Below are positions 1 through 21,711 of a DNA stretch of 21,711 nt, piece after piece. The notes under the pieces were generated by a model. The model ran no database searches. It was not told the origin of the DNA and saw only the letters and a program-made list of their open reading frames with translations. The translations under genes and the position numbers were made by a program. Numbering within the stretch: the stretch's first letter is position 1; each line of letters begins with the position of its first letter. This DNA comes from an uncultured virus (IMG/VR IMGVR_UViG_3300008107_000170). Its lineage: Duplodnaviria > Heunggongvirae > Uroviricota > Caudoviricetes. Where the stretch lies: IMG/VR virus record IMGVR_UViG_3300008107_000170; one strand, 5' to 3'.

Positions 1-331
1 ATTTAAAATAACAGCGGTAAGCGATGAGGGTGACGAAAAGGAGCAGGAAGAGTCGAGGCTCAGAATGGAGCAGATTCAAGAGCTTCTTCCACTTATGAAT
101 CTGTACTCAACCATGACCGCTCAGTACGTTTTTGAGATGCAAAAGCGAGAGGTCATAGACGAGGTATCACCTGAGATTGCTGAGAAGCTAGAAAAAGATT
201 CAAACAAGATGAAGCAGTTTTACAAACTAATTTCTCTTTCAGCGCTTATGACAATGCTGTCTAGCGCAGTAGAGCTAGGAATCCTATCTACAGAGGGTTC
301 ATTAATTGACGTAGACGAGATAAAGGAATAA
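1..331 (+). CDS. Hypothetical protein, 5'-truncated by the window edge
   Basis: The frame of ORF 65..331 stays open back to position 2 (FKITAVSDEGDEKEQEESRLR-M...), so the true start is probably upstream of the window. Confidence 0.7.
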   Translation, partial: FKITAVSDEGDEKEQEESRLRMEQIQELLPLMNLYSTMTAQYVFEMQKREVIDEVSPEIAEKLEKDSNKMKQFYKLISLSALMTMLSSAVELGILSTEGSLIDVDEIKE

Positions 332-332
332 T

Positions 333-698
333 ATGTCAAATTCATGGTGGGCTAACAAGCTCGGTAACCAGCCGCCTCAGCAGGCACAAAACTACCTTCC
401 CCCGGTATCCCCACAACAGCAGGTGCCTCAGCAGCAAGTGCCTCAGCAGGGTCAGAGGCTACCCAGCAGTGCCCAGTCGTATGACCGATGCCCTAACTGT
501 GCCAGCGGCAACTACGGCAAGATGCCGGGGTTCCCAGAGGCTAAAGCTAGGTGCTATGATTGTGGCTACCCACTGACCCAGTCAGGTACAGGTATGCCGG
601 GAATGCACATTCCATCTAACGGCAACACTGTAGCGGCGACACAAATTAATACAGCAAACAACTTTAACCCAGGCGTAATTATCGACAGGATTGGCTAA
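333..698 (+). CDS. Hypothetical protein with Q/P-rich N-terminus and zinc ribbon
   Basis: CPNC...CYDC motif and QQVP repeats; SD AAGGA upstream; TAATG coupling to recA. Confidence 0.8.
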   Translation: MSNSWWANKLGNQPPQQAQNYLPPVSPQQQVPQQQVPQQGQRLPSSAQSYDRCPNCASGNYGKMPGFPEAKARCYDCGYPLTQSGTGMPGMHIPSNGNTVAATQINTANNFNPGVIIDRIG

Positions 699-1714
699 TG
701 TCACTTCAAAAACTACTCGCATCAATCAACAAGAAGTACGGCGAAAACACCATAGTACTAGCATCAGAGATTGTTGCTCCTACACGGTTTACGTCCGGCT
801 CGTTATCGCTAGACATGATTCTCGGCGGAGGGTGGCCTACTAATCAGTGGCACGAGATTATTGGCGAGGCCAGTAATGGTAAGACGGCGCTCGCCCTTAA
901 GACCATCGCAGCCAACCAAAAACGAGACCCTAACTTCACGACTATATGGATTGCTGCTGAGGAGTGGGTACCGGAGTACGCAGAGATGTGCGGGGTAGAC
1001 CCTTCTAGAGTTCACGTGTTTACAAGCAACATTATGGAGGTAGCTCTTACAGCAGTTCTAGAGTTTGTAGAGACCCAGGAAGTAGACTGCGTAGTTATTG
1101 ACTCGTTGCCTGCCCTAGTCCCATCTGCTGAAGATGAGAAAGAGATGGACGAGTTTACTGTAGGCCGTGGCGCACAGTTGATGGGCAAGTTCTTCCGTAA
1201 AATGGAGAAGGCCGGAAAGCGCGACCTACTAGGCGGAGAGCGCCCATTCATCGGTATTATTATTAACCAGTGGCGTATGAAGATTGGTGTCATGTACGGT
1301 GACCCACGAACCACCCCTGGCGGAGAGGCTAAGAACTATTTCTTCTTTACACGAGTAGAAGTAAAGCGTGACGACTGGATTGAGGTCGGCACTGGCCAAG
1401 AAAAGCGTAAAGTCGGTCAGTCTATTAAGTTCACTACTAAGAAGAACAAATCAGCGCCTCCGGGCCAGGTTGCCTTTACTGATTTTTACTTCGATGACGG
1501 GACCGGGATTGACAAAGGCGAGTACGACTACGCCAAAGAAATTGTGTCACTAGGAATCTTAAACAAGATTATTACCAGAGCTGGTGCATACTATCGGTAC
1601 GCAGAACGCCAGTGGCAGGGCGCAGACGCTTTACTATCTTCGATTCGTGAAGAGGTAGACCTACAGGAAATGCTGCAAAAAGACGTTCTTGGGACACTTA
1701 AGCTGGCTGTATAA
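698..1714 (+). CDS. recA: RecA/UvsX-family recombinase
   Basis: TSGSLSLDMILGGG, Walker A GEASNGKT, Walker B VVIDSL, INQWRMKIGVMYGDPRTTPGGEA, KNKSAPP, GAYY...WQG; 338 aa, normal length. Confidence 0.97.
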   Translation: MSLQKLLASINKKYGENTIVLASEIVAPTRFTSGSLSLDMILGGGWPTNQWHEIIGEASNGKTALALKTIAANQKRDPNFTTIWIAAEEWVPEYAEMCGVDPSRVHVFTSNIMEVALTAVLEFVETQEVDCVVIDSLPALVPSAEDEKEMDEFTVGRGAQLMGKFFRKMEKAGKRDLLGGERPFIGIIINQWRMKIGVMYGDPRTTPGGEAKNYFFFTRVEVKRDDWIEVGTGQEKRKVGQSIKFTTKKNKSAPPGQVAFTDFYFDDGTGIDKGEYDYAKEIVSLGILNKIITRAGAYYRYAERQWQGADALLSSIREEVDLQEMLQKDVLGTLKLAV

Positions 1715-1908
1715 TGGCTAGGCCAAAAGTAAATAAAGAATGCGAAGAGTGCGGAGAAGGGCACTACGCAAAAGGCCTATGCAAGCGACACTACATGGCA
1801 GTTAATAAAGACCGATTTAATCCAAGTATTAATCCAAAACCGAAGTCGGCTCAACTAGACAAGGATGACTTCTGGGAGTTTGTTAAGAAAGAGCTAAATA
1901 TTGCCTAA
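1714..1908 (+). CDS. Small stand-alone zinc-finger protein
   Basis: CEEC-x5-AKGLCKRHY resembles the N-terminal Zn motif of many phage HNH proteins, but no HNH domain follows; TAATG-coupled. Confidence 0.7.
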   Translation: MARPKVNKECEECGEGHYAKGLCKRHYMAVNKDRFNPSINPKPKSAQLDKDDFWEFVKKELNIA

Positions 1909-2245
1909 ATCAGAGGGCCAAAAGCAGTCCCAGAAGCACGAAAAGAGGCTAGCTAAAACCATAGGCGGTCAGAGAAGCGTGGCCTCTGGCGCGTTCTGGT
2001 TTCGCAAAGGAGACGTTCGGTCAAAGGACCTTTTGATTGAGCACAAGTGGACTGGTAAAAAGTCATTTACTTTAAAGTCAAGCATTTTAGAAAAAATTAC
2101 GACCGAGGCACTGATTGAGAGCAGAACCCCGGTACTAGGAATCAGCCTAAATGACATTAACTATGTTGTAATGGACGAAAACGATTTCTTAACTATGCGG
2201 GAGTTTGTGCTACAATGTTTAGAGGAGCACACGGGAGAGTCGTAG
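1901..2245 (+). CDS. PD-(D/E)XK Holliday junction resolvase-like nuclease (Hjc type)
   Basis: HEKRLAK...SGA...KGDV...LIEHK pattern (E, D, ExK catalytic residues); TTG start. Confidence 0.8.
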   Translation: MPKSEGQKQSQKHEKRLAKTIGGQRSVASGAFWFRKGDVRSKDLLIEHKWTGKKSFTLKSSILEKITTEALIESRTPVLGISLNDINYVVMDENDFLTMREFVLQCLEEHTGES

Positions 2246-2267
2246 CCCTACTACTTTCGGAGCACCC

Positions 2268-2651
2268 GTGCGTTCACCATATGAACCGACACCAGAAAAC
2301 ACCTCATTAGGTATCCAATTCCTAGACTGGATGGAGGAGGCCAAGTGTGCTGAGCAGGTCCAGATAAAGGGCTCAACTGAGACTAAAAATCTGTACCCAC
2401 CAGACCTTTGGTTTCCTCCCAGAGATAAGTCCCTCTACAAACCAATCGCAGATAAAGCTAAATCAATTTGCTATGGTAAAGACGGTCGTGGAGAATGCCC
2501 CGCTAGAATGAAGTGTCTACTTTTTGCAGACAAAGAAGATTTGGTTCACGGTATCTGGGGCGGCATGAGCCACAGAGAACGAGCAGCGCTAAAAAGAAAA
2601 GCTATTCGACAGGGTAAGACCTTGGAAGAATTAGCAAAAAAAGGCAAGTAG
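2268..2651 (+). CDS. whiB: WhiB-family Fe-S transcription factor
   Basis: W...AKC, DLWFP, AKSIC...CPARMKCL, GIWGG-x-S-x-RER turn motif; SD GGAG before the GTG start. Confidence 0.92.
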   Translation: MRSPYEPTPENTSLGIQFLDWMEEAKCAEQVQIKGSTETKNLYPPDLWFPPRDKSLYKPIADKAKSICYGKDGRGECPARMKCLLFADKEDLVHGIWGGMSHRERAALKRKAIRQGKTLEELAKKGK

Positions 2652-2677
2652 ACATTTGGAATAATGTGTGCTAGCGT
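2649..2677 (+). promoter_or_regulatory. Putative sigma-A/HrdB-type promoter
   Basis: TAGACA-17 nt-TAGCGT with an extended -10 TG, about 20 nt upstream of ATG 2698. Confidence 0.5.
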
Positions 2678-2697
2678 CATACGCAAGGAAGGTACAC

Positions 2698-3573
2698 ATG
2701 CCAAAAACAAACAAGCTGCAAAAGATTACCGCTGGAAAACTAAAGAACTTTGTCGATGCGGGTAAGTCAACTACTAGGGTCATAGGACGAGTAGAGAGAC
2801 ACGTTTTATCAAAGCCCGTAGACAACTCCAGGTCATTCGATGGCCTGCACCCGTCTGCCATGGTAAGCAAGTACTGGTGCCACAGAGCCTCGTACTTTCA
2901 TCTAAAGGGCAACCACCCGGCCCCAGAAGCCCGTAAGTTTAAGACCGAGCTTATCTTTGCTCAGGGACACGCTATCCACCAAACGTGGCAGAACTGGTTT
3001 TACGAGATGGGCACCTTGTACGGCTCGTGGCAGTGTAGAGAATGTTCATACTACTGGACTGACCTTAGCCCCTTCCGCTGCATTACCTGCGGTTCTACCA
3101 AGGTAAAATACAAAGAGGTGCCGGTCATCAACAACGAGCTTATGATTACCGGTCATTCGGATGGTTGGCTAAAGGGATTTGGCGATGACCTAATGCTTGA
3201 GATTAAGTCAGTTGGTGCCGGTACATTTATGTGGCTCGACAAGTCAGCATGGTTCGCCGGAGACCAGAGTTTTGATTCCGCTTGGAAGGGTCTAACCGCC
3301 CCGTTTGAGTCGCACGTTTCTCAGATTCAGCTTTACATGGAAGTGCTAAACCTATCTGGGGTTACTGATGTGCCTAACGAGGCAGTTGTCCTATACGAAG
3401 CCAAGCCTACTCAGGAAGTAAAAGAGTTCATCGTACGCAGAGATGCGTGGGGAGTTCAGCACATTATTGACGGTGCAAAACTTGTGGTAGACTCGTTATC
3501 TAAGAACACAGCGCCTGACTGCAATGTCGGTGGAGCGCTAAAGTGCAAACAGTGCGAAGGATTTAACGAATGA
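2698..3573 (+). CDS. Cas4-like / PD-(D/E)XK exonuclease with internal zinc ribbon
   Basis: HPS...WCHR, GHAIH, GHSDG, EIKS, QIQLYM, C-terminal C...CKQC; inserted CREC...CITC. Start moved to ATG 2698 (SD AAGGAAGG). Confidence 0.85.
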   Translation: MPKTNKLQKITAGKLKNFVDAGKSTTRVIGRVERHVLSKPVDNSRSFDGLHPSAMVSKYWCHRASYFHLKGNHPAPEARKFKTELIFAQGHAIHQTWQNWFYEMGTLYGSWQCRECSYYWTDLSPFRCITCGSTKVKYKEVPVINNELMITGHSDGWLKGFGDDLMLEIKSVGAGTFMWLDKSAWFAGDQSFDSAWKGLTAPFESHVSQIQLYMEVLNLSGVTDVPNEAVVLYEAKPTQEVKEFIVRRDAWGVQHIIDGAKLVVDSLSKNTAPDCNVGGALKCKQCEGFNE

Positions 3574-4073
3574 CCAAGAGTACCCTAATAACAGAAACCA
3601 CAAGCAAGTACGTCCTAGACTCGCTAGATAAGCAGGGGCTTAGTGTAGACCGAGAGGTTGAGTTAGACCGCCCGTCTATGCCGGAAGACATTACCGCGCT
3701 AAACGACGAAGACCTAATGCTTTTGTACACCAGGTTTTCTATGTACAGCGACTTTGTGAACACCCAGCTGTCATGTGCAGTCGTAGACGAGAAGGAACTG
3801 GAGCGCCAGATTTCTTACGAAGAATCGGTGGCCCTACTCAGACTTCAGAGTGAAAACCCAAAGTCTACTGTCACATCACTAAAAGCCATGGCAGACTCCG
3901 AAGAGTCGATTAACTCCTTAAAAAAGGAGCACATGAACAAGTACGCGTACCGCAAGGTACTAGAGACTATGGCAAATAACTGCGAGCGTAGTAGCTCCGT
4001 GTGCAGCCGTGAGCTGACACGCAGAACCTCGAGCGACAACTTCAAGACTCGCAGCCGAAAGTTCAACATCTAA
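3570..4073 (+). CDS. Helical hypothetical protein, possibly a UvsY-like recombination mediator
   Basis: Coiled-coil-like composition ending SRELTRR; sits in the recombination cluster; ATGA overlap. The function is inferred only. Confidence 0.55.
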   Translation: MTKSTLITETTSKYVLDSLDKQGLSVDREVELDRPSMPEDITALNDEDLMLLYTRFSMYSDFVNTQLSCAVVDEKELERQISYEESVALLRLQSENPKSTVTSLKAMADSEESINSLKKEHMNKYAYRKVLETMANNCERSSSVCSRELTRRTSSDNFKTRSRKFNI

Positions 4074-4663
4074 TGTCAAAAAAAGCAGACAAAGTATTTG
4101 GCCCAGGCGTACCGTCATCCTGTAAAAATTACGCGATTGGCATAGACCAATCTTACTCTGGCTTCGGAATTACAGTTATGGATGTAAAAACCGGCGGGTA
4201 TGCAACCACAGTGTTTAAGGCCGAGGGCACGGGAATTGAACGCCTAAACTACGTCTACGACAGACTTGGCGAAATTATCGACAGGCACGTAACCTTTGAT
4301 GTTAAGTCACAAATCACGGTGGCTATGGAGGGATATGCCTTTGGCTCGCAGATGGCCAACATGGCCGGGGAACTCGGCGCTATAGTCAAGTGGTTTTGCT
4401 GGCAAGAATTTGAGTCTTACGCCGGCAGATACCCTTATATAATTCCTCCAACCGTCCTTAAAAAGTATGTAACAGGCAAAGGAACTGGCGTGCAAAAGAA
4501 CCAAATGCTGTTGCACGTATTTAAGAAGTGGGGTATCGAGTTCAACGACGATAATGCCGCGGACTCCTACGCACTAGCGCACCTAGTTGCAGGAAAGTGC
4601 GACTTGACATATGAGCGCGAAATCTATCACAATATACAAGACCCCAAGTACAGGGAGAAATAA
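4073..4663 (+). CDS. ruvC: RuvC-like Holliday junction resolvase
   Basis: IGIDQSYSGFG, VAMEGY, P-x2-LKKYVTGKG...K, DDNAADSYALA (D, E, D, D catalytic set). Confidence 0.92.
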   Translation: MSKKADKVFGPGVPSSCKNYAIGIDQSYSGFGITVMDVKTGGYATTVFKAEGTGIERLNYVYDRLGEIIDRHVTFDVKSQITVAMEGYAFGSQMANMAGELGAIVKWFCWQEFESYAGRYPYIIPPTVLKKYVTGKGTGVQKNQMLLHVFKKWGIEFNDDNAADSYALAHLVAGKCDLTYEREIYHNIQDPKYREK

Positions 4664-4792
4664 ATGGTTGCAAATACTATTGCGGTGCTGACCGCACTTA
4701 CCCTCGTTATTTTAATAGGCATGGGCGTAGCGATGGTACTATCAGTTATTTTTAGCCCAGACGACTACGACGATATCCGTGACACTGACTAA
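4664..4792 (+). CDS. Small single-pass membrane protein (42 aa; not in ORF track)
   Basis: MVANTIAVLTALTLVILIGMGVAMVLSVIFSPDDYDDIRDTD; ATG directly after the ruvC stop; SD GGGAG. Confidence 0.7.
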   Translation: MVANTIAVLTALTLVILIGMGVAMVLSVIFSPDDYDDIRDTD

Positions 4793-4949
4793 CACTGGAT
4801 ACTGTGACACAGGGTATCACGACGTGTGCCCTGGCCACACTGATAGTCGACCGCAGTGCATGTGCCACTGCCACAGCACCACAGACCAGGGGCCTAAGCT
4901 AGCCTCCACAACTAAACCAAAAGGAAAGATACCAAATGTCAAACTATGA
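4779..4949 (+). CDS. Small Cys/His-rich metal-binding protein (56 aa; not in ORF track)
   Basis: GTG start; MTLTNTGYCDTGYHDVCPGHTDSRPQCMCHCH...; G-x-C-x2-G-x-H-x2-C...C-x-C-x-CH pattern; fills the gap between neighbours. Confidence 0.65.
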   Translation: MTLTNTGYCDTGYHDVCPGHTDSRPQCMCHCHSTTDQGPKLASTTKPKGKIPNVKL

Positions 4950-5316
4950 AGATTTTTCAAGCATCTTTGATTCCCCGCGCCCAATCCCAGAGGTGTCACC
5001 AAAAGTATTAGAGAACATACGCGGAAACGGCTTTAATAAGCGGTTTAACGACGCGTTACAGTTTAAGTTTCAAGAGGCCAAGTCCCTGCTACTTCAGAAG
5101 CACGAAGACTACGGGCCTACTAATATCTCAAACGCCCCAGGCGGCCCGCTAAACGGTTTACGCGTCCGTATCCACGACAAGAGTGCTCGCATCAATCACC
5201 TGCTAGACAGCGGCGTTGAGCCTAAAAACGAGAGTCTGCGTGATTCCTTCCTGGACATGGCAAATTATGCCATTATCGCCCTTATGGTAATTGACGGGGA
5301 CTGGCCAGAAAAATAA
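4936..5316 (+). CDS. DUF1599 / nucleotide-modification-associated domain 1 protein (MazG-like fold)
   Basis: KHEDYG, RIHDKSARI, ESLRDSFLDMANYAII signature; SD AAGGA. Confidence 0.85.
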   Translation: MSNYEDFSSIFDSPRPIPEVSPKVLENIRGNGFNKRFNDALQFKFQEAKSLLLQKHEDYGPTNISNAPGGPLNGLRVRIHDKSARINHLLDSGVEPKNESLRDSFLDMANYAIIALMVIDGDWPEK

Positions 5317-5396
5317 TCCGTTTAGCCCCTTAGTTGGCGGCTAAATACCTCTATAGTGGTAATAGCGGGAGAACCCCAACCATAATTAGAGGAATA

Positions 5397-5678
5397 ATGT
5401 CTGACACACAAGAAGAAAACATCCTACGCGTAGGGGCTGGAAGCAGCCCAATCGCGCTGGCATCTGCTATTGCCCACGCTATTTATGAAAATGGCACCGT
5501 AAAGCTACGGGCGGTAGGCGCAGGAGCCGTAAACCAGGCCGTAAAGGCCATTGCCATCGCCAGCGGATACACAGCCCCACGAGGCATCAGCCTAGTTTCC
5601 ATCCCTGGGTTTGCATCTGTAGAGAGCGACGGCGAAAAAATTAGTGCAATTGTGTTTAAAGTAAACGCAGTTAAGTAA
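5397..5678 (+). CDS. spoVS: SpoVS-family (Alba-fold) nucleic-acid-binding protein
   Basis: LRVGAGSSP..LASAIA, RAVGAGAVNQAVKAIAIA, PGF...ISAIVF; start moved to ATG 5397 (SD GAGGA). Confidence 0.9.
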   Translation: MSDTQEENILRVGAGSSPIALASAIAHAIYENGTVKLRAVGAGAVNQAVKAIAIASGYTAPRGISLVSIPGFASVESDGEKISAIVFKVNAVK

Positions 5679-5741
5679 GCGCTAACCCCCAATTACAGGG
5701 TATTGTGTAATTGTCCACCTTTAGGCCAAAGAGGTAAAATC

Positions 5742-6062
5742 ATGGAACAACCAAAAAGCAAGTTCCCTACCATGGGAAACAGTGCCGCAACTACTGCTAG
5801 AAACGCATCTGCAGAGAACCTTCGCGGCACAGTAATGAAGAAGAAAGGTAACGCCAAAGGCGGGACCGACCCATATGTACAGGCAAAGCCTGTTCGTGGC
5901 TTTGTTAAGGCAACCGGAGGCGCTGCATACGGTATCCGTACTGGTATGCCTGCTTGGAAAGACCCAAGCATTGGAGCAACACAGGGCAACGGCCGTTTGT
6001 TCACCGCTGCGCTAAACCGCACCAAGCCAAACTTCGACGCTGGTACCACCAACTACAACTAA
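5742..6062 (+). CDS. Basic Gly/Ala-rich hypothetical protein
   Basis: SD GAGGT before ATG 5742; followed by an intrinsic terminator. Confidence 0.7.
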   Translation: MEQPKSKFPTMGNSAATTARNASAENLRGTVMKKKGNAKGGTDPYVQAKPVRGFVKATGGAAYGIRTGMPAWKDPSIGATQGNGRLFTAALNRTKPNFDAGTTNYN

Positions 6063-6077
6063 ATAGCCTTAGCAATT

Positions 6078-6103
6078 AACCCGCCAGAGATGGCGGGTTT
6101 TTT
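6078..6103 (+). terminator. Rho-independent terminator
   Basis: AACCCGCCA-GAGA-TGGCGGGTT followed by a T tract. Confidence 0.9.
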
Positions 6104-6197
6104 GTTTTTGACACGATTATTTTGTCTCGACAAGTTGTGGTAATTCGCGGTGTTGTGTGTTACAGTGTAACCGTAGATAGCAACCACAAGGAGAGAA

Positions 6198-6440
6198 ATG
6201 CTAATCGATGAACTAAAGGCGTTAGCCAAATCAGCCGAGATAGAAGGCTGTGTTGTAGGTGTTTGGGCAGTAAGCCAAGACCAGGAGTTTCAAGAAGTTT
6301 TTACTTCCCTACGAAGTAAGCCAAATCTAAATCTGACCCAAACCCTAAATCTAATCAAGTCACACTACCCAGATATTCCATTTAAACGTACGGCATTTGT
6401 TGCCCACATGAGAGGAACATGCACGTGTCCGACAGCCTAG
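6198..6440 (+). CDS. Small putative Zn-binding / HTH-like protein
   Basis: C near the N-terminus plus H-x-RG-x-C-x-C at the C-terminus; SD AAGGAG. Confidence 0.7.
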   Translation: MLIDELKALAKSAEIEGCVVGVWAVSQDQEFQEVFTSLRSKPNLNLTQTLNLIKSHYPDIPFKRTAFVAHMRGTCTCPTA

Positions 6441-7523
6441 CCAAAGTTTTGAAGGAATTCCTAGAACAGGATTACTCCGCCCCACTGCCAATAATTAAAC
6501 AGGCAGAGAAGATGGTAATTAAACCGGCCAACATCACTAAGCCAAAAAAGAAAGACGGCTGGAAATTAGCCGCCCTGCTACCCGATACCCAAATCGGATA
6601 CCGCGTCTATGAGGACGGGTCAGTAATAGAGTTCCACGACGAAAAGGCCATTGAGATTGCGATGCAAATTGTGGCATACGCTAATGAGCAATTCGGCGTG
6701 GAAACAATCGTGAACCTAGGTGATACCATCGACCTGCCAGCGCAGAGCCGACACCATCAGGAAATCGCATTCCAAAACTCGACCAACCTAGCAATTCAGC
6801 GCGGCTATGAGTACCTAGCGCAACAGAGAGCAACTGTGCCTGACGCCGAGATTGTATTCCTAGAAGGAAACCACGATTGCCGTATCTATAAGTACTAGGC
6901 AGAAAACGCCCCAGCAGTAGTAAACATGCGCCGAGCAGATGNNNNNNNNNNNNNNNNNNNNNNNNNNNNNNNNNNNNNNNNACGCCCCAGCAGTAGTAAA
7001 CATGCGCCGAGCAGTTGATGATGCCGTCAGTGAGCCGTCATGGCCAGTTAACAGTTTGCCACACCTCCTACGCATGGATGAGCTGGGTATTGTATACGCC
7101 AGCGGTTACCCAGCCGGTGAGTACTGGCTAAACGAAAACCTACGATGCATCCACGGTGACAGGGTAAACTCGAGCGGCAGCACCGCGATGAAGTACATTA
7201 ATTCGAACCACCACGTATCTGTGGTCTATGGGCACATTCACCGAATTGAAATGCTGTACCACACAAACCACACGAGTACAGGCCCAGCCAGAAACGCGGC
7301 ATTCAGCCCTGGTTGTTTGTGCCGTGTTGATGGTTCAGTGCCAAGCGTCAAGGGCGGCGTGACCCCTAATGAAAAGCCAGTAAAATACTGGGAGAACTGG
7401 CAACAGGGTATCGGATTCGCCTGGTATAAGGACAGCGGAGAGTTTACCCTGCTATCGGTCCCCATTATTGATGACTGGGCAGTGTTTATGGGACGTGAGT
7501 TTAGGGCACAAGAACCTAAATAA
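6425..7523 (+). CDS. Calcineurin-like metallophosphoesterase (one gene, split by an assembly gap and an in-frame TAG)
   Basis: PDTQ, GDTID and GNHD lie before the gap; HGD and GHIH lie after it. A 36-nt sequence is duplicated on either side of 40 Ns. Confidence 0.85.
6906..7017. other. Scaffold gap with overlapping contig ends
   Basis: 6906-6941 matches 6982-7017 with 1 mismatch, separated by Ns at 6942-6981. Confidence 0.9.
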
Positions 7524-7540
7524 ATTAATAAACTTATGAT

Positions 7541-8074
7541 ATGGCTGGACCACATCAGAACGTACAATCCCTAGGCGCTAATGGCCTTTATGGCACTTAC
7601 ACCAACTATGGTGGCGGTGGTACGCCTGTCGCGCGTTCCGAGATGGATTTCCTACGCATGGGTGTGGGACGCGAACCATCTGCAGAATACCCAGATGGTT
7701 ACCTAGGAACTATCCGCACACGCCGCGATGACCGTGGCCGCCCTAACAGCGTATCTGAGCAGGTACTAAACGGGCTAAAAGTTCGAGCAACCCAGCGTGG
7801 ATACCAGCGTGGTGTTCACCGCGGTGAGCGTATTGACCCCAACGACTATTACCTACCTCGCGAACTATCTATGGACCGAGGAATTAAGCGCCAGATGTCA
7901 GCAGCTCGAAAAGGCATGGCTGCCCCACGATTTACACCAGATTTTAGATTAGCCCCTGCCCCCCACCTTCCTAATGACGGTAAGGCCGGGCCGTCAGTAA
8001 AATCTAACGCGCCGTATGAACTAAACAGCAAGCGACAGTCACAGTTGCGAAGCATGAGACCGAACTGGGTGTAA
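7541..8074 (+). CDS. Basic hypothetical protein (possible virion-associated)
   Basis: 177 aa, Arg/Gly/Pro-rich; no SD; TAAACT lies 6 nt upstream of the ATG. Confidence 0.75.
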   Translation: MAGPHQNVQSLGANGLYGTYTNYGGGGTPVARSEMDFLRMGVGREPSAEYPDGYLGTIRTRRDDRGRPNSVSEQVLNGLKVRATQRGYQRGVHRGERIDPNDYYLPRELSMDRGIKRQMSAARKGMAAPRFTPDFRLAPAPHLPNDGKAGPSVKSNAPYELNSKRQSQLRSMRPNWV

Positions 8075-8076
8075 GT

Positions 8077-8364
8077 ATGCCAATTAAGAAAAATATCGCA
8101 GCCGCAGCCGCAGGAGCTGTAACAGCCGGAATTAAAAAGGCAAAAGAAGGCGGAACGGGTAGGGAGATTACCCAAGCCGCAGTCGGCGGTGCTGGTGTAC
8201 CAAGTTTTGGTGGTGCTAGAGACCGAGTAGTAGGCCAGGCGTATGACGCAGCCGCATCTGGAATAAGGAAAGCAAAGCCAGCAATTACTGGGGCAGTGCA
8301 AGAAGCCATCGGTAGAACCCAGAACTTTATACACGGCATCGGCAAAAAAGACGACAACGCCTAG
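8077..8364 (+). CDS. Ala/Gly-rich hypothetical protein
   Basis: Tight packing with its neighbours; low-complexity basic sequence. Confidence 0.7.
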   Translation: MPIKKNIAAAAAGAVTAGIKKAKEGGTGREITQAAVGGAGVPSFGGARDRVVGQAYDAAASGIRKAKPAITGAVQEAIGRTQNFIHGIGKKDDNA

Positions 8365-8378
8365 AAAGGTAATAACCA

Positions 8379-8651
8379 ATGGCATTACCAATAGCAGCAA
8401 TACTAGCCGGAGTAGGCCGAGGAATTGTTGGAGCCGCGCCTAAGATTGCACAGGGAGCGTCTAGAACCGCAGCCTTTACAGAAACCGCCGGTAACGCGAC
8501 AGGCCGTATGATTACCCGCGCAGCAGTTAGCAGCGATGGAGACAAGCCTGCGCCGTCACCCAAACCAGTGCAAGCAGCCGCCCCTGAAGACCTATCCCAG
8601 TCAGTTGCAAAAGTAGCAGAGTTTCAGGTAGGTAGAGGCTACGGTGGCTAA
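8379..8651 (+). CDS. Ala-rich hypothetical protein
   Basis: SD AAGGT; overlaps the next gene. Confidence 0.7.
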   Translation: MALPIAAILAGVGRGIVGAAPKIAQGASRTAAFTETAGNATGRMITRAAVSSDGDKPAPSPKPVQAAAPEDLSQSVAKVAEFQVGRGYGG

Positions 8652-8988
8652 TATTCCAAACGGTGTCTATGGCAACAGGCCATGGCAAGCACACCCGTAC
8701 GCCGCGTACCCACCGCAGGCGTACATTGGCCCGTTCGCTAGCAATCAGGAGCGCTTACTAACCCAGGCCATGGAAGTGGCCAGGATGACACCCGCAGAGG
8801 TCCAGGAGTACGTTCGTCCTAACCTGCCACAAATAGCTAAGTTCCCTAAAAAATATGGTTATATCAAATCAGCCTACGGAGTTAGGGATATCATCGAGGT
8901 TTCGGGCCGCTCGCAGGAACGTACCGATTACTCGCAGGTTCCAAATGTTATTCAGTCTACGAGCCGCAATACCCTAGGAACAGTGTAA
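8644..8988 (+). CDS. Hypothetical protein
   Basis: GTG start with SD GAGG; operon packing. Confidence 0.75.
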   Translation: MANIPNGVYGNRPWQAHPYAAYPPQAYIGPFASNQERLLTQAMEVARMTPAEVQEYVRPNLPQIAKFPKKYGYIKSAYGVRDIIEVSGRSQERTDYSQVPNVIQSTSRNTLGTV

Positions 8989-8997
8989 AATATTTAA

Positions 8998-9210
8998 ATG
9001 GCCCAGTTAAAATACATAGACCCAGAAGGCGACGGCGTTGCTTATCCTACGCCTTATCCAGCTGGCCTAGACAAAACTGTCTACAACGGCAGCAAGCCAT
9101 GTCCAGACTGTGGAGTGTATTTAAACCCAGTTCAGGCATTAAATTCCGACCTCTGCCAGAGTTGTTCACGACGTAAGGCAGCAAACCAAATCGCCAACAG
9201 GATGGCGTAA
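8998..9210 (+). CDS. Small zinc-finger hypothetical protein
   Basis: CPDC...CQSC; TAAAAT lies 6 nt upstream of the ATG. Confidence 0.75.
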   Translation: MAQLKYIDPEGDGVAYPTPYPAGLDKTVYNGSKPCPDCGVYLNPVQALNSDLCQSCSRRKAANQIANRMA

Positions 9211-9220
9211 GGAGAAAATC

Positions 9221-9427
9221 ATGGCAGTAAACCAGTCACGTTCAGAGAACCAGGGCCTACTAGAAGGCGCAACTGACGGCAAGTACCGCAAGGCACGCCC
9301 TAACACCCAGGTACAGCCTGGCGCAGGCGACCAGACCGTAAAGGCAAACCGTGCGGGTCTACACCCATACATGAACTACGGTTTTGTAAACAGCGAAGAC
9401 CCAAACAAGGTAAACCCAGGCAAGTAA
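9221..9427 (+). CDS. Hypothetical protein
   Basis: Strong SD TAAGGAG. Confidence 0.8.
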   Translation: MAVNQSRSENQGLLEGATDGKYRKARPNTQVQPGAGDQTVKANRAGLHPYMNYGFVNSEDPNKVNPGK

Positions 9428-9429
9428 TT

Positions 9430-9792
9430 GTGGAACCCAAGGAGCCCCAGCTAAACACCGATAGTGCGTCAGCACGACGGTCAGCTGACTCCATCGGGTT
9501 TGATTTTGCTAAACCAAGACGAGTAACTTTAGACGAATTAAGCCCCGACCCTGCTACAGGCAGGTATACGGCAACGAAGCCGGGTAACGTAAAAGAAGTC
9601 GATACTAAGGCTGAAATTGCTGAAATTAGAGCAGATAAAGCAAAAGACGCTGAGAAGTCTGCGGCGGCTAAACAATTCATCCAAGATAACGCGACTCAAA
9701 TAGCAGCAATGCAAGCCCCACCTAAACCAAAGAAAAAAATGAGTTTCTATATGGCAAAAAAAATTGCCGCACAAAGAGCAGCTCAGAAGTAA
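9430..9792 (+). CDS. Lys/Ala-rich hypothetical protein
   Basis: Fills the space between neighbours; GTG start. Confidence 0.7.
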   Translation: MEPKEPQLNTDSASARRSADSIGFDFAKPRRVTLDELSPDPATGRYTATKPGNVKEVDTKAEIAEIRADKAKDAEKSAAAKQFIQDNATQIAAMQAPPKPKKKMSFYMAKKIAAQRAAQK

Positions 9793-9836
9793 TAAACTTA
9801 ATAAGCATCGCGCAAACATAACCAAGGAAAGTAATC

Positions 9837-10538
9837 ATGGCAGTTAGAAAAACTTCAGCGACTAGGCGAGGAACCCCTAGCGAGTACGAGCGCCACCTAA
9901 TTGCCAAGGGTAACAAGAAAAAGCAAAATACTCTAGTTGCGTCCGAGGACCTCATTGAGAACGTGGACCCAAGCCGCCGTGGTCAGAGCCAGGAGGACAT
10001 TGAGTCATCGGCTAGGGCAGACTTTAGGGCTATGATGGCAAAAGAAGGCGACCCATTTGCGTCTAGAACACGACGAGTAGACTGGACACCTTACAAGCCA
10101 CAGGCTAGAGACATTGAAAAAGGCGTCGTCGAAGACCCTAAAGTATTTAAAGGCGATGACGCCCCACTACCTAGAGCCACATCACGACAGCTATCTGAAG
10201 CCGCAGCCGCCCAGAGGCGCCTAGATGTAGTCAAAAAGACTAGAGAAGGCGGCGGAAGAATTACAAAGAACACTACGTCTCAGGAAGAGAAAGACCGCTC
10301 AACTATTGGCGTTATATCCCAATACGGCGGCGGAAGTGGCCTAGACAGCCAGCGTTGTGCTACCCCGGGTTGTAACAACAACACCTCAGAGATTACTTGC
10401 ACAGACTGCACTGCTAAGGGAGACCCAGCGGGTAAGAATTACCGCGACGCCCCAGGTGAGCGTGCCGTTCAAAGAACCGCTGCAAAAGCCTCAAGAAATG
10501 CCGAGTTGCAGGAAGGATTAAGACAAGGCGCAGCCTAG
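9837..10538 (+). CDS. Charged low-complexity protein with C-terminal Cys cluster
   Basis: SD AAGGA; CATPGC...CTDC. Confidence 0.75.
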   Translation: MAVRKTSATRRGTPSEYERHLIAKGNKKKQNTLVASEDLIENVDPSRRGQSQEDIESSARADFRAMMAKEGDPFASRTRRVDWTPYKPQARDIEKGVVEDPKVFKGDDAPLPRATSRQLSEAAAAQRRLDVVKKTREGGGRITKNTTSQEEKDRSTIGVISQYGGGSGLDSQRCATPGCNNNTSEITCTDCTAKGDPAGKNYRDAPGERAVQRTAAKASRNAELQEGLRQGAA

Positions 10539-10600
10539 TTTTAATTTTTATTATTTGTAGTTATGTGATAGGCTGACGGTCTATCTGTTAGGAGCACAAT

Positions 10601-11113
10601 ATGAACAATCCACTTGCTGAACAAGAACCCCATTTTCGCCTATTAGTCTGCCGTACCTGCTCGACTATTGAGGAGCTGCCCGGTGCTGACGAAGACCCTG
10701 GCGACGTCCTTCTAACTATTGCGGCCGAGCGTCACAGCGACACCCACTATGGCGTGCTGTGGAACGTTCCAAAGGGTATCTGGATGGCTCCAGAGATGAA
10801 GAAGGCCGTAATCGAGCAAATCCACGACAGAGTAGGCTCGGGACTTAACTCGTTTGGAACCAAGTTCTACGAGACCAAGAGCCAGTTTGCTGAAGACGCT
10901 ATGAACTGCTTCAGAGACCACCAGCGCCCTAAGGGTCAGTGCCCAGACTACAAGTCTGAGAAGAAGTGGCTGTCACCTAAGACTGAGAAAGAGCGTAGAG
11001 ACGCTGGCCTGCCTACTATCGGCAGCGGCCCAAAGGTTTACCTTTGCGACTTCTGCCCTGTAAAGATGTTTAACCAAAAGAAGGCCTACGAGGCTGGCGG
11101 GCTGTATAACTAA
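10601..11113 (+). CDS. Cys/His-rich (multi-Zn) hypothetical protein
   Basis: CRTC...H...H, C-x3-H-x6-C, CDFC; SD AGGAG; TG-n-TAGGCT extended -10 near 10566-10574. Confidence 0.85.
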   Translation: MNNPLAEQEPHFRLLVCRTCSTIEELPGADEDPGDVLLTIAAERHSDTHYGVLWNVPKGIWMAPEMKKAVIEQIHDRVGSGLNSFGTKFYETKSQFAEDAMNCFRDHQRPKGQCPDYKSEKKWLSPKTEKERRDAGLPTIGSGPKVYLCDFCPVKMFNQKKAYEAGGLYN

Positions 11114-11379
11114 TGTCTAACTACAAGGCTGCCTTTCTAATGGTTCAAGAGCAGGACGGGTCTTGGACAGCGGTTAGCGATATCACTCAGCCGTTTGAGA
11201 CTGAGCGGCTGGCTAGCGTCCTAGACATCAAGCACGCCTGCCAGCAGGTCCTAGATGTCGTTACAGCGCAGGAGATTGCTGACTTGATTCTACGAGAAAT
11301 AAAGCAAGGTTATGTCGAGGATAGCCAGCGGATTAGTGCCAGTATGAGAGATGCTATTAATAGGCGAAAAGCCAAATAA
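11113..11379 (+). CDS. Hypothetical protein
   Basis: TAATG coupling. Confidence 0.8.
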   Translation: MSNYKAAFLMVQEQDGSWTAVSDITQPFETERLASVLDIKHACQQVLDVVTAQEIADLILREIKQGYVEDSQRISASMRDAINRRKAK

Positions 11380-11399
11380 TAGCGTTAGGATGCCCACAA

Positions 11400-11603
11400 A
11401 TGTTTGTTGAAATGTCTTGCCAATGCGGTGCTATATTGCAGCTAGATGGTGTCAATGACACCTTTACCTTGTTAATGGCAAACCGCTTTGCTAATTCCCA
11501 CACGGCTTGTGGATATGTTACACCAATTACAGACGACCCCGAGAAACCAGCACGACGTGAAGCGCCAAAACCAAAGGCGTTAAAAGAAGACGATGAGGAT
11601 TAA
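11400..11603 (+). CDS. Small Zn-binding hypothetical protein
   Basis: CQCG...H-x2-C; acidic tail. Confidence 0.75.
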   Translation: MFVEMSCQCGAILQLDGVNDTFTLLMANRFANSHTACGYVTPITDDPEKPARREAPKPKALKEDDED

Positions 11604-12494
11604 TTGCTACAAGAAACAGAGACCTCCTATTTTAGTGAGCCGTCATCCACGCTAGACCCGCGGCTGTTCCGCAACGGAAAACTAGATAGTTCAATTCGTT
11701 CTGCTATTTTGCAGTTGCTATTAAACCATTTAAACGCTAACTACACTGGCGCTGATGGTTGGATGACTGCCTGGCTAACCGGCTCCGGAGTCTCGTATCA
11801 GTGGGCCGCTAACAGAGAGCCGGGAGACTTGGACTGCCAAGTCGCTATTGATTTCACCCGCTTTCGCGCCTCAAATAATAAGTTCCGAGGCTTTAGTGAC
11901 AAAGAGATTGCCGATGAGATTAACGAGGGTTTTAGACAAGACCTGCACCCTATTAGCGAGTTGTTCCTAGACACCTTTGAACTAACCTTCTTTGCCATAC
12001 TTAACGCAAATATTATCGAGAGCAAGCCATACGCTGCCTACGCACTGTTAGATGACGAGTGGGTAGTAGCCCCATCACTACAGGGGCAACAGGCAATCCC
12101 AGAGTTTGACGCTTTTTCTAATAAAGACAGAGAAGCGGCAATTAATATTATGACTAAGTTCATAGCCGCTAGAAATAAATATGACCAAGCAACCAACGAT
12201 GCTGTAAAGGCTAATGCTCGCTCAGAAATGCGTATTGCTTCGTCGCAGGCCATCACGCTGTATGAAGACATACACGGCAACAGGGCTAATGCTTTCGGCC
12301 CAAATGGCAAGGGATATTCAGACTTTGCCAATTACCGCTGGCAATCAGGTAAAAAACTAGGCGTAGTCAATGCGCTTCGGGCTATAAAAAAAGAGATGGA
12401 AGCCCGTGACGCAGAAGCACAGCGCTCCACATACGGAGTGGACTTACCAGATGCCGCTACGCTGATTAGGCGAGCAGCAACCTACAACCAGTAG
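11604..12494 (+). CDS. Pol-beta-superfamily nucleotidyltransferase-like protein
   Basis: hG[S]...DhD signature: WLTGSGVSYQW...GDLDCQV; helical C-terminal domain. Confidence 0.75.
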   Translation: MLQETETSYFSEPSSTLDPRLFRNGKLDSSIRSAILQLLLNHLNANYTGADGWMTAWLTGSGVSYQWAANREPGDLDCQVAIDFTRFRASNNKFRGFSDKEIADEINEGFRQDLHPISELFLDTFELTFFAILNANIIESKPYAAYALLDDEWVVAPSLQGQQAIPEFDAFSNKDREAAINIMTKFIAARNKYDQATNDAVKANARSEMRIASSQAITLYEDIHGNRANAFGPNGKGYSDFANYRWQSGKKLGVVNALRAIKKEMEARDAEAQRSTYGVDLPDAATLIRRAATYNQ

Positions 12495-12510
12495 AAAGAA
12501 ATAAATAGTC

Positions 12511-12966
12511 GTGGCAATAGTTGTATTTTTAGACGGGGTAATGCGTTCAGAGACCAAAGTCCCAATCTTTGAGGGCATCTCGCTTTACAAATCCCTTGAT
12601 GTAAACGGTATCGTATCTATAGCGTGCGATGACGCAGAAGAAGCCGCTCGCTGGTGTAAAGAACACAAATTAGTATCGGTAGACAACTTTATATCTAACG
12701 CTACTGTAGGTGAGTATGAGGACAAGGATATCCTCAAGGTGCAGCACCAGCAGGCCCAGGGGCCAGTGCATCTGGTTATCACAGCCGACGTGGACTTGGC
12801 TAAACAATTATTAGAAAAGGGCGTTAAAACCCTATTATTCCTACACCCAATATACCTAAGTGCTAAGTTCCGCCCAGATGGTCGGGATGGCAAGAAGAAG
12901 TGGGATGAGCTCGTAGGTGAGTTAGACCGACAGGTAGACCTACTAATGGGAGATAAAAGGGTTTGA
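12511..12966 (+). CDS. HAD-fold (polynucleotide phosphatase-like) protein with degenerate motif I
   Basis: IVVFLDGVMR resembles hhhDxDGxL with the first Asp replaced by Phe; the rest fits a capless HAD alpha/beta pattern. Confidence 0.5.
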   Translation: MAIVVFLDGVMRSETKVPIFEGISLYKSLDVNGIVSIACDDAEEAARWCKEHKLVSVDNFISNATVGEYEDKDILKVQHQQAQGPVHLVITADVDLAKQLLEKGVKTLLFLHPIYLSAKFRPDGRDGKKKWDELVGELDRQVDLLMGDKRV

Positions 12967-14414
12967 AAATAATATATTTAGGTGCTGAGATACCTAGCAA
13001 CCGACAGATACTCGAGAAGGCGGCCGCATCCGCGGTGGGCGTAAGCGTCTGGGGATTAATTAAACGCGGCTTGCCAAAGACAAAACAGTATTTATTAAGC
13101 AACTATTTTGCTGAAAACACCGATATTTATGTCTATCCTGGAATCCCTGCCACCGCTACGCTGACCGAATCAGAGCTGGTTGAGTTCAGCGCTGACTATG
13201 AAACTTTTATTGCGGAGAACCTAGATAGGATTACCCTATTTACAGAGGTGTCGCACCCACTTTTGCCCGAGGGCTTCAAAGAAGAGCAGCGGCAGTCGTG
13301 CTGGGCAGAAGTCCAGGAGGAGAAGCTGGCGGTTGTATATGACGGCGGAGACCTAGAAAGCCTAGCAACTAGGTATTTAAATGTCCTAATTCCTGCCTCA
13401 GAATACGAAACAGACCCTAGTATGGCAGCAAAGATGAGACTGTATTCTGAGCGCCACGGGACACAGTTTCACACAGTAGGTATGGCAAAGCCCGATTTAA
13501 TGCGTAATTCGCCATTTAAAACCGCTGGCACGCTGGCTTGGCTGTCGCCTATGATGAGGGGCGAGACTATTGTGTGGCACGCCAACACCTTGACTCGCTA
13601 CCCGAAGCGTATGAAAGAACAAGCCCGCAGTAGATACAAGGCTGTATACGAACAGGCTGGCTTAGACTTTGATAAAATATTAGCCGATGACGCTGTAGAG
13701 GTATCTAGGTTAGCAATTTGGTCGTATCAACAGTTAGAGGCTTGGAATAATAAAATGGAGTTAGTTACTAATAGTGATGATTCACTACCCCCACAAAAAG
13801 CGGAAACACCTACTAATGATGTTACTAAGAGGGGGTCTGGTATGCGGAAACTTAATCCACGAAACCCAGACGAAATTACCACTTTGCCCGTCTTAAATAT
13901 AGATTTTAATAGGGTAATAGAGACCGATGACAAGGGCGTTGATGTCCTTAAAGAAGTGCCGGTCACGCGTTCTAATGGCACGAGCCTGCGTCAATGTAAC
14001 ACCTGTTTTGTCAAGGACACTTGCCCTGCTGCCAAGCCTGATAGCGTGTGCGCTTTTAACCTACCTGTGGAGTTAAAGACTAAGGAACAACTTAAGGCTC
14101 TAATCAACGCTTTCCTTGAAATACAAGGGCAGCGAGTGGCATTCGCCAAGTTTACAGAGGACTTAAATGGTGGTTATCCTGACCCGAATGTGGGTCAAGA
14201 AATCGACAGGTTCTTTAAAATGCTGGAACAAATTAACAAGTTAGACCAGTCAAAAGAGACCATTAGAATCACCGCTGAACGCTCTGGGAGTTCAGGAGTT
14301 CTCTCTGCTCTCTTTGGAGATAGGGCGCAAGTTCTTAACGAATTGCCCAATGGTGGGCTAAACGAACAGCAGACAAATAGCATTATTGAGCAGATTAATC
14401 CAGAGCAGAGTTAG
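12963..14414 (+). CDS. TGT/DpdA-like TIM-barrel protein (apparently degenerate) fused to a Cys-cluster/helical domain
   Basis: MKIIYLGAE..., FHTVGMAKPD...PFKTAGTLAWLS...GETIVW resembles the HxxG...SxDSxSW region of phage TGT-like proteins. C-terminal CNTC-x5-C-x8-C. The ORF is certain; the family call is tentative. Confidence 0.5.
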   Translation: MKIIYLGAEIPSNRQILEKAAASAVGVSVWGLIKRGLPKTKQYLLSNYFAENTDIYVYPGIPATATLTESELVEFSADYETFIAENLDRITLFTEVSHPLLPEGFKEEQRQSCWAEVQEEKLAVVYDGGDLESLATRYLNVLIPASEYETDPSMAAKMRLYSERHGTQFHTVGMAKPDLMRNSPFKTAGTLAWLSPMMRGETIVWHANTLTRYPKRMKEQARSRYKAVYEQAGLDFDKILADDAVEVSRLAIWSYQQLEAWNNKMELVTNSDDSLPPQKAETPTNDVTKRGSGMRKLNPRNPDEITTLPVLNIDFNRVIETDDKGVDVLKEVPVTRSNGTSLRQCNTCFVKDTCPAAKPDSVCAFNLPVELKTKEQLKALINAFLEIQGQRVAFAKFTEDLNGGYPDPNVGQEIDRFFKMLEQINKLDQSKETIRITAERSGSSGVLSALFGDRAQVLNELPNGGLNEQQTNSIIEQINPEQS

Positions 14415-14424
14415 TTACTAATAG
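13758..14424 (+). repeat. 17-nt exact direct repeat GAGTTAGTTACTAATAG (13758-13774 and 14408-14424)
   Basis: Both copies read directly; they lie in different reading frames. Confidence 0.85.
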
Positions 14425-14430
14425 CGCTCT

Positions 14431-14479
14431 TTTTTGAGTGAAATGGCTCTCTCTCAAAAAGTTCTCTCTCTCTCTCTCT
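14431..14479. terminator. Possible terminator between convergent blocks plus (TC)8 tract
   Basis: TTTTTGAG (14431-14438) and CTCAAAAA (14453-14460) are inverted arms; TC repeat at 14463-14479. Confidence 0.4.
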
Positions 14480-14492
14480 TTTCCTTCCGGCA

Positions 14493-14915
14493 CTAATGCG
14501 TAGGCCAGTAGTATTCCAGATTGTCTGGCACTCCACTAAATAATTGCCCATAGAAAATAGGGTCTTTGCGAATTAAGTTGCTCTGGTGCGAGATATGTAG
14601 CGCCTGCTCTCCCCACCAGCTCGGCAGTTCTCTCGTCTGGTTCTCTAAGTTCTCCTGTATCTCTCGCAGGCGAGGCAGGGTTGTATCTCTGTATCCTCTC
14701 GCTATCCACTCCTCGCACATCGCTATGCCGTAGTCGGCTAGGACTATCTCACTCCCTCGCCACATCTTGACCGCAGGGTGGTTCTGCCAGCCGTGGCTTA
14801 TGCCTGTGAGGGTGTTGAGTATCTGTAATGTTTCTATCCGCTGCTTACCAAGCCTGCGATAGTCCAGCACTTGTGCTGTTTTTGCTAGGTTGGGATAGGG
14901 CAAGAAAGTCTGAAT
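14493..14915 (-). CDS. Pyrimidine dimer DNA glycosylase (DenV/MSMEG_6728 family), ATT start
   Basis: (M)QTFLPY...LDYRRLGKQRIETLQIL...GWQNHPAVKMWRG...HISHQSNLIRKDP...YYWP. ATT sits at the conserved Met position with SD AGAGG 8 nt upstream. Confidence 0.9.
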   Translation of the reverse strand: MQTFLPYPNLAKTAQVLDYRRLGKQRIETLQILNTLTGISHGWQNHPAVKMWRGSEIVLADYGIAMCEEWIARGYRDTTLPRLREIQENLENQTRELPSWWGEQALHISHQSNLIRKDPIFYGQLFSGVPDNLEYYWPTH

Positions 14916-14937
14916 GATAAATGCCTCTCTGCTATGA

Positions 14938-14985
14938 CCACTACATCTTGTGGTTAGCCTTAGCCTATACCACTACATCTAGTAG
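14938..14985. promoter_or_regulatory. Tandem NrdR boxes
   Basis: CCACTACATCTTGTGG (14938-14953) and CCACTACATCTAGTAG (14970-14985), 32 bp apart; both fit the NrdR consensus acaCwAtATaTwGtg. Confidence 0.75.
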
Positions 14986-14989
14986 TCAA
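14962..14989 (-). promoter_or_regulatory. Sigma-A/HrdB-type promoter of the glycosylase gene
   Basis: TTGACT-16 nt-TAGGCT on the minus strand; CGACACGCCG lies immediately upstream (14994-15003). Confidence 0.7.
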
Positions 14990-15009
14990 ACCTCGGCGTG
15001 TCGCAACCC

Positions 15010-15278
15010 GCGTGAATGTCGGTGGGTGGTTCGCAGGTGGCTCTGGGTTCTCTTGGCTAATACCTAATTCGGTATTTAATAACTCCGCCTTCGGTAGTTT
15101 CATAGCGCTAGGCTATTCCTGCCGCAGCAAGCATTTAAATACCTAATTACCTATTAATGCTCTCAAAGTTTAGGTGTATGCTTACCCTGCCGCAGCAAGA
15201 AAAATCACGCGTGATGTTCCACGCCCTCGTTTCAGGTGGCTATTAGTTTTCTTGGCTAATACCTAATTACCTATTTAA
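15010..15278. repeat. Interspersed direct repeats in a non-coding island
   Basis: TCTTGGCTAATACCTAATT at 15051 and 15250; AATACCTAATTACCTATT at 15138 and 15258; CCTGCCGCAGCAAG at 15118 and 15186; palindrome ATCACGCGTGAT at 15204-15215. Confidence 0.85.
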
Positions 15279-15282
15279 ATCG

Positions 15283-15309
15283 TTAGCACTCTTGCTCTAC
15301 GAGTGCCAG
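15283..15309. promoter_or_regulatory. CIRCE element (HrcA operator)
   Basis: TTAGCACTC-N9-GAGTGCCAG against the consensus TTAGCACTC-N9-GAGTGCTAA: 16/18 match with the exact spacer. Confidence 0.8.
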
Positions 15310-15350
15310 CCGGTGCTTACGCTTTGATGTATGACAGGGTAGCAGGTAGC

Positions 15351-15378
15351 AAAAAAGGCGGTCATTTCTGACCGCCTT
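15351..15378 (-). terminator. Rho-independent terminator of the minus-strand AAA/vWA operon
   Basis: AAGGCGGTCA-TTTC-TGACCGCCTT 10-bp stem; the A-run on + is a U tract on -. Confidence 0.88.
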
Positions 15379-15400
15379 AATGCTTTTTTGGTATTTAGTT

Positions 15401-15601
15401 CTAATTCATTTCCTCAACTACTGAGATAATCTCGTCAGAACCGCCGTTCGTTTTCTTGTAAAAGTCAGGCAGTTCCTCGGGGTCAATCATTCCCTCTTGG
15501 AGTTGCTCAATTAGTTCCTCAGCCTGCTCTTTGCTGTCGGCGCTAAAATAATACCAGCCGTATTCCTCGTTGCTAAATCCAACTCTAAACTGTTCGCTCA
15601 T
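15401..15601 (-). CDS. Small acidic protein (DpnD/PcfM-like pattern)
   Basis: F-x-V...A-x-S-x-EQA; ATGA overlap with the upstream gene. Confidence 0.75.
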   Translation of the reverse strand: MSEQFRVGFSNEEYGWYYFSADSKEQAEELIEQLQEGMIDPEELPDFYKKTNGGSDEIISVVEEMN

Positions 15602-15873
15602 TCTTTCACCCCCTCGTAGTTCTCGGTTATCCAGCCTGTCAAGGTTTCTGATAGAAACATAGCCTCGTCAGAGTTGTCGTAGCACTCTGCGACCTTTGCC
15701 ATTAGTTCCTGCGAGGGCGTGATTGCCTCGTAGTCGTCAGCGTATTCGTCTAGGTCAGGGTAAAACTCCAAGTCCTCTGCCGTAAAGAACGAGCCAATAA
15801 CAATCTCGTCAGGGTTCAGGTCTTTCAGTATCTTTATCCAATCTGATACTGTCTGCGGTTTGTAGTTATCCAT
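15598..15873 (-). CDS. Small acidic hypothetical protein
   Basis: TV-x-DWI-x2-L-x3-NPDE N-terminus; SD GAGGA. Confidence 0.8.
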   Translation of the reverse strand: MDNYKPQTVSDWIKILKDLNPDEIVIGSFFTAEDLEFYPDLDEYADDYEAITPSQELMAKVAECYDNSDEAMFLSETLTGWITENYEGVKE

Positions 15874-16086
15874 TTAGTTATCCTCGGTTTCCTCGTCAGA
15901 GTAGTCGGTCTGGTCATTTACCCAATCCGCTACGCTTTTGTATCGGTGTAGTGCTAGGTCAAGCATTGGTGAATGTTCGCCACTATACAAAGTGAGCAAG
16001 CACCAATCGCAACACTCGCTAACAGGGGTGCTTGTGGTAGCACCACAGTCTTTACAGCAGTAATCCTCTGCTAGTTTCTTGCCCAT
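15874..16086 (-). CDS. Small Cys-rich acidic protein
   Basis: CKDC...CDWC; SD GAGGT. Confidence 0.75.
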   Translation of the reverse strand: MGKKLAEDYCCKDCGATTSTPVSECCDWCLLTLYSGEHSPMLDLALHRYKSVADWVNDQTDYSDEETEDN

Positions 16087-16088
16087 TT

Positions 16089-18137
16089 TTACCTCGTTCC
16101 TTTGATGTTGTGGCGCACTACACCCTTAGCAACTTTAACAAGGTCGTTAGGGTTGCCGATAAATTGTAGGTCGTTAGCGCCGTGTTGTAGTTGTGCGATT
16201 TGAGCAGGGTCGTCTTTGATTTTGTCTATCCAATCGCCGTTCGCTAAAAATACGATAGAGGTAAATACTCCATTGTCACGAAGGGCTTTAATAGATTTAT
16301 CTGCGTTGCTATTAAATGCGCCGTCAGTCAGGACAAAGACCAACTTTGTCTTGGCAGTTGATAAGCCCATTATGCGCTCGGTTTCTTTAAGGGCGTAGGT
16401 CGGGTCAGTTCCACCACTACTTTCGACCATTAGCACCTCGGTTGCTTTTGCTTTGGTATCGCCGTCTATGAGGGTGCGTGATGTATCGCTGAATGTCATA
16501 ACCGACACTCTGCCGTTGATTTTCTCAACAGCCCTCTTGATTGCCCAAGCGCTACGGCAGACTGCGCCCATTTCAGACCACATAGAGCCTGACCTGTCCA
16601 TAAGGATACAAGCCTCTATGTTGTAGTCGTCATTACCCAATTCCCAACGATTAAATAATTTGTTGATGTCGTTGATGTCGGCGTTCATAGCCTTAGCAAC
16701 ATTGAGTTTGCCTGTCGGCTTGTCCTGTATCCATAGAGGGTCGCAGTCAATTCGTAGGCGTTCCAACTCTTGTGCGAATAGGCGACTTGCTGTGACCTCA
16801 CGCTGTTCAGGCGTAGCCCTCGTAAATCGAGATTGTCCTAAAATAGACTTGGTTGAGTTATCCCTAGCGATTGCGCCAACTGTGTCACGGACTTTCTGTT
16901 GGAGTTGCTTATCAGCCTTAGCCCTCTCGGCGACCTCTTGGGCTTTCTTGATAAGCGCCTCGCTGTGTTCGTTAAAGTGAGCGTGGTCTTTGTCAATCTC
17001 GCCTGTGTTCGTGCCGACCTGTGTGCCAGCCTCGGGGAATAGACCCTTTTCATTTTCCTCGGGGTCTTGTGAGTTGATTTCGTCTTGGGCTTTCTCGCTC
17101 TGGGGCTTGCCGTTCCTCATCATTGGGCGTTCGTGACAGCCGTGAGGGTCAGGCTTTCCTGCGCCCTCTGGTAATAGGGCTACTAAGAGTGTGATTAGTT
17201 GCTCTGCCCGAGTGTAATCCCGAGGGAAAACAAGTTTGCGATACTCTGCGGTCAGTTCGTAGATTGCCCTCGCCCTGTCCTCGCCGTGTTTCTGTGCGTA
17301 TAGCAGGGCTGATAAGGCTCGTAGTTCTCGGTCAAGATACATACGACCAGCAAGCAAAACAAAACTATCAGCGAGGGTGTCGGCGTGGTCGGCTATGTAA
17401 TCGCTGACTGTGGCGATTAGAAACGGCTTGACACTTGGATACTTGATTGTCAGCAGTCGCTCGGCTCGGCTGTCCTCTAAGATGTTAAAGGCAAGCAGTC
17501 GGCGTTCCTCAACTAGCGCCTCAACCTTAAACTCGTAGTCGTAGTCCTCTACCTGCTGTGTATCGTGATTAAACCTGCGACCTGTGTGCTTTTCAGTCTT
17601 GGTAGCCTTTTCCATTACCCACTTGCCAAGCGCTGTGCCGATACGAGGGGTGTAGAGCAGGTGCGCTAGTTCGTGATAGTTAAGTCCGTGTAGCGACCTG
17701 ACTGTATCATCATCAAGCGCCTTAATCTGCGTGGCGTTAAAGGTGACATTCTTGCCGTCATTGTGAGCAGGTGCGCTTGCCACATCATCATTTAAAAATA
17801 CCTGAATAGGCAAGTTAGTTAAAATGCGGTCTGCTTTCTGGTAAATAGAGCAAGCGCTATCAAGGCTGTTATTCCTGATGATTAGGTGCTGTCCGTCTTG
17901 CGACTGCCGAGCGTATTCCTCTCGGTTAAACTGCTCTTTGAGTTCGTAGTAGCGCATTGAGCGCTCTTGGTAAATCTCGGCGACCTCTCGCCCTGTTTCC
18001 TTTGCGACTTTCTGAATGGTTTCGGTGTCGAACCCTATGTCTGCCATTAGGTCAGCGTTCTCGTTCTGCCACTCATACCACCTGTGCCACGCTAGGTTGT
18101 GGTTATACTCACCTGTATTGCGAATGTGTTTAGCCAT
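16089..18137 (-). CDS. vWA-domain protein with N-terminal HExxH metallopeptidase-like domain (CobT-like MoxR partner)
   Basis: HELAH, FNILEDSRAE, MIDAS DRSGS...GGT...LTDG. Start moved to ATG 18137 (SD GAGG) to remove the overlap with the AAA gene. Confidence 0.88.
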   Translation of the reverse strand: MAKHIRNTGEYNHNLAWHRWYEWQNENADLMADIGFDTETIQKVAKETGREVAEIYQERSMRYYELKEQFNREEYARQSQDGQHLIIRNNSLDSACSIYQKADRILTNLPIQVFLNDDVASAPAHNDGKNVTFNATQIKALDDDTVRSLHGLNYHELAHLLYTPRIGTALGKWVMEKATKTEKHTGRRFNHDTQQVEDYDYEFKVEALVEERRLLAFNILEDSRAERLLTIKYPSVKPFLIATVSDYIADHADTLADSFVLLAGRMYLDRELRALSALLYAQKHGEDRARAIYELTAEYRKLVFPRDYTRAEQLITLLVALLPEGAGKPDPHGCHERPMMRNGKPQSEKAQDEINSQDPEENEKGLFPEAGTQVGTNTGEIDKDHAHFNEHSEALIKKAQEVAERAKADKQLQQKVRDTVGAIARDNSTKSILGQSRFTRATPEQREVTASRLFAQELERLRIDCDPLWIQDKPTGKLNVAKAMNADINDINKLFNRWELGNDDYNIEACILMDRSGSMWSEMGAVCRSAWAIKRAVEKINGRVSVMTFSDTSRTLIDGDTKAKATEVLMVESSGGTDPTYALKETERIMGLSTAKTKLVFVLTDGAFNSNADKSIKALRDNGVFTSIVFLANGDWIDKIKDDPAQIAQLQHGANDLQFIGNPNDLVKVAKGVVRHNIKGTR

Positions 18138-18141
18138 TTTA

Positions 18142-19533
18142 TTAAACCTCGTCACTCTGAATAGGTGCGGTTGCGATTTCGATACCAAAGTCGGTAGCGA
18201 TACCAGACTTGGCGGTGTCAAAGACCAACTTGACTGCCTCTCGTTCATCATCAGCAAAGCCGTTGATGTAAGAGTTAATAGCGTAGTTAAGCCCGACATT
18301 CTCAACATTCTTGGTAAATGCCATTAGACCTCGGGTAGAGATAGGGGTGTCAATCTCGCCCTTGTGCGCTTGGTCACGGAGTTTCTGCGCTACATCAAGC
18401 AGAGAGGCGTTCTTAATAAGTTTCTTTTCGATTGACTTGTCGTAGTCAAACTCCAACTTGTGAGCAAAGCGGTCTTTCCACGCTTGGTTCATTGGGCGAC
18501 TGCCTCGGTAGTTCGGGTTGTGGTCGCCGATTACAACTAGGTCAGGGTGCGCCTTGATTACCTCGCCACCATTTTCGAGCAGTTGGATTTCTCGCCTGTC
18601 GTCAAGCAAGCCAAATAGGACTGTGGTAATTCGCTCTGGCATAAAGTCAATTTCGTTGAGCAACAGCACTCCGCCGTGTCTTACCAAGTCAGTCACAGCG
18701 CCGTCTTGCCACTTAAAGACACCTGCGGTTTCGGTAGGTGTCCAAGCGCCGAATAGGTGACTTGGTTCTAAGCCGACATTGGCGCTGATGTTGTAGTAGC
18801 GGTATCCCCGAGCGCTTGCCCAAGCAAGCACACACATTGTCTTACCCGAGCCAGCGTGACCTCGGATTAGGACATTCTGCTTATTAGTCTTGGCAACATC
18901 AAGCAAGTCAAAGTCAGTAATCTTGCCGTCAATCTTGCGGTTGATGTAATCGTCAGCCCACTTTCGGTCTGGGATACGAGCAAGTTCGACCTGTGCGCTC
19001 TGTGCGGTTGGGGCAGGAATTGGCGCTTTGGCAGTTGGGGCAGGTGCTACCTCAACAGGCTTGCTAACCTCTGGGGCTAGGACAGGGTAAAAAGCGGTTT
19101 CCAATTCAGGACTGCCGATAGGGGCAAAGGTAATAGGATTGCGTAGTCTGCCGTCACTAATGTAGGCGTTCAGTTCAGGGTCGCCAGCCATTAGTTGCTC
19201 AACGACCTCGCCGACCATTTCAGCGTGAGCGATAGGAAACTGCTCATTGACAGGCTTGCTAACTACGGCAAGCAACTTGACGGCTAGGGCTGTGACATTC
19301 CCAATCTCTGCGCTTGCTACATCTCGGGCGCTGATTAGGACTGCCTTTGGTTCGTGAGTGATAAAGGTCATAGGTAGTTCATCAGTCGTCTTGACTGACT
19401 GCCAGCGCTGACCACGACCTCGCTGACCATTCGATAGGCGGTGAAACATAAGGACTTCGGTGTTTGTTGGAACGACCAGAGTTTGCTCTTTGCCATTCTC
19501 AACCTCGCTCTCAATCATTAGTGCTATGGACAT
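18142..19533 (-). CDS. MoxR-type AAA+ ATPase (CbbQ/NorQ/CobS-like)
   Basis: Walker A GHAGSGKT, FKWQDG, Walker B LLLNEID, NPNYRG, MNQAWKDRF, STRGL; extra N-terminal domain and Pro/Ala linker. Confidence 0.92.
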   Translation of the reverse strand: MSIALMIESEVENGKEQTLVVPTNTEVLMFHRLSNGQRGRGQRWQSVKTTDELPMTFITHEPKAVLISARDVASAEIGNVTALAVKLLAVVSKPVNEQFPIAHAEMVGEVVEQLMAGDPELNAYISDGRLRNPITFAPIGSPELETAFYPVLAPEVSKPVEVAPAPTAKAPIPAPTAQSAQVELARIPDRKWADDYINRKIDGKITDFDLLDVAKTNKQNVLIRGHAGSGKTMCVLAWASARGYRYYNISANVGLEPSHLFGAWTPTETAGVFKWQDGAVTDLVRHGGVLLLNEIDFMPERITTVLFGLLDDRREIQLLENGGEVIKAHPDLVVIGDHNPNYRGSRPMNQAWKDRFAHKLEFDYDKSIEKKLIKNASLLDVAQKLRDQAHKGEIDTPISTRGLMAFTKNVENVGLNYAINSYINGFADDEREAVKLVFDTAKSGIATDFGIEIATAPIQSDEV

Positions 19534-19584
19534 CTGCGGTAATCTCGCTTTCTTGTAGATAAATGGGGCGGTTGCCTCGGGTCA

Positions 19585-19607
19585 ATTCTAAGCACATCAC
19601 CCGACAA
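19585..19607 (-). promoter_or_regulatory. PafBC-dependent (RecA-NDp) type promoter
   Basis: Minus strand tTGTCGG-GTGATGTGCT(10 nt)-TAGAAT is an exact fit to TGTCGG-N10-TA-N3-T; about 50 nt upstream of the AAA start. Confidence 0.75.
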
Positions 19608-19618
19608 CTAAATAGGGG

Positions 19619-19648
19619 TTTACCCATTTGTTCACCTAAAATTAACCT
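19619..19648. promoter_or_regulatory. PHO-box-like 11-nt direct repeats (PhoP/RegX3 type)
   Basis: TTTACCC (19619), GTTCACC (19630), ATTAACC (19641), with 11-nt period. Confidence 0.45.
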
Positions 19649-19952
19649 AAGCCAAGCCACCTGCGAACGCTTGCGGAAAGAGTAAAAATGGGGCGCTTGG
19701 TCAATTCGACCACTAGCAACTAATAGAGATAGATAAACATAGAGAGTTCGTATTGGTTGTAGCAGAACAGGCTTGCCAATCTCTTAGTTGCTAATAAGCC
19801 TGCGAACCTAGCCCACATCTGGGCTTATCCCTGCGTGCTTGTCAGGCTTATTAGGCAGTAGCCTAAGTGGCTCTGGCTAATAGGCTTATTAGGCTCTTTC
19901 CGCGCTCGCGGTGGAGTAGTCTACTCTCTCTATGGCGGAAAGGGCAATAGCC

Positions 19953-19968
19953 GTTACCAAATCGTTAC
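19953..19968. promoter_or_regulatory. MtrA/GlnR-type box
   Basis: GTTAC-CAAATC-GTTAC (reverse strand GTAACGATTTGGTAAC). Confidence 0.55.
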
Positions 19969-19990
19969 AATGGCCGACTGGCCGGCGCGT

Positions 19991-20019
19991 AGCCTACCCT
20001 CTCTCTCTCCGGCTGTCAA
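19991..20019 (-). promoter_or_regulatory. Consensus sigma-A/HrdB promoter
   Basis: TTGACA-17 nt-TAGGCT on the minus strand; GACACGCC motif 3-4 nt upstream (20023-20031). Confidence 0.75.
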
Positions 20020-20036
20020 GGCCGACACGCCAGAGC

Positions 20037-20052
20037 GTTACCAAATTGTTAG
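20037..20052. promoter_or_regulatory. Second MtrA/GlnR-type box
   Basis: GTTAC-CAAATT-GTTAG, near-identical to 19953-19968. Confidence 0.55.
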
Positions 20053-20121
20053 GTTGGAAGCCTTTATGCCTATGCGTGCGAAGCGAGCAGAAACGGCTCT
20101 TAGGCATAAAGGCTTCCAACC
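20052..20121. repeat. Perfect 21-bp inverted repeat with 28-nt spacer
   Basis: GGTTGGAAGCCTTTATGCCTA (20052-20072) / TAGGCATAAAGGCTTCCAACC (20101-20121). Confidence 0.95.
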
Positions 20122-20153
20122 CAGCAAGTTTGATAAACTCGGGCGAAATTGGC

Positions 20154-20189
20154 GAACCCCAGAGCCGAAGGGGGGTGGCTCTGGGGTTC
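20154..20189. repeat. 13-bp inverted repeat (hairpin)
   Basis: GAACCCCAGAGCC / GGCTCTGGGGTTC with a 10-nt loop. Confidence 0.9.
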
Positions 20190-20230
20190 TAGGCAGGCGA
20201 CAGAAAGGAGTCAAGAGCACCTGCCGTTGG

Positions 20231-20268
20231 TGGTGTAGAGGAGAAAGTAGGGGAAAACCTCTACACCA
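20231..20268. repeat. 11-bp inverted repeat (hairpin)
   Basis: TGGTGTAGAGG / CCTCTACACCA with a 16-nt loop. Confidence 0.85.
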
Positions 20269-20274
20269 AGTCTA

Positions 20275-20400
20275 TTATCTCCTCTTTCTATCTCTATGGA
20301 TAGAGAGGCGTGTATGTAAGGTCATCAAGCCCCTAATAAGCCTGCCAACTGTGGCTATTAGGACTTCTAGGGGGGTCATTGGTCGTCTGTGCTTAGCCAT
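20275..20400 (-). CDS. Possible small basic protein (41 aa; not in ORF track)
   Basis: MAKHRRPMTPLEVLIATVGRLIRGLMTLHTRLSIHRDRKRR; SD AAGGAG; overlaps the upstream stop. Confidence 0.45.
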   Translation of the reverse strand: MAKHRRPMTPLEVLIATVGRLIRGLMTLHTRLSIHRDRKRR

Positions 20401-20566
20401 TTTCGTTATTCTCCTTGCTGTATACGACAAACTCGTCATCACTTGCTAGAAAGTCTAACTCAATTTCGTCATTGTGTAAAGCCTCCCAGACAGCCTCCTC
20501 GCTCTCAGCCTCAATTTCGGCTTGGTATTCCTCGGTGCGTGTCTGGCTTATTACGAACTTAGGCAT
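20393..20566 (-). CDS. Small acidic protein (57 aa, DpnD/PcfM-like; not in ORF track)
   Basis: MPKFVISQTRTEEYQAEIEAESEEAVWEAL...; TAATG-coupled. Confidence 0.8.
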   Translation of the reverse strand: MPKFVISQTRTEEYQAEIEAESEEAVWEALHNDEIELDFLASDDEFVVYSKENNENG

Positions 20567-20627
20567 TACTCAATTTCGGCTTGGTATTCCTCGGTGCGTG
20601 TCTGGCTTATTACGAACTTAGGCATTA
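20510..20627. repeat. Exact 59-bp tandem duplication
   Basis: 20510-20568 is identical to 20569-20627. Confidence 0.95.
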
Positions 20628-20795
20628 TTCCTCTACCTCCCAGTTATCGGTGAACTCTGTGCTGTCTGGTATCTGCCACCAGTCCAATTTTGAGTCGCCT
20701 GTGCTTGCTATGGCAATAGCCTCCTCTGGCGTGTTTGCCTCTACTGTGGTTTCATACCAGATTTCCGCCATTTGGCGCACGGTGTATGTAGCCAT
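20625..20795 (-). CDS. Small acidic protein (56 aa, DpnD/PcfM-like; not in ORF track)
   Basis: MATYTVRQMAEIWYETTVEANTPEEAIAIA...; SD GGAGG; TAATG-coupled at both ends. Confidence 0.8.
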   Translation of the reverse strand: MATYTVRQMAEIWYETTVEANTPEEAIAIASTGDSKLDWWQIPDSTEFTDNWEVEE

Positions 20796-21025
20796 TAGTC
20801 CTCCACCTCAAAGTCAAGGGCGTATTCCGCCTCTTCTAGGGCGCTTAGGAAGAACTGGGTGCTTTCGCTACCAAAGTCGGGGCTGTCCATAACAGCCTCA
20901 GCAAGGCTCTCAAACACATCGGCTGGGTATGAGGTGTGTTCCTGAACGAGGTATTGGAACACAATAGGCTCGTTAGGGTCGTGCTCGTCTTGTAGTTGCT
21001 GGATAAGTTGCTTTACTGTGGTCAT
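20795..21025 (-). CDS. Small acidic hypothetical protein
   Basis: MTTVKQLIQQL...DPNEPI; SD GAGGAGG. Confidence 0.8.
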   Translation of the reverse strand: MTTVKQLIQQLQDEHDPNEPIVFQYLVQEHTSYPADVFESLAEAVMDSPDFGSESTQFFLSALEEAEYALDFEVED

Positions 21026-21038
21026 TTTAGACCCTCCT

Positions 21039-21254
21039 CTATGTCTTTGATAAGGCTTCTAACTTCTTTGTTGATTTCGGTGTGGAACTGAACCTCAACG
21101 CCCCCATAAAAGAGGACATTACAGGTGGGTGCTTACAAGGCTTATCCTCCTCTGGGTCGCAATCCTCACAAAACACCAGCCCCTGCCACAAGAACCCTCC
21201 CTCGTCAAGGTCGAACTCTTGCTTACAGTCGGCGCAAATAGGCTTATTTGCCAT
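21039..21254 (-). CDS. Small zinc-finger protein
   Basis: CADC...FCEDC; ATG 21254 is TAATG-coupled; SD GAGGAG. Confidence 0.7.
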   Translation of the reverse strand: MANKPICADCKQEFDLDEGGFLWQGLVFCEDCDPEEDKPCKHPPVMSSFMGALRFSSTPKSTKKLEALSKT

Positions 21255-21658
21255 TATGACCACTCCTCGTCATCATCATCAGGCTCGTCATCAAGGTCAT
21301 TACAGACACCAGCACAGCGCTTTTCACCGCAGTCCTCGCACTCCTCCTCGTAGCCCTGCTCAATAAGGCTAGTAAAGCCCTCGTTTGGGTCTTTACCCTC
21401 CTCAACAGTTTCTACGGCAGACACAAAGCGGAGCATACAAGACTGGTCATACCACTTCTTGATTGTGTCCAACATCTGCCCAGAGGTCATCTGGTCTTTG
21501 GTAATAAGGCTATCTGGGTCATTTTCATCACCATAGCCGTAGCCACGCATAGCCTCTACCTGTGCGCTGTCCATCAGCACATAGATTTTGTGGCAGGTAT
21601 CCCAAGCGATAGCCTTAGCGTCTGCTAGATAGAACTCTACATCTGTAAAATCAGGCAT
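21254..21658 (-). CDS. Acidic hypothetical protein with C-terminal Cys cluster
   Basis: SD AGAAAGGA; CEDC-x4-C-x3-C and a D/E-rich tail. Confidence 0.85.
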   Translation of the reverse strand: MPDFTDVEFYLADAKAIAWDTCHKIYVLMDSAQVEAMRGYGYGDENDPDSLITKDQMTSGQMLDTIKKWYDQSCMLRFVSAVETVEEGKDPNEGFTSLIEQGYEEECEDCGEKRCAGVCNDLDDEPDDDDEEWS

Positions 21659-21711
21659 TTAGTTTTCCTTTCTGTTGCCTTATAGATACGACCTTACACC
21701 GCCTCTCTCTC

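Follow-up and report, generated by a model that had tools for sequence, protein, structure and literature searches.

Conserved non-coding islands of a freshwater actinobacterial phage: probable cis-regulatory regions with denV and cobS promoters that may be coupled to host sensors

Two conserved non-coding islands of an uncultured freshwater actinobacterial phage (14916-15400 and 19534-20274, about 1.2 kb together), which lie in a stretch of 21,711 nucleotides called here the window, probably act as cis-regulatory regions and not as decoys, a reading to which we give a probability of roughly 0.6 and in which the denV and cobS promoters would be coupled to host sensors. The evidence observed here consists of motif presence, promoter register, conservation and covariation. 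Judged from the sequence, the best reading would be ordinary cis-regulation, with at least two regions answering to the host's sensors of dNTPs and DNA damage. This agrees with the part of the original prediction according to which the sites tune phage genes to the state of the host, a proposal backed by the position and conservation of an NrdR operator at denV and of a PafBC-type promoter kept in 16/20 relatives.

The islands had been described as non-coding, and indeed neither Pfam nor PHROG gave a match for any ORF there; a 32-aa ORF after CCCAGATG was ruled out as coding, the corresponding frame in L003 stopping after one codon. A tRNA scan of the window returned 0 genes, and a nucleotide search against phage records returned a 122-bp match within cobS and nothing else. 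WhiB (PF02467) is encoded in all five phage records, and phages of Gordonia and Brevibacterium are the closest cultured relatives, which together point to an actinobacterial host; that this host has NrdR, PafBC and HrcA is an assumption based on its phylum. In the cultured relatives GMA6 and Cantare, the islands are absent and the ATPase gene is not preceded by a PafBC-type motif. The six types of motif originally listed for the islands are all present, of which the MtrA consensus, GACACGCC and the loose PafBC pattern are not above chance. The promoters were called by eye; a simple promoter/terminator scan did not list them, its counts being at shuffle level and its one relevant item being the terminator at 15355-15378. 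The features are collected in Table 1.

Table 1. Positions of predicted and annotated features in and around the two islands (numbering of the window).
Feature	Position	Strand	Details
denV-like pyrimidine dimer DNA glycosylase	14493-14915	-	Pfam PF03013 (Pyr_excise), E 6e-20
Tandem NrdR operator (candidate)	14938-14985		boxes CCACTACATCTTGTGG (14938-14953) and CCACTACATCTAGTAG (14970-14985), 16-bp linker
denV promoter (predicted)	14962-14989	-	-35 TTGACT 14989-14984, 16-nt spacer, -10 TAGGCT 14967-14962
GACACGCC, copy 1	14995-15002	-	
GACACGCC, copy 2	20024-20031	+	
Conserved block ATGTCGGTGGG..TTCGCAGGTGGCT	15014-15045	+	PafBC-like -26 hexamer, no -10 at N10
AT-rich quasi-palindrome AATACCTAATT(A/C)(C/G)(C/G)TATT, three copies	15058-15079, 15135-15156, 15257-15280		
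CIRCE-like inverted repeat	15283-15309		TTAGCACTC-N9-GAGTGCCAG, 16/18 positions
Bidirectional terminator hairpin	15355-15378		3' end of cobS-vWA-small-ORF operon; stem covaries in L010
cobS-vWA operon	15401-19533	-	AAA_5 (CobS-like) ATPase 18142-19533; vWA protein 16089-18308; three small ORFs 15401-16086
PafBC-type promoter (predicted)	19585-19606	-	TGTCGG-N10-TAGAAT, TGTCGGGTGATGTGCTTAGAAT; 72 nt upstream of cobS ATG
PHO-like triple repeat	19618-19650		GTTTACC/GTTCACC/ATTAACC, starts 19618, 19630, 19641; 11-12 bp phasing
Most conserved non-coding block GGCTACTGCCTAATAAGCC..GCAGGGATAAGCCCAGAT	19793-19870	-	begins with -10-like TAGGCT 19865-19860
Box-promoter units A and B	19918-20052	-	both spacers (GA)n-rich
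Unit A		-	box GTAACGATTTGGTAAC 19968-19953, TTGCCC 19947-19942, 18-nt spacer, TAGACT 19923-19918
Unit B		-	box CTAACAATTTGGTAAC 20052-20037, GGCGTGTC, TTGACA 20019-20014, 17-nt spacer, TAGGCT 19996-19991
Long hairpin hp3	20028-20145		member of genome-wide family of inverted TTGTTGRGTTGG pairs
Three hairpins	20154-20268	-	after small ORF 20275-20442
hp2	20154-20189	-	terminator-like
hp1	20193-20225	-	invariant loop CCTTTCTGT, anti-Shine-Dalgarno-like
hp0	20231-20268	-	

The tandem NrdR boxes lie upstream of denV. The listed ORF of this gene starts at TTG 14903; the true start is likely to be ATT 14915, because the MQTFLPY N-terminus of L032 and L034 reappears only from ATT here (the same peptide needs ATA in L002 and ATC in L010). 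According to PMC13584703, an NrdR operator consists of two partially palindromic 16-bp boxes with a 15-16-bp linker, the conserved positions of each box being C4, A6, A8, T9, T11 and G13. The linker in the window is within this range, and all six positions are present in both boxes in the window, L010, L002 and L017. The upstream box overlaps the -35 and the spacer of the predicted denV promoter, and the predicted start site falls within the downstream box; in L010, the promoter is in the same register (TTGACC-16-TATGCT). The simple scan left this promoter unlisted, its requirement for the -10 score being a different one.

Box pairs with at most 3 mismatches to the 16-mer were found in the window, L001, L002, L017 and L010, always upstream of denV only, and in none of the other 20 loci; among whole records, 2/5 have the pair, again at the denV position only. 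The boxes are intact in L002, L017 and L010 while the flanks diverge, and L010 retains them, with their 32-bp phasing and promoter register, despite a DenV identity of 65%. Moreover, they are restricted to loci in which denV is transcribed separately (4/4 such loci); in the distant denV relatives L032-L035, denV is in operons or behind a different promoter, and NrdR boxes are absent. It should be added that the published loose regular expression for NrdR gave 8 matches versus a mean of 2.6, which is background, the full 16-mers alone being specific. In bacterial genome contigs, a pattern of two strict boxes had 0 matches; when the second box was relaxed, 17 loci were found, 10 of them adjoined by RNR genes, and since these loci are scattered over many phyla, the host cannot be inferred from them.

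The gene downstream of the phage boxes encodes no ribonucleotide reductase but a protein of the Pyr_excise family, and the RNR large subunit (PF02867) was not found in the five phage records, which makes denV the sole candidate target. The earlier view that the sites have no cognate gene was thus mistaken in the case of the NrdR boxes, which sit on the phage's own denV promoter. Since the operator overlays this promoter, the host's NrdR, as a tetramer with bound dATP and ATP, would be expected to silence denV, and falling dNTP pools, as in phage DNA synthesis, would release the gene from NrdR. Both the binding of host regulators (NrdR here and PafBC at cobS) and the direction of the regulatory effect are what we infer. 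A point against this explanation is that the physiological logic of placing a UV-repair gene under NrdR control is not obvious. Among the papers listed by a literature search, judged by title and abstract, none dealt with phage-borne NrdR operators, and no case came up of a phage gene other than RNR behind a canonical operator of this kind.

Besides the operator, island 1 would hold the bidirectional terminator that ends the cobS-vWA operon and the promoter that drives the separately transcribed denV. The two GACACGCC copies each stand ahead of a -35, at a distance of 6 nt for the denV promoter and 4 nt for the P1 promoter; in promoters activated by WhiA/WhiB, a GACAC motif precedes the -35 at variable spacing and may be on either strand (PMC10243135). 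The copy next to denV is retained in L002 and L017 and missing in L010, and at least two copies of GACACGCC occurred in 11/100 shuffles. The GTTCGCAGGTGGCT part of the conserved block reappears inverted at 19655-19668. The island-1 TGTCGGTG was considered as a PafBC promoter and rejected, since neither the window nor L002 nor L010 has TAnnnT at N10. Two of the three AT-rich quasi-palindromes lie within a 46-nt direct repeat, and related AATAC..GTATT palindromes are carried by L002 and L010.

The second promoter that is probably coupled to a host sensor precedes cobS. PMC8635444 gives the PafBC promoter consensus as tGTCgg(N10)tA(N3)T, with an invariant GTC and no -35. The site in the window matches this consensus perfectly (TGTCGG at 19606-19601), and the hexamer 17 nt upstream of its -10, ATTTAG, agrees with TTGACA at 1/6 positions, so that there is no -35. 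In 16 of 20 distinct upstream regions, GTC-N12-TAnnnT is found 72-79 nt before the ATG of cobS, against a background of 0.036 per 120 nt, and the other four (L008, L010, L022 and L024) lack it; among relatives, the N10 sequence is variable and only the GTC and the -10 are conserved. Since the pattern is of low information (4 matches versus 4.09 expected when up to one mismatch is allowed), the site is supported by its position and conservation and not by the frequency of the pattern. Through such a promoter, the cobS-vWA operon would respond to the DNA-damage activator of the host, which is triggered by ssDNA; alternatively, the -26 element could be read by a phage factor, and no WYL protein was found in the five phage records. 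For PafBC too, the supposed lack of a cognate gene does not hold, the site being on the cobS promoter. Within the part of the matching literature covered, by title and abstract, there were no phage promoters of the PafBC type.

Island 2, read on the minus strand, would consist of four elements: firstly, structured hairpins at the 3' ends of the genes upstream; secondly, a member of a genome-wide hairpin family; thirdly, two to three tandem sigma-A-type promoters, each behind a clade-specific direct-repeat box with 11-bp phasing; and fourthly, the PafBC-type promoter (-26 tGTCgg, -10 TAnnnT, no -35) directly before cobS. The order of these elements is the same in 10/10 relatives with enough upstream sequence. 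The box RTAACRATNNNRTAAC has 35 matches in the 15.9 kb upstream of cobS versus 17 in 264 kb elsewhere, and it recurs in many other intergenic modules. In C. glutamicum, the MtrA site is (A/G)TAACAATttn(A/G)TAACAAT, a pair of 8-bp direct repeats around a 3-bp linker, and activating sites are just upstream of the -35 (PMC3353115). The boxes depart from this consensus at 3 and 4 of the 16 specified positions, and the literal consensus, with up to 4 mismatches, has 6 matches versus 4.9 expected, which is background. The box geometry and the RTAAC core are conserved in relatives. The minus-strand reading of the triple repeat is GGTTAAT / GGTGAAC / GGTAAAC, just upstream of the PafBC-type promoter, and relatives have 2-3 units of it, with matches 93-107 nt upstream. 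The "MtrA/GlnR" and "PHO" boxes belong to a clade-wide promoter module of direct repeats with 11-12 bp phasing.

The most conserved non-coding block contains GGCTACTGCC, which precedes cobS in the window as well as in 19/23 relative loci (L002-L024); by eye, no consistent covarying stem was found for it. The arms of hp3 are present in 13+14 copies in the complete relative G005 versus 1+0 for the control, and compensatory pairs are present in this hairpin. An Rfam search (E up to 1) gave two sub-threshold matches to miRNA families on the long hairpin 20034-20141, which were taken as spurious hairpin likeness. For the island 2 hairpins, compensatory change was found in 17/41 predicted pairs.

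A rather unlikely alternative is that regulation is the phage's own, with the motifs being read by phage proteins or being promoter and terminator elements that resemble host operators by coincidence or as a vestige; a possible variant of this is the capture from the host of an NrdR-controlled promoter with or beside denV. Most of the conserved elements are indeed clade-specific repeats (the direct-repeat box modules and the arms of hp3), AT-rich palindromes are present, neither the literal MtrA consensus nor GACACGCC exceeds chance, all five records encode WhiB, and many small ORFs lack annotation. However, the NrdR pair fits the universal operator in all the sequence features that define it and is intact amid diverging flanks, the PafBC geometry is widely kept among relatives, and no NrdR-like target gene, OmpR-family protein or WYL protein was found in the phage records searched.

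Another possibility, which we consider improbable, is that the elements act as DNA, the islands being a replication origin or serving in packaging, equipped with iterons, AT-rich palindromes, (GA)n tracts and repeats able to form cruciforms. The sequence does have direct repeats phased at 11 bp and long inverted repeats, besides the AT-rich palindromes and (GA)n tracts, and tandem promoters beside such elements recall transcription-activated origins. However, the minus-strand reading of hp1 has four pairs of the G-U type and none of the C-A type, in keeping with an RNA of the transcribed strand; boxes and hairpins are dispersed, turning up between small genes about ten times; and no gene for a replication initiator or terminase was found next to either island.

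There remains the CIRCE-like repeat, for which the consensus is TTAGCACTC-N9-GAGTGCTAA (PMC13435591). A site as good or better arose in 1/1000 Markov simulations, and the homologous sites are partially conserved, at 15/18 in L010 (3 mismatches) and 14/18 in L002 and L017 (4 mismatches). No chaperone gene is among the window ORFs scanned, and the site sits between the terminator and the AT-rich repeats and not between a promoter and a chaperone or hrcA gene. This site, with neither a nearby chaperone gene nor an evident target, speaks for the headline of the original prediction, namely a sponge in which operators without cognate genes titrate host NrdR, HrcA and other regulators as phage DNA amplifies, thereby derepressing the synthesis of dNTPs and chaperonins; derepression of host RNR would be useful to phages without an RNR large subunit, and even at one operator per copy, replication might in principle raise their number enough to rival the few operators of the host. 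Yet this headline is unsupported and we judge the sponge highly improbable, given that each genome has a single NrdR operator and a single CIRCE-like site and no arrays of sites, that both are missing from three relatives that are 97-100% complete, that the arms of the CIRCE-like site are down to 14/18 in the closest relative, and that the NrdR boxes are confined to loci with a promoter of denV's own, where they sit exactly over the -35, the -10 and the start region. The two best-supported sites are in promoter register, which is predicted by cis-regulation and is not required by titration; titration may occur as a side effect of the amplification of phage DNA.

A wider proposal, which we put forward tentatively, is that this clade of freshwater actinophages wires auxiliary genes to host sensors: denV to NrdR (dATP/ATP), cobS-vWA to PafBC (ssDNA) and maybe further promoters to a response regulator or HrcA. 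Timing would then be set by the dNTP pool, DNA damage and folding load and not by a phage cascade, while the anti-Shine-Dalgarno-like loop of hp1 might act as a small RNA that masks ACAGAAAGG ribosome-binding sites. If functional, the sites would offer handles on how uncultured freshwater actinophages sense the dNTP status and DNA damage of the host and on the purpose of the widespread, still unexplained phage cobS/vWA pair, and the NrdR regulon would reach past nucleotide reduction. In addition, with the decoy idea unsupported, a costly experiment is spared.

Several known systems invite comparison. Phages are known to borrow host regulators, as with the LexA sites in prophages and the pho boxes in cyanophages; the latter, driven by the host's PhoB, are the nearest precedent for a phage that uses a host response regulator. 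The stoperators, which are the repeated intergenic regulatory motifs of cluster A mycobacteriophages, resemble the present case in that short motifs and hairpins are repeated between many genes of one region; the sequences differ, however, and those found here are mostly inverted pairs that form long hairpins. With the sites of the OmpR/PhoB family (MtrA and PHO boxes), the island 2 boxes share direct repeats, an 11-bp period, an RTAAC core and a location just upstream of the -35 (PMC3353115), whereas the literal consensus is at background here and the box recurs as a module of phage promoters. The CIRCE-like site has the same perfect left arm and 9-nt spacer as the CIRCE/HrcA operators of groES/groEL and hrcA-dnaJ; its right arm is 7/9, and, unlike these operators, which adjoin chaperone genes, it has none nearby, and its flanking TTA/TAA is lost in the closest relative.

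The two promoters at the centre of our reading have closer counterparts. The PafBC ("sigma adaptation") promoters of mycobacteria, such as that of recA, have the same bipartite motif, in which the element spans -23 to -28 and the -10 is canonical, while a -35 is lacking (PMC8635444); they serve the DNA-damage regulon, whereas the candidate described here would serve a phage operon that encodes a CobS-like ATPase and a vWA protein. Finally, the NrdR operators of RNR operons (nrdAB and nrdRJ of S. coelicolor; nrdAB, nrdHIEF and nrdDG of E. coli) have the same boxes, linker, six positions and overlap with the core promoter (PMC13584703); these operators control RNR, whereas the phage site fronts the gene of a pyrimidine-dimer glycosylase.

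The non-coding DNA on either side of the cobS operon could act on host regulators by titrating them, or it could allow phage genes to respond to the state of the host. The original prediction favoured the first possibility, a "regulator sponge" made of operators that derepress host genes as phage DNA amplifies, and kept the second as a secondary idea. Several host-regulator-like sites are really present in the two islands (14916-15400 and 19534-20274). The sponge is not supported because each site is single-copy, because the NrdR and CIRCE-like sites are absent from three near-complete relatives, and because the sites of the NrdR and PafBC types go with particular phage genes. The latter two are conserved and lie in functional register on predicted phage promoters, which supports host-state sensing as their probable role. 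The related claim that the sites lack a cognate gene fails for NrdR (denV) and for the PafBC-type site (cobS); for the CIRCE-like repeat, the window ORFs scanned include no chaperone gene.

The window covers part of a metagenomic phage genome, and its DNA occurs in freshwater and lake metagenomes. The CobS-like protein led to the sequences used for comparison: the window's IMG/VR contig (L001) and 23 relatives. Since a WhiB gene (PF02467) is present in all five phage records searched (ORF 2268-2651 in the window), and since the closest cultured kin are Gordonia and Brevibacterium phages (ATPase identity 43-46%), the predicted host is actinobacterial. No family matches were found for ORFs in either island. 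Elsewhere in the window, the adjacent plus-strand ORFs 6419-6898 and 6939-7523 match successive segments of a single metallophosphoesterase family, phrog_20266 (the first ORF at profile positions 137-270, the second at 275-446), which may point to a split or frameshifted gene. A perfect 59-bp tandem duplication (20510-20627) copies the start of the minus-strand small ORF 20393-20566 and gives rise to an additional short ORF; it is either a genuine duplication or an assembly artefact.

Genes and regulatory elements of the region, with the island 2 elements (1-10) in their minus-strand order
Feature	Coordinates	Strand
tgt/DpdA-like gene	end at 14414	+
denV-like pyrimidine-dimer glycosylase (PF03013)	14493-14903/14915	-
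NrdR box CCACTACATCTTGTGG	14938-14953	
NrdR box CCACTACATCTAGTAG	14970-14985	
Predicted denV promoter	14989-14962	-
CIRCE-like repeat	15283-15309	
Bidirectional terminator	15355-15378	
Three small ORFs, cobS-vWA operon	15401-16086	-
vWA protein, same operon as the CobS-like ATPase	16089-18308	-
AAA_5 CobS-like ATPase, operon member	18142-19533	-
More small ORFs	right of 20275	-
1, small conserved ORF	20275-20442	-
2, hairpin hp0		
3, hairpin hp1, invariant loop	20193-20225	
4, hp2, GC-rich terminator-like hairpin		
5, hp3, long hairpin	20028-20145	
6, box-promoter units		
7, highly conserved block GGCTACTGCCTAATAAGCC..GCAGGGATAAGCCCAGAT		
8, CTCTCTAT-rich sequence		
9, direct-repeat set, 11-12 bp phasing		
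10, PafBC-type promoter	19606-19585	-

An NrdR site is described in PMC13584703 as two 16-bp boxes with a 15-16-bp linker and highly conserved C4, A6, A8, T9, T11, and G13; the two boxes ahead of denV, separated by 16 bp, both agree with this description in box length, linker, and all six positions. According to the same paper, NrdR of S. coelicolor can bind heterologous boxes. The upstream box occupies the spacer of the predicted denV promoter (TTGACT-16 nt-TAGGCT) and reaches its -35, the predicted transcription start falls within the downstream box, and the coding sequence begins ~40 nt beyond this start. When up to three mismatches to the 16-mer are allowed, paired boxes turn up only in the window and, at the corresponding position, in L001 and in the relatives L002, L017, and L010; the other 20 loci have none. 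Among whole phage records, two of five have such pairs, and none of the three that are 97-100% complete. In L010 (65% DenV identity), both boxes are perfect, and the 32-bp phasing and the promoter (TTGACC-16-TATGCT) are retained between diverged flanks. The boxes are absent from L003, where denV directly follows small genes with no gap, and from the more distant denV genes of L032-L035. As a positive control, a pattern of one strict NrdR box and a degenerate partner was applied to bacterial genomes and yielded 17 loci from several phyla, 10 of which have adjacent RNR genes (46 of 62 long frames scanned). The published loose regular expression alone gives 8 matches in the window versus a simulation mean of 2.6 and is not discriminating. 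No RNR large subunit was found in the five phage records. On sequence grounds, we conclude that the tandem NrdR operator is real, with denV as its predicted cognate gene.

A tandem NrdR-type box pair also occurs on a Streptomyces panacea contig (L045, site 1501-1545), where the locus has genes for a phage-type integrase and for a dCMP/cytidine deaminase instead of an RNR gene; this may be a further mobile-element use of NrdR control. The denV start seems to be a non-canonical ATH codon (window 14901-14918, minus strand): the codon preceding QTFLPY is ATT in the window, ATA in L002 (near 5063-5080), and ATC in L010 (near 10074-10091), and in L032 and L034 DenV begins ATG-Q-T-F-L-P-Y. A Shine-Dalgarno-like GAGAGG lies 8-10 nt ahead of the ATH codon, and the listed TTG start of the window's denV aligns to TTA, which is no start codon, in L010.

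For PafBC, the consensus given in PMC8635444 is tGTCgg(N10)tA(N3)T; its 5' part occupies -23 to -28, and there is no -35. Just one sequence in the window, TGTCGGGTGATGTGCTTAGAAT, matches it perfectly, and this sequence precedes the cobS ATG by 72 nt. When one mismatch is allowed, there are 4 matches versus 4.09 expected, which is the chance level, and therefore the single perfect match proves little alone. Conservation is the decisive result for a PafBC-type promoter: of 20 distinct cobS upstream regions, 16 have GTC-N12-TAnnnT at 72-79 nt before the ATG (background rate, 0.036 per 120 nt), with a T preceding the GTC in 15 of the 16 and an N10 sequence that varies freely. It is missing at this distance from L008, L010, L022, and L024. 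In the cultured relatives GMA6 and Cantare, the gap ahead of the ATPase gene is just 50-65 nt and the motif is absent. The remaining four TGTC-N12-TAnnnT matches in the window are antisense within plus-strand genes, and no WYL-domain protein was found in the five phage records.

The CIRCE-like repeat, TTAGCACTC-N9-GAGTGCCAG, agrees at 16 of 18 positions with the consensus quoted in PMC13435591, and Markov simulation of the window produced a site of equal quality in 1 of 1000 runs. Among the five phage records, only the window and the corresponding position of L010 have a site with up to three mismatches; in L010 the left arm is identical, the spacer is different, and the right arm has three mismatches. 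The closest relatives, L002 and L017, have CTCGCACTC..GAGTGCCAG, with four mismatches. Since four unrelated sites elsewhere in the loci show 3-4 mismatches, that mismatch level is background. The repeat is flanked by the bidirectional terminator and by one of three AT-rich quasi-palindromes, and no promoter is demonstrably under it. Candidate identities are an HrcA site, an RNA hairpin, and a segment of a short plus-strand RNA.

The repeat, a 45-nt linker, and the terminator together span 15283-15392 (+), which could be a plus-strand RNA of ~100 nt. Both L002 and L010 keep the tail TTAATGCTTT that follows the terminator stem unchanged, though the L010 stem covaries. The block ATGTCGGTGGG..TTCGCAGGTGGCT is kept in the same two relatives; it was ruled out as a PafBC promoter because there is no -10 at PafBC spacing.

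The boxes GTAACGATTTGGTAAC and CTAACAATTTGGTAAC, originally assigned to MtrA/GlnR, each lie just upstream of a predicted sigma-A-type promoter (TTGCCC-18-TAGACT and TTGACA-17-TAGGCT) with a (GA)n-rich spacer. They resemble the C. glutamicum MtrA consensus, as given in PMC3353115, in their 11-bp period, their position just upstream of the -35, and their RTAAC core; the literal consensus, at up to four mismatches, is at background in the window (6 matches versus 4.9 expected). The box RTAACRATNNNRTAAC, at up to one mismatch, has 35 matches in the 15.9 kb upstream of cobS versus 17 in 264 kb elsewhere, and those inspected elsewhere are mostly intergenic modules again, consisting of a hairpin arm and the box. 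No OmpR-family protein was found in the five phage records. These boxes may be read either by a response regulator of the host or by a phage protein that has escaped recognition. The two copies of GACACGCC, each 4-6 nt upstream of a -35, are placed in a manner compatible with the WhiA rule for sites upstream of -35 described in PMC10243135; their number does not exceed chance, with two or more copies in 11 of 100 shuffles. (GA)n/(CT)n tracts are repeated in intergenic DNA (window 14440-14482, 19925-19935, and 19997-20009), and in island 2 the window and each of the ten relatives examined have them filling the -35/-10 spacer of the tandem promoters. On the minus strand, transcripts are predicted to start near 19983, 19911, 19853, and 19578 in island 2 and near 14955 in island 1.

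The order of the island 2 elements is identical in all ten relatives with enough upstream sequence; hp1 is located at the 3' end of the genes upstream. RNAalifold on 12 sequences gave 41 pairs, 17 of them with compensatory changes. In hp1, 7 of 8 pairs covary, and this orientation has four G-U-type pairs and zero C-A pairs, pair types that fit an RNA made from the transcribed strand. CTTTCTGT is always in the hp1 loop (window and 12 loci), and the loop sequence CCTTTCTGT is the exact complement of ACAGAAAGG (21666-21674) ahead of the ATG of ORF 21254-21658 and a near-complement of the (C)AGAAAG preceding cobS in most relatives. The loop is also similar to the 3' tail of actinobacterial 16S rRNA. 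A reasonable idea is that hp1 would be a small RNA derived from the 3' end or would serve in cis as an anti-Shine-Dalgarno element. The hairpin hp3 belongs to a family, spread across the genome, of inverted pairs of its arm TTGTTGRGTTGG: G005, a complete relative, has 13+14 copies of this arm versus 1+0 for the reversed control. Most copies form inverted pairs with 55-82 nt between them, and these pairs recur every 0.6-0.9 kb upstream of cobS. Most G005 pairs punctuate the small-gene region there (contig 37.3-46.2 kb), and the direct-repeat box comes after several of the pairs inspected.

A literature search, judged by titles and abstracts, found neither an NrdR operator ahead of a phage gene other than an RNR gene nor a PafBC-type promoter on a phage operon. 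The use of host regulators by phages is an already known kind of system.
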